Shown here piece after piece: positions 1 to 62,966 of a DNA stretch of 62,966 bases. The notes beneath the pieces are model-generated. The model saw only the letters and a program-made list of their open reading frames with translations. It searched no databases and was not told the origin of the DNA. A program made the translations under genes and the position numbers. Source of the stretch: a virus (taxonomy: Duplodnaviria; Caudoviricetes); the IMG/VR virus record IMGVR_UViG_3300033143_001983, positions 1 to 62,966 of that record; one strand, given 5' to 3'. Numbering within the stretch: the stretch's first letter is position 1; each line of letters starts with the position of its first letter.

Positions 1-119
1 CTGCTTTCTTAGCACAAGTAGTGCAATGGACCCAATTTCCAGCACATACGATTCTAGGAACAAAGCTCCATTCATTGCGGCATATTGGACACTTGCTCCC
101 AAACTCAGCTATTTCGTCA

Positions 120-320
120 TCAGTCATTAGTTTCCTTTAACTGTTCTTTAATTCCGGCTATTTTATCATCTTCTGCCTTCTGAGCCTCTAGCTGCTCCTG
201 TAAGACGTTCTCGAAATAAGATGATATCTCGGTTGCCTTAAGGTTCTTAGTGGTCTGAGAGGCGTTATTACGCACTAACAGGCGGTTATTAGGTAGAATC
301 TTTATCATATAGTCAAACAT
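120..320 (-). CDS. hypothetical protein
   Basis: 66-aa ORF in a tightly packed minus-strand run. Confidence 0.55.
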   Translation of the reverse strand: MFDYMIKILPNNRLLVRNNASQTTKNLKATEISSYFENVLQEQLEAQKAEDDKIAGIKEQLKETND

Positions 321-619
321 TACTTAGACTCCTCGTCCATTAACCTGATCCAAGCGTCCATTTCTGCTATAATTGATTTAATAGCTTCTAAGTCATGGTC
401 TTCTCTAGCTACATCTAATCTTTTGTGAGCATCTGCTATCATTTCCTCGAAACTATTAAACTCATTATACTGTTCCATTATAAATCCTCGTGATATCGAC
501 TAACTATTAAGGCGATAATACCACCATACAGTAGAATCTGTAAATATGCAACATAAATATTTGCTCCGATTCCTGATAAGATAATACATGCTAGTGATAA
601 TATTACTGCTAAAATAATT

Positions 620-820
620 TTAATGCTCATCTAGTTCCTTCGGTGCTTCTAAAAACACATCTTTTTCTTCTGTTTTCACTACCTTAGCATTACCTCTAGT
701 TATAGGCAACATGTTCTCTACAGACGACCAATCGCTTTGATCGTACCATACGAATTCAGTGCCGTCTTGTAGTAGTTCGGAATTTCTAATTGTGTGACGA
801 TATAATTTAATTCTTTCCAT
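620..820 (-). CDS. hypothetical protein
   Basis: 66-aa ORF with AGGAGG RBS, overlaps upstream ORF. Confidence 0.65.
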   Translation of the reverse strand: MERIKLYRHTIRNSELLQDGTEFVWYDQSDWSSVENMLPITRGNAKVVKTEEKDVFLEAPKELDEH

Positions 821-989
821 ATCTTGCCTCCTTTAATAATTTCTCTGTTATGTTATTGATTTTGCGTATTATAAATAACTTCTCAGTTTCGGGCATATTA
901 TAACTTGACAGACTTGAAATGAGTAAGTCTCGCTCAAGTTTGAGCTTCTCAACTTCTTCTTTATCTTCAAATGGCTTGAACTCTTCCAC
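807..989 (-). CDS. hypothetical protein
   Basis: 60-aa ORF, GTG start, GAGG RBS. Confidence 0.6.
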   Translation of the reverse strand: MEEFKPFEDKEEVEKLKLERDLLISSLSSYNMPETEKLFIIRKINNITEKLLKEARYGKN

Positions 990-1011
990 AATTAAACTAC
1001 CTCATGTTATT

Positions 1012-1035
1012 GATTATACAGGAATATGTATAATC
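1012..1035. promoter_or_regulatory. inverted repeat, possible operator overlapping a TATAAT box
   Basis: GATTATACA-ggaata-TGTATAATC just upstream of the 807..989 gene. Confidence 0.35.
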
Positions 1036-1264
1036 TTAAGTTACCTACTAAGCACCTTATATCGTCATATTTTTCCTTCAGAAAAATTGACATGCTAATT
1101 CCTATATTCATCAACTCTCTTTCCATCTACATAACTACAGTCCATAGATCTTTCTATCTTCTGTTCAAGTGATAACTTTGCAAGAGACTCAGTACATATA
1201 TCTACATATACTTCCCGAGTCATAGGCTCTCCTGAGAATAACATAAGTAGCTTGATTATACCTA

Positions 1265-1555
1265 TCATCGCTTAAGTGCCTTGATTTTGGTGGAAATACT
1301 AGAAGGAGTAGCCTTTACATCTATACAATCGTTCATAAGCTCCTCTCCCATCATAGTTGCCATGTGGTATTTGATGAAATCGTTCTCTTCGCTAGATAAA
1401 GAGCCTTTAATGATGGACTGTGAGGCGTTTACCTCGACAATCCACTCATCAATCCACTGTTCTAGTGCAATTTCCCTTGCTATTCGCCCCGACTTCCTAT
1501 CAGTTCCCTCTATTTGCATCACTTTCTTTAGTTCTTTTAATGATTTATCGTTCAT
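1265..1555 (-). CDS. hypothetical protein
   Basis: 96-aa ORF downstream of a sigma70-like promoter. Confidence 0.65.
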   Translation of the reverse strand: MNDKSLKELKKVMQIEGTDRKSGRIAREIALEQWIDEWIVEVNASQSIIKGSLSSEENDFIKYHMATMMGEELMNDCIDVKATPSSISTKIKALKR

Positions 1556-1632
1556 CTGTCACTTTCTCTTGTTAGTTTTGCAGGTTATGTTCGTTATCTG
1601 CTATCTGACACCCCTTTCCGAGGTTCTTTTAA

Positions 1633-1661
1633 ATGGTATATGAAGTTCTTATTTCTGTCAA
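1633..1661 (-). promoter_or_regulatory. sigma70-like promoter
   Basis: TTGACA-17 nt-TACCAT on minus strand. Confidence 0.6.
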
Positions 1662-1701
1662 GTGATTTTTCAGCTATTTTCGGCAAAAAGCACCCCCGAC
1701 C

Positions 1702-1872
1702 CTATTCCTCTTCAAATGGGTCAGAATCATCATGTGGGAATCCGAAGAAATCTATGATTTTGTACGCCTCTTCCAGAGAATATGCTAGACTATCGCAGAT
1801 AATCTCCACATCACTTTCTGTGAAGGTCATTATCATTGGTACTTGATGTTTGCTTACAAATCCTAATGTCAT
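1702..1872 (-). CDS. small acidic hypothetical protein (56 aa, not in ORF track)
   Basis: MTLGFVSKHQ...DPFEEE, AAGGA RBS, directly after a promoter. Confidence 0.5.
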   Translation of the reverse strand: MTLGFVSKHQVPMIMTFTESDVEIICDSLAYSLEEAYKIIDFFGFPHDDSDPFEEE

Positions 1873-1892
1873 TTTTTCCTTTTGTTAGATAT

Positions 1893-1920
1893 ATCCTACC
1901 ATATCTGAACCAGTAGTCAA
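1893..1920 (-). promoter_or_regulatory. sigma70-like promoter with extended -10
   Basis: TTGACT-16 nt-TAGGAT with TG upstream of -10. Confidence 0.5.
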
Positions 1921-1984
1921 CATATATCTTGTTATCACGGATTGTTACTTCAAAGGAATAGGAACAACTTACTATGATATATAG

Positions 1985-2290
1985 TAGCAGCTTATCTGTG
2001 GTGCGGTTCTTCTCAAGAGTAAACCTAATCAGTACATCACATATCCCACTATAACATTACCTTTCGGTATCAAATGTAAGTTCGTGAGTTAGAATTAGCC
2101 TGTTACCTCCAATCCATACCTTCTGATACTGCCGGACTATTCGCCCATTTAAAGCCTCACCCACTGTAAACCTCTATAAAGGCTGGGATAAGGCTGTGTA
2201 GGTAAGTTAACGTCATCCTACTGATGTGTGACTCTACTTAGGTTATTGCCAAGTAGTAGAAATGCATCTTAGATGGTAGCATATGTCTGG
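1985..2290 (-). ncRNA. candidate structured RNA in divergent intergenic region
   Basis: No ORF; hairpins at 2054-2077 (GAAA tetraloop on minus) and 2153-2195 (G.U pairs only on minus); long-range ATCAGTA/TACTGAT pair. Confidence 0.35.
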
Positions 2291-2320
2291 AAATTTTGCA
2301 ACTCATTGCTACTTTTTATC

Positions 2321-2408
2321 TAAGTACTTGTAATTATTAAAATATGGCATAATTAATTAATAATACACTGTAAAATTAACAACTATATAATGTAAACTAA
2401 TGTTTACA
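2321..2408 (+). promoter_or_regulatory. putative late promoter 1: IHF-like site + TTAACAACTATATA + hairpin
   Basis: TAAgtacTTGTAA at 2321; motif at 2376-2389; TGTAAAC-taat-GTTTACA at 2391-2408. Confidence 0.7.
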
Positions 2409-2424
2409 AAATGTAGGAGAATGT

Positions 2425-2652
2425 ATGGACAATAAATTAAGAATAGAAGCATTACAAAGATTGATGACTAGCCCATCTGAAAGGTATAAGAAAGTTACGG
2501 ATAAATATAAAGACTCAAATCCAGATGAAGAACTAAGAAAAGTCTATAACGAAGCTTATGATATTACTCATAAAGGTATGACTCAAGAAGAAAAAGAAGA
2601 AGCTGCTGAAAGAGAGTATCGTGCCAAGAGAAAAGAAATGGGACTCGAATAA
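2425..2652 (+). CDS. small charged hypothetical protein, first late gene
   Basis: 75 aa, AGGAG RBS, follows conserved motif. Confidence 0.75.
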   Translation: MDNKLRIEALQRLMTSPSERYKKVTDKYKDSNPDEELRKVYNEAYDITHKGMTQEEKEEAAEREYRAKRKEMGLE

Positions 2653-2789
2653 TGGATATAGAGAAAAATAAATACCTTGACAAAGTTAAAAAGAAAAAAG
2701 AACGAGAAAAAAAGATAATGCCTCTAAAGCAGGAAGATAAGAGATTATTCAGTAAAATCAGAAACGCAATTAAAAAACAAAAAAAATAA
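2652..2789 (+). CDS. small Lys-rich protein (45 aa, not in ORF track)
   Basis: TAATG coupling to upstream gene; MDIEKNKY...FSKIRNAIKKQKK. Confidence 0.6.
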   Translation: MDIEKNKYLDKVKKKKEREKKIMPLKQEDKRLFSKIRNAIKKQKK

Positions 2790-2797
2790 GGACATTT

Positions 2798-3115
2798 ATG
2801 AAAAAATTAATTGAAGCAACTCCATTACTATTGTTACTATCACTAGTACCTTTCCTTTTCTACAGTCAGCCTAATATTGCCCAATCGGTTATATTGTCGG
2901 CAATTGCTGGATTATTCGGATTTACTGTATACTTAGAAAGTCTTAAAAAACCTGACTATGTTAAAATCTTCACAGAAAGGTTAGACGAAAGAGATCTTGA
3001 AAATGACAAGAAGCTTAATATCTTATTAAAAGAGATCGAGGAACTAAGAGCTACTCAGGGTAAATTAAATATTGTAAAAAAGACTGAAGATAGAATTAAA
3101 AACTATAAATGGTAG
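2798..3115 (+). CDS. membrane protein, two TM helices plus coiled coil
   Basis: Two hydrophobic N-terminal segments; AAGGA RBS. Confidence 0.7.
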   Translation: MKKLIEATPLLLLLSLVPFLFYSQPNIAQSVILSAIAGLFGFTVYLESLKKPDYVKIFTERLDERDLENDKKLNILLKEIEELRATQGKLNIVKKTEDRIKNYKW

Positions 3116-3118
3116 AAT

Positions 3119-3280
3119 ATGAAGCCTTACGGAAAAAAAGATAACTGCTGGTGTGATGGACCTCCATATGAGAAGTGTGAGCTATGTTGTCCAAATAGAG
3201 AAGAGAAGCGTCATCTTAAGAAAAAGATTCGTCAAAGGGTTAAAAAAGAAATTAAGAAGGAATTAAATGATGAACGATAA
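3119..3280 (+). CDS. small Cys-rich basic protein (53 aa, not in ORF track)
   Basis: MKPYGKKDNCWCDGPPYEKCELCCP... fills the gap between neighbours. Confidence 0.45.
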   Translation: MKPYGKKDNCWCDGPPYEKCELCCPNREEKRHLKKKIRQRVKKEIKKELNDER

Positions 3281-3626
3281 CTTTGATTTAGGAGAAGCTG
3301 GAAAAGAACTTGAAGCTCTTCAAAAGCGCATAGCAGAACTTGAAGTCGAGAATAGTCGCCTCAAGCATGTTATTGTAGAAAATGAACTAGAAGAAGAAAT
3401 CGAAGGTATTGACTGTACGAGCATTGAAGAGGTTATATGTACACAGGGTATTCGTTACATAGGAAGTTTAGTTGAAGCTCAGGACTTTGATAAATCTGAT
3501 ATACAAAACTTCGACACCCTTTACAAGACTCTAAGGACCATAAGAGGATTGACTACTCCATCTACTAAGAAAAACAAAGTAACTAACGTATCTGAATTAC
3601 TTAAAATAGTAGGAAAAGGCGAGTAA
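3267..3626 (+). CDS. putative terminase small subunit
   Basis: 119-aa coiled-coil protein upstream of TerL, separated only by an HNH gene; function from position only. Confidence 0.4.
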   Translation: MMNDNFDLGEAGKELEALQKRIAELEVENSRLKHVIVENELEEEIEGIDCTSIEEVICTQGIRYIGSLVEAQDFDKSDIQNFDTLYKTLRTIRGLTTPSTKKNKVTNVSELLKIVGKGE

Positions 3627-4222
3627 TGGGTTACAACAAAGATTATTATCAAAAAAATAAGGAGGCTATCTTAAAAAAACAAAGAGATTATTATAAGAAT
3701 AATAAAGAAAAGGTAATAAAAAGACAAACAGAAAGGTACAATAAAGACAAAGATAATATTTTAGAGATTCAAAAAAAGTATCAATCTAAAAATAAAGAAA
3801 AAATAGCTGCATATAATAAGAAATATAACGAAGAGAATAAAGATTTAATAAGATCTAAGAAAAAAGAATATGATAAAAATAGAAAAGAAGCGAAAACTGC
3901 ATACTCCAAAAAATATTATAAAGAAAATAAAGAAAAGATAAATAAAAAACACAAAAAATACGATAAGAATAATAGGGATAAATGTAACGCTAGAGCTGCT
4001 AAAAGAAGAGCCTCTAAGATAAAAGCCACTCCTGATTGGGCTGATAAAACAAAAATACAAGTGTTATACGAAAAAGCTAAATGGCTAGAGTCGCTAACCG
4101 GATTAATTTATCATGTTGATCATATAATTCCCTTAAAAGGAGAAAACGTATGTGGACTTCATATCTGGGAAAATTTACAAATACTAGAAGCATCTTTGAA
4201 TTGTTCAAAAGGCAATAAATAA
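3626..4222 (+). CDS. HNH endonuclease with N-terminal YYxxNKE-type helical repeats
   Basis: C-terminal YHVDHIIPLKG...GLH..ENLQIL...N.SKGNK HNH motif. Confidence 0.85.
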   Translation: MGYNKDYYQKNKEAILKKQRDYYKNNKEKVIKRQTERYNKDKDNILEIQKKYQSKNKEKIAAYNKKYNEENKDLIRSKKKEYDKNRKEAKTAYSKKYYKENKEKINKKHKKYDKNNRDKCNARAAKRRASKIKATPDWADKTKIQVLYEKAKWLESLTGLIYHVDHIIPLKGENVCGLHIWENLQILEASLNCSKGNK

Positions 4223-5736
4223 TGACAAAAGAATATGGAGAACCACCTAAAAGCTCTAAGCGTAAAAAGAATATGTCTAGAGAAGCAGCTATCGAAGCTC
4301 TCTGGAGACAGGGAAAACTCGTATGGAAGCTTAAAGGTAAACAGATTGATATTTACGATCACTTCACTGATGATGAAGATGATATAAGTGCCTGTCTAAT
4401 TTCTAGAAGATTTGGTAAATCATTTACATTATGCTTAATCGCCATAGAAAAGTGCTTACAAAATCCTTTCGGAGTTGTTAAGTATGCTTGTCCAAAACAA
4501 AAGCAAGTTGAATCCACTATTAGACCAATTATATTAAAAATAATAAATGATTGCCCAGATGATATAAAGCCAGAATGGAAAACTCAAAGTAAATCGTGGG
4601 TATTTCCTAACGGAGCTGAGATACAAATTGCCGGAACTGATGGTGGGAATTATGACACACTAAGAGGTGGAGCGTCTATCTTATGTATCGCAGATGAAGC
4701 AGCTTTTATGGATGAGTTAGAGACTGTTATTTATTCAGTACTAGCTCCTACCACAGATACAACAGATGGTAAGATACTACTAGCCACTACGCCAAATGAT
4801 AAGGATGCTAACCATGAATTTCATGAGCACTTCTTGCGACCATTTGAAGCAGCAGGTAAGCTCTTAAAGTTCACATATAAAGACTCTCCTATGGTAGACG
4901 AAGCCAAGATGTCAAGAATAATTAAAAGATATCCGGGTGGAGTTAACAATATAAAATTCAGATGTGAGTACCTTTGTGAGATTCCAAACGTAACAGAATC
5001 TAATGTTATTCCAGAATTTGCTCCAATTAAGGATAAGATCGTCAAAGAAGTAGAAACTCCAGATCATTGCGATTTCTACACTTCAATGGATTTAGGTTTC
5101 AAAGATTTAACTGTGGCACTTTTCGGCTACTACGATTTCAGAAACGCTAGGCTAGTAATATTAGATGAATATATAATTAACGGTCCAGATCTGAAAACAG
5201 ACATACTAGATAAAAACATAAGACACAAAGAGGATCTTAGATTTAAAACTACATTAGGATCTCAACCAGCACATTTGAGAGTAATGGATAATAACAACTT
5301 AATGCTTGTAAATGAGCTTACTAAGTCATATGACCTAACTTTTATCCCAACAGCCAAGCATAATAAAGAACAGGCTATAGATACCGTAAGAAGATGGGTT
5401 GAGCAGGAGAAGATAATAATTCACCCAAGATGTGTTAATTTAATATACCACACACAATATGCTCAGTGGCAATTTACCAGATCTGGAACGTCTACAGGGA
5501 AATTCAAGCACTTAAAAGGTAATGATACTGCCGGACTTTTAACGTCACATGCCGATGCTTTGGATGCTTTGATATATATGGTGAGGAATATCCATACATA
5601 CAGAAATCCTTATCCTGAATTTCACGGCATGGATGTAGGTCCAGAAACTCATATAACCAAACATTACCGGGATAATAAAGCGTCCCAAACTATTGATTTA
5701 ATGAGAAAAATCATGAATTTAAAAAAGAAAGCTTGA
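4222..5736 (+). CDS. terL: terminase large subunit
   Basis: Walker A SRRFGKS, Walker B CIADEAAF, coupling motif ATTP, nuclease MDLGFKD and HADALDA. Confidence 0.95.
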   Translation: MTKEYGEPPKSSKRKKNMSREAAIEALWRQGKLVWKLKGKQIDIYDHFTDDEDDISACLISRRFGKSFTLCLIAIEKCLQNPFGVVKYACPKQKQVESTIRPIILKIINDCPDDIKPEWKTQSKSWVFPNGAEIQIAGTDGGNYDTLRGGASILCIADEAAFMDELETVIYSVLAPTTDTTDGKILLATTPNDKDANHEFHEHFLRPFEAAGKLLKFTYKDSPMVDEAKMSRIIKRYPGGVNNIKFRCEYLCEIPNVTESNVIPEFAPIKDKIVKEVETPDHCDFYTSMDLGFKDLTVALFGYYDFRNARLVILDEYIINGPDLKTDILDKNIRHKEDLRFKTTLGSQPAHLRVMDNNNLMLVNELTKSYDLTFIPTAKHNKEQAIDTVRRWVEQEKIIIHPRCVNLIYHTQYAQWQFTRSGTSTGKFKHLKGNDTAGLLTSHADALDALIYMVRNIHTYRNPYPEFHGMDVGPETHITKHYRDNKASQTIDLMRKIMNLKKKA

Positions 5737-5768
5737 CTTTTAATACATAATTTAACAACTATATTATA
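5686..5768 (+). promoter_or_regulatory. putative late promoter 2 (portal)
   Basis: IHF consensus CAAactaTTGATT at 5686-5698 inside terL; TTAACAACTATATTATA at 5752-5768. Confidence 0.7.
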
Positions 5769-5788
5769 GTTAATACATAAGGAAAAAC

Positions 5789-7888
5789 ATGAGCAGAAAC
5801 GTATACTTCGCAGCAGATAAACCTGACGTAACAGTAAGATTCTTAGACGAAAAGGCTAAGGATTGGTTCACTGGAATCAGTGACTCTAGTTACCTTAGTA
5901 AGATAGAAAGATCTTGGAGAGCCTACTACGGTGAGTATTATGGCGATTCTGGGAATTCTCATGGCATTAGTTATGGAGGAGAAAGCGGAGAAATAGTTAA
6001 TTTAGCCGTAAATCACTACCGAAACTTAGCCAGACATATACACGTAATGGTTACTGGTACTAGACCAGCTTTCCAATGTCGTGCAATTAACACCGATAGG
6101 AAATCTCTTATACAGGCAAAGCTAGGAAACGGTCTACTCGACTATTATATGCGAGAAATGAGACTCGAAGAAATCCTAAAGCAAGCCGTAGAGTATGCTA
6201 TTATATTAGGATCAGGTTATGTAAAATTAGAATGGAACAGTACAAAAGGTAAAGTCTACGACTTCGTAGAGCCTGATCCAAGTTCCATAATTGATGAAGA
6301 TGAAGACGGAAACCCTCTTGACGAAAAAGGAAATATCCTAGAAGCATTACCTCTTTTTGAAGGTGATATGGAATATTCACTAGTTTCTCCATATGATATT
6401 ATATTCGACTCAACTAAAGAATACTTCGACAAAAATGAATGGGTTGTTTGTAGAAGTAAGATCTGTAAATATAGTCTAGCTGCTAAATACCCGGAATATG
6501 CTGATGAAATTATAGAATTAGATACGGTAGATAAAGAACAAAAATCTAAAAGAGATAGCTCATATTCAAAAACACATCAAACAGACGATGTTTTCGTTAA
6601 GGAACTTTTTCATAAAAGAACTCCAGCAATGCCTAACGGAAAATATATGTTATATGTAAATGAAGATATTATACTAGAAGATACGATGCTTCCTTATAGA
6701 GATCTTCCAATTTATAGAATCACACCTTCAAGCATTATCGGAACTCCTTACGGATATACAGATATGTTTGACTTACTTCCGCTACAAGAAATGCTAAACA
6801 GCATGTACTCAACTGCCGCAACTAATATTAGCGCATTTGGTGTTCAATCAATACTTTCTCCTAGAGGAGCTGGAATTGAGCAAGAACAAGTTGGTAATGG
6901 GATGCAATTTCTACATTATAATCATGATGCTGGTAAACCAGAACCTCTTCAATTGACCGCAACTTCTCCAGAAGTATATCAGATGATGGGACTATTAGAA
7001 AAGACGATGGAAACATTATCAGGAGTTAACTCAGTTGCCCGTGGTAATCCTGAGCAATCCCTTAGATCTGGAAACGCACTTGCACTAGTACAATCTCAGG
7101 CACTTCAGTTTGTGTCTGGACTTCAGCAATCATATGTTAGATTACTTGAAGATGTAGGAACTGGAACAATAAATATCTTAAAGGATTTTGCAAGTTCGCC
7201 AAGAATGATTGCAATTGCAGGAGTAAATAATACTTCAGAAATGACAACATTTAAAGCAGACGATATTAAATCTATTAATAGAGTAATTGTTGATTCAGGA
7301 AATGCACTTATGAACTCTACAGCAGGTAGAGCGCAAGTGGCAGAAAACTTGCTTCAAATGGGGTTAATTGATAATATCGACAAATACCTAATGGTACTTA
7401 ACACTGGAAATCTAGATTATTTAACTGACGGAAAAATTGATAACTTAACATTAATTAAATCTGAAAATGAGGCGATGGTAAAAGGCGAAATTCAACAAGC
7501 AATTTGGTCTGAGCGTCACTCAATGCACATAAAAGAGCACATGGAAGTTTTAAACGATACGGAGCTTAAGAAAGATTCTCAATTAGTACAACTAGTCCTA
7601 GACCACGTACAAGAACATGCTAACTTGCTTCGTACAATTGATCCTGCACTACTTGCAATGGTAGGAGAGCAACCAATTGCTCCAGCACCAAACCCAGCTA
7701 ATATGGGACAACAAGGACAACCAGCCGGACCTCAACCAACAGGACAACCAATTCCTATGGATCAAGGTAATGCGCAGACAATGGCTCCACAAGATAGTAC
7801 TGCTCAAGGTATGCCTAATTTACCAACTCCTGCCGGAGTAAATGAAGGAATACTTCCTGAGATGCCGCAAAAACCGAGTGACTTATAA
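5789..7888 (+). CDS. portal protein
   Basis: 699 aa directly after TerL, podovirus portal-like composition with Pro/Gln-rich C-terminal tail. Confidence 0.88.
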   Translation: MSRNVYFAADKPDVTVRFLDEKAKDWFTGISDSSYLSKIERSWRAYYGEYYGDSGNSHGISYGGESGEIVNLAVNHYRNLARHIHVMVTGTRPAFQCRAINTDRKSLIQAKLGNGLLDYYMREMRLEEILKQAVEYAIILGSGYVKLEWNSTKGKVYDFVEPDPSSIIDEDEDGNPLDEKGNILEALPLFEGDMEYSLVSPYDIIFDSTKEYFDKNEWVVCRSKICKYSLAAKYPEYADEIIELDTVDKEQKSKRDSSYSKTHQTDDVFVKELFHKRTPAMPNGKYMLYVNEDIILEDTMLPYRDLPIYRITPSSIIGTPYGYTDMFDLLPLQEMLNSMYSTAATNISAFGVQSILSPRGAGIEQEQVGNGMQFLHYNHDAGKPEPLQLTATSPEVYQMMGLLEKTMETLSGVNSVARGNPEQSLRSGNALALVQSQALQFVSGLQQSYVRLLEDVGTGTINILKDFASSPRMIAIAGVNNTSEMTTFKADDIKSINRVIVDSGNALMNSTAGRAQVAENLLQMGLIDNIDKYLMVLNTGNLDYLTDGKIDNLTLIKSENEAMVKGEIQQAIWSERHSMHIKEHMEVLNDTELKKDSQLVQLVLDHVQEHANLLRTIDPALLAMVGEQPIAPAPNPANMGQQGQPAGPQPTGQPIPMDQGNAQTMAPQDSTAQGMPNLPTPAGVNEGILPEMPQKPSDL

Positions 7889-8235
7889 TGGCTGGTCAAA
7901 GGATAAAGTACATTAATCACAAATTTAAAGATAATCATAGAATTAGCACTAGAGCTTATACTTCACAGAGTACTGGAGCAAAGTATCGTCCTATACTCAA
8001 CCTTACAGATATGGTTTATTATATCCGCAATGAAAGATCTAAGGAATATGTTTTTAAGAGTGATTCTTATACAAATTTAAATGTGTTAAAGAGAAATGCT
8101 AGGGCAAAACTTGAAGGATATGGAGTAGTACTAAAAACTGAAAGTAGAGATAGACAATTTGGTTTATGTAAAGCCGGATATTCTCAAAAAGAACATGAAA
8201 CAATAAGTAATTTACAAAAAGATGAGGAGATATAA
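7888..8235 (+). CDS. hypothetical basic protein
   Basis: 115 aa, TAATG coupling to portal. Confidence 0.7.
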   Translation: MAGQRIKYINHKFKDNHRISTRAYTSQSTGAKYRPILNLTDMVYYIRNERSKEYVFKSDSYTNLNVLKRNARAKLEGYGVVLKTESRDRQFGLCKAGYSQKEHETISNLQKDEEI

Positions 8236-8236
8236 T

Positions 8237-8476
8237 ATGGGTTGGGGAGAAGATGAGAAACGTGAATTCCGTGAAGGGTTTACTAAACAAAAAGAAAAAG
8301 TAAAAAAGAAAAATACTAGAAAAGAAAGACTAGCAGCATTTCTTGCAGGACTTACTCCAGAAGAAAGAGCTGAAAGAGAAAGAAAAATAAAAGCACAAAG
8401 CTCTAGTTATAAAGATGGCGGAGTTTGCAAGAAAAGCTACTTTGGCAAAATAAAAGAAAAAATAAAGAAAAAATAA
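8237..8476 (+). CDS. small basic protein
   Basis: GAGGAG RBS favours ATG 8237 over 8222; ends YKDGG...YFGKIKEKIKKK. Confidence 0.65.
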   Translation: MGWGEDEKREFREGFTKQKEKVKKKNTRKERLAAFLAGLTPEERAERERKIKAQSSSYKDGGVCKKSYFGKIKEKIKKK

Positions 8477-8544
8477 GTTTTTAATATCCTCTACCATAAT
8501 GGCGAGGTAACTATGCTATATCAATAGACTAGCAAGGAGAAAAA

Positions 8545-9591
8545 ATGAAAACACGTAATTGGTCATTTCTGACCACAGTAAAACTAATGTTATCAAACGA
8601 AAGAGGCGAGATCGGAGTTTCTGAAGAAGTTACCTCAGAAGAAGTAGCAGATGCTTTAGTAGAAGAATCGGAAGAGAACACAGAAGAAGTAGTTCTTGAT
8701 GAGGAATCTTCAGAAGAAGTTGTAGAAGTACAAGCTGAAACTGAAACAGAATTAGAAGAAGAAATTAAAGATGCTATCGAAGATGGTGCAACTGAAGAAG
8801 AAGTAAAAAACATGATTCGTCAGTTTACTTTAAAAGTTGATGGTAAAGAATTTGTAAGAGAATTCGACCTAAATGACGAAGAAGCTTTAACTAAGCAATT
8901 TCAATTGGCGGCAAAAGGTCAACAGTCTATGCAAGAGCTTCAAGAGCTTAAAAACGCATATTCCAATGAACTTAAAAGATTATTAGATGATCCCTTTGCA
9001 GTACTAAAAGAAATGGACCCTGATTTTGATCCTCTAGATGTGTCGGCTAAATATATTGACAGACTTGCTAAAGAGCAGGAAATGTCTCCAGAAGAAAAAG
9101 CTAATATCCAAAGACAAAGAGATTTTGAAGAAATTAAAGCTGAGAGAGATGCTTTAAAACAGGCTGCTGTAGATAAAGAACAAGAAGCTCAAAGAGTTGC
9201 ATTGGCTGAAGAGATTCAAACAGATATTATGGCTGCTTTATCAGGAGATGATGAGCTTGTGGCAGATAGAGAAACTGTTGCTCTAGTGGCTGAGAACCTT
9301 ATGTGGGCGGCTAGAAACAATATGCATGATATTACTGCAAAAGATGTACTTCCTACCGTTAAAGACCAATTGAGAGCTAATTTTCAAAAGTCAGCTTCTA
9401 GATTTAAGTCTACTGCGGCACTTAAGCAATATATGGGAGAAGATCTTCTTAATAAGCTCAGAGAAGAGAGAGTAGAGCAAGCTAAGAAGCAAGTAAAGAA
9501 CACTAGCAGCATTGATACAGGAGTATCTAAACCAGATAGTGCAAAAGAAGAAAAAAGAGAGAAGATTAAACTAAGTAGCTTATTTAGATAA
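8545..9591 (+). CDS. capsid scaffolding protein
   Basis: Acidic helical protein with LKVDGKE motif between portal and capsid genes. Confidence 0.8.
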   Translation: MKTRNWSFLTTVKLMLSNERGEIGVSEEVTSEEVADALVEESEENTEEVVLDEESSEEVVEVQAETETELEEEIKDAIEDGATEEEVKNMIRQFTLKVDGKEFVREFDLNDEEALTKQFQLAAKGQQSMQELQELKNAYSNELKRLLDDPFAVLKEMDPDFDPLDVSAKYIDRLAKEQEMSPEEKANIQRQRDFEEIKAERDALKQAAVDKEQEAQRVALAEEIQTDIMAALSGDDELVADRETVALVAENLMWAARNNMHDITAKDVLPTVKDQLRANFQKSASRFKSTAALKQYMGEDLLNKLREERVEQAKKQVKNTSSIDTGVSKPDSAKEEKREKIKLSSLFR

Positions 9592-9595
9592 TATG

Positions 9596-9697
9596 TAAGT
9601 AACTGTAATCATTGTAAATCTTAATTTTAATTACTTTTTCTTTGATTATGGTTGCTTTTTTTTAACAACTATGTTATAGAATGGCAGATTTTCTGCC
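9596..9697 (+). promoter_or_regulatory. putative late promoter 3 (major capsid)
   Basis: Degenerate IHF-like TAAgtaaCTGTAA at 9596; TTAACAACTATGTTATA at 9662-9678; GGCAGA-ttt-TCTGCC hairpin at 9683-9697. Confidence 0.65.
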
Positions 9698-9883
9698 TTA
9701 AAAATAAACACCTTTTTCTACTGCTTATGCGGTTGAAGGAGATTTCCAGAAAAACCACTATACCCTCGGATTAGTGCTCTGATTTTGGAATACCAATTTT
9801 AAACTAAAAAGTTTTGAAGAACGGTCGTTTGTGTAACTTAACTAACTAAATGTCCACCAAGATGTCGGACAAGGAGAATTAAA

Positions 9884-11179
9884 ATGGCTAATGAAGTCGC
9901 TACGCTAAACGGTCTTTATAAAGATCAATACGCTAACAAAGTAAAGGATTTAGTTCCTGATCATGTAAAATTGTACAATGCAGTTAATTTTGACGCATCT
10001 AAAAAACAAGGTAACTCTTATATCGAACCTGTAATCCTTTCATTAGAAAGTGGTATTACTTATGGTGGATCTGATGGATCTTTATTTGCACTAAACGCAG
10101 CTAAAGAATTTAAGATGCAACCTGCTTCTGTAAAAGCTAGAGAGCTTGTTCTTAGATCAGCTATCTCTATCGGAGCATTAAACAGATCTGCTTCTGGTGA
10201 GCAATCAATCGAAAAAGCAATGGATCTTATGATCGGTAACATGCTTAAATCAATCTACCACAGACTTGAAGTTCAAATGTTCTACGGTCAGTCTGGTATT
10301 GGTGTTGTTAAGACATTAAACCAAACAACTGGTGCTACAAAAGTTCTAGAAATTGAAGACGCTGAATGGGCTGCTGGTTTATGGAATGGTACAACTGGTG
10401 CTGAAATTGAAATTTTTGATACAGCTTTAGCTGGAAAGTCTATTTCAGATCCTATTCAAATTGATGGGTATAACCTTAAAAATAAAACTATAACTATTTC
10501 ATTAGTTAGCGGTGGTAACTTTGTTACAACTGGTGACGATGTTGCTGCTACAGACGTTATCTTTTTCAAAGGTGCTGCTGTTGCAAACGCTACTCCATCT
10601 TTAGTAGTTAAAAATGAGTTCTTAGGAGTTCACGGTATCTCTGAAGAAACAACTTCACTTTTTGGTATCTCTAACGCAACTGAGCCACTTTTTCAAGGTT
10701 CTGTAGTTGATGTTGGTACTTCTGGTACTCCAGTTGTTCTTTCTCAATCTAAAATTGAAGAAGGTATTTCTGCAATGGTAGAAAAAGGTCTTATGGAAGA
10801 AGAAGTTTGTGTTTATGTTAACCCTAAACAATGGGATGACTTACTTTCTGAGCAAACTGCTAAGAGATCATTTGATCAATCTTACTCAAGTTCTAAAGCA
10901 CAATCTGGTGCTAGAGAGATCGAATTCTTCGGTCAAAACGGTACGATCAAAGTTAAAGCTTCTACATTTGTTAAGCAAGGATATGCTTATATCATCTGTG
11001 AAAAAGATCTTAAGAGAATTGGTTCTACTGAAGTAACATTCAAAAGACCAGACGGTAAAGAGTATTTCAGATTACTAGAAAACTCTCACGGTGTTGAAAT
11101 GAGATGTATGACTGACCAAGCGTTATTCACAGCTCGTCCAAGCTCAATCTGTCAATTAAGATATATCTTAGCTGAATAA
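9884..11179 (+). CDS. major capsid protein
   Basis: 431 aa after scaffold, AAGGAG RBS, highly biased codon use, followed by a terminator. Confidence 0.88.
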   Translation: MANEVATLNGLYKDQYANKVKDLVPDHVKLYNAVNFDASKKQGNSYIEPVILSLESGITYGGSDGSLFALNAAKEFKMQPASVKARELVLRSAISIGALNRSASGEQSIEKAMDLMIGNMLKSIYHRLEVQMFYGQSGIGVVKTLNQTTGATKVLEIEDAEWAAGLWNGTTGAEIEIFDTALAGKSISDPIQIDGYNLKNKTITISLVSGGNFVTTGDDVAATDVIFFKGAAVANATPSLVVKNEFLGVHGISEETTSLFGISNATEPLFQGSVVDVGTSGTPVVLSQSKIEEGISAMVEKGLMEEEVCVYVNPKQWDDLLSEQTAKRSFDQSYSSSKAQSGAREIEFFGQNGTIKVKASTFVKQGYAYIICEKDLKRIGSTEVTFKRPDGKEYFRLLENSHGVEMRCMTDQALFTARPSSICQLRYILAE

Positions 11180-11187
11180 TAATTAAT

Positions 11188-11211
11188 GGACCGGGTAATT
11201 CCGGTCCTTTT
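11188..11211 (+). terminator. intrinsic terminator
   Basis: GGACCGG-gtaatt-CCGGTCC-TTTT. Confidence 0.7.
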
Positions 11212-11225
11212 AAAAAGGATTAAAT

Positions 11226-11435
11226 ATGAGAAGTTCATTAAAATTTGATGTTCAAGCTAATTTAAATAAAGATGCTGCTGAGGTTATAATTGACCTTATG
11301 GAAAAGCATAATGCCCTTGTAGCAGAGTTTAACGCTCTATTAGCTAAAATGGACGCAGACTTGGCTGATGTAACAAACGCATCTGTTGATTATGTTTCAA
11401 CTTCGGCTTCTACAAGTTCAATTAGTATTGACTAA
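11226..11435 (+). CDS. small virion protein (possible head decoration/fibre)
   Basis: 69 aa after capsid gene; FNALLAKMDAD-type helix; RBS present. Confidence 0.55.
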   Translation: MRSSLKFDVQANLNKDAAEVIIDLMEKHNALVAEFNALLAKMDADLADVTNASVDYVSTSASTSSISID

Positions 11436-11458
11436 TCAAGACAATTTACAATAAAAAT

Positions 11459-11485
11459 ACCCTCGGCATAGTTCGGGGGTTTTTT
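11459..11485 (+). terminator. intrinsic terminator
   Basis: ACCCTCGG-catagt-TCGGGGGT followed by T-run. Confidence 0.8.
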
Positions 11486-11488
11486 GTT

Positions 11489-11577
11489 TAAGCTCTTGTT
11501 TTTACTAGCAACTATAAAGATTTATCATTGGTAATCCATCAAATTTAACAACTATATATAGAGGTGTTTTACATCTT
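11489..11577 (+). promoter_or_regulatory. putative late promoter 4
   Basis: TAAgctcTTGTTT at 11489; TTAACAACTATATATA at 11545-11560; AGGTGT-ttt-ACATCT hairpin. Confidence 0.7.
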
Positions 11578-11596
11578 TGTGTGAATAGGAGATATA

Positions 11597-12112
11597 ATGT
11601 CAAGCGTAAGAATTCTCGGAGATGAGATCTATAATTACCCAGATACCGGGGATATAAACTACGGTGAAGAAGCCTCTGGATGGGTAGAGGGTGCTACAGA
11701 CATCTTAGGTGAAGTAAGTGGACCGGGAGATATACCTACAACAGAAGTAACCTTAGAAGGGACCAATACAGGAACTCACATAGAAGGTGATATTACAAAT
11801 ATGGTTTTCAATACCGCATTTGTCCAAAGTATAAGCATAACAGGATTTATTAAAAGAACATACACAGATGCAACTCCAGATATGGTAGAGGAATTTACTA
11901 TTAGAGGAGCATATAACGGAACTGTAATTAACTTTTCTGTAGACTATGCTGGAGATGATACAGAATTTGAATTCAGCACAAATGGTGGACAGTTTAAGTT
12001 TAAATACTTAGAAGTACATCCAGATCAAGTAACAGCAGGACCAGCATTAAATGATGCAGTAACAATCAAATACTCGGCAAAAGCGAAGGTCGATGAGAGC
12101 TTTTTTGCTTAA
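11597..12112 (+). CDS. virion structural protein
   Basis: 171 aa, beta-rich acidic, first gene of fibre block, AGGAG RBS. Confidence 0.7.
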   Translation: MSSVRILGDEIYNYPDTGDINYGEEASGWVEGATDILGEVSGPGDIPTTEVTLEGTNTGTHIEGDITNMVFNTAFVQSISITGFIKRTYTDATPDMVEEFTIRGAYNGTVINFSVDYAGDDTEFEFSTNGGQFKFKYLEVHPDQVTAGPALNDAVTIKYSAKAKVDESFFA

Positions 12113-12176
12113 TAACAAATAACTTAGTAGCGTCCTAAATGGACGGAACCGTAACAGGGGATTTAAGGAGAAACAA

Positions 12177-15100
12177 GTGACTATAAAATCAAGAAAATTT
12201 AATAAAGGGATTCGTCTAAAAGCAACTGATGATGCCGCCACATTAGATGGTGAAATCCGTAATGATAAAACAAATAAAAGAACTAAAGTATATCACGATA
12301 CTGATGGGGTAGATGCTGCTGGTGAGAAAGAACTAGTAACCACAGACAATACTCAAACAATGAGTAATAAAACAATTGACGCAACCGATGCAACTGGTAC
12401 TGGAAGTATCAGCACAGACGCTTCAGATGCTACGTTTGACGACACTGTAGGACTTCCTCCTGCACTTGGCGCAACTACCGTACAAACTGCATTAGACGCA
12501 GTTAAAGTCCTCATAGAAGGGCAAAATGAAGCTGATGAGATCACTTATAATCCTGCTGGAAACCCAGAAACAACCGCAACAGAAGTACAAACAGCTTTAG
12601 ACGATACTGGTACTGCTTCTCAAGCAGCTCAAGACACGGCTGATGACCATATATCTGATACTTCAGGCGCTCACTTGTCTTCTGCTATTAGTTATGATCC
12701 TACTAATAATCCACAAACTTCAAACACAGTACTACAAACCGCTTTAGATGAGACAGGAACTGCACTTGAGACGCATATAAATGACGCAACCGGAGCACAC
12801 GCTGCTACAGCCGTTTCATATAGTAACGCTACTTCAGGACTAACTGCAACAGAGACACAAGCTGCCATAGATGAAGTAGAAGGTAGAGTAGACTCTGCCG
12901 AAACTGCTACCTCAGACCACTTAGCTGACACTGTAGACGCTCACGATGCTTCCGCTATATCTTTTGATAATGTAGCATCAGGACTTACTGCAACTGAAAC
13001 TCAAGCAGCAATTGATGAAGTAGAAGGTAGATTAGATACTACTGAAACAGTAGCTACTAGTACGGCTTCTGATTTAACAAATCACACTAATGGAACTTCT
13101 TTAAAACATGATGCTGATGCGATAATAAATGTACCATCAGGAGAATTAACTGCTACTGATGTACAAGCTGCATTAAATGAGTTACAAACACATATTGATA
13201 CAAACGAAACTCCTACAACTACAGAAGGTGACGTAGTATTTAGAGGAGAAACCGTAGACGAAAGATTAGCCATTGGTACAGAAGATCAAGTACTAACTGC
13301 TAAACCGGGAGCTGGTGAGTTTACTACATCTGCTGGACCTACATACGGCACTACAGATGGAACTTTTACACTTTTAGGAGTAGGACTTACTGCAACTAAT
13401 AACGGGTCTGGAACCTATACAGATATATCAGTAACAACCGCTGGCGGTGGAAATTATACAGGAGGTTTCATTACTGGAGCATCTGGATTTTCACTTGGCG
13501 AAACTGTTGTAATAGATACTATAGGTGGAACTCCTGCCGACACAAGTAAGGCAACTTTCACATTCTCAGCAGGAGCTTTAATTCCCTTATGGAATGATAC
13601 TGCTGCCGGTTCTGTAACATATGATCCGTCTGGATCTAATCTTGTTGCAACCAACACACAATCAGCTATAGATGAACTAGACTTTGATACAAGTACAAAT
13701 ACAACAAACTTAAGTAACCACACAGGAGCGCCAACTGGAGCACATACAGCTTCGGCTATAACTAATGTACCTTCTGGTAATCTAACATCTACGGATGTGC
13801 AATCCGCATTAAATGAACTTCAAACAGAATTAGACAGTGCTGGCGGTGGCGGTGTTTCTGCTACTACAGTTACTGATCAAACAGAAGCAACTGCTTATTC
13901 GCCTACAGAAGGTGATGTTTTACTTGTTGTCAGTCCGGGAACAGCTTTGACTTTTACTCAGGCTATTACAGGAGTTACTATTATAAGTGATGATAATCAG
14001 CTCCATGTTTTTAGTGGAATTTTAACTAAATGTTCAGTAAAAGTAAGAGCTGCTATTACTTATGATTCAATTGATAGTAATATTACAGCACTAACATCAC
14101 TTTACTTTAAAAGTGTCACTAATTCTTCTATTAGAGCTAATAATTTATATATGCGTAATTTCATAGGAGGATCTACTACATTATTTAGAAGTGATCTAAA
14201 ATCTACAACTCTTGTTTTAGATACTGCTACTACCGTAGATATAACCAATTCAGAAATATCGGTTGGAACCCTTGACATTCAACCTGCTATATCTTCTACT
14301 ATAACATTTAGCGGATCAAATGTTACAATATCAAATACTCTTTTACAAAGCTCAACTCTAGATATAATCTTTAACTGTACATCAACGATCCATACATTTG
14401 CTGGAACTGGACCCGGTAATTTTTCATTTAATGGATATTCTGAGATTTCAAATTGGACAAATACAGGTACTACTTTACTTTTAGTAGATGATAATGCTCA
14501 TGTAAAAATAGCAAAAGCTTCTGTTGACATTACTGGAACTGGAATCAAAGCTGGCGATAAAGACGTAGTACTACATAATAATAGAGAAACTAAAAGTGTA
14601 TATGATAAAGAAGTTATTAATTACCTAGTAGGTGATGATTCTAACTTTGAAACTAGTGTTGGAAACTGGGTTTCTACTGATCCAACAAACGTACCAATAT
14701 CAATAGCCGGAGCTGTACTACGAGGTGGTGCATCTATGACAATGTTAAAAGGAGCCGCAGATTATTCTGGAGAATATATATCAGTACCTTTTACAATTGA
14801 TCCGGCTGACTTAGCTAAGAAATTAATTATCAGTTTTGATCATGACTTTTCTGACAAAATAGTATATAACACTTTAGCTATGGACATAATTCAAGACCCT
14901 TCTGGAACTCCTATAACTATTACACCTAATGGTTCTGAACTCCCTGCTGGTAAAGGTACTCATTACGCTCAATTTCAAACTGATGCTACTGAATTAGATT
15001 ACGAATTAAGAATTAGACTAACTGATGCTAATAATAAGTTGTATACAGCAGTTTTTGACAATATAGTTATTACTCCACAGGTAATTACTCATGGGACTAT

Positions 15101-16439
15101 TGTTACTGATTGGGAAGATTACACTCCTATATTTTATCCAGATACTGGTACTATAACAAATCATGTAATGACAGGTAAATATCGAAGAGTTGGAGATTCT
15201 TTAGAGATACAAGCTAGATTAGCTTTTTCTGGAGCGCAAGGAACATGGAATACATTGAACTTATCAATGCCAAGTGGACTTTCTATCGATGCATCAAAAG
15301 TTGTTAGTACAACATCTGGAGAAGGAGATCTCGGTTCTGGTAAAGTTAGCGGAGTAGATGCTACTGATACAGACGTTAATTATTTAATACCTACTGCTGT
15401 TAGACCTAGAAGAAAATTTATTAGCGGAGCTGTTATACTTGCTGCTGATTTTACTTCAGTTACACTAACGTCAGGTAGTGCATTAGATTTACAATATACA
15501 GTACCAATCCAAGGCTGGAGCAGCAATGCTAAAATGAGCGAGACGTTCTCGGGTAGAAGTGTATTTTTTACATCATATCTGGGGGGAGCTGCAAACCACA
15601 CAACTCTTGGAGGTTTTGAGAAAGTATTAATAGATACAGTAGTAACAGATACCACGGCTTCATGGGACGCTACTAATAAATACTTTGTCATTCCAGAAAG
15701 CGGCACATACGCAGTAAATGCAAGCATTGGGTTTGCATCAATCGGAATAAATAGTATTGGTGTTGCTGGTATATCTATTAACGGGGTAGATACTACAGCT
15801 ATAGGAACTACCGTAGTAGGTGGTAATACTGGAGGGGTAAGATCAAACCTAACAGAGACTTTTAGTTTAAATAAAGGTGACACCATTGCGCTAAACGGCT
15901 TTCAAGATGAATCTACATCTGAAGCATATACTGCAAATAGAAGTAGTTCATACTTAACCATTACCAAAATTGCATCACCGCAAACAATTCTCGAAAACGA
16001 AACAGTAGCGGCACGGTATATTAATAGTGTAGGTCAAACAATTGGAGATGGTGCATATGAAGTTGTTGATTTTGGAGAACTTACTAAAGGATTTGATACA
16101 CATAATGCAGTAACTACAGGAGTTGCTTGGAAATTTACTGCACCGATAACTGGACTTTATAGAGTATCCTCTAAAGTCGCTTTTAATAATGGTAGTTTTG
16201 CTGCTGGAGTTGTTGTAGCAACGTCTTTATTTAAAAATGGAGCAGCTTACAATAGAGAATGTGTTGTATTCTCAGAAACTACTGGGTCTAGAGAATATCA
16301 GTTAGTTGGATCTGATATGGTACAATTAAATAAAGGAGAATACATAGACATTAGAGTGTTCCAAAATACAGGAACAGATAGGTTTTTATATTCAACTGGT
16401 AATCTTCATAACTCTATCTCAATAGAAAGGATTAAATAA
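12177..16439 (+). CDS. large tail fibre/spike protein with internal repeats and C-terminal C1q-like domains
   Basis: 1420 aa; repeated H.A.AI...SGLTATxVQAAxDEx units; two FxxPxxGxY...LNKGD/E motifs at C-terminus. Confidence 0.8.
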   Translation: MTIKSRKFNKGIRLKATDDAATLDGEIRNDKTNKRTKVYHDTDGVDAAGEKELVTTDNTQTMSNKTIDATDATGTGSISTDASDATFDDTVGLPPALGATTVQTALDAVKVLIEGQNEADEITYNPAGNPETTATEVQTALDDTGTASQAAQDTADDHISDTSGAHLSSAISYDPTNNPQTSNTVLQTALDETGTALETHINDATGAHAATAVSYSNATSGLTATETQAAIDEVEGRVDSAETATSDHLADTVDAHDASAISFDNVASGLTATETQAAIDEVEGRLDTTETVATSTASDLTNHTNGTSLKHDADAIINVPSGELTATDVQAALNELQTHIDTNETPTTTEGDVVFRGETVDERLAIGTEDQVLTAKPGAGEFTTSAGPTYGTTDGTFTLLGVGLTATNNGSGTYTDISVTTAGGGNYTGGFITGASGFSLGETVVIDTIGGTPADTSKATFTFSAGALIPLWNDTAAGSVTYDPSGSNLVATNTQSAIDELDFDTSTNTTNLSNHTGAPTGAHTASAITNVPSGNLTSTDVQSALNELQTELDSAGGGGVSATTVTDQTEATAYSPTEGDVLLVVSPGTALTFTQAITGVTIISDDNQLHVFSGILTKCSVKVRAAITYDSIDSNITALTSLYFKSVTNSSIRANNLYMRNFIGGSTTLFRSDLKSTTLVLDTATTVDITNSEISVGTLDIQPAISSTITFSGSNVTISNTLLQSSTLDIIFNCTSTIHTFAGTGPGNFSFNGYSEISNWTNTGTTLLLVDDNAHVKIAKASVDITGTGIKAGDKDVVLHNNRETKSVYDKEVINYLVGDDSNFETSVGNWVSTDPTNVPISIAGAVLRGGASMTMLKGAADYSGEYISVPFTIDPADLAKKLIISFDHDFSDKIVYNTLAMDIIQDPSGTPITITPNGSELPAGKGTHYAQFQTDATELDYELRIRLTDANNKLYTAVFDNIVITPQVITHGTIVTDWEDYTPIFYPDTGTITNHVMTGKYRRVGDSLEIQARLAFSGAQGTWNTLNLSMPSGLSIDASKVVSTTSGEGDLGSGKVSGVDATDTDVNYLIPTAVRPRRKFISGAVILAADFTSVTLTSGSALDLQYTVPIQGWSSNAKMSETFSGRSVFFTSYLGGAANHTTLGGFEKVLIDTVVTDTTASWDATNKYFVIPESGTYAVNASIGFASIGINSIGVAGISINGVDTTAIGTTVVGGNTGGVRSNLTETFSLNKGDTIALNGFQDESTSEAYTANRSSSYLTITKIASPQTILENETVAARYINSVGQTIGDGAYEVVDFGELTKGFDTHNAVTTGVAWKFTAPITGLYRVSSKVAFNNGSFAAGVVVATSLFKNGAAYNRECVVFSETTGSREYQLVGSDMVQLNKGEYIDIRVFQNTGTDRFLYSTGNLHNSISIERIK

Positions 16440-16597
16440 TGCTCAGCATCTTAAAATGTCGACGAAGCTCAATGGCACTACTAGGAATGATAATTCTAGG
16501 AGCAGGACTATTTAACGGAGTAGATACTAGTGGAGCAATCGCTATGATATCTATCGGATTAAGTGGTGCAAATGCTTACGAGAAGAAAGTTAAATAA
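16439..16597 (+). CDS. small two-TM membrane protein, holin-like (52 aa, not in ORF track)
   Basis: MLSILKCRRSSMALLGMIILGAGLF...AIAMISIGLSGANAYEKKVK; TAATG coupling at both ends. Confidence 0.55.
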   Translation: MLSILKCRRSSMALLGMIILGAGLFNGVDTSGAIAMISIGLSGANAYEKKVK

Positions 16598-16875
16598 TGA
16601 ACGACGAGAAGAAAGCCATTGAAGCACTTAGAAAACTAGCATCATATAAGCTTGAGAAATCTGGCGTAAATAAGAAGCTTGAAGATAAGGCGAAATTGAA
16701 GCTAGGTAGTCTTGGAATTAGCCCAGAAAGTGCTGCAAAATCAGCCGCACTTATGAAGATAATTACAGATGCTTCTCAAGGAAAGATGGGACATGATTTC
16801 GGTGACTTCGATGTAGAAGGGCAAATCACTCCAGAAGAAAGAAGAGTAAGATTAGGATGGAATAAAAGATTTTAA
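16597..16875 (+). CDS. hypothetical protein
   Basis: 92 aa, coupled to upstream gene. Confidence 0.7.
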   Translation: MNDEKKAIEALRKLASYKLEKSGVNKKLEDKAKLKLGSLGISPESAAKSAALMKIITDASQGKMGHDFGDFDVEGQITPEERRVRLGWNKRF

Positions 16876-16881
16876 AATGTG

Positions 16882-16910
16882 TTGACTAAATAAATAATGT
16901 TTGGTATATT
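16882..16910 (+). promoter_or_regulatory. sigma70-like promoter with extended -10
   Basis: TTGACT-17 nt-TATATT with TG at -15/-14. Confidence 0.6.
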
Positions 16911-16936
16911 ACAAGATACAACATAAAAGAAGAATA

Positions 16937-17809
16937 ATGACAGCTAAAAAGAACGATTTAAGAAATGTAAAACAAACACAATTCGACAGAGCGCAAGTCC
17001 TAAAAGGATCTTTCTCAGAACTGAACTCTGGACTTAGAACTGTTCCAACAAATGCAATTCTTAGAGATGTTTATACTCACTTTAGTCAAACTGTAAATGC
17101 TGGCGGTCAACCAACAGATGTTACATATTATCAAGCTAATGTAACTGCTATAGATCAGATTACTTTTACTGCTGATGTATCTCAAAGTTTAGCCGGAACC
17201 TATATAGTTCTGGAAGAATTCTTGACTAAAAAGACACATGTATTCTACTATGTAGTAAGTGGCTCAGGAACAGCTCCCGGAGTTGGAGACATTGAAACGG
17301 CTATAAACATTGCCACAAATGATCCAGCCTCAGTTGTGTGTTATTCTACTAAACTAGTATTGGATACTGTCGAAGATTTCACGGTAACTGCTAAGAACCT
17401 AGTAGCTAACAATCTAACTCTAGAATATTATCAATTTGGAGAAACTTCGGCAATTGATACTGGAACTACTGGATTCTTCGTAACAAGAATTCAAGAAGGT
17501 GATAGTAAAGAAGTAGGCTCTGTAAGCATCACATATACGGCTGAAGGCGATCCAATATATAATGGCAATACTCTTAAGGGTCTTATATATAACCCTTATA
17601 CAGCCAGTTTTGAGTCCTCTGGTAGCGCAGCAAATGGTAGCATCCTTTACGGGGTAAAATACGACTATTTCACTACAACTCTACCATCGTCAACTCAAAC
17701 TGCATATACATATAAATTTGGAGGAGCATCTGGAGCTACAGTAGCGGTTGTTACAGTAACATTTACTGATTCTTCTAAATGCGAAATTCTAACTGTGGAG
17801 AAAACATAA
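16937..17809 (+). CDS. tail-associated structural protein
   Basis: ATG 16937 preferred because TTG 16901 lies inside the promoter; carries a domain also repeated in the 23743 protein. Confidence 0.7.
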   Translation: MTAKKNDLRNVKQTQFDRAQVLKGSFSELNSGLRTVPTNAILRDVYTHFSQTVNAGGQPTDVTYYQANVTAIDQITFTADVSQSLAGTYIVLEEFLTKKTHVFYYVVSGSGTAPGVGDIETAINIATNDPASVVCYSTKLVLDTVEDFTVTAKNLVANNLTLEYYQFGETSAIDTGTTGFFVTRIQEGDSKEVGSVSITYTAEGDPIYNGNTLKGLIYNPYTASFESSGSAANGSILYGVKYDYFTTTLPSSTQTAYTYKFGGASGATVAVVTVTFTDSSKCEILTVEKT

Positions 17810-17810
17810 T

Positions 17811-17984
17811 ATGGACATATATGATCCCCTAACAGGTAAAATTGTTAAAGTTCCTTCTGGAGACAATATAGTTGGTGGCGGAGATGCTACTACTGCTTAT
17901 ACAGCTTGCACTACTGAAGTTGATGGTGGATGCGCTAGTAGCGTATACCTAGCTGAACAAAAGATAGATGGAGGTAATGCGTAA
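17811..17984 (+). CDS. small fibre adaptor-like protein (57 aa, not in ORF track)
   Basis: MDIYDPLTGK...VDGG...IDGGNA; TAATG coupling to fibre gene. Confidence 0.6.
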   Translation: MDIYDPLTGKIVKVPSGDNIVGGGDATTAYTACTTEVDGGCASSVYLAEQKIDGGNA

Positions 17985-20900
17985 TGGCTAAGAAATTACT
18001 ATTAAGACGAGATACTGCCGCAAATTGGACTAGTGTAGATCCTATACTAGCTGATGGTGAACCAGCCTTAGAAACTGACACAGGTAAGATGAAGATAGGT
18101 GACGGTATCAATATATGGTCAGTACTTCCATATAGATTAACTTCTGGTGAAATAAATACTGCATCTAATGTTGGAACCGCAGGAGTTGGATTATTCAAAC
18201 AAAAAATAGCCGAAGATTTAGAATTTAAAAACATAAATGCTGGCTCTAGTAAAGTAACCATTACTGATGATACAGGAAATAATGAAGTAGACGTAGATAT
18301 AGTAGAAGGTAATATTGTTCACCAAAATTTATCTGGCGCAGGGACTAATACCCATACACAAATAGACGATCATATTGCAGATGCTGATATTCATTACACT
18401 AAAGTTGATATAGGATTAACTGGTCTTACAGATAACATGCTAATAAAATCAGATGGTGCTGATAGTTTACAAGAGTCTGGTATTACAGTTTCAGATTTAG
18501 ATGAGATGGCTGGAGTTACTTTAGATGATCCGACAAATAATATTCACGCAGACGTTGTTCATTTACTTGTTAGAAATGTTACTCTATCAATAATACCAAA
18601 GGGAACTCCTGTTTATGTTAGTGGTTGGAACGCTGGACAAGATACTGTCGAAGTTGAACCAGCAGACGCAGACGCTGTTGGTGAATTTCCTGCAATTGGT
18701 CTTGCTGAAAGTGATATAGGACCAAATTCAAATGGAGAAGTTATTGCGGCTGGTGTTCTTGATAATTTTTACACCGACGATTGGACCGTTGGGGAATCGT
18801 TATATTTAAGTACAACTCCCGGAGTTCTTACAAATGTTAGACCGACAGGGACCACTACAGCCGTCCAAAATATCGCAAAAGTTTTAAGAAAACATGCAAC
18901 ATTCGGTGTTGTTTTAATTCAAGGAGCTGGTAGAGCAAATGATATCCCTAATGATATAGATCATGATACCGACTTATTAAATGTTGGAACTAATACTCAC
19001 GCTCAGATTGATTCTGCTTTAAGTTCATTAACTGGAGATCAACATACACACGCAAATAAGGCTCTCTTAGACACTTACACACAAACTGAAGCTGACATAG
19101 CCGATGCTATCTCTAAAGAGCACACACACGCTAATAAGGCGTTATTAGACACCTATACGCAGACTGAGGTAGATCTAGCTGATGCTGTTTCAAAGAAACA
19201 CACTCAAGAAACAGACTTAGGCTTAGACAGTGGAGGAACTAATCCGGTAACTGCCGCTACAATAGTAAGTCACCATAATAACACCTCAAATCCTCATACA
19301 GTTACAAAGGCTCAAGTTGGACTAACTGATGTTCAGGATATATTAAGTAATTTTGCTGCAATACTAGCTCCTACCGCAACAGACGATTCTGCTGCCGGAT
19401 ATTCAGTAGGATCTAAATGGATTGATACTGTAACTGGAGAAGTTTACCAATGTACTGACAATACTGCTACTGCTGCTGTATGGGCACAAACATCACTAGA
19501 TGCTGGAGAGCTTGATCACGATAATTTAATCAATACCCACAATTTAACAACAGATATAGATCACGACCAATTAACTAATTTTGATACAAATGAACATTTT
19601 CTTCAATCGGCTATATCTATCCCAGCTTCTCAAATAAGCGATTTTGATACTGAAGTTTCTAACAATACTGACGTAGCAGCAAATACATCAGCTAGACATA
19701 CTCAGAACTCTGATACATCTCTTGACTTTGGACAACCTAATCAAGTTACTGCTGCTGAGACTAGAACACATTTGGATGATGCTACTATTCACTATCCTCA
19801 AAGTTCAATTAGTATTCCAGCTTCTCAGATCTCTGATTTCGACACCGAAGTTAGTAACAATACTGATGTGGCGGCTAACACAAGTGCAAGACATACTCAA
19901 GGTACAGATCTAGGTTTAGATTCTGGTGGTACTAATCCAATTACTGCTGCAACTATAAAAGGTCACGTTGATGACGTAACTACTAATCCACATGTGGTTA
20001 CTGCGACTCAAGTTGGATTAGGGAATGTTCAAGACACACTTAATAATTTTACAGCGATCATAGCACCGTTAGTTACAGATGACAGTGGTTCGGGGTATTC
20101 AGTAGGTTCTAATTGGATTGACGTGGTAGCGGATAAAACTTATCACTGTGTAGATGATTCTGTAGGCGCTGCTGTTTGGATAGACATTAGTGGTAATATC
20201 GTTAGTCCTGCCTCAGTTACCAATAGAGCGTTTGCAAGTTGGACAAATGCAGGACAATTAAGAGACAATCCTACCTCATGGCTTGGACCATCGGGTGATG
20301 CTTGGTTTGAAATAGCAAATGGAGCAGAGTTTCCATTAACAATAAGAGGTTCACAGGTAGGGGCATTTGGGTCAGATCCTAAGGGTATGGATATAGAAGT
20401 TACTTCAACAGGTAACTTCGGTAGACTTACAGGAATTAAGTTAACCCATAGTCCGTCAGCAACCGTTCAGTACTCTAATGCTTTAGACTTGCATGGTACG
20501 TTTACTTCGCTATTACATCACGCAGCGGGGTCAACGGAAACTTCATTATCACCAGCCAAACTAGAACTTGAGAACTCGTCATCTGTATACGCAGGCAACA
20601 TGGTGCAGTTAGACTTAACTGGAAGCCCTGCTAATGCTAAGTTTTTACAGCTTTCCAGTGGAGATAGAATTGAATACCAAGTAGACTCTAAAGGTAATAT
20701 GTTATTATCTGGTAGTTATGTTGCTCCAAGAGCAGCACTCGGAGTATTTGAAAACTGTTGTAAATTCTCTGAAGCTATTGATGTCGGTGTAACTGCTGGT
20801 GATTGGATTAATACTAGTAGTAATTGGGTTTTATCTCCGGACAACATAGAAGGTCCAGAGGGCACTATAAACCTTGCAGATAAATTACATGCAAATGGTT

Positions 20901-22048
20901 CATCCCCTCAAACCGCAGAATTGATCCAATCATTCTCTACAAAGACAGCAGCAAACAACACTTTTACATGTGGTTTTTGGATTATAAGGCTGGACTCTGA
21001 ATCGTCTACTATAAGGATGATAATTGAAGATTCAACTGGTAGTGATGTTTCAGCAATTGAACAATGCGGTTTGATAGGTAATGAAAACAAGTGGGAGTAT
21101 CATACTATTACTCACACGTTTGGAGCTGGAGCTACTGGCTCACCTCAGATAAAGTTTTATAACGGCAGTTCACAAAGTATTTGTGCAATATGGGGAGTTC
21201 ATTTTTCTGCTACTGATACTGCTGTTGGATATTGTCCGACAATTGACTATACTATCCCAAATGTAAGGGGAGCTTCTTTTTCTGATGTAGTTAGAATAAG
21301 TTCAGCAAAAGGTGGAGCACATTTACATATAAGTGAAGGGGGCGATCAAAATGGTGACGACTTCTTAGTTATTACTGATACATCTGGAGCAAAACAACTT
21401 TCTTTTGATTCTAATTATAATCTTGCCATGTTAACAGGTGAAATACAATGTGCTCCGGGTACAACAACCGTAGCATCTTTGAATATCCCTCTAGGAGTAG
21501 CTAAAACTTCACCAAACGAAGGAGATTTTGCTTATGTAGATGGGAAAATTGCATTTATGCAAAAGCAACCTGTAGCTCTAAATTTAAATATGGGAGCTAA
21601 GTTAACAACTACCACCGTTACAAATACGACAACAGAGACAGTTGTTTATAGTCACGACTTTGCCGCAAATCAATTACACGCAGAACAACTTATTCATGTT
21701 AACTGTTTAGGTATTGTAACTAATGCTACATCCTCAGATGATTATACTATTAGATACAAAGTTGGTGGTGTTACAATCCATACATTGAGTAGAGTTAGTG
21801 GTGCCGTTACAAATGGTCCAGTAGAACTACACCATAAAGGAACGGTAAGAACAGCAGGGGCGAGTGGGACTTTTGTTGATTTTGTTAATATGGATGAAGA
21901 CGGGGTTAGGTTTTATTCATCGTCAGCCACACCTTCCGCTATAAATACTACAGGAGCATTTACTTATGAAATCACTGTTCAATGGGCAAACGCTAAAGCA
22001 GGAAATGTCTTTGAGATGCTACAGGGTCATATACAATTAATAAACTAA
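17984..22048 (+). CDS. tail fibre protein with Mtd_N-like N-terminus and internal repeats
   Basis: LRRDTAANW...PILADGEPALETDTGKMKIGDG signature; HTH(A/Q), NPH.VT..QVGL and PT.TDDS..GYSVGS.W repeats. Confidence 0.85.
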   Translation: MAKKLLLRRDTAANWTSVDPILADGEPALETDTGKMKIGDGINIWSVLPYRLTSGEINTASNVGTAGVGLFKQKIAEDLEFKNINAGSSKVTITDDTGNNEVDVDIVEGNIVHQNLSGAGTNTHTQIDDHIADADIHYTKVDIGLTGLTDNMLIKSDGADSLQESGITVSDLDEMAGVTLDDPTNNIHADVVHLLVRNVTLSIIPKGTPVYVSGWNAGQDTVEVEPADADAVGEFPAIGLAESDIGPNSNGEVIAAGVLDNFYTDDWTVGESLYLSTTPGVLTNVRPTGTTTAVQNIAKVLRKHATFGVVLIQGAGRANDIPNDIDHDTDLLNVGTNTHAQIDSALSSLTGDQHTHANKALLDTYTQTEADIADAISKEHTHANKALLDTYTQTEVDLADAVSKKHTQETDLGLDSGGTNPVTAATIVSHHNNTSNPHTVTKAQVGLTDVQDILSNFAAILAPTATDDSAAGYSVGSKWIDTVTGEVYQCTDNTATAAVWAQTSLDAGELDHDNLINTHNLTTDIDHDQLTNFDTNEHFLQSAISIPASQISDFDTEVSNNTDVAANTSARHTQNSDTSLDFGQPNQVTAAETRTHLDDATIHYPQSSISIPASQISDFDTEVSNNTDVAANTSARHTQGTDLGLDSGGTNPITAATIKGHVDDVTTNPHVVTATQVGLGNVQDTLNNFTAIIAPLVTDDSGSGYSVGSNWIDVVADKTYHCVDDSVGAAVWIDISGNIVSPASVTNRAFASWTNAGQLRDNPTSWLGPSGDAWFEIANGAEFPLTIRGSQVGAFGSDPKGMDIEVTSTGNFGRLTGIKLTHSPSATVQYSNALDLHGTFTSLLHHAAGSTETSLSPAKLELENSSSVYAGNMVQLDLTGSPANAKFLQLSSGDRIEYQVDSKGNMLLSGSYVAPRAALGVFENCCKFSEAIDVGVTAGDWINTSSNWVLSPDNIEGPEGTINLADKLHANGSSPQTAELIQSFSTKTAANNTFTCGFWIIRLDSESSTIRMIIEDSTGSDVSAIEQCGLIGNENKWEYHTITHTFGAGATGSPQIKFYNGSSQSICAIWGVHFSATDTAVGYCPTIDYTIPNVRGASFSDVVRISSAKGGAHLHISEGGDQNGDDFLVITDTSGAKQLSFDSNYNLAMLTGEIQCAPGTTTVASLNIPLGVAKTSPNEGDFAYVDGKIAFMQKQPVALNLNMGAKLTTTTVTNTTTETVVYSHDFAANQLHAEQLIHVNCLGIVTNATSSDDYTIRYKVGGVTIHTLSRVSGAVTNGPVELHHKGTVRTAGASGTFVDFVNMDEDGVRFYSSSATPSAINTTGAFTYEITVQWANAKAGNVFEMLQGHIQLIN

Positions 22049-22057
22049 GGAGATATA

Positions 22058-22363
22058 ATGGAAATAATATTAAATGAAACTGCAAGTGAAGTAGTTCAAG
22101 AAGCAGTAACAGTAGAATACAATAGTATTAAGATAAAGGCACATAATATTGATGATGAAGCTAAAACTTTAGATATTCTATATAGAAAATATATGAATGG
22201 GGTTGAATTAGAAAAGAGTCTATCAGTAGTTACTGTAAGCGGTCAGGATTTTTTAGATCTGATAAACGCTCAACCTACCCCGGGATTATCAAGAGCTGAA
22301 GATATCCATGAGGCTTTACATGTCGCTTTACTAAAAGAACTAAACTTGACGGAAGTAGTATAG
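22058..22363 (+). CDS. putative tail fibre chaperone
   Basis: 101-aa acidic protein directly after fibre gene; function from position. Confidence 0.5.
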   Translation: MEIILNETASEVVQEAVTVEYNSIKIKAHNIDDEAKTLDILYRKYMNGVELEKSLSVVTVSGQDFLDLINAQPTPGLSRAEDIHEALHVALLKELNLTEVV

Positions 22364-22381
22364 AAGATTTTATTGACGTAT

Positions 22382-22456
22382 AATCAATAACTTATAAAAT
22401 AATTTAGCTAAAAAACGTATAATTTAACAACTATATAATGTAAACTAAGGTTTACA
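22382..22456 (+). promoter_or_regulatory. putative late promoter 5
   Basis: IHF consensus AATCAAtaacTTA (opposite orientation) at 22382; 22424-22456 matches 2376-2408 at 32 of 33 nt. Confidence 0.75.
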
Positions 22457-22478
22457 AGATAGAGAATAGGAGAAAAAC

Positions 22479-22718
22479 ATGTCTAAGATGGCTTTAAAAG
22501 CAGATTTATTAAAAATGCTTCGTGATGAGATGATGGAAGAAGAAAGAGATGAGGGAATGTCAGGATTAAGAGACATATTGCCTCAGAAGAAAATGCAAGC
22601 AACTATTATGGCTGATGACGAAAAAGGACTACTTGAAGGTGCTAAGAAGCTTCCAGAAGTGCTAAGCAAAGCAGAAAAGTTCAGAAAAGCTCGTATGGGC
22701 GATAAAAAGAAAAAATAA
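22479..22718 (+). CDS. small charged hypothetical protein
   Basis: 79 aa, AGGAG RBS. Confidence 0.7.
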   Translation: MSKMALKADLLKMLRDEMMEEERDEGMSGLRDILPQKKMQATIMADDEKGLLEGAKKLPEVLSKAEKFRKARMGDKKKK

Positions 22719-22741
22719 TAACTTAAATAGAGGAGTCAACT

Positions 22742-23743
22742 GTGGCAAGAATTTTAACAGGTGACAGTATGGTAAATTCAGTTCGTAAAAGGACGATGAC
22801 ACCAGAAGATACATCAACATTTACAGATGACGATATTCTAGATATAATTGATGAAGAGCTTAATGTACAGGTAATTGATAAATTACTTACGTTACATGGG
22901 GAAAATCTGACTATAGAAGTAGATGTTCCAAGAGATGCTTCTGGATGTTATACAATACCGTATAGAGCTGTTGGAAATAAGCTAAGAGATATTTCTCTAA
23001 TTAGTGGAAACACTATATATGAGATGGCTCAAATAAGTATAGGGGAGCTTCCTGATTATACTTATGGAGAATATGCTTCTAATGATTTAGATAAATTCTA
23101 TGTTCAAAATAACAAAATTAACTTAGTAGAACCTAATAGATCATATGAGTCTATTAGAGTTAGATACTACCTTAGACCAAACTTCTTAACTAAAATGGAT
23201 AAAGCTGGAGTAATTTCTGCCGCACCATTAGAAAGTATATATACGGACCCTGATCCTGAGATAGCTACCCAGACTGAAGCATACACTATAAAATTATCTA
23301 GTGTAGGAAAGGGATTCACTTCTACGGACTTATATGATATTGTTGGACATAAATCCCCAAATAAAATAAAGACATTTGATATTGTTCCATTATCTTTTAC
23401 TAAAAGTGGAACAACTGGAACTATAATTTTTGCAAAATCTGATATAGAAGGTATAATAAATGACATACAAGTTGGAGATTATGTAACAATTGCACAAGAA
23501 ACTCCGGTTCCAAATATTCCAACAGAAATGCATCCACTTCTTGCTCAAGCAGCAGCAGTTAATATTCTAGAATCTTTAACAGATACAGAAGCACTGGCAA
23601 ATGCTGAGAGAAGAATGGAAAAGATGACAAAGGCTGTACAATCTTTAATTGACGATAGAGTTGAATTAGCTCCTAAGAAGATTAAGCCTAGACATGGAAC
23701 ATTAGCCTCTGGATGGGGTCTTAATAACAGAGGTAAATACTAA
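22742..23743 (+). CDS. head-tail adaptor (tail tubular protein A-like)
   Basis: 333 aa upstream of nozzle-like gene; IPTEMHPLL.. motif typical of adaptor proteins. Confidence 0.6.
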   Translation: MARILTGDSMVNSVRKRTMTPEDTSTFTDDDILDIIDEELNVQVIDKLLTLHGENLTIEVDVPRDASGCYTIPYRAVGNKLRDISLISGNTIYEMAQISIGELPDYTYGEYASNDLDKFYVQNNKINLVEPNRSYESIRVRYYLRPNFLTKMDKAGVISAAPLESIYTDPDPEIATQTEAYTIKLSSVGKGFTSTDLYDIVGHKSPNKIKTFDIVPLSFTKSGTTGTIIFAKSDIEGIINDIQVGDYVTIAQETPVPNIPTEMHPLLAQAAAVNILESLTDTEALANAERRMEKMTKAVQSLIDDRVELAPKKIKPRHGTLASGWGLNNRGKY

Positions 23744-26700
23744 TGGGTGGAACTAGAGCTAATATGATTAAAGCTCGTGGTTTAGTTACCTATGGCTCAG
23801 AAATAAGTGTTGCAGAAGGATCTCAGCGACAGGCTACTAACGTAAACATTGATGAGGAGGGCGTAATTAGCCCTAGGAGAGGTTTTAACGACTATGCTGG
23901 ACCTACCACAGGTTCATCTGACTCTCTTGCCATTGTAAGCCAAATAATGGAGTATAAGGACTCTATTCTGCGCCAATACCAAGATAAAGTAGAGTATGAA
24001 GATAGTAATGGAGATTTCCAAGCTATTAACGGATCATATGCAAAATTACGTAATGGTTACAGAACTAAATATCAAGAATCTAACTCAAACTTATATTTCA
24101 CTTCAGATGTTGGAATCCAAAAGATTTCAGTAAAAGATAGAGCTTCTCTAAATGCTGATATGATTACAGCAGCAGGTGGTATTAAAGCCGGATATTCTTC
24201 TGGGAAAGTAGTACCTACAGTTGGTGGATTTTTACCGCCAGAATCTAAAGTTGCTTATAGAGTAATGTTTGGAACCAAAGATGCTAATAACAACCTAATT
24301 TATGGATCTCCAAGTTCTAGATTCGTAGTTTCAAATTACAATACAAGTACAATAACTCCAGAAAGTTGCTCAATTGATATCCTATTATACGGAACCATAG
24401 CTAATGGAGATTATTTTACCTATTCTAACTCCACAGGAAAATATACTATTTATTTTGACATAGATACCAACTCTGTTGAGCCTAAGACTAGCAGGACGAT
24501 AGGAAGTACTTATATAAAAGTTCCTATACAAGCCATAGGTACTAATAAAGCAGTAGCAGCAGTTCTTGCAAATGAAATGTCGGCTATCCCAAACAGTAAC
24601 ATAAGTATAGATACTACTATAGACACTAAAGTTATCATAGAAACCTCAGAAGAGGGCGATATAGCTGGCATAACAGACGCAAAAGACAAAGACGATACAG
24701 GCTCTATTCCATTAGTAATTTTAACTGCAACTGATGCAGAAGGTAATGTTCAAGAAGGATCTAGTACTACAGTAGAAGTTACTGGAGTAGTTCCAAATAA
24801 CACCACAACAGATTACTTCTATCAAGTCTACAGATCAAGTACTATCTCAGTGTCCACAGGACTAACTGTAAACGACTTAGATCCCGGAGATGAACTGAAT
24901 CTTGTATATGAAGCAGGGCTAACTGACGAAGAAGTAACAGCCGGAGAATTCACATTTACAGATACTACTCCAGAATCATTTAGAGCTGAAGCAGCTCCAT
25001 TACATACAAATAATGCAACAGGAGAAGGTATTCTTCAAGCAAATGAAGTGCCGCCAATTGCACTAGATATTGAGCTTTTTAGAGGCTATATGTTCTACGC
25101 AAATACTAAAGAAAAACATAGAACAGAATTCACTATTGTTTCAGTTGATGACTTTGTTTCAGGATCGACTAAAATTGTAATTGGAAATTCAGACATAACT
25201 AGGTATTATACATTTATTGGTACTACTCAAGTTCAAGATATAACTATTGATACAATACCTTTAAATGGAACCTATTTTAATTTATACTCCGCAAATGATG
25301 AAAGACGTTATTATGTATATTTCGGAGGTATTGACCCAGAGGTAGCAGGGGCTATTGGATATAGAATTGATATAACAGGATCTCCATCAACTTCAGATAT
25401 TGCAGATAGAATAGAAGCTGCTTTAGTTGATAATATAGATGTTACATTATCAGTTCTTTCAAATGTGGTGACTTTTACTCATACAAATAATGGGTATACA
25501 ACAGGTATTACAAATGGAATTGGAGCTAACATTACAATTGATACTCCTTCTACATTAGGTACTGGAGAATTATCTGGCACTGATGAAGGTGGAGATGTAC
25601 TTTTATCAGGACTTATTTCTGTTGGACAATCAATAGACGAAACTGCTAGAAGCTTAGTTAAAATTATTTCAAAAGATCCCGACTCTCCAGTTAATGCTTA
25701 TTACTTATCTTCTAGTGAAGATTTGCCGGGAAATATATTACTTGAAGCTAGATCATTAGAAGACAAGTACTTTTATCTTTCTGTTGAATCTGGAACACCT
25801 GCTTATAGTGCTGTTACTGAGTATAAAGTAAACGACGAAGTTGAAATAGATATAGACCAAGGTGGAGCGCCTTCAAAGGGATTCATAGCTGATGGAGATT
25901 ATGTATCAATAAACAGTAATGTTAATAATTATACATTCTGGTTTAACGTATCAGGCGGAGCTTCAGATCCATTAATACCCGGAACAATCGGAATTGAAGT
26001 AGACATTAGTGCGCTTCCAACAAGTGACGGATTGGTGCGAGTATTACTTGGTGATGCTATGGAAGCAATTTCAAATTTTGAATATCACATAACAACTATA
26101 GGTACTATTAAATTACATTCTAAAACAATAGAAGATATGCCGGATTCAACTATAACTATTGCTGACGTTTTATTACCAGTTACAATAACTAATACAGATA
26201 ATGAAGTTGACGCTACAGACAGAGTACTTTTTAATGAGAACATTTATGTATGTGCTCAGAATACATTAGGAAACGATCCATCAGGAACAACTGCGAATAA
26301 TGCATATTGGACATACGTTGATATAGGAGCAGAGTTTACTCCAGAACTTCCAATTTCAAGAAATATTGAAGAGTATACTGGAGCTACTACAGTAACTAAT
26401 ATAAAACTAACGTCCCATGATTACATAACAGGAGATGAAGTATTTGTAGGTGTTTTTGAAGTACCTTACGACAATGCTGTAGCTTATTTGGCTGCAACTC
26501 CAGATGTAGTAGAATATTCAGGAAACTTATATGAATGTATTTTAGATAGTACTGGAAACCTTCCATCAGGAGATACAACTGATAACACCTATTGGAAATA
26601 TATTTCTGAGCAATTTTCAGGAGTCTATCCTGTAACTTATATTGATGACGATAACTTTTCAATCGTAGTAGCAACTCCTGCGGCAACTGTAAGTTTTGTT

Positions 26701-28638
26701 CCAACATTTTCAACTGTGTTTAGTCCAGATGTTGAGTCGGACAATAAAGAACTTCCAAATAGAATCTATTACTCTAAGAAAAATGAGCCTGAAGCGGTTC
26801 CAATTGTAAATTATATTGATGTAGGAACTCAAGATGGCGAAATTAAAAGAATACTGGCTCTACGTGACAACTTATTCGTTCTCAAAGATGATGGAATATA
26901 TGTCGTTTCTGGTACTTCTGCACCGGATTGGTCTGTTCGACTTATCGACAGTACTAAGATACTCGCTGCTGATAGTGCTGTTGTTTTAAATAACCAAATC
27001 TACTGTTTAACTGAGCAAGGTATTACAAGAATTAATGGTTCTGGTGCAGCAATTATATCTCGTGGAATTGAGGATCAAATTGACTTAATTACGAATCAAC
27101 AATTTGACTACGCTTCCAACACATTTGGAATAGCTTATGAGAATGATAGAGCTTATATAATGTTCGCTCCTAAAGATAGTACTGATACTTCTGCGACTCA
27201 AGCTTTTAGATATAATATATTTGAGCAAACTTGGTCTAAGTGGGAATATGAAGCTACTTGTGGACACGTACTTGCAAGAAACAATAAGCTTTATCTTGGA
27301 GAAGCTGACAGAAACGTCATCTCTCAAGAAAGAAAGAATAACGATAGAACAGATCATGCTGATAGAAACTTTTCCGCAGCAATTAATACTGATGGAGTAG
27401 AGGCTAATGTTGTAGAGCTTTCTAGCTTAGTCGGAGTTGAGGTAAATGACGTAATAGTACAAGAACAAGAAGTAACTATTAACTACATAAATAACCGCCT
27501 TTTAAGAAAGATGGACTATTTTGATACTAACTTATCTCTAGGATCTTCTGGAGGTATTGTAACATACCCTGATACTAGTACTGTAAATTTCTACACTCCG
27601 TATCCTCATCAACTTGAAAACGGATCTACATGGTCTATTAGAATAGTAAGTAGTGAGCCAACTACAACAATAGAAGATTACGTAGTAACTAAAATAGACG
27701 CTAATAATTTCACTATACCTTATGACAGCTCTTCTTTTTCAATAGATGAGGCTATTTTCAAAGAATATTACTATAGAACATTTATTGCGTCAAATGGAGA
27801 TAATATTCCGGCAATAATGGAAGCCTTGAATGATCATTTGTTTTTATTAGATTTTTATTCAGCACCATCTTATGTAGGGACTACTATATACAATCCCGGA
27901 GATATTGTTAAATTTAACAGTTTAAAGTATGAGTGTATTTTAGTAACCACAGGGATAGATGATACATCAGAAGATCCTTCTGGGGCGGCTACGGACAATA
28001 CTTATTGGAGTTATATAACAACTGTTCCTGTTATAAGTAACAAAACCTATACATATATTAATGTCAGAGCTAATACTGAACTTTTAGTAGACGAGCTTAA
28101 TACTACATTAGCAATCACCTCTATAAAGTCATATAAGAAGCCTACAACGGTTTTCTATGAGGCATATATAGAATCTATTGATAAGCTTAGAAATCAAGTT
28201 ACAATGCATATAGAGCGTCCATTTATAGAAGGTGCTATAGAAGTTTATAAAGGCTTCACATGTACAATTGAGTGGAATCCGCAACATTTCGGAGATCCTT
28301 CAGCACTTAAGCAAATAAACTATGTGACAATTATGTTCGATCAAAACAACTTTTATAATGCTACGGCAAGTTTTGCTTCTGACGTATCCCAAGCACTTAA
28401 TACCGTCAATTTCAAAGGAAAAGGAATTGGATATTGGGGAGATATGCCTTGGTCAGATCCTAACCATTATTGGGGCGGAGTTGGAAATGACGTACCGTTT
28501 AGGAATCCAGTTCCAAGAAGTAAGCAGAAATGTAGATATTTATCCATTACTTTCGAGCATAAAAATGCAAGAGAAGACTTTAGAATAGTGGGAATTAGTG
28601 GAGTAGTTAGAGCAATTAGTGATAGGGCGTACAGATAA
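23743..28638 (+). CDS. tail nozzle (tubular protein B/P22 gp10-like) with inserted surface domains
   Basis: 1631 aa; N-terminal ATNVNID.EG.I..RRG, beta-propeller-like RIYYSK..EPEA segment; CBM5/12-like repeats. Confidence 0.7.
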   Translation: MGGTRANMIKARGLVTYGSEISVAEGSQRQATNVNIDEEGVISPRRGFNDYAGPTTGSSDSLAIVSQIMEYKDSILRQYQDKVEYEDSNGDFQAINGSYAKLRNGYRTKYQESNSNLYFTSDVGIQKISVKDRASLNADMITAAGGIKAGYSSGKVVPTVGGFLPPESKVAYRVMFGTKDANNNLIYGSPSSRFVVSNYNTSTITPESCSIDILLYGTIANGDYFTYSNSTGKYTIYFDIDTNSVEPKTSRTIGSTYIKVPIQAIGTNKAVAAVLANEMSAIPNSNISIDTTIDTKVIIETSEEGDIAGITDAKDKDDTGSIPLVILTATDAEGNVQEGSSTTVEVTGVVPNNTTTDYFYQVYRSSTISVSTGLTVNDLDPGDELNLVYEAGLTDEEVTAGEFTFTDTTPESFRAEAAPLHTNNATGEGILQANEVPPIALDIELFRGYMFYANTKEKHRTEFTIVSVDDFVSGSTKIVIGNSDITRYYTFIGTTQVQDITIDTIPLNGTYFNLYSANDERRYYVYFGGIDPEVAGAIGYRIDITGSPSTSDIADRIEAALVDNIDVTLSVLSNVVTFTHTNNGYTTGITNGIGANITIDTPSTLGTGELSGTDEGGDVLLSGLISVGQSIDETARSLVKIISKDPDSPVNAYYLSSSEDLPGNILLEARSLEDKYFYLSVESGTPAYSAVTEYKVNDEVEIDIDQGGAPSKGFIADGDYVSINSNVNNYTFWFNVSGGASDPLIPGTIGIEVDISALPTSDGLVRVLLGDAMEAISNFEYHITTIGTIKLHSKTIEDMPDSTITIADVLLPVTITNTDNEVDATDRVLFNENIYVCAQNTLGNDPSGTTANNAYWTYVDIGAEFTPELPISRNIEEYTGATTVTNIKLTSHDYITGDEVFVGVFEVPYDNAVAYLAATPDVVEYSGNLYECILDSTGNLPSGDTTDNTYWKYISEQFSGVYPVTYIDDDNFSIVVATPAATVSFVPTFSTVFSPDVESDNKELPNRIYYSKKNEPEAVPIVNYIDVGTQDGEIKRILALRDNLFVLKDDGIYVVSGTSAPDWSVRLIDSTKILAADSAVVLNNQIYCLTEQGITRINGSGAAIISRGIEDQIDLITNQQFDYASNTFGIAYENDRAYIMFAPKDSTDTSATQAFRYNIFEQTWSKWEYEATCGHVLARNNKLYLGEADRNVISQERKNNDRTDHADRNFSAAINTDGVEANVVELSSLVGVEVNDVIVQEQEVTINYINNRLLRKMDYFDTNLSLGSSGGIVTYPDTSTVNFYTPYPHQLENGSTWSIRIVSSEPTTTIEDYVVTKIDANNFTIPYDSSSFSIDEAIFKEYYYRTFIASNGDNIPAIMEALNDHLFLLDFYSAPSYVGTTIYNPGDIVKFNSLKYECILVTTGIDDTSEDPSGAATDNTYWSYITTVPVISNKTYTYINVRANTELLVDELNTTLAITSIKSYKKPTTVFYEAYIESIDKLRNQVTMHIERPFIEGAIEVYKGFTCTIEWNPQHFGDPSALKQINYVTIMFDQNNFYNATASFASDVSQALNTVNFKGKGIGYWGDMPWSDPNHYWGGVGNDVPFRNPVPRSKQKCRYLSITFEHKNAREDFRIVGISGVVRAISDRAYR

Positions 28639-29042
28639 TGAAACTTAATAATGTAACAGAAATCAGACCTGACGACTTCGACAAAGAGGATCGTAAAACT
28701 ATAGGTCAATTAGCCGGGATAATTAATCCATTTATGCAGCAACTAGTTGAAATACTGGATAAGAGGGTTGATTTCGAGAATAGAGTTGAAAATTACATAG
28801 AAGTTGACATGACAGTTGATGAAAGTGGAGTTCCTGTCCTGAATAACAAGATATCCACTGGAAAGACAAATGTTAGAGGATTGCCAGTAATTAACGCATA
28901 TAGTACCGTAAATGCTACTATTACGCCTACTGAGCAGCCATTTATAAGCTTTACTCAATTAGCAGAAGGATTCGTCCAAGTTAATAAGATAACGGGAATT
29001 CCGGCTAACGAGAAGTTTAGATTAAATATTATCGTGTACTAG
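28638..29042 (+). CDS. virion structural protein
   Basis: 134 aa coupled to nozzle gene. Confidence 0.7.
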   Translation: MKLNNVTEIRPDDFDKEDRKTIGQLAGIINPFMQQLVEILDKRVDFENRVENYIEVDMTVDESGVPVLNNKISTGKTNVRGLPVINAYSTVNATITPTEQPFISFTQLAEGFVQVNKITGIPANEKFRLNIIVY

Positions 29043-29133
29043 TAAGTATTTGATTTTACTGTACATTAAGAAAATAGTACTGTCTAGAGGCAGTATTTTT
29101 AACAACTATATATAGGGAGTCTTTACTCTCCCT
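29043..29133 (+). promoter_or_regulatory. putative late promoter 6 (ejection proteins)
   Basis: IHF consensus TAAgtatTTGATT at 29043-29055; TTAACAACTATATATA at 29099-29114; AGGGAG-8 nt-CTCCCT hairpin. Confidence 0.75.
29078..29100 (+). terminator. intrinsic terminator nested in promoter 6
   Basis: TACTGTC-taga-GGCAGTA-TTTTT. Confidence 0.55.
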
Positions 29134-29155
29134 TAATACTATTGAGGAATGACTA

Positions 29156-30847
29156 ATGCCATTTGTTGACGATCCAAACGCAGAAGAAACAGGTAATGTA
29201 GCAGGAGCTAATCCTCTACAGCAAGGTTCTGGACCTGCCGCAGCTCCTAGTGCGCCCTCTGGTGACGCTAATCAAGCATCTGCTGGTGGTTCTGCCACTA
29301 TGGAATCTACCCAAGCTGGGCAGCAAGGTCAACCTACTACAAGTAAAAAAGGACCAGCATCTTCAGGGATGTTTACCAATATTCAGAAATATGTACAAAA
29401 GAACATACCTCAAGCTAAGAAAATGGCTGGAGCAGTTACTCAGGACTTTAGCAAACAAGCCGGAGAAATAAGATCTGCTGCTGAATCAAAACAAAAAGAA
29501 CAAGCTGAGTTATTAAAATTAAATGAACAGAAAATGGCAGAAGAGAAAAAGTGGGCTACTGGACAAGTAGGACAGGTTATGGGAACAACTCCTGCTCCTG
29601 AACCGACCACTCCTAGTCCGGGAGCTGAAGCAACTCCTCCTATGATGTACAATCCATCTCAAGAAGATGCAGATAGATTTTCTGCGGTAGCTCAAGATAA
29701 TTTAGAAGGTCTAGGTCTAGCTGACGTATCAGATCTTAATCTTGCTCAACAACAAAATAGAATGGCAGCTTTAGGACAACTTGCTGGCAGAGCTAAAACT
29801 GAACAAGGCAGAAGAGACTTACTTGGACAAACTTTTCAAAAGAGAGGCGATTATAGTAGAGGGATGTCAGGTTTAGATCAACTTATAACTTCTGGTGATA
29901 AAGCAGCTAGAGAATCTCTTATAAGAGGAACTCAAAGAGAAGCAGCAGGTTTAGGAGCTGATTTAAGAGGAATTGCCGCTACTCAAGGCGGTTTATTAAA
30001 AGACCAAGATAAAGCAATTGGTGGTTTTGGGAAATCTATATCAGATTTATTATATGGAGAACAAGGTGCCGTAACTGGATTAGAGAGTGATATAGAATCT
30101 AAGTATGGGGTAGTAGATGATCCAAATACTCCTGATATTGATGAAAGCACAGGAATGATAGGAGAGTATAGTTCAATGTCAAAAGCTATACAAGACGCTT
30201 CTGCTGCTGGTGGAGATTATAAATTTAATAAAGATCAATTAGAAAAATTAGGACTAACTGCTGGACAAAATATATATGATTTAGATCTAGCAGGGTATAT
30301 AAGTTCAAAAGGTCCGACTATGGCACAAGCTATGACTCCAGATCAAGCCGCTAAATTAGCTGCATTGACTAAACTAAGTGGAGCAGATGCTCATAAATAC
30401 GGAGTAACAGCAGAACAAGCAGCAGCAGAATATGATCCAGCTAGTATAATAAGTCCAGAATTTCAAGCAAACTTAGCGTCTGCTGAAGAAAGATATGGAA
30501 AAGAAGCCACCCAATTAGAAAGTTTAACTAAACAAAAACCTTTGTATGAGAAATTAGCTCCTATACAGAACGAAATAGATAAATTGAATTACGAACAACA
30601 ACATGCATTTACACCGGATACAGATGTAGCAAAAAGAATAGCCGAATTAGAAAACCAAGCTGGTGCATATAAAAGTCAATTATCGGCTCTTCAGCAACCA
30701 GATTTTGGATCAGGATATTCCTATTCAAATGCTTTTGATCAAGCGACTTTCGATAAATTATTAGCTAATCAAGCAGGATTTAGAAAGATAGGAGGACTTC
30801 AAGCAGTAGCTCCTACAGTCCCATCAAATAAAAGGACGGCTAACTAA
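29156..30847 (+). CDS. internal virion/ejection protein
   Basis: 563 aa, Ala/Gln/Gly-rich helical, after tail genes. Confidence 0.65.
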   Translation: MPFVDDPNAEETGNVAGANPLQQGSGPAAAPSAPSGDANQASAGGSATMESTQAGQQGQPTTSKKGPASSGMFTNIQKYVQKNIPQAKKMAGAVTQDFSKQAGEIRSAAESKQKEQAELLKLNEQKMAEEKKWATGQVGQVMGTTPAPEPTTPSPGAEATPPMMYNPSQEDADRFSAVAQDNLEGLGLADVSDLNLAQQQNRMAALGQLAGRAKTEQGRRDLLGQTFQKRGDYSRGMSGLDQLITSGDKAARESLIRGTQREAAGLGADLRGIAATQGGLLKDQDKAIGGFGKSISDLLYGEQGAVTGLESDIESKYGVVDDPNTPDIDESTGMIGEYSSMSKAIQDASAAGGDYKFNKDQLEKLGLTAGQNIYDLDLAGYISSKGPTMAQAMTPDQAAKLAALTKLSGADAHKYGVTAEQAAAEYDPASIISPEFQANLASAEERYGKEATQLESLTKQKPLYEKLAPIQNEIDKLNYEQQHAFTPDTDVAKRIAELENQAGAYKSQLSALQQPDFGSGYSYSNAFDQATFDKLLANQAGFRKIGGLQAVAPTVPSNKRTAN

Positions 30848-31179
30848 TGGAACTATACGCTGAATATATTAAAGAAAGAGAAGGTATGGATCTAATCGAA
30901 AAAGAATATGGATTTTGTACCTATAAAGTAATTAACGAATACATATATTTAGCAGATATATACATAAAAAAAGAAATGAGAAAAAATAACTTAGCTAGAG
31001 TATTAACAAATGAAGTTGAAGCGATAGGAATAGATAATAATTGTAAATTTATTCTAGGAAGTTTTTGCTTAGATACTAATAACTGGAGATCTGGGAAAGC
31101 GTTAGTAAAATCACTTGGATTTAAATACTACGAAAAACAAAAGAAGACTAACATGATATATGTAATTAAGGAGATATAG
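30847..31179 (+). CDS. GNAT-family acetyltransferase-like protein
   Basis: IYLADIYIKKEMRKNNLAR motif A-like and KSLGF; typical position among podovirus ejection genes. Confidence 0.65.
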   Translation: MELYAEYIKEREGMDLIEKEYGFCTYKVINEYIYLADIYIKKEMRKNNLARVLTNEVEAIGIDNNCKFILGSFCLDTNNWRSGKALVKSLGFKYYEKQKKTNMIYVIKEI

Positions 31180-31181
31180 TA

Positions 31182-33137
31182 ATGGGAACCGTAGCAGCAA
31201 TTGGAGGAATAGCCTCTTTGGTCGGTAGCAAGATGGCAAGCGATAGTGCTGAGAAATCAGCTAAAGACGCATCAAATCTAACAAGACAACAAATGGCTAG
31301 ATTAGACGCTATAGATCTTCCTGATGAAGAGAAGATGAGACTTTTACTAGAAAACCCAGAATTAATGGGACTTTTAGAAGCTGAAGGTATTGATCCATCT
31401 AAACTAGGTGAAATCTCACTAGATCCTCAGTTACGTGAAAAGCAAATGGCAGCGTTAGAATCTCTTCAAACTCAAGCAGATGAAGGACTAACGGCTACTG
31501 ATAAATACTCAATGGAGCAAATGTTAGGTGATGTTTCAGCACAACAAAGATCACAACAGGCTGGGATTGAGTCAGAAATGGCTCGTAGAGGCATGGACAG
31601 TTCAGGTGCAGCTCTTATGGCGAAGCTTCAAGCAGGTCAATCTGGAGCTAATACAGCTCGTGATAAGGCTATGCAAATGGCAGCTCAAGGTCAACAGAAT
31701 AGAATGGCAGCATTGGGTCAATTAGGCGCACAATCAGGTCAAATGCAACAACAAGAATTTGGTCGTCAAGCTCAAGTAGCTTCTGCACAAGATGCAATTG
31801 CTAGAGCAAATGCTATGAATCGTCAGAGTGTTTCTGGGCAAAACTTAGCAGCTAGACAAGCAATTGAAAACCAAAGAGCTAACTTATCTAACCAACAACA
31901 AATGTATAATAAAGGATTAGAGCAACAACGATTTGAAAATGAACTCAAGAAAGCTGGACAGCAAGGCACTGCTTCTCAACATGCTGCAACTGCTGCTAGT
32001 AATGTTGCTCAATCTCAAGCAAAAGCTGGAGCTGACATGTGGAAAACTGCCGCAGGTCTTGGATCGTCTTATATGCAATATGGACAAGAAGATGGTGGAG
32101 TTGTAAAAGCTGCTGATGGCGGAGTTATGTCAAGAGAATCTATGCCAGTTCAAAATCAACAAGCAATGATTGATGAAGAAAATAGACAAAAAGAAGCTAA
32201 GCAACATGAGAAGTTTAAAAAAGACTATATGAAAAGAGTTCGTAGTGAGTTAAACCCTGCTGCTGAAGAAGCTAGACAGGAAGTAACCGGAGAAGGTCCA
32301 GCTAAAGCCTCTAATGGTGGATTAATTAAACCAGCAGAAGAAGCAAGACAAGAAGTAACAAGAACTGGTACTGCTAGAGCACAAGACGGAGCATTACTAG
32401 AAGACGTTACTAGACCTTCAGAATTAACTCCAGAAGGAACAGACTTTGAAAGTCCTGATGCTAGAAAATCTGCAATAATGGCAGCACTTATGTCTCAAAT
32501 GCAGAATATGGACCCTGAGCAAAATGTACCTATGAGAAGAGAAGATGGGGGAATACTTAATAGACCAAGCGAAGAGGAATTGAAGGTAGCTACTGACTAT
32601 TTAAAGCAACCAAATATAAACGAAAGTGAACTTGACCCAACTGGAATATTAAGGCGAGTATCTGGCAGAACGATGGTAGAGACTACTGACGATGACGGTA
32701 ATACTCGCTATAGAGAGGCGGAACAAGGAATAGGAGCAGGACGAGAGGTGGGAATTCCTTTACCTTTTCAAGAAGAACTGGGATTGGCACAGCTAAAAAA
32801 TTATATGTCAAACATGAAATCTAATAATGAATATGCTAATGGTGGACCTGTTTATGCTTCTAACGGAACAGGCGAGATTATTGATTCTGGAATGGGTTCT
32901 TTTGCCGGAGATAGAGTTGACGCAAAAGTTAATGATGGTGAAATTATAATTAATGCTCCACAGCAACAACGCTTAATGGATCTTCTTAGAGGAGAGATTA
33001 GTGTTGACGAATTGGGAACAGATGATATAGTAGAAGGTGTGCCTAGAGATTTCAGAGATGATATGCACGAAGAATTAGAAGCTGAATCTGAAGAAGTATC
33101 AGGTATTAAGAAGCTTTTAGAAATGTTAGGAGAGTAA
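31182..33137 (+). CDS. ejection (DNA pilot-like) protein
   Basis: Hydrophobic Gly/Ala N-terminus, Gln-rich coiled coil, repeated (A/E/S)(D/N)GG motifs, GDRVDAKVNDGE. Confidence 0.7.
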   Translation: MGTVAAIGGIASLVGSKMASDSAEKSAKDASNLTRQQMARLDAIDLPDEEKMRLLLENPELMGLLEAEGIDPSKLGEISLDPQLREKQMAALESLQTQADEGLTATDKYSMEQMLGDVSAQQRSQQAGIESEMARRGMDSSGAALMAKLQAGQSGANTARDKAMQMAAQGQQNRMAALGQLGAQSGQMQQQEFGRQAQVASAQDAIARANAMNRQSVSGQNLAARQAIENQRANLSNQQQMYNKGLEQQRFENELKKAGQQGTASQHAATAASNVAQSQAKAGADMWKTAAGLGSSYMQYGQEDGGVVKAADGGVMSRESMPVQNQQAMIDEENRQKEAKQHEKFKKDYMKRVRSELNPAAEEARQEVTGEGPAKASNGGLIKPAEEARQEVTRTGTARAQDGALLEDVTRPSELTPEGTDFESPDARKSAIMAALMSQMQNMDPEQNVPMRREDGGILNRPSEEELKVATDYLKQPNINESELDPTGILRRVSGRTMVETTDDDGNTRYREAEQGIGAGREVGIPLPFQEELGLAQLKNYMSNMKSNNEYANGGPVYASNGTGEIIDSGMGSFAGDRVDAKVNDGEIIINAPQQQRLMDLLRGEISVDELGTDDIVEGVPRDFRDDMHEELEAESEEVSGIKKLLEMLGE

Positions 33138-33138
33138 A

Positions 33139-34476
33139 ATGGCTAATAATTTAGACGACATATATAGAAAGCTAGCAGGACTTAATGAGCCTACTGAACC
33201 TGAAGATCAATTAGTACCAGATGCTATGTCTTTAGGCGCTGATCAAGAAGCTGCCGAAATTAATGAACAGGCTAATCAACAAGCAATGGCTCCTAGTATG
33301 AAGACAAAAGAGCAATTAGAAGCTGAGCAAATAGAAAAAGAACTAGACGTTCCTGCTCCAGAAGCTCCTAAAACTCCTTTACAAGAATTATTAGAAAAAA
33401 GCAATGCTCTTAGAGAGAAATCTGCCGCAGATATAAAAACAGCTTCAGAAGAAGATAAAAGGCGTGCATTAGGAGCTAGTATTGCTAAAGCATTAGGAAA
33501 TTTAGGTGCAGCAAATATTCAAGCAAGAACTGGACAGAACGTAGGACTTAAAGGTTTTAAACCAGTAGAAGTAAAAGATACAGCTTCTAAAATTGGAAAA
33601 CAAAGAAATGAAATGATTCGTCAATTACAAGATGAATATAAACTACTTCAAGCAGATAGAAAGTCTGGAATGACTCCGTATCAAAAAGCTCAATTAGAAG
33701 AGTCAGAAAAAGATCGTGCATTAAAAGAAAAGTTGGCGAAAGTAAAAGCTGCTATAACTCCTAAAAAAGAAACAGAATTTGGAAAAGCTTTAAGCAAAGC
33801 ACAAGCTAAGGATTTTGCAGAATCTCAATCTGGACTACAAAAAACAGCAGGTGGGATTGATAAGATTGATGAAGCTCTTATTTCCCAATTAGAATATTCT
33901 AAATCTAAATTTGGAGGAACTGGACCACTAGCTACTCTTGGTGGATTTACTAAGTATGTTTCTTCTGACACTGAAGCACTTGATGCTAAGTTCAAAGACA
34001 TTGACTTGAAAAACATGGTAACTACGTTCTCAGGTATGTCAAAAGCAGTAGATTCAGATGCAGAGAGAAGAGCTTGGAAAGCAACTCAAGCATCAGTTTC
34101 AAATGATGATAAAACAAATGTTCAAATCCTACTTGGATCTAAAAGTTCGCTATTAAAAAATAAAGCAATTGCAGAAGCTAAAGCAGAGTTTGTTAAGCAA
34201 CGTGGTAACTTAAATGAGTTCACACATCCTATTTTAGAAGGTAAAGTTACTACTTTGGTAGATCTTAATGGAAATATGCAATTAGTTGAAAAAAATAAAG
34301 TAGCTGATTTAAAAGCTAATGGATTCATCACAGTTGATCAACATGCGCTAGATCTTCTTGCAGGTAAAAAGTCAAGTGATGCAATTCCAAGAAAGATACA
34401 AAGAGTTATGGCGGCAAATCCGGGCATAACTAGAGAAGAAGTTATCGAAGCTTTGAAAAAGAAAGGAAAACTATAA
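33139..34476 (+). CDS. internal virion/ejection protein
   Basis: 445 aa helical protein in ejection block. Confidence 0.65.
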   Translation: MANNLDDIYRKLAGLNEPTEPEDQLVPDAMSLGADQEAAEINEQANQQAMAPSMKTKEQLEAEQIEKELDVPAPEAPKTPLQELLEKSNALREKSAADIKTASEEDKRRALGASIAKALGNLGAANIQARTGQNVGLKGFKPVEVKDTASKIGKQRNEMIRQLQDEYKLLQADRKSGMTPYQKAQLEESEKDRALKEKLAKVKAAITPKKETEFGKALSKAQAKDFAESQSGLQKTAGGIDKIDEALISQLEYSKSKFGGTGPLATLGGFTKYVSSDTEALDAKFKDIDLKNMVTTFSGMSKAVDSDAERRAWKATQASVSNDDKTNVQILLGSKSSLLKNKAIAEAKAEFVKQRGNLNEFTHPILEGKVTTLVDLNGNMQLVEKNKVADLKANGFITVDQHALDLLAGKKSSDAIPRKIQRVMAANPGITREEVIEALKKKGKL

Positions 34477-37400
34477 TGGCAAAAGATATAGACTTATCAG
34501 CATTTGATGAAGATATAGATCTATCTGCATTTGATGAAGAAGAAGGACCATCTCAACTAGAAGCCGCAGGTCGTGGTGCTGTTCAAGGTGTTGCTTTAGG
34601 TTTTGGAGAAGAAATAGGTGCAGCAGCACTATCTCCAGTAGAAATGCTTCGTCAAAAAATAGCTAAATTAATTCCCGGATCTATGGAGAATGTTGATGAG
34701 CAACTTCGCCAACAAGGATTTAAAGGTCTTGAAGAAGAGGAATTAACTGACATATATAAAAATCTAAGAGATACTACTAGAGAGAGAAATAAAGCAGCAG
34801 AAGAGGCTCATAAAGCCACTTATATCGCTTCAGACGTTGCCGGAGGTATATTGCCCGGTCTTTTATCTGGAGGCGGTACAGCAGCAGCAGGAGTGCTTAA
34901 AACAGGTACAAAAGAGGCTATGAAACAAGCAGCTAAAGTTGGTGCTGGATATGGTGCAGTTTCAGGACTTGGATATGGTGAAGGTGAGACTATCGGTGAG
35001 GATATTCAAAGTACTCTAGTTGGTGGTGTTTTAGGTGCTGGATTAGGTGCGGCTCTACCACTAGCTGTAAAAGGTGCTAAAATTGGCGCAGGTAAGCTTA
35101 AGAAAGGTGCTCAAGACCTTCTAGAAACTATTATACCTGAATCTGAAGCAATTAAAGCTGGTTATAAATACGGTAGACAAGGCAAGAAGTTAACTCAAGA
35201 AGTAATTGATGAGGATCTTATCGGAATATCTAAGAAGATCTTAAAAAACATTCAATCAGATAAAAGTGCTAATAACCTAAAAGCAGCTAAAGAGAAATTA
35301 GAAGCTCTAGGATATGTAGTAAATACTAAAAAGACTATCAATGATGCTATTGATGATCTACAGAAATTAACAAATGAAGATTACTTAGGGATTCAAAATA
35401 AAGAACTTCTTCCAAAAATAAAAGAACTTACTGGATACAGTACTCAAGCTGAGAGAATGGCTGAGAAAGCTCAAAAACAAGCTACTAAGAAGGTTATAGA
35501 AAGTCAAGGTAAAATTGATCAAGCTATTATTAAAGGCGAGAAAGATCTGGCAAAAGCTCAGGCGAAAACTGGAGATGTTCTAGAAACTATCACAGATGTA
35601 AAAAGACCTATGAGTGACTTAGATATACCGCTTCAAACTAAAGAAGGAATGGTTGCTGGAACAAAAGGAAGATTTAAAGGTCCAGAAGGTGAAGATTATA
35701 TAAAAACTTCGGTATCTGATGCAACTCCATATCAGCCAGAAATGACTAGCATGGTAGATGACTTAGGTAGACCTATCATCAAAACTGTCGATAAAGGTTC
35801 TGGAAGAGTTTCTGCAATGGTTGGAAATATTGAAGATAAAATTAAGCTTAACTTAGAAAATATGTCAGTTAGCGAAGTTGAGTCGCTTAGAAAGCAATTA
35901 AACTTGGCAACTAAATTAGCAAAAGCTCAAGGTGCTGCTGATGATCCTATCATGCAAAGAGCGCAGAAATTAGCTGGTGAATTAAAGAAAGTAACTGATG
36001 AAGTTGTTGAGAAATCGGGCGACACAGATCTAATTAGAAATAGAGCTAGATTCTCTGATATCTTTAGTGCAGAAGAGATGCTTGGAATAGATAAGAGATT
36101 TTCAGTAAGAAGAGATATTCAAGAGGAACTAGCAGCAACTCAATTAGGCGGCAAATTAGGTTTTGAGCAAGGATTTAAAACTCGTCAAGAAGGTGAACTT
36201 GCTACTAAGTTATTAGGAGAAAAAGTTGTTACTCCAGAAATGAGACAACAATTAGATCTAATAAGAAAGCTTAATCAAGTATCAGGAAGAGAGTCACAAG
36301 AAAACATTTCAAGAGCAGGGCTATATAAGATGGTAGTTGGAGATATTCCAAATATTGCTGGTAGAGGTGTTAAGGCTGTTGGCGACATTACAAGACCAAT
36401 TACTAGTCCAGTTAAAAACACAATGGACTTATTAAATACAATGACAAAACAACAAGTAGAAACTTTTGGTGCAAAACTAGCATCGTCTAATAAGAAAGGT
36501 TCTCAAATGCTAGGTCAACAATTACTTGATGCAGCTTCTCAAGGCGGTCAAGCACAATCTCAAGCTATCTGGGCAATATCTCAGAGTCCGGCATTTAGAG
36601 AGCTTGTTAAGCGAGAAGTTCCTAATATGGAAGCTGAAATGGAAAGTACTTTAAATGCGCTAATTCCATCAGCCGCAGCAGCAGATACTCCTTATAGCCC
36701 AGATAATTCTAATGTACTTGATGAGATTTCTGACTCAGAAGGAACTAGCGAGAGACACGCAAAAAGAAAGGGATATGCATCTGGATATGATGTAACTCTA
36801 GGATATGGTAAGTTCGATCCTTCAAGTGATAAAGCAATTACTGAAATGACATTATCTGAGGTAAAAGATTTCCAAAAAAAGATGTTAAAGCATCCTAAAA
36901 ATAACTTAAACTCGTCGGCTATTGGTAGATATCAAATAGTAGGAAAAACTCTTAGAGGGCTTCAAAAGAAACTTGGACTTTCTGATGATACTGTTTTCGA
37001 TAAAGCTACTCAAGATAAAATGGCAGAAGAACTTTTAAGACAACGTGGGTTCGGAAAAGCTGGTATATCTTCCGAAGATTTACAGCATAATCTATCTAAA
37101 GAATGGGCTTCTATCGGAGATCCTAAGAAAGGCGGAGAATCTCATTACGGTGGACAACCTTCTAAAGCAAAAGATTGGAATAGTATATTAGAAGAAAAAG
37201 AATCTTCAATAGACCTTAATTCAATACTACAAGGATATGCAGGACAAACTCCTGACGATCTACAAGCAGAAGTACCAACTGAAGTACCAACGGAAGTAAC
37301 TACAGAAGATATCGAAGATGTTAATAGACATATTGACAGAGTTAATCAACAGCAAAGTTCTGGCGATAATACTCCAGTAGATCAAATTGAAGGTCTTATG

Positions 37401-37532
37401 GGTAAAATAGACGCACTGAGATTATCTGAAGAAGATAAAAATGAAATAGAAAGTGAAGCAGTAAATATGTCAGGTTATTCTGACGGAGCTAGACTAAAAG
37501 AATTACTAGCCAAAATAGCAAATCTAAGGTAA
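34476..37532 (+). CDS. large ejection protein with lysozyme-like (lambda R-type) domain
   Basis: SEGT...GYD, SSAIGRYQI, FDKATQD, LSKEWAS motifs near C-terminus. Confidence 0.8.
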   Translation: MAKDIDLSAFDEDIDLSAFDEEEGPSQLEAAGRGAVQGVALGFGEEIGAAALSPVEMLRQKIAKLIPGSMENVDEQLRQQGFKGLEEEELTDIYKNLRDTTRERNKAAEEAHKATYIASDVAGGILPGLLSGGGTAAAGVLKTGTKEAMKQAAKVGAGYGAVSGLGYGEGETIGEDIQSTLVGGVLGAGLGAALPLAVKGAKIGAGKLKKGAQDLLETIIPESEAIKAGYKYGRQGKKLTQEVIDEDLIGISKKILKNIQSDKSANNLKAAKEKLEALGYVVNTKKTINDAIDDLQKLTNEDYLGIQNKELLPKIKELTGYSTQAERMAEKAQKQATKKVIESQGKIDQAIIKGEKDLAKAQAKTGDVLETITDVKRPMSDLDIPLQTKEGMVAGTKGRFKGPEGEDYIKTSVSDATPYQPEMTSMVDDLGRPIIKTVDKGSGRVSAMVGNIEDKIKLNLENMSVSEVESLRKQLNLATKLAKAQGAADDPIMQRAQKLAGELKKVTDEVVEKSGDTDLIRNRARFSDIFSAEEMLGIDKRFSVRRDIQEELAATQLGGKLGFEQGFKTRQEGELATKLLGEKVVTPEMRQQLDLIRKLNQVSGRESQENISRAGLYKMVVGDIPNIAGRGVKAVGDITRPITSPVKNTMDLLNTMTKQQVETFGAKLASSNKKGSQMLGQQLLDAASQGGQAQSQAIWAISQSPAFRELVKREVPNMEAEMESTLNALIPSAAAADTPYSPDNSNVLDEISDSEGTSERHAKRKGYASGYDVTLGYGKFDPSSDKAITEMTLSEVKDFQKKMLKHPKNNLNSSAIGRYQIVGKTLRGLQKKLGLSDDTVFDKATQDKMAEELLRQRGFGKAGISSEDLQHNLSKEWASIGDPKKGGESHYGGQPSKAKDWNSILEEKESSIDLNSILQGYAGQTPDDLQAEVPTEVPTEVTTEDIEDVNRHIDRVNQQQSSGDNTPVDQIEGLMGKIDALRLSEEDKNEIESEAVNMSGYSDGARLKELLAKIANLR

Positions 37533-37542
37533 GGATGACAAT

Positions 37543-37890
37543 GTGGAGAAGCAGGATTTAATAGTCCATTTATTAAGAGAAAACAGAGTTGATGTTAAAG
37601 AAGTTAAAGAGGATATCTCTGATATGAAGGTAGATGTGGCACTGAATCGTCAAGATTTGGAAACTCACATGGAGCAAACAAGATCTGTTAAAGAGCTTAC
37701 CATCACAGTAAAAGATGAGTTAGTTAATCTTATAAATGCGGTTGAAGCAAAGCATGATACAAGCATTAAGAGCATCGAGGATAAGCTTACAGTGAGTCAT
37801 TTACTTAAACTAATAGTAACTGTTGCTTCTGGAATTGGGATCGTTTCTGGGGCTATTTACGGGGTAATTAGAGTATTTAGTTCTATCTAA
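37543..37890 (+). CDS. coiled-coil protein with C-terminal TM helix (possible holin-like)
   Basis: 115 aa, heptad pattern then hydrophobic tail. Confidence 0.55.
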   Translation: MEKQDLIVHLLRENRVDVKEVKEDISDMKVDVALNRQDLETHMEQTRSVKELTITVKDELVNLINAVEAKHDTSIKSIEDKLTVSHLLKLIVTVASGIGIVSGAIYGVIRVFSSI

Positions 37891-38498
37891 TCTTCGTCTT
37901 TTCTTTTATCAAAATAATTATAATCTTTATATGCGTCTATGTCCTTATCGGATATAACTTCATCGTCTAATTCTTCCCAAGATACTAAATCATACATATT
38001 AGAAGCTTTCGCCATATTTAATAAATCTGCATTTCTAGCATTATTTCTATCGTCACATTCTCTTCTTGGATGCACCTTATAAATAAACTCTTCTATATCT
38101 TCAATTTGCTTATTATACATTCTAGCTAATTCTCTGTCCTCTTCTGTAGTAGTGTTTGGAGACTTGAGATAAATAATCTTTCTTTCTTTTTTTAAAGCTC
38201 TTATCTGGGTTTTTAGATCATCTATAGTCTCTTTATCTACTTGAAGTTTATGGATATTGTCGTAATCCCAAGCTTTACCTTCTCCGAAAGAGGCATTGTA
38301 ATATTCTTTATTAAAATCATTAAGGTACTTTTTAGCTTCTTTATCTAGTGGTTGCATTACAGTTTTCCCTTTCTGCTTTACTCCGTTTACGTAAAATCTA
38401 TTGTCCATATAATCTCGTCTAGCTTTTAGATTATAGCTTACATCTAGATCAGGAAACTCCTGCTTTTCTCTGCGGCTCTTTTTCTTCTTTTTACTCAT
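37887..38498 (-). CDS. hypothetical protein
   Basis: 203 aa, last gene of minus-strand arm. Confidence 0.75.
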   Translation of the reverse strand: MSKKKKKSRREKQEFPDLDVSYNLKARRDYMDNRFYVNGVKQKGKTVMQPLDKEAKKYLNDFNKEYYNASFGEGKAWDYDNIHKLQVDKETIDDLKTQIRALKKERKIIYLKSPNTTTEEDRELARMYNKQIEDIEEFIYKVHPRRECDDRNNARNADLLNMAKASNMYDLVSWEELDDEVISDKDIDAYKDYNYFDKRKDED

Positions 38499-38839
38499 TT
38501 TTTACTATCCCCATTATGAAATTGAGCTTCTAACTTCCCTTCTCTAGTTAAGTCAAAGCTTTCTCCATCTAACAGATAACATCTCTGCTTTCCTGTTCTG
38601 ACTTGGGTAAAATCCTTTTTAAATTCTCTAAAGAATCCCACCTTGGACATCTGCCCACCAAATACCTTTCTATAAAGATAATATACCATATAAGTAGGTA
38701 TCCTGTCTACACCATCTCTAATCTTTTTTTGTTTATAGAAGCTTTCTAATTGTGATTCATCTTCAGAAACTAGATCGGGAGCCTTTTCAGGCTCCTTCTC
38801 TAATATTTGGAGTAATTCTTCCAGTGATAGATCGCTCAC
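38495..38839 (-). CDS. hypothetical protein
   Basis: 114 aa, coupled to neighbours. Confidence 0.7.
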   Translation of the reverse strand: MSDLSLEELLQILEKEPEKAPDLVSEDESQLESFYKQKKIRDGVDRIPTYMVYYLYRKVFGGQMSKVGFFREFKKDFTQVRTGKQRCYLLDGESFDLTREGKLEAQFHNGDSKK

Positions 38840-39618
38840 TAGAGAGTTGTTTTAATTCTGTTTGAAATATTGTTAAAGTTACTTTCAAATCTAGCTGCTG
38901 CTTTAGCTGCTCTTTCGTTTGAGATTTCAATACCAATTGGTGCTGTAATTAATGGACATTTGGAGAATTTCACTCTAAGTGGTCCAAAGAAAGTGTTGAC
39001 GGTTCTGGTAGTATATCCTGATAAACTCTTCGTACATCTTACCAGTACCATTTCATCTGCATGATTCTTCTGTACAGCTTGACTTCCAGTTAGCCATAAT
39101 TCATCACTAATTTCCGACTGATACTTTTCTAGAGTAATCCCAACTCTGTTAGAAGCAACTGTTTCCATCTCACGTACATTATCTTTGATAAGATTGATGA
39201 TAGAGTCAAGTTCACCGCCTAATTCACCAGCTAATCCGCTTACACTAGCTCTGTGAGACATTAGGATTCCTGAAGGTATAATGTACCTCTTCCCTAAGTT
39301 TTGGACAGTTTGGTATCCCATACTGGCACTGAAAATTGTGATAGTATTAAATGTGCATGGCAAAGCATTTAATGTATCGAAAAACAATTGACCTGCTGAG
39401 ATACTTCCACCGGGAGTATATAACACAATATTGATTTCCTTTCCAATATTGCTAAAACATAAACTGATAGCTTCTGCTTGCTTCTTAGCAACAAACATTG
39501 GACTAAACTCATCGTTAAAGTTTATAGTGTTGTTTTCATTTAATTCAAGTACTCTTGGTTTAGATCCTGCAAACGCCAACATTGGCAAAAGCATAATCGC
39601 TGCTAATAATTTCTTCAT
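38839..39618 (-). CDS. ClpP-family serine protease with N-terminal signal peptide
   Basis: YTPGGS, SASMG (Ser), LMSH (His), DELWLTGSQAV...AD; MKKLLAAIMLLPMLAFA leader. Confidence 0.8.
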   Translation of the reverse strand: MKKLLAAIMLLPMLAFAGSKPRVLELNENNTINFNDEFSPMFVAKKQAEAISLCFSNIGKEINIVLYTPGGSISAGQLFFDTLNALPCTFNTITIFSASMGYQTVQNLGKRYIIPSGILMSHRASVSGLAGELGGELDSIINLIKDNVREMETVASNRVGITLEKYQSEISDELWLTGSQAVQKNHADEMVLVRCTKSLSGYTTRTVNTFFGPLRVKFSKCPLITAPIGIEISNERAAKAAARFESNFNNISNRIKTTL

Positions 39619-39619
39619 T

Positions 39620-40303
39620 CTAATCCTTTGCCATACCGTAGGCTCTTAATTCTATAGTCTTACTTGCTGGATCTCTTGTTAAATAAGTCTCCCCATCAGG
39701 TCTTTTAAATGTATATCCCCTACATCCAAGAGACTTCATTTCCTCATCAATTTGATCAAAAAATGAGTTAGTTTTATTTTCATTTTCCAACATGTCTCTT
39801 AGTATTTCTGCACTAATTTTAATGCGTTTTATTACTTCATTTTTATTTTCTGATAATACAGCAGCAGAATCTAACATAAAACAAGCACCTTCTGACGGTG
39901 CTAATGTAACTCCACCTTCCATATTATATCTGTTCATCTTGGGAGTTTTAATTCTGTTAGAGTATTTTTCTACGAATTGCTCCATCTCAGTTTCAATTTG
40001 AAGCTCAAGTCCTTCTGTCGAGTTTGAAACAAATCCTTCAGGTCTTTCTTTTTTGACAAACTTTCCATGTCTAGTTAGTAATCCAATAGATACAGCAATG
40101 TGATTTTCATATATAAGATCTAAATCACTAATCTGCTCTAAGGATACCTTTTTTCCATCTTCAGTTTCAAAACTACTATAAGGAACTTCCGTTTCAAACA
40201 CAACTCCATGTCTGTCTTGTAAGAGAAATGATCTTCCAGTTAGCATAATTCTGCGACCTTCTATCATTAAGTCTTTATCTTTTGCTTCTTCTGTAACTTT
40301 CAC
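39620..40303 (-). CDS. hypothetical protein
   Basis: 227-aa ORF in packed operon. Confidence 0.75.
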   Translation of the reverse strand: MKVTEEAKDKDLMIEGRRIMLTGRSFLLQDRHGVVFETEVPYSSFETEDGKKVSLEQISDLDLIYENHIAVSIGLLTRHGKFVKKERPEGFVSNSTEGLELQIETEMEQFVEKYSNRIKTPKMNRYNMEGGVTLAPSEGACFMLDSAAVLSENKNEVIKRIKISAEILRDMLENENKTNSFFDQIDEEMKSLGCRGYTFKRPDGETYLTRDPASKTIELRAYGMAKD

Positions 40304-40986
40304 TATAACCCCTCTCTAAATGGATGACCTTCCTCAAAATATGCTTTGACATATTTCTTCTTAGGTACTAATTTTAATAACCAGTGATCCATATCACTAA
40401 GCTGTAAGAATAGTAACATTCTAACTGACTTGTTACCTTTTGTCAACACACTTGCAGCATTTAAATAGAACGCTAAGTATTGGAATATTGACGATCCTCT
40501 CTTATAATGACGATTCACATAATACTGGTCCCAAGGCGGAAGATAAAAAGCTAGCGGATAAGTTTCCACCATCTTATTTTCCCAGAAGTAGTTTCTGTGT
40601 TTATCTCGCAAACCGTACAACGCTTTAGCTGCGGTGAAAAAGCTCTTGATCGTAAGCTTTCTATCAAAGTCTCCTTCTAGATTACAGAAGTTCCAGTGGC
40701 TAACTTTTAATTCGCTCCTAGTTAACAAACCTGACGAAACCATTCCTATAATCTCATCCTTACTAATTGGAAAGTCAGTTCTACCCGGCTCTCTGTCTAT
40801 GAGGATAGGGTCAAATGATCTATAACATTCTCTAAACCTTTGATGACGCTTCTCTAGATCTACAGTATTAGGTGCTAAGTACTGAGCATATGCGCTATAT
40901 ATCCACGGATTGTTACTTCTAGGTTCACCATTGATACACTCTTGGTCGTGCCACATAGTATATTTGTCTTGATATGTTTTATTCAT
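40303..40986 (-). CDS. hypothetical protein
   Basis: 227-aa aromatic-rich ORF. Confidence 0.75.
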   Translation of the reverse strand: MNKTYQDKYTMWHDQECINGEPRSNNPWIYSAYAQYLAPNTVDLEKRHQRFRECYRSFDPILIDREPGRTDFPISKDEIIGMVSSGLLTRSELKVSHWNFCNLEGDFDRKLTIKSFFTAAKALYGLRDKHRNYFWENKMVETYPLAFYLPPWDQYYVNRHYKRGSSIFQYLAFYLNAASVLTKGNKSVRMLLFLQLSDMDHWLLKLVPKKKYVKAYFEEGHPFREGL

Positions 40987-41383
40987 TTTTTAACCCCATC
41001 ATTTCTATATCGGCTACTTCGCCCATTATTTCAGCACATACTTCATATGCTTTTTTTATTTGATTAAAATCATCTTTAAATCCATCTAATCCGCATCTAT
41101 GTAACATAGGTAGTTCATGATATTCGTAATTACAGCATCCATCCCACTTTATATACCCACTTATTTTAGGGAGGGTATTTTCAGAATGCTCATGATCGTT
41201 TTGATTGCCATAATCCTCTAAGTCGTAGTAAGAAGGGTAGTCTTTCTCTCCAGTTTTTCCGTTGTAACTTACCCAACTAATATCATATATTTTAAAATCT
41301 ACTGAGTACGTTTTTCCATCACTAGGTTTCCAATTAAAATGATAGGCTGATAATGAGTCCCTATCTACTATTACCTTATTCAT
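40979..41383 (-). CDS. hypothetical protein
   Basis: 134 aa with GYIKWDGC motif. Confidence 0.7.
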   Translation of the reverse strand: MNKVIVDRDSLSAYHFNWKPSDGKTYSVDFKIYDISWVSYNGKTGEKDYPSYYDLEDYGNQNDHEHSENTLPKISGYIKWDGCCNYEYHELPMLHRCGLDGFKDDFNQIKKAYEVCAEIMGEVADIEMMGLKNE

Positions 41384-41802
41384 TATTTCTTCCTTTTTAA
41401 ACTGCCAGATTCTTTTCTTTCTCCAGCTTCTTTTGCACTTTTATCTGCATGACAATCTCTGCAAATTCCTTGATAACCTTCTGGACCGCAATATAGACGC
41501 TCTATATAAGTATTCCAATCTGCGTATCCGATCTTTACGTCTACAACGGGGATTTTATGATCCAATTCGAGTTTTCCTCGAATAAGCTCTTTTCCGACAG
41601 ACTTCCAGTTCTCTTTCATTTCCTCATATCGCTTATCAGATACTCCCTCATATATTAATATGCTGCAAGATTCACACTTATAAGTTGCCACATCTGCCTT
41701 ACACCTAGCCTTAGCTTTAGTACGTTGTTTATCGTGCATATGAATACGTCTAAGCGCATTTTTAATCTTTGCAACTGGTACATATGATTTCTTCTTAGAC
41801 AT
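41383..41802 (-). CDS. HNH-family nuclease
   Basis: CESC, ELDHKIPV, GICRDCHADKS. Confidence 0.8.
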   Translation of the reverse strand: MSKKKSYVPVAKIKNALRRIHMHDKQRTKAKARCKADVATYKCESCSILIYEGVSDKRYEEMKENWKSVGKELIRGKLELDHKIPVVDVKIGYADWNTYIERLYCGPEGYQGICRDCHADKSAKEAGERKESGSLKRKK

Positions 41803-42142
41803 CTATCCTCTTCTTTTTATATCCGCAATGACAACTTTCAAGTACTCCAAATAGTGTTTTCATCACTTTTAGATCCTCGCTGCCACAACTAGGACATATT
41901 TTACCATCTCTAACTTCTTTCAGCGTCTTATTCTCTTTTGCCGCCTCAATAAGATCTTCTACTGATAAATCCTCGGTGCTTCCTTTCAAGAAATTTGCAT
42001 TTCCTACAAGTGCTGCTTCTGCGGTATTTAATTTACTTATCAATATTCTTTTATCTTTCTCTAATCTTTTAATTTTGTTTCTAAGTTTTTGGACTTCTCC
42101 AGATTTAGCTTCTTTCACGATACTGCCTTTTTTCGACTTCAT
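41795..42142 (-). CDS. coiled-coil protein with C-terminal Zn ribbon
   Basis: CPSCGS...CHCGY. Confidence 0.7.
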   Translation of the reverse strand: MKSKKGSIVKEAKSGEVQKLRNKIKRLEKDKRILISKLNTAEAALVGNANFLKGSTEDLSVEDLIEAAKENKTLKEVRDGKICPSCGSEDLKVMKTLFGVLESCHCGYKKKRIDV

Positions 42143-42153
42143 TGAACTCCTAC

Positions 42154-42182
42154 AGTTTATCAGCTTCGTATTATTTAGTCAA
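42154..42182 (-). promoter_or_regulatory. sigma70-like promoter with extended -10
   Basis: TTGACT-17 nt-TAAACT with TG, immediately after HNH stop. Confidence 0.55.
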
Positions 42183-42190
42183 CATATTCT

Positions 42191-42715
42191 TCATACATGT
42201 TTCCATGTTACTCTTTTTGTTATCTTTGTTATATTAGAAGTATTTGTTTGAAACATATCTGCTATTTCATAATTTTTTAAATTACTAGATTTGTGTAATT
42301 TTCGTATCTCCAGCACATCTTTTTCTGATAACTTAGACATTCCATGTGAGATTCCTTTTGTAGGGTCTTTCAGATTATTATCATATGAATGTTTTATATT
42401 ATACATACAATCACACCACTCTAAATTAGTAAAGTGATTGTTTAATTTATTACCGTCTATATGATTTACTTGATCTAGATTATTGTCATTTTCTATAAAA
42501 GACTCCGCTACTAACCTGTGTACTTTTTTGCTTTTAGTTAAGATAGATACTCTAGGATATCCAGCAGACAATGATTGAGATAAGCTCTTTCCTTTATAAA
42601 ATCTTAAAGTACCATCATTAAGCATTACAGTTCTATCTAGTCTTTTAACATTACCTAAATTACTTACTTCATAAATACCCTCATATCCGACCACACTTGC
42701 CCACTCTTCAGTCAT
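42191..42715 (-). CDS. NUMOD4-HNH homing endonuclease
   Basis: EEW..V.GYEGIYEVSNLG.VK (NUMOD4), VHRLVA..F, VNHIDGNKLNN...NLEW, C-terminal HTH. Confidence 0.92.
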   Translation of the reverse strand: MTEEWASVVGYEGIYEVSNLGNVKRLDRTVMLNDGTLRFYKGKSLSQSLSAGYPRVSILTKSKKVHRLVAESFIENDNNLDQVNHIDGNKLNNHFTNLEWCDCMYNIKHSYDNNLKDPTKGISHGMSKLSEKDVLEIRKLHKSSNLKNYEIADMFQTNTSNITKITKRVTWKHV

Positions 42716-42717
42716 TT

Positions 42718-43305
42718 TTAATCCTTTTTTAAAACAGTACGATCATCTATACCTTTATCACTGTTTTCGTATGTATGGAGAAACATTAAGTTAGCAGATG
42801 CTAGTGCCAAATGTTCAAGTCCTGATTCAGGGTCAATATTTTCACCGCTTATAAAAGCGTTCAGATGTCTTTGTAGTGAATCATATATCGTACTGTAGTG
42901 AAAACCATCACCTTTTAAATAGTTCTGGATATCGCCTCTCTGCTCGTCATACTTAGTGTACCCGTATGTCAAAGCTTCTGCAAGTGCTAGTTGAAATTCT
43001 GGACGAATTAATGACATCATTGGTTTATCTGTGTTGTATTTCTTAGGTTCTTCTCTAGGAGGCGTATCGAATGATTTAATCGCTGTCGCTACTATCTTCT
43101 GAGAAACTTTTACAAAAGTATCTTCAACTAGCCCTAATTCAGATCCTTGAACAGTCCATTGTTTTTCTGGAAAATTAACTAAAAGTTCCTGACCACCATC
43201 TTCGTACTCATCCTCTATTATCTCTACTGTTCCTAGTGATCCTTTTTCTATACCGGAAAAGTCATTAACATATTCCACTTTATCGCCTACTTTAAACTTA
43301 CTCAT
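42718..43305 (-). CDS. dATP/dGTP diphosphohydrolase-like (DUF5664) protein with N-terminal SH3/KOW-like domain
   Basis: KY...KP.MSLI, LTYG..KY, SLQRHL.AF..GE.IDPESGL.HLA; GGAG RBS favours ATG 43305. Confidence 0.8.
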   Translation of the reverse strand: MSKFKVGDKVEYVNDFSGIEKGSLGTVEIIEDEYEDGGQELLVNFPEKQWTVQGSELGLVEDTFVKVSQKIVATAIKSFDTPPREEPKKYNTDKPMMSLIRPEFQLALAEALTYGYTKYDEQRGDIQNYLKGDGFHYSTIYDSLQRHLNAFISGENIDPESGLEHLALASANLMFLHTYENSDKGIDDRTVLKKD

Positions 43306-43645
43306 TATTATCTCCAAATTTATCAACCATAAAGTAATGCACTCTAAAATAAAGCTTTAGTAATATATTAGGGTGATACCTTCGCAATCTAGGATTATTG
43401 ACCATCATCTGATTATTGAACTGCTTAAAAGCTTTTCTTCTTCTCCACCAGCTTTTTATCTTGACGTTAGTTTCTAAAGTCACTAGCACTTTATCTTCAT
43501 GCTTAAATGCAACAAGAGATTTAGTTATATCATTAGTATCTACAACTTTTACGAACTCAACTTTAGTTCCTACCGGAATAAGATTACCATCTTCTTCCTT
43601 GCCAATTGGCTCTACTACTATAAGTATTTCGTTTTCTAGGTACAT
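43298..43645 (-). CDS. hypothetical protein
   Basis: GGAGG RBS favours ATG 43645. Confidence 0.65.
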   Translation of the reverse strand: MYLENEILIVVEPIGKEEDGNLIPVGTKVEFVKVVDTNDITKSLVAFKHEDKVLVTLETNVKIKSWWRRRKAFKQFNNQMMVNNPRLRRYHPNILLKLYFRVHYFMVDKFGDNNE

Positions 43646-43872
43646 TATTCCTCCGATTCCCAACTATGGTAGGATTCAAACTCTCCAGATGGAGTCATAA
43701 ACTGTCTCATAACATGTTGTTCTTTATAATCAACCTTTCTACTTGGAGGCAACATTCCCTCTTTCTCAACCTCATCTAATAGATCGTTAATTAAAGGCTC
43801 AGCGTCTGTCATTAACATCGTTCTAAATGGATGTAGATTTCCTATAATAGATAGCATTTTACTACGCTTCAT
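43645..43872 (-). CDS. hypothetical protein, paralogue of 46684..46893
   Basis: Shared MK.S, GMLPP and WESE motifs. Confidence 0.7.
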   Translation of the reverse strand: MKRSKMLSIIGNLHPFRTMLMTDAEPLINDLLDEVEKEGMLPPSRKVDYKEQHVMRQFMTPSGEFESYHSWESEE

Positions 43873-44146
43873 CTAATACCTCATCTCTAGTTTCGATAAT
43901 ATCTTTCTCTTCTTGAACTAGAAGATCTAGAGCTTTTCTCTTATTAATGCTTGGAGCAAAATGTCTGAGCGTCTTTTCGTCCAGATCTAATCCACCGTTA
44001 GCTTCATTAGATTTCTCTTTATATACTTCAAAGATCTTGTCATTATGCGCCACTAGGATCTCATCAAGAATCTTTCTTCCATCTTTAGATAGTGGGATAT
44101 TCTTAGTTTTGTCATTAGTCTCTTTACCTGTTACTATACATTTCAT
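43862..44146 (-). CDS. hypothetical protein
   Basis: 94 aa, AGGAG RBS. Confidence 0.7.
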   Translation of the reverse strand: MKCIVTGKETNDKTKNIPLSKDGRKILDEILVAHNDKIFEVYKEKSNEANGGLDLDEKTLRHFAPSINKRKALDLLVQEEKDIIETRDEVLDEA

Positions 44147-44156
44147 TGTATTTCTC

Positions 44157-44867
44157 CTATTTCAGTCCTAATATAAGTTTATACTTTTTTGCCAATCTAT
44201 TCAACCTATTTCTTAGTTTTGGTATTTTTTTAAGGTTAAAATTCTTTATATCGTCAGTGAAAGTTTCAAAAAAGTAGTCGTGGTCAGCTCCCATGTAAGC
44301 ATGACACTCGTCATCAAGTACATCATCAGCATATCCCCAAGACGATAAACAAGCTCTAACTTGTTTTAATTCTTTTTTGTAATCCCCAACTGCTTTCAGA
44401 ACCTCTTTTTTATAATCTGCGCTAATGCCAAACATAGCGTGTCTTATCTCATGCTCTAGAGTATCTTCTGGATCATTCTCACCATAAGTTGCTATCACAT
44501 AAAAAGAATCACTTCTATACTTGAGAGCTTCTACTATATCATGCTCAAAGTCTGTTAGAGGGTCAAATAGCCCCTTTACGAATGGCTCTAGTACTGTGTC
44601 TGGGAAATTATAACCGTCCCAATCTGCACTTAAGGTCTTTCCGCCACAGTATAAATTTATACCTTTATTAGCCCTACTTCCTAAAGACTTTAAATACCCT
44701 GTGGTGAAAATCTGACCTTTAATCTCAGGAAATGGACTTTCATAATATTCTTGGAACCTCATCATAGCAGAAGCTAGTGTGTTTTTGTCTGACATTACTA
44801 TGTGAACTATACTAGTTCCTATATTAGATATTTTTAATATACCTTTACTTTCTAGGTTTTTTCTCAT
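44157..44867 (-). CDS. HExxH motif protein, putative zinc metallopeptidase
   Basis: TLEHEIRHA followed by DECHAY. Confidence 0.6.
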   Translation of the reverse strand: MRKNLESKGILKISNIGTSIVHIVMSDKNTLASAMMRFQEYYESPFPEIKGQIFTTGYLKSLGSRANKGINLYCGGKTLSADWDGYNFPDTVLEPFVKGLFDPLTDFEHDIVEALKYRSDSFYVIATYGENDPEDTLEHEIRHAMFGISADYKKEVLKAVGDYKKELKQVRACLSSWGYADDVLDDECHAYMGADHDYFFETFTDDIKNFNLKKIPKLRNRLNRLAKKYKLILGLK

Positions 44868-44870
44868 TAA

Positions 44871-45824
44871 TTACCTCGGATTTTTTCTAAATTTCTTTCT
44901 CTTAGCACCTTTTAGTAAGTTATCTGTATCTCTGTACTCTGCGCCACAATTCGTACATTTGTACTTCTGAAACTTTGAAGCATTTGTGAAGTAGAATCCA
45001 CTCTTTTTAAAGTCGGTACTTCCACAGCTACATACATCTTCATCAAAATATATTGAGAAGTTAATTGAATCATCCCAAGGAATTAGAATTTCGTATAATT
45101 CTTCCAGAGATAAAACGTCTAATTTATTATAATCTTCCATTTCTTGAAAAGCTTCAACATTACCCTTCATACACTCTGACCATAATTTAAATCCCGGAAA
45201 CTTAGCATGACCTGACTTCTTATATTTCGTACATAACTTGTCCGTCATATATTCTAACTTATTACTAGTGAAGCTGAAGTGTCTCTTAGCAATTAGAAGT
45301 GTGTCGATTTGTCTGAATGAACTTGGCGGTTTCATCCCATGCATAATGAATCTTGCATTAAGCTTTTTAACGTCAAACTTCTTAGAGTTTTGCCCAATTA
45401 CGATATCTGCGGCATCTAGAAGCTTCCAGATACTCTTTAAAATCTTCTTATCATCCTCAAAGTCTTTTGCATCTCTTTGATCTTCATATAATACTTCGTC
45501 GCTATCATACCATTTTGCTGCCCAACTAAGAACGTGCCAATCTTTTTCGATCATATTTAAACCAACATTATTATCCCATAACTTCCATACAGAAGCAATA
45601 ATAGGTACTGTCTCGATATCAAAGAACAAGATGTTTGGAGCGTCTTTTCTTTTATTGATAGAAATGACAGGTATCTTATATCTTTCAAAAGTTTTTCTCA
45701 CAGCATTTGGAGAGTGTTTAGTACCAAACCTATGATTAATTCTAGCAGCAATCTGATCATATGTGTAATCGTCATACAGCTCTAATAACATGTCAATTTG
45801 TGCTTGACTCCATTTTTTACTCAT
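44871..45824 (-). CDS. RNase H-like 3'-5' exonuclease with N-terminal HTH and C-terminal Zn ribbon
   Basis: FDIET, GQN.KKFD, YN..DV, CSCGS...CTNCG; GGAG RBS favours ATG 45824. Confidence 0.85.
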   Translation of the reverse strand: MSKKWSQAQIDMLLELYDDYTYDQIAARINHRFGTKHSPNAVRKTFERYKIPVISINKRKDAPNILFFDIETVPIIASVWKLWDNNVGLNMIEKDWHVLSWAAKWYDSDEVLYEDQRDAKDFEDDKKILKSIWKLLDAADIVIGQNSKKFDVKKLNARFIMHGMKPPSSFRQIDTLLIAKRHFSFTSNKLEYMTDKLCTKYKKSGHAKFPGFKLWSECMKGNVEAFQEMEDYNKLDVLSLEELYEILIPWDDSINFSIYFDEDVCSCGSTDFKKSGFYFTNASKFQKYKCTNCGAEYRDTDNLLKGAKRKKFRKNPR

Positions 45825-45837
45825 CGTAACTCCATTG

Positions 45838-45876
45838 TTAACTTTTGCTTTGGATTTCAAGACCTATGCCGAATCC
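45838..45876 (-). repeat. orphan synonymous duplicate of the 3' end of gene 46455..46691
   Basis: Encodes GFGIGLEIQSKS-stop, same peptide as 46455-46493, 10 of 39 nt differ and all are synonymous. Confidence 0.9.
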
Positions 45877-45889
45877 ACAGCTATACTTA

Positions 45890-45918
45890 ATATTAATCTA
45901 AATAATTTATATTGTCAA
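45890..45918 (-). promoter_or_regulatory. sigma70-like promoter at 3' end of HNH cassette
   Basis: TTGACA-17 nt-TAATAT. Confidence 0.55.
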
Positions 45919-45924
45919 CATAAT

Positions 45925-46455
45925 TTATATATGTTTCCAAGTTTTTCTTAGTTTTATATTACTTACTGCTTGTCTAGTTATATTGTAATCCTTTGCTATT
46001 ACTGTTCCGTTTTCTCCACTTTCTAATCTCTTTCTTATGTATATTATATCATCTTTTTTAAGGTTAGTTTTTCCGCTACATTCCCCTTTGGCAGTATAAA
46101 CTCCTATAAAATGAGCATGTTGTATATTTTCTTTATGAGTACACCATTCTAAATTAGATACGTGGTTATTTTGTTTATTTAAATCTTTATGATTAACAAA
46201 ATACTTTCCTTTTATTTTTGATAAAAACGCCCTAGCTACTAAAATATGTACTCTTATTGTGTGTTTTTTATGATGCTTGCTCAGATATACGCAAGGGTAT
46301 CCAGTATTCAGAGGTGTTTTTAGAATTTTTCCTTTGTAGTTATATACTTTAGAATCTTTTCCTAGAACCGTTCTATCTAGGCTTTTAACTCTACCTTTAT
46401 TACTAACCTGATAAAATCCTTCAAAACCTTCGATATCTTTCCAGATCTCTTTCAT
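45925..46455 (-). CDS. NUMOD4-HNH homing endonuclease
   Basis: EIWKDIEGFEGFYQVSNKGRVKS, VHILVARAF, VNHKDLNKQNNHVSNLEW. Confidence 0.92.
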   Translation of the reverse strand: MKEIWKDIEGFEGFYQVSNKGRVKSLDRTVLGKDSKVYNYKGKILKTPLNTGYPCVYLSKHHKKHTIRVHILVARAFLSKIKGKYFVNHKDLNKQNNHVSNLEWCTHKENIQHAHFIGVYTAKGECSGKTNLKKDDIIYIRKRLESGENGTVIAKDYNITRQAVSNIKLRKTWKHI

Positions 46456-46691
46456 TATGATTTACTCTGTATCTCTAGACCTATTCCAAATCCTAAGATT
46501 CTAAAAGCCATATTAAAGTAAATGTTATTTGTTACGATTAATATTTTTGTTGGAAAACTCAACATATATGATTTATGCTCATTTCCAAACATATTTATAG
46601 TTTTGCTCCTGTTAATCTCAGGGAACGTCATATAAAGACGGTAGTAATACCCTCTATTAGCGTAATCTCCACCAGATATAAGATTAATCAT
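46455..46691 (-). CDS. hypothetical protein, probable HNH target gene
   Basis: 78 aa; C-terminal 12 codons duplicated beyond the HNH gene. Confidence 0.75.
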   Translation of the reverse strand: MINLISGGDYANRGYYYRLYMTFPEINRSKTINMFGNEHKSYMLSFPTKILIVTNNIYFNMAFRILGFGIGLEIQSKS

Positions 46692-46893
46692 CTTCCGACT
46701 CCCATTCGTTCAATCGCTCATATCCAGATGATACTTCGGGTATTGCAAATGTCCTTTTTGTATACTCTGGAGGTAACATTCCTTTATCTACTAGAAAAGC
46801 AAGCAATTTATCAGCTACATATGGCTCTAAATATCCACCATCATAGTATTTGACAAATTCTACCACATCCTTTACTAAATCACTTTTTTTCAT
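46684..46893 (-). CDS. hypothetical protein, paralogue of 43645..43872
   Basis: GMLPP...WESE motifs. Confidence 0.7.
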   Translation of the reverse strand: MKKSDLVKDVVEFVKYYDGGYLEPYVADKLLAFLVDKGMLPPEYTKRTFAIPEVSSGYERLNEWESEDD

Positions 46894-47152
46894 TTCCCAC
46901 CATCTTTCCTAGAGCCAATGCTTTATAATACCTAGCTTCTTCATATAACTTTCTAGCTCGTTTATGTGCGTCGATAAGTGAAAGAAGGGTATTGATCTTA
47001 TCTTTTCTTAGAATAAGCTGTGATTGATATAACGCCCTTAATTCATTAGGTCTTTTATCTTTTGTTAATATCCTTTTATAGAACTTTTGAGAAGATTCTA
47101 AATCCTTAAGACGCTTCACAGCTTCATCGTAACTTAGTAATTTATTATTCAT
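46880..47152 (-). CDS. hypothetical basic protein
   Basis: 90 aa in packed operon. Confidence 0.65.
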   Translation of the reverse strand: MNNKLLSYDEAVKRLKDLESSQKFYKRILTKDKRPNELRALYQSQLILRKDKINTLLSLIDAHKRARKLYEEARYYKALALGKMVGNEKK

Positions 47153-47827
47153 TTAAATCTCCACTACTATAGGTTCATTTGTCGGGTCATATTGCTCTGT
47201 GCAAATTGCAGCATTTACAAAAGTTGTATCTACTATTTTATCAATTCCATGCCAATTATGAATGTGTCCGAATATATGATATTTAGGACTAATATCCAGT
47301 ACTCTGTTTAAAAGATGCTTACATCCACAATTTTCCATACTATAAATAGAAACATCCATTACACCGCTTGGGGGTCCATGAGTTATAATAACATCTGTAT
47401 CGTCAGGAATCATATCCCAATAAGGTTGAATCGGATCGTATTTTTCTTCTAAATGATGATAAGAAGTTCCGCAATCTCCAGAATCCCTATTCCATGCCCA
47501 ATTATGAAATCTAGGAGTAACCCCACTTCCCCAGAACTTAATTCCGCCAAGAGTTATTCCAGTATTATTTAGGTAGATTATATTTCTAGCAGCACATTCT
47601 TGCTTTACTAGATCCTCATTCTGCTCAGTAATCATATCGTGATTCCCCGGCACATATATAATATGAAGGTATTTTGCTCTTAGTTTGTCAAGTTCATTTA
47701 CGAATTTCATAAATTCTGTTAAAGTGCCTCTAGATAAAGCATCTCCAGCATGGACTAAGATATCACCATCTGGTAATTTAACCTTTCGCAAGTTACAATG
47801 TGTGTCAGAAATGCACACAATTTTCAT
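47153..47827 (-). CDS. calcineurin-like metallophosphoesterase
   Basis: SDTH, HAGD, PGNHD, THGPP, FGHIH. Confidence 0.93.
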   Translation of the reverse strand: MKIVCISDTHCNLRKVKLPDGDILVHAGDALSRGTLTEFMKFVNELDKLRAKYLHIIYVPGNHDMITEQNEDLVKQECAARNIIYLNNTGITLGGIKFWGSGVTPRFHNWAWNRDSGDCGTSYHHLEEKYDPIQPYWDMIPDDTDVIITHGPPSGVMDVSIYSMENCGCKHLLNRVLDISPKYHIFGHIHNWHGIDKIVDTTFVNAAICTEQYDPTNEPIVVEI

Positions 47828-48105
47828 TGCAACATTCCTCCGCCATTATCATCGTCATCGTCACCAAAGGTCAATAATGCCAATTGATCTAAGTCCTCTT
47901 CGCTTATTTCTTCGTCAAAGTCTTCAAGCTCTTCAATAGAATCAAAATCTAGTCCCATCTCTTCAGCTATCTGCTCAATTCTACTTTCTGACGTAATTAT
48001 AATACTTTCAGGATCTTCTAGATCTGTTATCATTAGTCTGTCTAGATGTGGATATAATTCTTGAAGCTCTGTAATAATTTCTAGCAATCTCTTCTTTTTA
48101 TCCAT
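47824..48105 (-). CDS. very acidic small protein
   Basis: About one third Asp/Glu in 93 aa. Confidence 0.7.
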   Translation of the reverse strand: MDKKKRLLEIITELQELYPHLDRLMITDLEDPESIIITSESRIEQIAEEMGLDFDSIEELEDFDEEISEEDLDQLALLTFGDDDDDNGGGMLQ

Positions 48106-48407
48106 TATAAATCTCCTAGCTCAACTAGCTCATTTCCATCTACTATTGTATCGTTAATTTTATCGTAGAGTACTTTACCTTCATAACTAAAATAATTAAC
48201 AGCAACTACATCAGTTCCAGTAAACGTATATACTCCAGTTGTAGGAGCTACGAATACTTGCTCTTGTATTTTAGATAAATCTGCGTTTAACTCTCTTATC
48301 TTTTTTTCTGCTTTTTCTGCTCTGTTTATATTGTGAATCGCTGACGCAGCTAAAAAAAGCGTACAAATCGCACACATTACCATTGCTATAATTAAAAAAA
48401 TCCCCAT
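48105..48407 (-). CDS. membrane-anchored coiled-coil protein
   Basis: N-terminal TM helix then coiled coil. Confidence 0.65.
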   Translation of the reverse strand: MGIFLIIAMVMCAICTLFLAASAIHNINRAEKAEKKIRELNADLSKIQEQVFVAPTTGVYTFTGTDVVAVNYFSYEGKVLYDKINDTIVDGNELVELGDL

Positions 48408-48748
48408 TACATATCTCCAATTTTTTGATTCACTTTAAATGCAAATCCTGTTACTAAAACTCCTAACACTAACATTCCTAACGCCTTCATATTGCTGTCA
48501 AACTTCGCTTCTGAGAGCTTTCTACGCTGTACCCTAGCATCTTGCTTATGAAAGTCGATAAGCTCCATCTGAGTCATTCTGAGGTCTTCTAGGACCAATG
48601 ATCGTTTCTCTGCTTTCATCGCTTTCTCAGCTCTTTCAGTAGTGAGTAATATGCCATCAAAAGGTACTTTATTTCCTTCATGTACTTTTACTGCGTTTTG
48701 TGCAAATGCGGAATTACTTAGTAAGATTAATAATAGAATTAAGCGCAT
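48407..48748 (-). CDS. exported protein with signal peptide and C-terminal TM helix
   Basis: MRLILLLILLSNSAFA-Q leader; LGMLVLGVLVTGFAF tail. Confidence 0.7.
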   Translation of the reverse strand: MRLILLLILLSNSAFAQNAVKVHEGNKVPFDGILLTTERAEKAMKAEKRSLVLEDLRMTQMELIDFHKQDARVQRRKLSEAKFDSNMKALGMLVLGVLVTGFAFKVNQKIGDM

Positions 48749-48992
48749 CTAGTCCATCCTTTGTTTTTAGAGACTGTTTAAAATAACAATCTATTCCAGC
48801 GTCATAAGAAAAGCCAGATTTATAACAAATAACCTCTAGGTTTTCACATCTCACCGTTCTTGCTCTTTCTGATACCCTTTCACATTTCATTGTATAAGCA
48901 GATTCTTCTTGAGGGTCTGTGTCTTTTTCCGGTCCACAACTAATCATTAAAGTGGTCAACAATATCATCATCACTAGGCTTTTCATCCTCAA
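48714..48992 (-). CDS. putative lipoprotein
   Basis: Hydrophobic leader ending LMIS-C; four further Cys. Confidence 0.6.
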   Translation of the reverse strand: MRMKSLVMMILLTTLMISCGPEKDTDPQEESAYTMKCERVSERARTVRCENLEVICYKSGFSYDAGIDCYFKQSLKTKDGLDALNSIINLTK

Positions 48993-49101
48993 TCTCCTCT
49001 AACTGCTTCTCTGCATCTTTTACTTTTTTGTTAAGCTCACTTTCCTTCTTCGTCGTTTTCTTGAAAAAGCTTAGTAAGAACTCTAAAAATTTAGCTATCA
49101 T
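48940..49101 (-). CDS. small amphipathic/coiled-coil protein
   Basis: AGGAG RBS favours MIAKFLEFLLSFF start. Confidence 0.55.
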   Translation of the reverse strand: MIAKFLEFLLSFFKKTTKKESELNKKVKDAEKQLEEIEDEKPSDDDIVDHFND

Positions 49102-49108
49102 GTTTCTC

Positions 49109-49546
49109 CTAATCCCAGAACGATCCAACATGTTTCTCTAACATAGTATAGTACCTTTTAGTTAATTGGTCAACCTTCATTTTATCTTTTTTCATTGCAA
49201 TTTTAGCTCTTCTTTGATACTCTGGGTCAGGATCTCTAGCTCCAAGTAAATTCTCGAATCTGTAATCATCCATAACTTGTCCAAAGAAGTAATTATCACT
49301 AAGCTCAAATTCTGCCATCCTTCTACTAAGCTCCGTGAACTCTGCTAATCTCCTCATACCTTTAGTATTCTGATCGTCTGCCCATAACGTATGTGTCTTA
49401 TCAGATTTCATGAACTTATTAACACGTTTCATATGCGCATGGATTAGGTTGTGGATGCTACTAGCTTCAAAGTCAACACATTGAGAAGCTCCGATGTAAC
49501 CGTAGTAGATGAATTTTGTAATGAATAGGTACATTCTGTAGATCAT
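49109..49546 (-). CDS. hypothetical protein
   Basis: 145 aa, AGGAG RBS. Confidence 0.7.
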   Translation of the reverse strand: MIYRMYLFITKFIYYGYIGASQCVDFEASSIHNLIHAHMKRVNKFMKSDKTHTLWADDQNTKGMRRLAEFTELSRRMAEFELSDNYFFGQVMDDYRFENLLGARDPDPEYQRRAKIAMKKDKMKVDQLTKRYYTMLEKHVGSFWD

Positions 49547-49553
49547 GATTCTC

Positions 49554-49991
49554 CTATTGTATAGATAGTTCTATCATTTTTATGTTTAGATGAGGAGTAA
49601 CATCTACGTGTAAATCTTTCATCTTTTTCTGCTCTTGAAAATCTCTATACTCTTTATCAAAATATATAGTACATATTCCACTTTGCCACGCCATTCTCAT
49701 ACATTGCGAACAAGGTGAAAGTGTTACAACCATAAAACAACCTTCTGTAGAGATTCCATGTCTTGCGCAATTAAGCAACAAGTTTTGTTCAGCATGTATC
49801 ATATAAGGGTATTTTTCAGGTCTTGTAGTTGGCAGAGAGTTATCATCAGCTCCTCTAACAAATCCGTTATACCCAGAAGCAATAACCGCCCCTGTTCTTT
49901 TATTAACTAGTAAAGCACCTACTTGTCTTTCACTGTCAGGAGAGTTTTTTGCCACAACTCTAGCTTGTTCAAATAAATTTTCTAGTTTCAT
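49554..49991 (-). CDS. dCMP deaminase
   Basis: GYNG, HAEQN, SPCSQC zinc motifs. Confidence 0.92.
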   Translation of the reverse strand: MKLENLFEQARVVAKNSPDSERQVGALLVNKRTGAVIASGYNGFVRGADDNSLPTTRPEKYPYMIHAEQNLLLNCARHGISTEGCFMVVTLSPCSQCMRMAWQSGICTIYFDKEYRDFQEQKKMKDLHVDVTPHLNIKMIELSIQ

Positions 49992-50000
49992 AATTCTCCT

Positions 50001-50145
50001 AATAGTTCGCCATCCAGACTCAAGCCTCTCACCACTTCTCTCCTCGGATTGCTTCGCCCGACTTGCAATTTACTACCTATGCAACTAAGGAGGCAGGTGT
50101 CGCCTTTAAGCTTATGAGCAACCTTTTCGGGATGCCTTTCGCCTT
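50001..50145 (-). ncRNA. candidate structured RNA or 5' leader upstream of dCMP deaminase
   Basis: GC-rich gap with nested stems beginning at the predicted +1 of a sigma70-like promoter. Confidence 0.45.
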
Positions 50146-50150
50146 GTATT

Positions 50151-50179
50151 ATATTAATACAACTTTTAATGTCCGTCAA
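50151..50179 (-). promoter_or_regulatory. sigma70-like promoter overlapping polA stop
   Basis: TTGACG-17 nt-TAATAT; overlapped by palindrome TTGTATTA-n3-TAATACAA. Confidence 0.5.
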
Positions 50180-52457
50180 GTAAATTCACAGCTAGCTCGG
50201 CAGGAGCTTTCAACTTTATGCTCAATTTATAGTTATTCTCCATAATATCCTGCACTAACACTCTACATTCTTCTGCTTTTTCTTCGGGCACATTCATAAC
50301 TAGTTGATCGTGAATCTGTAATGCAACCCATCCGTCAATTCCTCTTCTGATAAACTCTCGATTTATCTCAATTGCCGATAAGTTGACGATACTAGCAGAT
50401 AGTGATTGTATTTTGAAGTTCTTGGAGTTGTTAACACCGTTCTTATAATCCATGTATATAGCATTAACTCTTTTCTTAGCCTCGTCCTTGCCATATCTGT
50501 TTGAGTACTTCTTTGTCAGTTTTGCTCGATACTTCCAATCTAGTAACTTAGCACCATGTTTTGCATGAAGCACTTTAACCTTCGGCAAGTGTCTAATCCT
50601 ACCTACCTCAGACCTTACAAATCCCTCATATTTAGCTTGATTCTCAGATTCTACCATCCACTTCTTAAGCTCTGGAAAACCTCCAAGATAACCGTCTATG
50701 AGGATCTCAGCCTCTTCTGTAGAGATTCCTAGCGTCTTACCTAGTGCAAAGGCTGTCATGCCGTATGGAACGCCCAGACAGTACGCTTTAGCTGCCTGAC
50801 GCACCTGCTTATTAACCTTGCCTAAATAATTCTCTGCTTTCTTATCTGCACTTACTCCTTCCATCTTTTCAGTAGCGATTGCAATGGTTGAGTAAAAATC
50901 ATGCCCTTTTCTAAAAATATCCTTAAGACCATCATCCCCAGAAACATGAGCAAACACATGTGGTTCGAGAGACTCGTAATCATCGTCGATAAACATCCTT
51001 CCTTTTCCTGCAACGAAAAACCCCCTGATAATGTTATTATATTTTAAGACGATCTCATCTAGTTCGCCTTTCTCTTTTGGTCTTGGTAACTGCTGTAAGT
51101 CAGATCCGTAACGACCACTTATTGTACCATGCTGTTTAAAGCTCGGATAATAAATACCGTTCTCATGGTTATCTAAGAAGCGATCAATATATGTCCCACG
51201 AATCTTAATAAGCTTATTGAAGTTACTTAAATCTGTAGTCCAATCAAAATCCATTGTTCCAAGATATTCTATAAAATCATCATCAAACTGACCTCTGCCT
51301 GTAGGAGTTCTTCCAAGTGGTGCAATATTCATATGATCAAACACTAACTGCCCCATTTGAGCTTTTGAGTTTATGTTAAATAAAATATCAGCATCAATAT
51401 AAAGCTCTCTTTGTATATTGTAAATATCTATTGGATCTATTCCAGAATAGTCAGCAGTAGTTAAAAAGGTCTTAATAGGACCATCTTCTAATGTTTCCAT
51501 TGCCTTCTTTCCAAAGCTAAGATTACCCGTCTTAGTCAAAGGTAGTTTTAATTTGAAATACTTTGCAAGAGCTTGCCCAAACTTACCAGATTTCTTTGGA
51601 GGATGGTTATTGTCTATGGTAACTTTTTCCCATTCCTTATACTCTGGAGTTTCCATCAAGCTTATAAGAATTCTATTTTCCAACATATCTATATCAACTT
51701 GAATATCTACTTTTGCTTGTTCGATTTGTGGCAAATCTAGAGTTAGTCCCTTAGCTTCCATTTGTATCGTAACTTCTTTATAAAGTGGCATAACTTCTTT
51801 GTCGAAAAAGAACTCTTCAAGCTCCTCTCTTTTAATCTCGTCTAAATAATATAAGCATATTCTTAGCGTTAGATCGGCATCTGCACAGGCATATTTTCCC
51901 ATCACATCTAAATCAGCCTTATACATATCCTTTTGTGCCAGTTTCCAAACACCGCCATTCTTTATTACATTTGCCTTCATTTCTAACTGCTCTTCATTTG
52001 CAGCACTTTCCATATCCATTCCGAGATACTCTTGAAGCTCAATTGCAGTTTTTTTAAGTGCGAAAAGTGCATCTTCATTGACGGTATGTTTCATCAACAC
52101 ACCTTCAGCAGCCAAAGACGGTAATAAGTCAATTCCGAAGTTACTTTTAACAACCTTGCAATCGAATCCTCCATTCCACATTAGAAGCTCTTTCTCAGCA
52201 ATCATTTCCATAAGATTGACAAAGTTCTCTTCTGAAACACATCTATCTAACTGCTCAGTTTCTACATTCCAAGTAAATCTCGCCACATAAAATGCAGTTC
52301 CTACATCTCCGCTAAATGACATTCCAATTATCTTATCTTTTCTAGTGTTGAGTCCAGTAGTCTCTGTGTCGAAAGCTAGGAAGTCGTGTTGCTCAATATG
52401 TTTAATTGCTGAGTGTACTTCTAAGTCGTGGGAAATAATATGGTAGTTCTTATTCAC
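50166..52457 (-). CDS. polA: family A DNA polymerase with 3'-5' exonuclease
   Basis: FDTETTG exo I; DYESLE motif A; RQAAKAYCLGVPYG motif B; QIHDQ motif C. Confidence 0.96.
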   Translation of the reverse strand: MNKNYHIISHDLEVHSAIKHIEQHDFLAFDTETTGLNTRKDKIIGMSFSGDVGTAFYVARFTWNVETEQLDRCVSEENFVNLMEMIAEKELLMWNGGFDCKVVKSNFGIDLLPSLAAEGVLMKHTVNEDALFALKKTAIELQEYLGMDMESAANEEQLEMKANVIKNGGVWKLAQKDMYKADLDVMGKYACADADLTLRICLYYLDEIKREELEEFFFDKEVMPLYKEVTIQMEAKGLTLDLPQIEQAKVDIQVDIDMLENRILISLMETPEYKEWEKVTIDNNHPPKKSGKFGQALAKYFKLKLPLTKTGNLSFGKKAMETLEDGPIKTFLTTADYSGIDPIDIYNIQRELYIDADILFNINSKAQMGQLVFDHMNIAPLGRTPTGRGQFDDDFIEYLGTMDFDWTTDLSNFNKLIKIRGTYIDRFLDNHENGIYYPSFKQHGTISGRYGSDLQQLPRPKEKGELDEIVLKYNNIIRGFFVAGKGRMFIDDDYESLEPHVFAHVSGDDGLKDIFRKGHDFYSTIAIATEKMEGVSADKKAENYLGKVNKQVRQAAKAYCLGVPYGMTAFALGKTLGISTEEAEILIDGYLGGFPELKKWMVESENQAKYEGFVRSEVGRIRHLPKVKVLHAKHGAKLLDWKYRAKLTKKYSNRYGKDEAKKRVNAIYMDYKNGVNNSKNFKIQSLSASIVNLSAIEINREFIRRGIDGWVALQIHDQLVMNVPEEKAEECRVLVQDIMENNYKLSIKLKAPAELAVNLLDGH

Positions 52458-52834
52458 AGTTCCTCGTCCTCTAAAATAATATTATGTGACTTTAAAATCA
52501 CCTCATACACAGGTTTATTTAGCTTCAACATCGTATCTTTCATATTTTTAGAACCTCTAGATTCTCCATCCCATATAAGTAATAAAGCATCACCATATTT
52601 AGCCATTTCAGAATTTCTTATATGTCCAGCAGCTTTTCCAAACTTATCCCAATTTGCAGGAAATCTTTTAACTGATTTATTATATAATGTAGCCCAATTC
52701 TCTCCAGCCCTATCTGCACCTTTAGCAGTTCCAGACACTACCTCAGAAACTCTAATTCCATTATAAATTCTCATATGCTCGATAAATCCGGGATCTGGAC
52801 AATTAGTCCTGCTTCCTGCTATTATAAGTTTCAT
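52454..52834 (-). CDS. YspA-like SLOG family protein
   Basis: IIAGSR, VSGTAKGAD, AGHIRN.EMA, WDGESRGS. Confidence 0.85.
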   Translation of the reverse strand: MKLIIAGSRTNCPDPGFIEHMRIYNGIRVSEVVSGTAKGADRAGENWATLYNKSVKRFPANWDKFGKAAGHIRNSEMAKYGDALLLIWDGESRGSKNMKDTMLKLNKPVYEVILKSHNIILEDEEL

Positions 52835-53079
52835 AATTCTCCATCTTCCATTATCATTAAGTAATCTTCAATATTATAAAGCACGTAGTAGTTAATAAGC
52901 ATTTCTCTTTCATCATCTAACAATACTCCTTGAGTAATGTAGCTGTAGATAATCTTGTCAAGCTTCTGATCATCTGGGCAAAGTAGATTCACCTCGTCTA
53001 CTAAATCTGCATCATCCATATCCTCAACTTCCATGCGAATCCCTTTCACCTCGAAATCAAGTGGGGTGAAGAAGAACAT
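52831..53079 (-). CDS. small acidic hypothetical protein
   Basis: 82 aa, Asp/Glu-rich. Confidence 0.65.
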   Translation of the reverse strand: MFFFTPLDFEVKGIRMEVEDMDDADLVDEVNLLCPDDQKLDKIIYSYITQGVLLDDEREMLINYYVLYNIEDYLMIMEDGEL

Positions 53080-53105
53080 TCCTTGATACCAGCATCCTGC
53101 GTCTT

Positions 53106-53540
53106 TTATAATTCCTCCAGCACTTCTCTAGCGAGTTTTTCTAGTTGCTTAATATTTTTCATTTTATGAACACCGTTTTTGTCAGTATAATCAATCCAGT
53201 ATTCATGTTCACTATCTGCATATACACCAAGTGCTTTCTTCATTTTTCTATAAGCTCCAAGAACTTCCTTCAATTTAAACTCTGCATTTTCTCTCTGCAA
53301 GTCCAGCATCTTTATTTTGTCGGCTAATTGCGCATTAGCTTCTTTTAGTACAGTAGCTTTGTCTAAACTTTCTCTCATCAACTGGTAGTAGTGGTTTTGA
53401 TCTTTTGCTGCAATTAAATTCTGCTCTAATTCATATACTACATCTTCTAACCTCTCTACTGAGTCTACAATCAAACAAAACTCTGCACTAGCTATTTGTT
53501 GTCTTTCTGCGAATTCATCAAGCTTCTCGTATAATTTCAC
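53106..53540 (-). CDS. coiled-coil hypothetical protein
   Basis: 144 aa, heptad pattern. Confidence 0.7.
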   Translation of the reverse strand: MKLYEKLDEFAERQQIASAEFCLIVDSVERLEDVVYELEQNLIAAKDQNHYYQLMRESLDKATVLKEANAQLADKIKMLDLQRENAEFKLKEVLGAYRKMKKALGVYADSEHEYWIDYTDKNGVHKMKNIKQLEKLAREVLEEL

Positions 53541-54397
53541 TATAATTCCTCCCTAGCTTCATAACCTTCTTCAACAATCTTATTCACCATGTAAGATACT
53601 TTTGAAGTTACATCGTATGGATATAAATTATAAAACACTTCTTTAATTCTGTCAATATCTAAATTCATCAAACCGCAGGTAAATAAGAAGCTGTTTCCTC
53701 TAGCGTACATTTCTCCTGCAAGTCCGTCATGAGCGTTCTCTAAGAAGTAGGCAATTGTGTCAGGAATCTTAGCCTTTTGTTCGCCATATAAAGCCTCTAC
53801 AAGCTCTTCAATTGAATCTCCTACCACTACGTTATCTTTATGCTCAAAACGCTTTATTTCGCCCTTTTTAGGCTTCTCAGCAGGTGTTGGCTCTAGTAGA
53901 TCCGCATCATACCAGAATCCGTCAACGACTCGTCCACCAAAGAAGAAACGTGCAGTATCTCCAATGCATGATGGGTCAGCAGGAAAGTGTTCGGCTAGTT
54001 TCAGCATTGTTGCTTCAAAGTCTGGTTTATTCGTAATTGATTTAGCTAGTGGGAATATTAGTCGGAACTTATGATGCTCCTCGCTATGAGAAGTGCTCGG
54101 CAAACATAGTGTTGCAATATCTAATTGATGCACTACTTTTTCTGCTTCATCAATAGTCATACCGTCATCAATATCAAGTACCATGAAATCAGTTGCTAAG
54201 AAGTTGTGCTGGTTTCGATAAGCACTAAATATGCTCGGACTCCATGCATTGCTACATATAGTCTCGATAAGCTGCTCACTTGTCGCCACTTCTATTACTT
54301 CTGGATAATGTGGCTTAGACGTATACCATGCTTCTTTGGATTTCTCTTCCTTAGACTCTGGTAGTGCCTTAGCTTTGGAAAATATACTCAATTTCAT
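53540..54397 (-). CDS. AEP/PrimPol-type primase
   Basis: WSP, VLDIDDG, STSH...KFRLIFPL, D.SC...ARFF. Confidence 0.8.
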   Translation of the reverse strand: MKLSIFSKAKALPESKEEKSKEAWYTSKPHYPEVIEVATSEQLIETICSNAWSPSIFSAYRNQHNFLATDFMVLDIDDGMTIDEAEKVVHQLDIATLCLPSTSHSEEHHKFRLIFPLAKSITNKPDFEATMLKLAEHFPADPSCIGDTARFFFGGRVVDGFWYDADLLEPTPAEKPKKGEIKRFEHKDNVVVGDSIEELVEALYGEQKAKIPDTIAYFLENAHDGLAGEMYARGNSFLFTCGLMNLDIDRIKEVFYNLYPYDVTSKVSYMVNKIVEEGYEAREEL

Positions 54398-54671
54398 TTT
54401 CTGTCCATTATACTTGCTATAAATACTAATGTGATAACTAGTAACGGTATAGCGATTGCTTGATATATATCATTTATACCTAGTTCTAATAATGCTAATG
54501 TTGATATGATCCAAAATCCTATCAATATAGACGGTATCATTTTCCTTTCACAGTTACAAAGTATTTAACATTATCAAGATCTACTTTATCACCTTTTTCA
54601 TAATACTTAGGCTCTTTCTCTAGTGATGATTGATACCATCCTGCTACTGGTATTGTATACATATTAGCTCC

Positions 54672-54812
54672 TTATAATAATTTTCCAATTGTGATTAATG
54701 CCGCCCATAATAAATAGCTGAATCCATTAGTCTCAGGAAACTCATGAGGCGATGTTACTAATTCCAGTATAGCACAAAATATACATATTGCAATGAGTAT
54801 CCAGCCAATCAC
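54672..54812 (-). CDS. small two-TM membrane protein (46 aa, not in ORF track)
   Basis: GTGA overlap with ligase stop; MIGWILIAICIFCAIL...YLLWAALITIGKLL. Confidence 0.45.
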   Translation of the reverse strand: MIGWILIAICIFCAILELVTSPHEFPETNGFSYLLWAALITIGKLL

Positions 54813-55903
54813 AGTTGATTTCCAGTAGGTCGTATTGTCTTCATTATATATTTATCCAATCCTATTCTTCCGCTTTTCTTTAGAAAATTGAAATGCACAG
54901 ATCCATGAACGCTTTTTCCTTCCTTTATATACAGTCCTAGTTTCTTTAAATTCTCTGGAGTAGGTCCATCTTCTAATCTTAATTCAACTCCTATACAAGA
55001 GTACTCATAATATAAAGCTTGATCTAATTCTCCATAACTAGCCTCTATTTGATCCACCAATGCATCAGCTTCTTCTCGAAACTCTTCTGGCAAGTGCTCC
55101 AAGTAGTCTACTTTTACCACACCATTTTCCATTGCTTTCCATAAACTAAGAGGTGTCAAGTGATTCACAATTCTAGCAACTCTTAAATACTCGGCAGATT
55201 TGAACTTCACTCTGTATCCATTTTCTAGTCGTACTACGTAACCTTCTTCTGTATGGTCAAGCGTTTCTAGGTGATTTTGAAGCTCTACAATTGAGTCGAA
55301 TGTAGTAGCAGGAGTTACTATTAGATTGGTTTTTAAAGAGTGTATTTTTATATTTTCATTAAGATCAGTTTCATATTCATTATTATATATCCCTAAAAGA
55401 GATAGAAATTCCTCCTGACCGTAGTTAACTATTATTTTATTTTCAGGATATACTATCTCAACCAAATAGGTATTTTCTTTGTTCATGTTTTTAGTTTTAT
55501 ATCTACTATCTAACATCTCCTTGCCTTTAATAGCCTGATCACTTGTAAAGCTACCTCTAGTATTTACTCGCCACTCTCCATCGTAGAAGTACACAATGCC
55601 TAAAGATCCGTCCATCTTCTCAAATGACTCAAAATATCTAGCATTTATTATGTCAGCTTTCTTATCATCGTTAAGTTCTCCAAAATTAAAGAACTTAGGA
55701 AAAGCTCTTGCTACTACCTTTCCAGTTGCTATTTCGTAGACGGTTCCTCTAGCGTTCAGAGTTACGTCATCCCATGCTTTCTCGTAGGTACAGTGGTCAG
55801 TGTAGTTCCACAGTACTAAGCGTCCACAAGGCGATATAACCTGTCTCAGGAGGCGGTCATCTACATACTGTCCAAACTTCTTAAGTGAGTGATGTATTTT
55901 CAT
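54809..55903 (-). CDS. T4 Rnl1-family RNA ligase
   Basis: ARG, FPKFFN, EKMDGSLG (motif I), EEGYVV (IV), VKFKS (V). Confidence 0.92.
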   Translation of the reverse strand: MKIHHSLKKFGQYVDDRLLRQVISPCGRLVLWNYTDHCTYEKAWDDVTLNARGTVYEIATGKVVARAFPKFFNFGELNDDKKADIINARYFESFEKMDGSLGIVYFYDGEWRVNTRGSFTSDQAIKGKEMLDSRYKTKNMNKENTYLVEIVYPENKIIVNYGQEEFLSLLGIYNNEYETDLNENIKIHSLKTNLIVTPATTFDSIVELQNHLETLDHTEEGYVVRLENGYRVKFKSAEYLRVARIVNHLTPLSLWKAMENGVVKVDYLEHLPEEFREEADALVDQIEASYGELDQALYYEYSCIGVELRLEDGPTPENLKKLGLYIKEGKSVHGSVHFNFLKKSGRIGLDKYIMKTIRPTGNQL

Positions 55904-56876
55904 TTATAACTCTCCTGTGAAACTTAATTAAAATACTGTTTAAAAACTCTCGATCTACTTCTTCTGGAAGTTCGCTATCTAATCTAGCATCTTCTAATCC
56001 TTCTAATAAATCTTCAAGTAGTTGCTGAACTTCTGGATAATCTATGCTTCCAGATTTAATGTCCTTAACTATATTAGCATCTACTGGAACTAAAGGCAAG
56101 GTGATTTCACCAGTACTTAATAATTCTAATCCCTGCATAGAAACTCTTGCTGCATGACTCAATGCTTTCCAATCAATTCCATTGTTCTTCTTAGCTTCTC
56201 TAGCTCTTTGTCCGTAGTTCTTGTAGATCCTAGTCATAATTTGAAGCACGTAGTCGAATCTACAGTGATGGTCAAATCTCTTTCCTAGTATATCAAGTGC
56301 TGGAACTTCTGGCAAATCAGGAGCTGTGGCGGATAAAGTGATCTGATGCACATGCTCAAAGTTCTTAAGTTCATCTAATAGAAAATCCCAAGCATGTTTA
56401 AGCTTTGGTCCATCTCCAGCTAGTTTCTCACCTTCTCGTAATATTTTGATGACGTTATTTAATTCGCCCATCCTTGAGCCTTTGATGCCATATTTGTTCG
56501 CCTGTTGTCGTGCATACCCAATCATTGCGCTAACTTTAGAACTTAGAAGCTGATCTCTCACTTCTAGGATTTCATCCCACATAGGATCTTTCTCAATAAT
56601 CATATCGTCAGGAGTAAATAGAAGCTCTAGTGCTGCTGTGTCGCCTCTGCTTACCATCTTGAGGAACTTCTTGAGGCTGTACAGCTCAATGTCGATATCA
56701 TCTTTAGAGTTCTTAGAAGAATCGTCGCCAGTTGAAGTACTTACCGATTCTTTGTAGTTTCCTATTAGAATTTCTTCAGCAGTAGGAAGAAACACTCCTT
56801 TGTAATCTTTGTCGCTTGCAGGGGTTGAGGTTCCAAATAAGTGAGAACCTGCCATTGCTTTAATTAGAATTTTCAT
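55881..56876 (-). CDS. Pol-beta superfamily nucleotidyltransferase (RlaP/Nuc-transf-like)
   Basis: GSHLFGTSTPASDKDYKGVF (GS...DxD); DWKALSHA.R. Confidence 0.88.
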   Translation of the reverse strand: MKILIKAMAGSHLFGTSTPASDKDYKGVFLPTAEEILIGNYKESVSTSTGDDSSKNSKDDIDIELYSLKKFLKMVSRGDTAALELLFTPDDMIIEKDPMWDEILEVRDQLLSSKVSAMIGYARQQANKYGIKGSRMGELNNVIKILREGEKLAGDGPKLKHAWDFLLDELKNFEHVHQITLSATAPDLPEVPALDILGKRFDHHCRFDYVLQIMTRIYKNYGQRAREAKKNNGIDWKALSHAARVSMQGLELLSTGEITLPLVPVDANIVKDIKSGSIDYPEVQQLLEDLLEGLEDARLDSELPEEVDREFLNSILIKFHRRVINENTSLT

Positions 56877-56893
56877 AATTTCCTTTGAAAAAG

Positions 56894-57040
56894 TAGGGAT
56901 AGGCGGAATCGAACCAACCGACTTCTCTCCTCTGAGAGCACTCTAGACAATTAATTACTTTGTCGTCCATGTATTTATTTGGTAGAGGTAATGTACAATC
57001 TCTCATCTCCTAAATACTGACCCATCTGAGCTATATCCCC
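56894..57040 (-). ncRNA. tRNA-like RNA with 76-nt D-loop insertion and 4-nt loop in place of the anticodon loop
   Basis: Acceptor GGGGATA/TATCCCT+A; T8A9; D stem GCTC/GAGT; G18G19; stem CTCTC/GAGAG with AGAG loop; variable AAGTC; T loop TTCGATT; no encoded CCA. Confidence 0.8.
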
Positions 57041-57042
57041 AT

Positions 57043-57140
57043 AAAAAACGCTCGTCTTTCCGAGCTGTCCGTATAAGCATCCTATACCTTTCAGAGACAT
57101 AAGCCAGCCTGCTGACTAAGCAGGTACTTCAGGAGTCTCG
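57043..57140 (-). ncRNA. candidate structured RNA immediately 5' of the tRNA-like RNA
   Basis: GAGAC/GTCTC enclosing CCTGCT/AGCAGG; GTATAGG/CTTATAC; GCTCG-GAAAGA-CGAGC then T-run. Confidence 0.55.
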
Positions 57141-57168
57141 TCTAACTTTCTATCTATTTCGTACTCGT

Positions 57169-58236
57169 CTAGATAACATATTCTATTTCATCAAACTCTT
57201 CATAAGTTGGTGGGTAAAAGCTTCGCATCATGCGTTCTATTATAGCCACATCTATTACTTTACCAGTTCTCTTAGAATTACGCAACATTATTTCTTGCAT
57301 ATCTGGTAAAAAAACTACGCATTTCTTTTTATACTCTGGACCAAAATGTGATAGCGACCTTCTACGAGACTTCTTGCTCATGTGAGTCATATCTACTATT
57401 ACATTGTCCTGTTTTCTTGCATAAGCAAATTTCTGTACCATCCATCTATCTATTAACTTCTGATTAGCCTGTTTCCATGCAGTATTATAATCTAAGTCTG
57501 GAAAGTGCTCGGCAAAGTAATGATCCCTAGAAACTATCATTGAAGTAGCTCCAGTATCTCTATTGTAAGCATTGTTGTGAGTCCATCTACTCTTCCCAGA
57601 TCCCGGCAATCCGCATAATACGATCACTTCTTTTGTCTCACCTCTATCCTTGGCAAATTCAAACTCATGAAGCACTTCATTAAATGTCGGAATTACAGCG
57701 TTCCCTTCTGTGTGAAACCTTCCAGCATGATCCGCATTTCCTAACATAATTAATTTTTCTACAAGAGGAAGATCTCCAATAGCTGCTAGTTTACTAGCCC
57801 CAAGCTTATATACTTGAGTATGAAGCGCAATCATATTAAAGATTCTAGCTTGTTGCTGCTTATCAAGTCCTAGCTCTTCTCGCTTCAATATCTCCAGTGC
57901 CATAAATGCTGATACTGCATCATGATTGTAGAAGCTCACATTTCCATTCTTAGCGTTCACTTTTCTAGTGCTAGGCTTACCTATGTCGTGCAGTAGTGCT
58001 GCAATCTGGACCTCATATGGAGCGTTCTCAGCTTGCTTACATACCATCATCGTATGTGTCCAGACATCACCTTCTAAATGATATGGGTTTAAGTTAACGG
58101 GATCTTCATCAACTCCGAAAGACTCAGCATTATCAAACTCGTCCTCATATAAAAGATGGTGGTTAGCCCTTTTCATATCCGCAACATTATCTGGATACTC
58201 CATTTGAAACCACGATATAAGCTCATGCATTTTCAT
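57169..58236 (-). CDS. HD phosphoesterase fused to P-loop polynucleotide kinase (HD-Pnk-like)
   Basis: H.EGDVWTHT, LLHDIGKP, GLPGSGKS, SRD, VIVDMT....SRR. Confidence 0.85.
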   Translation of the reverse strand: MKMHELISWFQMEYPDNVADMKRANHHLLYEDEFDNAESFGVDEDPVNLNPYHLEGDVWTHTMMVCKQAENAPYEVQIAALLHDIGKPSTRKVNAKNGNVSFYNHDAVSAFMALEILKREELGLDKQQQARIFNMIALHTQVYKLGASKLAAIGDLPLVEKLIMLGNADHAGRFHTEGNAVIPTFNEVLHEFEFAKDRGETKEVIVLCGLPGSGKSRWTHNNAYNRDTGATSMIVSRDHYFAEHFPDLDYNTAWKQANQKLIDRWMVQKFAYARKQDNVIVDMTHMSKKSRRRSLSHFGPEYKKKCVVFLPDMQEIMLRNSKRTGKVIDVAIIERMMRSFYPPTYEEFDEIEYVI

Positions 58237-59246
58237 TATAACTCATCCTCAGATAAAGATCCACCACCGAATACTTCATCAATTTTCACTATCTTACCAT
58301 CTTTTCCTTTAATCTCTTTGCTCAAGTCAAATTGGTAACTCTTAAACTTTGCTTCATTTTGACGAAGCTCTAGTACCTTATCGTAGTACATTTTAAATGT
58401 GGAGATTTCAGCAACATTAAGATCTAGTAAGTCCTCAGTGTCGAAGTCGAATCTCATTAAGTAGTTCATCCCTTCCTTACATTTGTCGCCTTTATTCTTG
58501 TAGCGGATCTTAGCATACTGCCATCCCATTATTGCAAGGTCACATTCCTTCTCAACTCTTCGTAGTGGTTGAAACACAGTTAAGATATTTGTCATAAGCC
58601 ATTCGTATCTAGACGTTCCGTAACAGCCATCCTTCGGCACAGGAATATCTCCAATACCTTTTCCTTTCGTAGTTTGAGATAATATGAATCCGTGAGCATC
58701 AAGCTCTACAGATATGTTTTTAAGCTCTTTACAGGTAGGGTTTAAATCCACCGCATTTCCTACATTAATCTCATGTAAATGATCCAGCGCAAATGCATGA
58801 AGCCTAGTGTTTAATACGCTCTTAATATTCGCCATCTCGATTCTTATATCACTTGTAGTAAGCTCTCTTGATTTACCTTCTTCATCGTAGTTCTCAATGA
58901 TATATAGACGATCTGCCAGTTCTGGGTAATCTTCAGTAGCCTTGTACCACTTCTCAGCTATCTCACTTGCTGTCATCTCAAGTGTTACGAAAATTACAAC
59001 ACCTTCTGGGTTATTTAATAAGATGTGTTTGAAAATATATAAGATGAGGGAAGTTTTACCAACACCTGTTCCAGCAAGTACTCCGGTCATATCACCACGC
59101 TGCCAAGGTCTAATTAAGCAATCCATTTTATCAGGACCATTAACGAACTTATCAGGATCTACTTTACCACTAATTAGCCCACTTCTCTTCATATCGCCTA
59201 AGCTTCTAATTCCACTTTGCTCTTTTCTTTTAGCGTCTAAATTCAT
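58236..59246 (-). CDS. DnaB-like (SF4) replicative helicase
   Basis: AGTGVGKT, FVTLEM, ALDHL, ILSQ, KIR motifs. Confidence 0.88.
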   Translation of the reverse strand: MNLDAKRKEQSGIRSLGDMKRSGLISGKVDPDKFVNGPDKMDCLIRPWQRGDMTGVLAGTGVGKTSLILYIFKHILLNNPEGVVIFVTLEMTASEIAEKWYKATEDYPELADRLYIIENYDEEGKSRELTTSDIRIEMANIKSVLNTRLHAFALDHLHEINVGNAVDLNPTCKELKNISVELDAHGFILSQTTKGKGIGDIPVPKDGCYGTSRYEWLMTNILTVFQPLRRVEKECDLAIMGWQYAKIRYKNKGDKCKEGMNYLMRFDFDTEDLLDLNVAEISTFKMYYDKVLELRQNEAKFKSYQFDLSKEIKGKDGKIVKIDEVFGGGSLSEDEL

Positions 59247-59427
59247 TTACTCTCCTATTAAGCTCTTCAATTGTGTCAGCTAATTCATCTGCTTTACTAC
59301 TCAACTCTACACTAAGATAGTACATCCTATTTTCAGAGCTGTCAAGCGTTTCCAAAACTCTGTCAATTTCCATTTGCATTGGAATTAGTTCTGGATGAAG
59401 CTCTAGGAACTCTTTCAGTTCTTTCAT
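59230..59427 (-). CDS. hypothetical protein
   Basis: 65 aa, coupled to neighbours. Confidence 0.65.
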   Translation of the reverse strand: MKELKEFLELHPELIPMQMEIDRVLETLDSSENRMYYLSVELSSKADELADTIEELNRRVNEFRR

Positions 59428-59942
59428 ACTTTCTCCACTTCTAATCTTTTCACATTTGAAATAGATATCTCATCGCCTTTTACATATTCCCCTTCTAGTC
59501 TTATTTTATACTTTCCAGATATCGGAATGGTTATTTTATGTTCGTAATAATTAGCTTCTACGAAATTATGAGTGTCAAATCTTTTAGCTGTTCCAAAATA
59601 TCCACAAGCTACTTCCTCATTTTCAAGAACACACTCTGCTCCCATCTTAGCATTTCCTGTCCATGCTGGAACTTTTGCAATACTTAAACCATTCTCTCTA
59701 GATAAAGTAGCTGTTTCAATATCAATTCCTGCTGGTGGGTGCTCTGCTGTAAAGTGAATAGCATATCCAACTCTGTGATACGATCCTTCATTTCCTAGCG
59801 GATCTGTGTACATTATAGGATTAGTCATAATAGGAAGCTCTTTTTCTACCCCTCTTAACATTCTAAGCTCTTCTTGAATCTCTAAAAGCTTCTCATAAAT
59901 CTTTGCATCAGTTATAAACATTGCTCCACCAAAATCTTTCAT
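59424..59942 (-). CDS. hypothetical protein
   Basis: 172-aa ORF. Confidence 0.65.
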   Translation of the reverse strand: MKDFGGAMFITDAKIYEKLLEIQEELRMLRGVEKELPIMTNPIMYTDPLGNEGSYHRVGYAIHFTAEHPPAGIDIETATLSRENGLSIAKVPAWTGNAKMGAECVLENEEVACGYFGTAKRFDTHNFVEANYYEHKITIPISGKYKIRLEGEYVKGDEISISNVKRLEVEKV

Positions 59943-60090
59943 CCTATCTCCACTTCATGTACGTCAAGTACTTCATCTCTGTCATATTTATAACTTCCTT
60001 TATATTCATTTACTTCTTTCATTGTTAGAAAGACCTTCTTATAAACATCTACACAATCCCAAGGATTCCACGACACAATTAAGTAACCTA

Positions 60091-60561
60091 TCACTTATCC
60101 TCCAAGTAATAAACAAACACATCTAGATCATCTCCAGTTGCATCGTCAATAATTTGCTTAACAATATCCCAATTGCCGCCAGCTAGTCCACATCCTATTT
60201 TAGGAATTGCGATTGCATGAGTAGAAGTTCCTTTTAAGCGAGCAGTTAGTCCTATGAAGCATTTATAGACCGCTTCATAATCCACATGCTTTTTACCGTC
60301 ATATCCATATGAATCTTGAGTAAAACAATTAAATACAGTCTTTTCTCCAAGAGCTGTACAAATATAACCTAACAGTCCAGCAGTATCTCCTTCAATAGTC
60401 ATATCATCGCAAAACATATGATATTGTGTTTTAACACTAGGATACTCCTCAAACAACACCCTCGCTACTCCGCTTCCCATTACGTTCTGGCAGTTAACTC
60501 CATGAGCAATGTATTTTTGCGGTGCATCTAGTATTGAACCTTTTATGTATTGTTTAATCAT
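60091..60561 (-). CDS. macrodomain (ADP-ribose processing) protein
   Basis: KGSILDA, IAHGVNC...MGSGVA, IPKIGCGLAGGNW. Confidence 0.9.
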   Translation of the reverse strand: MIKQYIKGSILDAPQKYIAHGVNCQNVMGSGVARVLFEEYPSVKTQYHMFCDDMTIEGDTAGLLGYICTALGEKTVFNCFTQDSYGYDGKKHVDYEAVYKCFIGLTARLKGTSTHAIAIPKIGCGLAGGNWDIVKQIIDDATGDDLDVFVYYLEDK

Positions 60562-62047
60562 TGTTTAATCTACCTCTAATTTCTGCTAAAGAAGTTTCTC
60601 TTAAAAGCTTGCCGTCTTTGAAAAGCGGAAGAAGAAGATCATCTGTTTTATTTGCCGGAGCCTCTCTACATTCTTCATCTAAAAAAAACATAGCTCCATT
60701 ATCATTATTTTTATGTACGGAAATCCTACCCTTAGCACTTTTCTTAGTACCATCATCTGTGACAGGATCTTTAAATATTGCTTTCTCAACTCCATTTATC
60801 GTAACACTTGTTGCCTTCATAGCAAAGCCTAGTGAGTCTCTAGTTTGGTACTGGTAAGTATATGATCCAATTCCGTACACAACATTAGTTGAAGCAAATC
60901 CCTTAGCTTTCAATCTAGCGCATATATCCTTGCATCGGTCAATAGTGATAGCATCACCGTAAATAGCTCCTACGGCTGGGTTTAAGACCTTGAAGCCTTG
61001 TTCGTTAACTGTGCCACCAAAAGTATCCCAAAGAAGCTCTACAACCCCTTTCTGTGCTCGTGAGTCTCTACTGGTTTCGTTCCCACATAATATATCTGCC
61101 GGATCTCCGGAGTCTGGACGAATTACTACTTTATCTAAACTCTCAGGTCCACCATCACGCTTAAGTATTGAAGCTTTAAGGGATGGTATAATTGTATCAA
61201 GGGTGTTCCATAAATCCCAAGTATCTGATACGATTGAAACGATCCCTGTAGGGTACGTGTCTTCGATAAGTCTTCTGTAAGTTTCTCTTTCATCTTCTTT
61301 TCCTCCTGCGCACATTACAGAATGTTCAGTGGCATTTACGCTACATCCTACTAGTTCTTCCTCAACATTTGCATTGTAATATTGTTCCGCATATAAGATT
61401 GCCGGAATCGTATCAGTTCCTACTGAGCTTAGTAAATGTCCTACACCAGTTCTTGCTGCATCTTCTGTGCCGCTCATACCACGCATACTGAAGTCGTGAA
61501 GTTGAAACTCAACTCCGTCAGTTGTACCAGTAGTTTCTAGTGCCGCCTCATCTAAGACTTGACGGTAAACTCTAGTAGTACTTGCAGCAGTACATGGCTT
61601 CCATAAATTAGCTGATGCCATAGTCTCGATATAGTTAGTGAGCCAGAAGAATCTATCGTCAGTATTTTCAATTGTGAGCATTGGAACTCTGAATGGTACT
61701 AATGTACCTTCTTCTAGTGCTTTAATTTCTAGTGGTAAATATCCTAAGTCGTGAAGCTCTTCTAAATGTTTCGTATCAGGACTAGGAACTCCTAAGCAGA
61801 ACTTAACTATGCGGCTATATTCAGCAATGATCTCGTTCTTATCTTTGTCGAAGAAGTTTTCTTGGAAGGTTTCTTGAAGTTCTTTTACGAATCCTTGGAA
61901 ACCGAAGGCTACTACTTCTTTAATATTTGGTGCATGTTTGCCAGATCTAGGAGTCCAAGTCGAATAGACCTTCTCGGTTCCTGCTGGATATTGCTCTCTG
62001 TGTGATAATTTGTAAAAGTCTGCCATTAGTGTTGGGTTTAGTTTCAT
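60554..62047 (-). CDS. nicotinamide phosphoribosyltransferase-like enzyme (Namat/NadV)
   Basis: DFYKLSH..QYP, HDFSMRG, ATEHSVM, SIVSDTWD, IRPDSGDP, KSAKG. Confidence 0.93.
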   Translation of the reverse strand: MKLNPTLMADFYKLSHREQYPAGTEKVYSTWTPRSGKHAPNIKEVVAFGFQGFVKELQETFQENFFDKDKNEIIAEYSRIVKFCLGVPSPDTKHLEELHDLGYLPLEIKALEEGTLVPFRVPMLTIENTDDRFFWLTNYIETMASANLWKPCTAASTTRVYRQVLDEAALETTGTTDGVEFQLHDFSMRGMSGTEDAARTGVGHLLSSVGTDTIPAILYAEQYYNANVEEELVGCSVNATEHSVMCAGGKEDERETYRRLIEDTYPTGIVSIVSDTWDLWNTLDTIIPSLKASILKRDGGPESLDKVVIRPDSGDPADILCGNETSRDSRAQKGVVELLWDTFGGTVNEQGFKVLNPAVGAIYGDAITIDRCKDICARLKAKGFASTNVVYGIGSYTYQYQTRDSLGFAMKATSVTINGVEKAIFKDPVTDDGTKKSAKGRISVHKNNDNGAMFFLDEECREAPANKTDDLLLPLFKDGKLLRETSLAEIRGRLNND

Positions 62048-62262
62048 TTTATTCTCCTTTTTAATACTATTCTATTATACATTTCGTAAACTTCTTCTGG
62101 AGGTATGTTAGTTCCTATTATACTCAAAGCTTCAACGAATGATAAAGTCTGAAACTCCTCAAGACCTCTAACAGAGCTAACCATCCCTTTTAGTACTAAA
62201 GTAGAGTATAACTCATGTAGGAATCTAATTTCTGCATTTCTTTTATAAGTCACAGGAAACAT
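62044..62262 (-). CDS. hypothetical protein
   Basis: 72 aa, coupled. Confidence 0.6.
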   Translation of the reverse strand: MFPVTYKRNAEIRFLHELYSTLVLKGMVSSVRGLEEFQTLSFVEALSIIGTNIPPEEVYEMYNRIVLKRRIK

Positions 62263-62477
62263 TACATATTCTCCGCTTCTGATTCAATCATACCTTCTGG
62301 TGGAGTGGGAACTTCTTCTGCTGTTAAATATACTCCAAATCCTATACATCCTACGATTACAGTACTAATACCAATAGTACCTAATACAAGTTTGATACCG
62401 CCCAAATGTAATCCTAAAAAGAACACTCCTATAAAAGGAAGCGATATTAAAAAATAACCTATCATTTTTCTACTCAT
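62262..62477 (-). CDS. small two-TM membrane protein
   Basis: Two hydrophobic helices in 71 aa. Confidence 0.65.
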   Translation of the reverse strand: MSRKMIGYFLISLPFIGVFFLGLHLGGIKLVLGTIGISTVIVGCIGFGVYLTAEEVPTPPEGMIESEAENM

Positions 62478-62966
62478 CTAATACCTCACCTTTTCTATTA
62501 AATATGCGGCTAATTCCAGAATCTCTCAACGTCTGAATACCTTTCGAGTATATTCCGTGAGTCGTATATAGATTAACAGACTTTGCTCCACATCGCAATA
62601 GCTTTTCAGCAGTTAATTTAAAAGTCATTCCACCGTCACAAATATCGTCCCATATTAAAACGTCTTCACCTTCTATGTTAATTCCAAGCTCATTTAGAAA
62701 CATGTTCGTAATATAACCTGTTTTTTGATCACGGTTTTTTGACATAGAACAGTAAGGTATTCTTAAATGATCTACCTTTGTAGTAAAAAAAGGATTACTA
62801 GAGTACCTATCCTCTGCTCCTTTATCTGGGAAGCATATCAAAGAAGGATTCGTAGCATCTATAGCATCATGTACAGCACTAAAAGGAAAAACAGAATCTA
62901 CCAGACCTTTACTATATATGTCGCTATGTTCGTCATATGTTCCTATACTTTTAATTCCCGGCAAAG
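62470..62966 (-). CDS. ribose-phosphate pyrophosphokinase-like enzyme (Adps/Prs), 5' truncated by window edge
   Basis: D.HS, FPDKGA..RY, K.RD, IWDDICDGGMTF, YTTHGIYSKG. Confidence 0.88.
   Translation of the reverse strand, partial: LPGIKSIGTYDEHSDIYSKGLVDSVFPFSAVHDAIDATNPSLICFPDKGAEDRYSSNPFFTTKVDHLRIPYCSMSKNRDQKTGYITNMFLNELGINIEGEDVLIWDDICDGGMTFKLTAEKLLRCGAKSVNLYTTHGIYSKGIQTLRDSGISRIFNRKGEVLDE

Follow-up and report, generated by a model that had tools for sequence, protein, structure and literature searches.

Organization of the Locus

The window, the whole stretch of viral DNA that was analyzed (62,966 nucleotides), carries on its minus strand a gene for a 78-amino-acid protein, followed by an HNH endonuclease gene and by the gene for a DNA polymerase exonuclease subunit. 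The end of the first gene is found a second time, between the other two. The copy that terminates the complete gene is referred to here as the working copy and the second one as the orphan. The features of the locus are the following:

46455..46691, minus strand: host gene, ORF of the 78-amino-acid protein
46455..46538, minus strand: working (cassette-side) copy, codons 52-78 plus stop, putative replacement end; codons 67-78 recoded relative to the orphan
46533..46538, minus strand: position of the native -35 in the working copy, reading ATCGTA (codons I52 and V53), 2/6 match
45925..46455, minus strand: putative free-standing HNH homing endonuclease gene, 176 amino acids, I-HmuI-like, with NUMOD4, HNH_3 and a weak C-terminal helix-turn-helix
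45877..45918, minus strand: upstream part of the orphan, corresponding to native codons 52-66, decayed (in-frame TAA and TAG, 3 bases shorter)
45838..45876, minus strand: orphan end, last 12 codons and stop of the putatively displaced native gene, reading frame intact
45830..45833, minus strand: GGAG ribosome-binding site of the downstream gene, with the same GGAG context in the related loci L085, L087 and L086
44871..45824, minus strand: downstream gene, RNase H-like DNA polymerase exonuclease subunit, 317 amino acids from the ATG at 45824 (PF13482, E 2.4e-10; phrog_403, E 6e-102)

The 78-amino-acid protein has four relatives in the protein collection, and no family match was obtained for it in Pfam or PHROG. 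Its AlphaFold2 model (pLDDT 89.1) is all-beta with seven strands, and a Foldseek search of this model against the PDB gave no fold match (best E 0.43). The C-terminal motif GFGxGLEI is common to all 14 aligned family proteins. The product encoded in the window is full-length and in frame, at the 78 amino acids found in 12 of these 14 (79 and 81 in the others). A wider scan for the motif returned 88 stretches, mostly due to chance, among which L084, L105, L127, L138, L154 (an end fragment) and L156 are family members.

A homologue of the exonuclease gene directly follows the 78-amino-acid gene in L087, L092 and L093, and the orphan in L086. At the protein level, the exonuclease matched three distant loci among viral contigs, with 41-56% identity. 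None of the 290 matching phage records in GenBank is a close relative: the matches are limited to the exonuclease gene or HNH-like parts, span no more than 22% of the query and show 60-95% identity.

The HNH Endonuclease

The stop codon of the host gene overlaps the start of the HNH gene in the sequence TAATG. In Pfam, the HNH ORF scores 68.6 bits with NUMOD4 (cut-off 23.4) and 40.8 bits with HNH_3 (cut-off 24.8), and it matches phrog_59 with an E value of 1.5e-53. The only solved structure matched by sequence is that of I-HmuI from the Bacillus phage SPO1 (PDB 1U3E; E 4.2e-14, residues 5-165), with which it has the N-terminal module and the HNH core in common; the NHKD...NN...N core residues are aligned. 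Judging from these matches, the ORF between the two copies is an I-HmuI-like HNH homing endonuclease, with a predicted nicking or cleavage activity.

[quoted passage not shown] An endonuclease borne by a group I intron or an intein was considered and rejected, since the host ORF stops before the HNH start and the Rfam search of 45300..47200 gave nothing above threshold, the sole row being a chance-level snoRNA (E 0.49).

Relatives of the HNH protein are numerous in viral contigs (272, of which 80 were kept; best identity 50%). Only one of the 80 kept, L006, also has the host-gene motif; most of the relatives thus sit at other loci. At the locus studied here, 12 distinct loci with DNA could be compared: nine have no HNH gene, two have an intact one, and one (L086) has a remnant.

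Duplication of the Gene End

The peptide GFGIGLEIQSKS, followed by a stop, is encoded twice on the minus strand, at 46493..46455 and at 45876..45838, in 39 bases each. The first stretch forms the final 12 codons and the stop of the 78-amino-acid ORF (46691..46455). The second lies beyond the HNH ORF (46455..45925) and a TTGACA-N17-TAATAT site (45918..45890), and no start codon is found between the last in-frame stop and its beginning. A degenerate search for the pattern GFGIGLEIQS hit exactly these two places in the window, and none in 100 dinucleotide-preserving shuffles. As the earlier note on this DNA had observed, the two ends are synonymously recoded: they are unlike at 10 of 39 bases and at 8 of 13 codons (stop counted), with no replacement, and one serine codon switch alone accounts for three bases.

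Only 24 of the 117 possible single substitutions in the 39-base end are synonymous. When 10 random substitutions were simulated, peptide and stop were preserved in none of 300,000 trials, which rules out a divergence of the two copies in place. The longest run of identical bases between the copies is eight. Clean excision of the cassette by recombination between the copies, as had been anticipated in the earlier note, is hence unlikely; moreover, the only intact promoter would be lost with the cassette, and the loss seen in L086 followed a different route.

HNH-Free Loci and the Promoter-Like Site

The native state of the locus is represented by nine distinct HNH-free loci (L001, L085, L087, L088, L091, L092, L093, L105 and L138), in which the next gene begins 0-13 bases after the end of the 78-amino-acid gene. 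The host protein has 78 amino acids in six of the nine, 79 in L093 and 81 in L088; in L091, it could be read only from residue 3. In L085, L087, L092 and L093, the gene end runs through its stop and a short spacer into the next gene. The spacer behind the window orphan resembles those of L085 and L087, which also contain GGAG: the orphan end is contiguous with a spacer, a GGAG and an ATG of the same kind, and differs from the end of each of these two genes at 6 of 39 bases. Over the 39 bases, six of the nine native genes are nearer to the orphan, two (L088 and L138) are nearer to the upstream copy, and one is tied; over the first 30 bases, five stand against four. This comparison, suggested in the earlier note as a check on which copy is native, says little by itself. 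A close HNH-free relative of this phage was not met: identity peaked at 71-72%, in proteins available without their DNA.

All nine native genes contain TTGACA-N17-TAATAT, or a form of it with one mismatch, inside codons 52-61. The -35 hexamer TTGACA coincides with codons 52-53 and the -10 hexamer TAATAT spans codons 59-61, each with at least 5 of 6 matches, a 17-base spacing and a fixed place in 9/9, although the loci are mutually related and these counts are not independent. The leucine codon at the native -35 is TTG in all nine, whereas TTG makes up only 10-12% of leucine codons overall.

The upstream part of the window orphan keeps TTGACA (45918..45913), the 17-base spacer and TAATAT (45895..45890), and the site was scored 10/12. 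Exact TTGACA-N16-18-TAWWAT sites number only two in the window, including this one, for 0.42 expected. The distance from the site to the GGATTY motif is 36 bases, compared with 39 in the native genes. A direct ungapped comparison of the segment with native coding sequence gave no significant similarity (z -1.4 to 1.6), nor did a comparison with L006 (z 0.8). It does align to its counterpart in L086 (z 3.0, 4/1000 shuffles), and that counterpart has 31 of 42 bases in common with native genes (z 5.3); the L006 segment, too, resembles native coding sequence (z 6.1). The homology of the window segment is therefore deduced from its position and from L086 as an intermediate. No RNA structure stands out in the orphan leader (z -0.35).

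Given these hexamers and their place, 45877..45918 is likely the promoter of the exonuclease gene. It had been taken for cargo of the cassette; its occurrence inside the gene in nine of nine HNH-free relatives identifies it as native. Because the site belongs to codons 52-61, the orphan would comprise about 27 codons (45918..45838). The displaced copy extends upstream across the promoter-like site, which moves the junction from the neighborhood of codon 67, where the insertion had been placed, to about codon 51/52.

The working copy retains TAATAT at 46515..46510, and its 23-base stretch of spacer and -10 is the same as in the native L093. The -35, in contrast, is missing from all three cassette-side copies (ATCGTA in the window, TTAGTA in L086, ATAGTT in L006). 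To judge from its hexamers, the promoter of the working copy would be inactivated by this loss. Valine at residue 53 is common to the cassette-side copies, for which common descent and convergence are both possible.

Related Cassette Loci and Age of the Cassette

In L006, the 78-amino-acid gene is followed by an intact HNH gene, whose product is 45% identical to that of the window and has the same first eight residues, and then by an orphan. This orphan reads LTIRSIYCNIVIKLLGFGMGLEIHSRRFK up to its stop and overlaps the start of the next gene. Over 75 bases, it differs at 17 from the HNH-free sibling L138 and at 27 from its own working copy; between the working copy and L138, 22 bases differ.

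In L086, the HNH ORF is missing. Of the window HNH gene, the 3' end has a counterpart there, a remnant of 35 bases (z 4.0, 4/1000 shuffles), whereas the 5' end and the middle have none (z 0.1 and -0.6). Next come the same promoter, a decayed 39-base orphan (GFYLEIEIRSKN, then stop) that has taken replacements, the ribosome site and the exonuclease gene. From this sequence, L086 is an HNH-deleted derivative of the cassette, in which the tail of the HNH gene was kept and most of it was lost.

The cassette is common to the window, L006 (HNH intact) and L086 (HNH mostly deleted), and is thus old, contrary to the recent event proposed in the earlier note. Identity between the window and L086 is 61-74% in each segment, and 142 of 314 third codon positions of the exonuclease gene are identical. 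A recent horizontal spread of the cassette between the two was rejected, identity being alike in the cassette and its flanks. At such a distance, a neutral orphan is expected to be scrambled, as that of L086 is. In the window, signs of recent function are confined to the final 39 bases of the orphan, a pattern suggestive of a conversion boundary of recent date.

With a cut at residue 47 of the family proteins, picked after the alignment was seen, L086 and P0004 differ at 5 of 46 positions in the N-terminal part and at 15 of 31 in the C-terminal part (p 4e-4), and L006 and L138 at 4 of 46 and 9 of 31 (p 0.03). Five native-native pairs lack this asymmetry. An inserted end with an origin different from that of the rest of the host gene is consequently supported by the sequences of L086 and L006. 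It was not detected for the window against P0002 (12/46 versus 10/31) or P0003. The displacement of the original C-terminus by a recoded one, as first proposed for the window, agrees with the native context of the downstream copy and with the complete gene upstream, and finds no echo in an asymmetry of the window end itself.

Origin of the Arrangement

The anatomy of the locus, its homologies, the presence and absence of the HNH gene among relatives and the promoter-like sites make it probable that an HNH cassette lies in the 3' part of the 78-amino-acid phage gene and brought its own replacement for the gene end. Where the HNH gene is absent, the final third of this gene would also act as the promoter, leader and ribosome site of the gene behind it. 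The putative order in the window would then be the 78-amino-acid gene with its replacement end, the HNH gene, the displaced end (codons 52-78), the ribosome site and the exonuclease gene. What the native end combines would have been divided between the copies: the upstream copy would retain the coding function without the -35, and the displaced copy would have lost it upstream of codon 67 while retaining the -35, the spacing, the -10, the leader and the ribosome site. Supplying these signals to the next gene would explain why the displaced end was retained at all. As to the order of events, the last 39 bases of the orphan would have been part of a working gene until recently, the cassette having been copied into, or recombined with, a naive genome. 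Such an exchange would place the right-hand boundary between 45877 and 45876.

A more specific version can be put forward only tentatively, and is rather doubtful as a whole. The endonuclease may target DNA that is doubly constrained, as coding sequence and as promoter, and the cassette may escape its own enzyme by splitting these roles; 45877/45876 would be the right edge of the latest homing and would bound the cut site. By losing its -35, the replacement end could both become immune and silence a strong promoter ahead of the endonuclease gene. The displaced end would go on serving as promoter, leader and ribosome site, and its coding sequence could decay.

A single recent insertion at codon 67, consisting of a recoded 12-codon end, the HNH gene and a promoter of the cassette's own, would leave only 12 codons duplicated. 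The clear similarity of the two window copies does begin at the GGA of codon 67, and the 36 bases before the orphan end are not significantly like native coding sequence when compared directly. This reading is nevertheless unlikely. The hexamers stand at the native position and spacing (36 versus 39 bases to the motif, 17-base spacer); L086 and L006 have the same arrangement with a segment that is recognizably native coding sequence, and the window segment aligns to that of L086. Moreover, the promoter is in the gene in all native loci and lost in all cassette-side copies.

The roles of the two copies could also be reversed, the upstream copy being the native end and the downstream copy imported, with its promoter, together with the HNH gene. 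Such a reversal would agree with L088 and L138, whose full 39-base ends lie closer to the upstream copy, with the four of nine natives that are closer to it over the first 30, and with the identity of the upstream spacer and -10 to those of L093. It is, however, the downstream copy that adjoins the native spacer, the ribosome site and the following gene, and the -35 always present in natives is missing from the upstream one. In L006, the orphan is nearer than the working copy to the HNH-free L138. A cassette ending in a fragment of the host gene must, furthermore, itself have come from a broken gene, and the reversal is very improbable.

A tandem duplication in place, made when the HNH gene inserted and followed by divergence, would be the simplest source of a direct repeat around an insertion, with no foreign end and no exchange. 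It is scarcely credible here, as all 10 differences are synonymous, including the three-base serine switch, which the simulations never reproduced. An unselected orphan would also gain replacements, as the one in L086 did, and in the window the same orphan is decayed upstream of codon 67 and not in its last 39 bases. Finally, the chance that the contig is a chimera of two strains, conceivable for a virus record derived from a metagenome, is negligible: the architecture recurs in two further contigs (L006 and L086), a 321-base contig in run X1, possibly the source of the window, spans the junction between the 78-amino-acid gene and the HNH gene with 6 differences, and a joint would need long identical words, which the copies lack. 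In one DNA sequencing run, the contigs, holding 0.14 of the sampled words, include none that joins across the cassette.

Comparison with Known Mobile Elements

Mitochondrial mORFs with a foreign C-terminus are described in fungi for atp6, atp9, cox2 and nad3 of Glomus, and similar C-terminal duplications for cox2 of Phlebia, rps3 of Ophiostoma, and cob and atp6 of Endoconidiophora (portions of PMC3630166, PMC4019555 and PMC6279837). In the passages cited, these elements have the same order: the core of the host gene, an in-frame replacement C-terminus, the endonuclease ORF and the displaced native C-terminus. This order is also met in the window and in L006, where the endonuclease ORF is right behind the new end and the displaced end is downstream. 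By analogy, the arrangement of the window would be a phage counterpart of the fungal mitochondrial elements with a foreign C-terminus. The two differ in that the mORFs have an organelle host and a LAGLIDADG or GIY-YIG endonuclease, whereas the window has a phage host and an HNH enzyme. The atp6 hybrid of Allomyces macrogynus (Paquin, 1994) reportedly served as the model for the Glomus cases. The displaced end of the window, in addition, was apparently retained for its promoter, leader and ribosome site; in the portions of the mitochondrial literature that were searched, no such role is attributed to the remnants.

In T4-like phages, the free-standing endonuclease genes seg and mob lie between phage genes and are inherited with flanking markers, and one-sided, illegitimate break repair is given as a route to new sites (portions of PMC2988022). 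According to the same pages, promoters of downstream genes occur within or just after the endonuclease gene, for instance between mobE and nrdB. The T4 elements described there sit between intact genes and replace no gene end, whereas the cassette of the window probably replaces one; the string "duplicat" has no occurrence in this review. The putative promoter behind the endonuclease gene in the window also derives from displaced host coding sequence, unlike those of seg and mob.

The locus would hence be a phage case of an invasion route so far described, in the literature searched, for fungal mitochondria, in which an endonuclease gene enters with a substitute gene end. It would add a reason for keeping the displaced end, on which the following gene would depend for its promoter and its translation signals. 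The target region is predicted at native codons of about 50-67, and the predicted immunity change lies in the -35 codons. Three stages of a life cycle would be represented: an intact endonuclease gene with a fresh orphan (the window), an intact gene with a longer orphan (L006), and a lost gene with a decayed orphan (L086). For annotation, the lesson is that a short "intergenic promoter" downstream of a phage endonuclease gene can be what is left of the neighboring gene. The window also contains a second HNH gene; L184, the one relative of the gene upstream of it, has a different downstream gene.

The HNH Gene and the Duplicated Gene End

Alongside genes for a terminase, a portal protein, a family A DNA polymerase and nucleotide metabolism, this virus record of 62,966 bases carries an I-HmuI-like HNH gene located after a complete host gene, with a displaced native gene end downstream. 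The locus is organized as follows:

46691..46455 (-): 78-aa ORF (host gene); C-terminal codons GFGIGLEIQSKS and stop at 46493..46455 (working copy)
46455..45925 (-): 176-aa ORF (HNH gene), its start overlapping the stop of the 78-aa ORF
45918..45890 (-): TTGACA-N17-TAATAT site, 3' of the 176-aa ORF
45876..45838 (-): second GFGIGLEIQSKS-stop stretch (orphan end), beyond the TTGACA-N17-TAATAT site
45824..44871 (-): 317-aa gene with an ATG start, downstream of the orphan

The 176-aa product contains NUMOD4 and HNH_3 domains, is a member of phrog_59 and has one match among solved structures, the homing endonuclease I-HmuI (1U3E, E 4.2e-14), which bears out the endonuclease gene read here in an earlier note. 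No intron-like RNA was found at the locus. The 317-aa gene encodes a DNA polymerase exonuclease subunit (phrog_403, E 6e-102). The 78-aa host protein matched no Pfam or PHROG family; its confident predicted model (pLDDT 89.1) is all-beta with seven strands, and Foldseek found no match to it in the PDB. It is a small conserved phage protein without an assigned fold.

The two synonymously recoded copies described in the earlier note are real and not a product of chance. Ten base differences separate them, spread over 8 codons; every one is synonymous, and three fall in the last Ser codon. Of 117 single substitutions, only 24 would be synonymous, and none of 300,000 simulations of 10 random substitutions preserved the peptide. 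A degenerate pattern built on residues 1-10 of the stretch matched only the two copies in the window and occurred in 0 of 100 shuffles. The clean excision by recombination between the copies proposed in that note is unlikely, because their longest common run is 8 bases and the product would be without an intact promoter.

Native Gene Ends and the Embedded Promoter-Like Site

Four relatives of the 78-aa protein (56-72% identity) are present in the protein collection. DNA was compared for nine distinct HNH-free loci, or natives (L001, L085, L087, L088, L091, L092, L093, L105 and L138; L084, L089 and L090 are identical to L001, and L127 was counted with L085). Each of the nine genes terminates in GFGxGLEI with a few residues after it, and its neighbour starts 0-13 bases away; in L087, L092 and L093 this neighbour is the exonuclease gene, elsewhere a different one. 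In the window, 4 bases separate the orphan stop from GGAG, and 5 more lie between GGAG and the 317-aa gene's ATG. Spacer, GGAG and ATG resemble those of L085 and L087, so the orphan sits in its native context, and the insertion is made up of the upstream copy plus the HNH gene and the stretch behind it.

The relatives' codons, proposed as a check, point the same way, the orphan being of native type, but the signal is weak: over 39 bases, six natives are nearer to the orphan, one ties and two are nearer to the upstream copy, while the first 30 bases split 5 to 4, the last Ser codon carrying much of the 39-base signal.

In the 45 bases 5' of the GGN-TTY-GGN motif, every native has -35 and -10 hexamers separated by a 17-base spacer. 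TTGACA and TAATAT are exact in six of the nine; the other three have one mismatch (TTGACG with TAGTAT, TTGATC, TTGACT). The native -35 coincides with codons 52-53 (Leu-Thr), and its Leu codon is TTG in 9/9 natives, a codon used for only 10-12% of Leu residues in these phages; the natives are mutually related, and such counts are not independent trials. Even so, the conservation suggests that the DNA sequence as such is constrained. In cassette-bearing loci, the site is kept only in the displaced copy.

Exact sites of this type occur twice in the window (0.42 expected). The distance from the site to the orphan motif is 36 bases, against 39 in the natives, and the displaced copy therefore begins at about codon 52 (45918), rather than at codon 67 with a 12-codon duplication, as first thought. 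Likewise, the promoter-like site previously assigned to the cassette belongs to the host gene, where all nine natives have it at the same place. Positions 45912..45877 of the orphan are no longer coding (in-frame TAA and TAG, one codon shorter), but the displaced copy keeps both hexamers and their spacing. Compared directly with native coding sequence, this 36-base piece gives no significant match (ungapped z -1.4 to 1.6); its putative homology runs through locus L086 as a link.

The sole other exact TTGACA-N16-18-TAWWAT site in the window (53627..53655, -) falls within the 3' portion of ORF 54397..53540, ahead of the following gene (53540..53106), and may be a second promoter embedded in a gene end.

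Synteny upstream of the 78-aa gene is conserved among relatives. The downstream gene varies among relatives (exonuclease gene, 413-aa or 238-aa phosphoesterase, 616-aa protein, others), with L001, L006, L085, L088, L091, L105 and L138 among those compared, which marks the gene end with its promoter-like site as a boundary of mosaic exchange.

Working Copies

The -35 is lost from the working copy of all three cassette-bearing loci (window ATCGTA, L086 TTAGTA, L006 ATAGTT). The residue encoded there is Val in the cassette-side copies, and Thr or Ile in all natives with DNA and in the four database proteins. The -35 change in the window is local, since the spacer and -10 beside it agree with native L093 at all 23 bases.

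Protein differences between each cassette-side protein and its nearest HNH-free sibling (P0002, P0004: protein-collection relatives)
L086 vs P0004: residues 2-47, 5/46; residues 48-78, 15/31; p 4e-4
L006 vs L138: residues 2-47, 4/46; residues 48-78, 9/31; p 0.03
Window vs P0002: residues 2-47, 12/46; residues 48-78, 10/31; not significant

In L086 and L006 the differences cluster after residue 47, a cut point picked after the alignment had been seen. Five native-native pairs showed no such asymmetry. A replacement end of different ancestry is thus supported by sequence comparison in L086 and L006, two of the three cassette loci; the window shows no significant asymmetry, the test being limited in power there by nearest relatives of only 71-72% identity.

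Related Loci

Related loci display the presence, absence and decay of the element. In L006 (the same contig as L156), the 78-aa gene is followed by an HNH gene 45% identical to that of the window, with the same first eight residues. Its orphan, LTIRSIYCNIVIKLLGFGMGLEIHSRRFK-stop, has TTGACA as its first bases and runs into the start of the gene behind it, a phosphoesterase. Against the gene end of the HNH-free sibling L138 this orphan shows 17/75 base differences, against the L006 working copy 27/75. The HNH gene of L006 (3001..3549) has lost its usual stop and runs five more codons into the orphan TTGACA, so that endonuclease gene and -35 overlap.

L086 has no HNH ORF between the 78-aa gene and the exonuclease gene. 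The 35 bases separating the 78-aa gene stop from TTGACA match the 3' end of the window HNH gene (z 4.0, 4/1000 shuffles) and more weakly that of L006 (z 2.7), but the 5' end and central part of the gene give no match (z 0.1 and -0.6). These 35 bases are followed by the promoter-like site and a segment, LLTK-stop-FIYTNIIFRIL, with 31/42 bases identical to native L001 (z 5.3), then by a decayed 39-base orphan (GFYLEIEIRSKN-stop), a ribosome site and the exonuclease gene. The promoter segments of the window and L086 align (z 3.0) and share the codon position of an in-frame TAA. L086 thus appears to be this element with its endonuclease gene lost, in a deletion that left the promoter-bearing orphan in place. 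A separate short HNH-type ORF (5321..5590, 89 aa, motif around HIDHIIP) lies directly 3' of the L086 exonuclease gene; no counterpart was seen there in the window.

Age of the Cassette and a Probable Recent Exchange

Identity between the window and L086 is 61-74% in each segment (the host gene, the remnant of the HNH gene, the promoter, the orphan and the exonuclease gene), and only 142/314 third codon positions of the exonuclease gene agree. The similar identity throughout makes the cassette as old as the split of the two phages. The recent event of the earlier note therefore does not hold for the cassette itself; it probably does for the last 39 orphan bases. A neutral orphan of that age is expected to be scrambled, as that of L086 is. 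In the window, the orphan is scrambled 5' of codon 67, except for the promoter hexamers, and its last 39 bases are intact, differing from L085 and L087 at 6/39 positions each, synonymously or at variable residues. No in-frame start codon was found upstream of these bases, nor an unusual fold in the orphan leader (z -0.35).

The best reading is that they, presumably with the exonuclease gene, stood in a working native gene until recently, which implies an exchange with a naive genome, its right edge at 45877/45876. A homing event would give exactly this pattern, and the cut site in the native gene would then lie no further downstream than codon 67. Both the codon 51/52 junction and the altered -35 codons point to a region around codons 50-56.

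Proposed Mechanism and Known Systems

The locus contains a genuine and old homing-endonuclease cassette that brings a replacement gene end. The original observation stands and its interpretation does in part, the orphan being longer than noted and including the native promoter. The enzyme would nick or cut the native gene end, and repair would copy the replacement end and HNH gene from the carrier. The first insertion may have been one-sided or illegitimate on the right, as reported in passages of PMC2988022 for phage T4 introns, leaving the native end in place. The orphan may be retained because transcription and initiation of the next gene depend on it. Loss of the working-copy -35 could remove a strong promoter ahead of the endonuclease gene, shield the carrier from its own enzyme, or both.

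The architecture is that of fungal mitochondrial mobile endonuclease ORFs, as far as sections of PMC3630166, PMC4019555 and PMC6279837 describe them. There, a foreign C-terminus and an endonuclease ORF are inserted ahead of the native C-terminus (Glomus atp6, atp9, cox2 and nad3, modelled on Allomyces atp6; PMC3630166), with related mitochondrial cases in the other two. Phage free-standing endonucleases, in passages of PMC2988022 and PMC10448857, lie between intact genes, with co-conversion of flanks and promoters within or behind the endonuclease genes. Full-text literature searches (supplements excluded) found no phage element in which a gene end is replaced and its orphan kept, though one may exist in print. 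The principle is already known from organelles; what makes this a neat, testable case is its occurrence in a phage, the division of coding and promoter roles between two copies, and the three natural stages.

The window contains a second NUMOD4-type HNH gene (42191..42715, -; 174 aa, 40% identical to the first), after a dATP/dGTP diphosphohydrolase-like gene. It is followed by a promoter-like TTGACT-N17-TAAACT (42154..42182) just 5' of the next gene, and the bases past this site loosely resemble the upstream gene's 3' end and might be another orphan.
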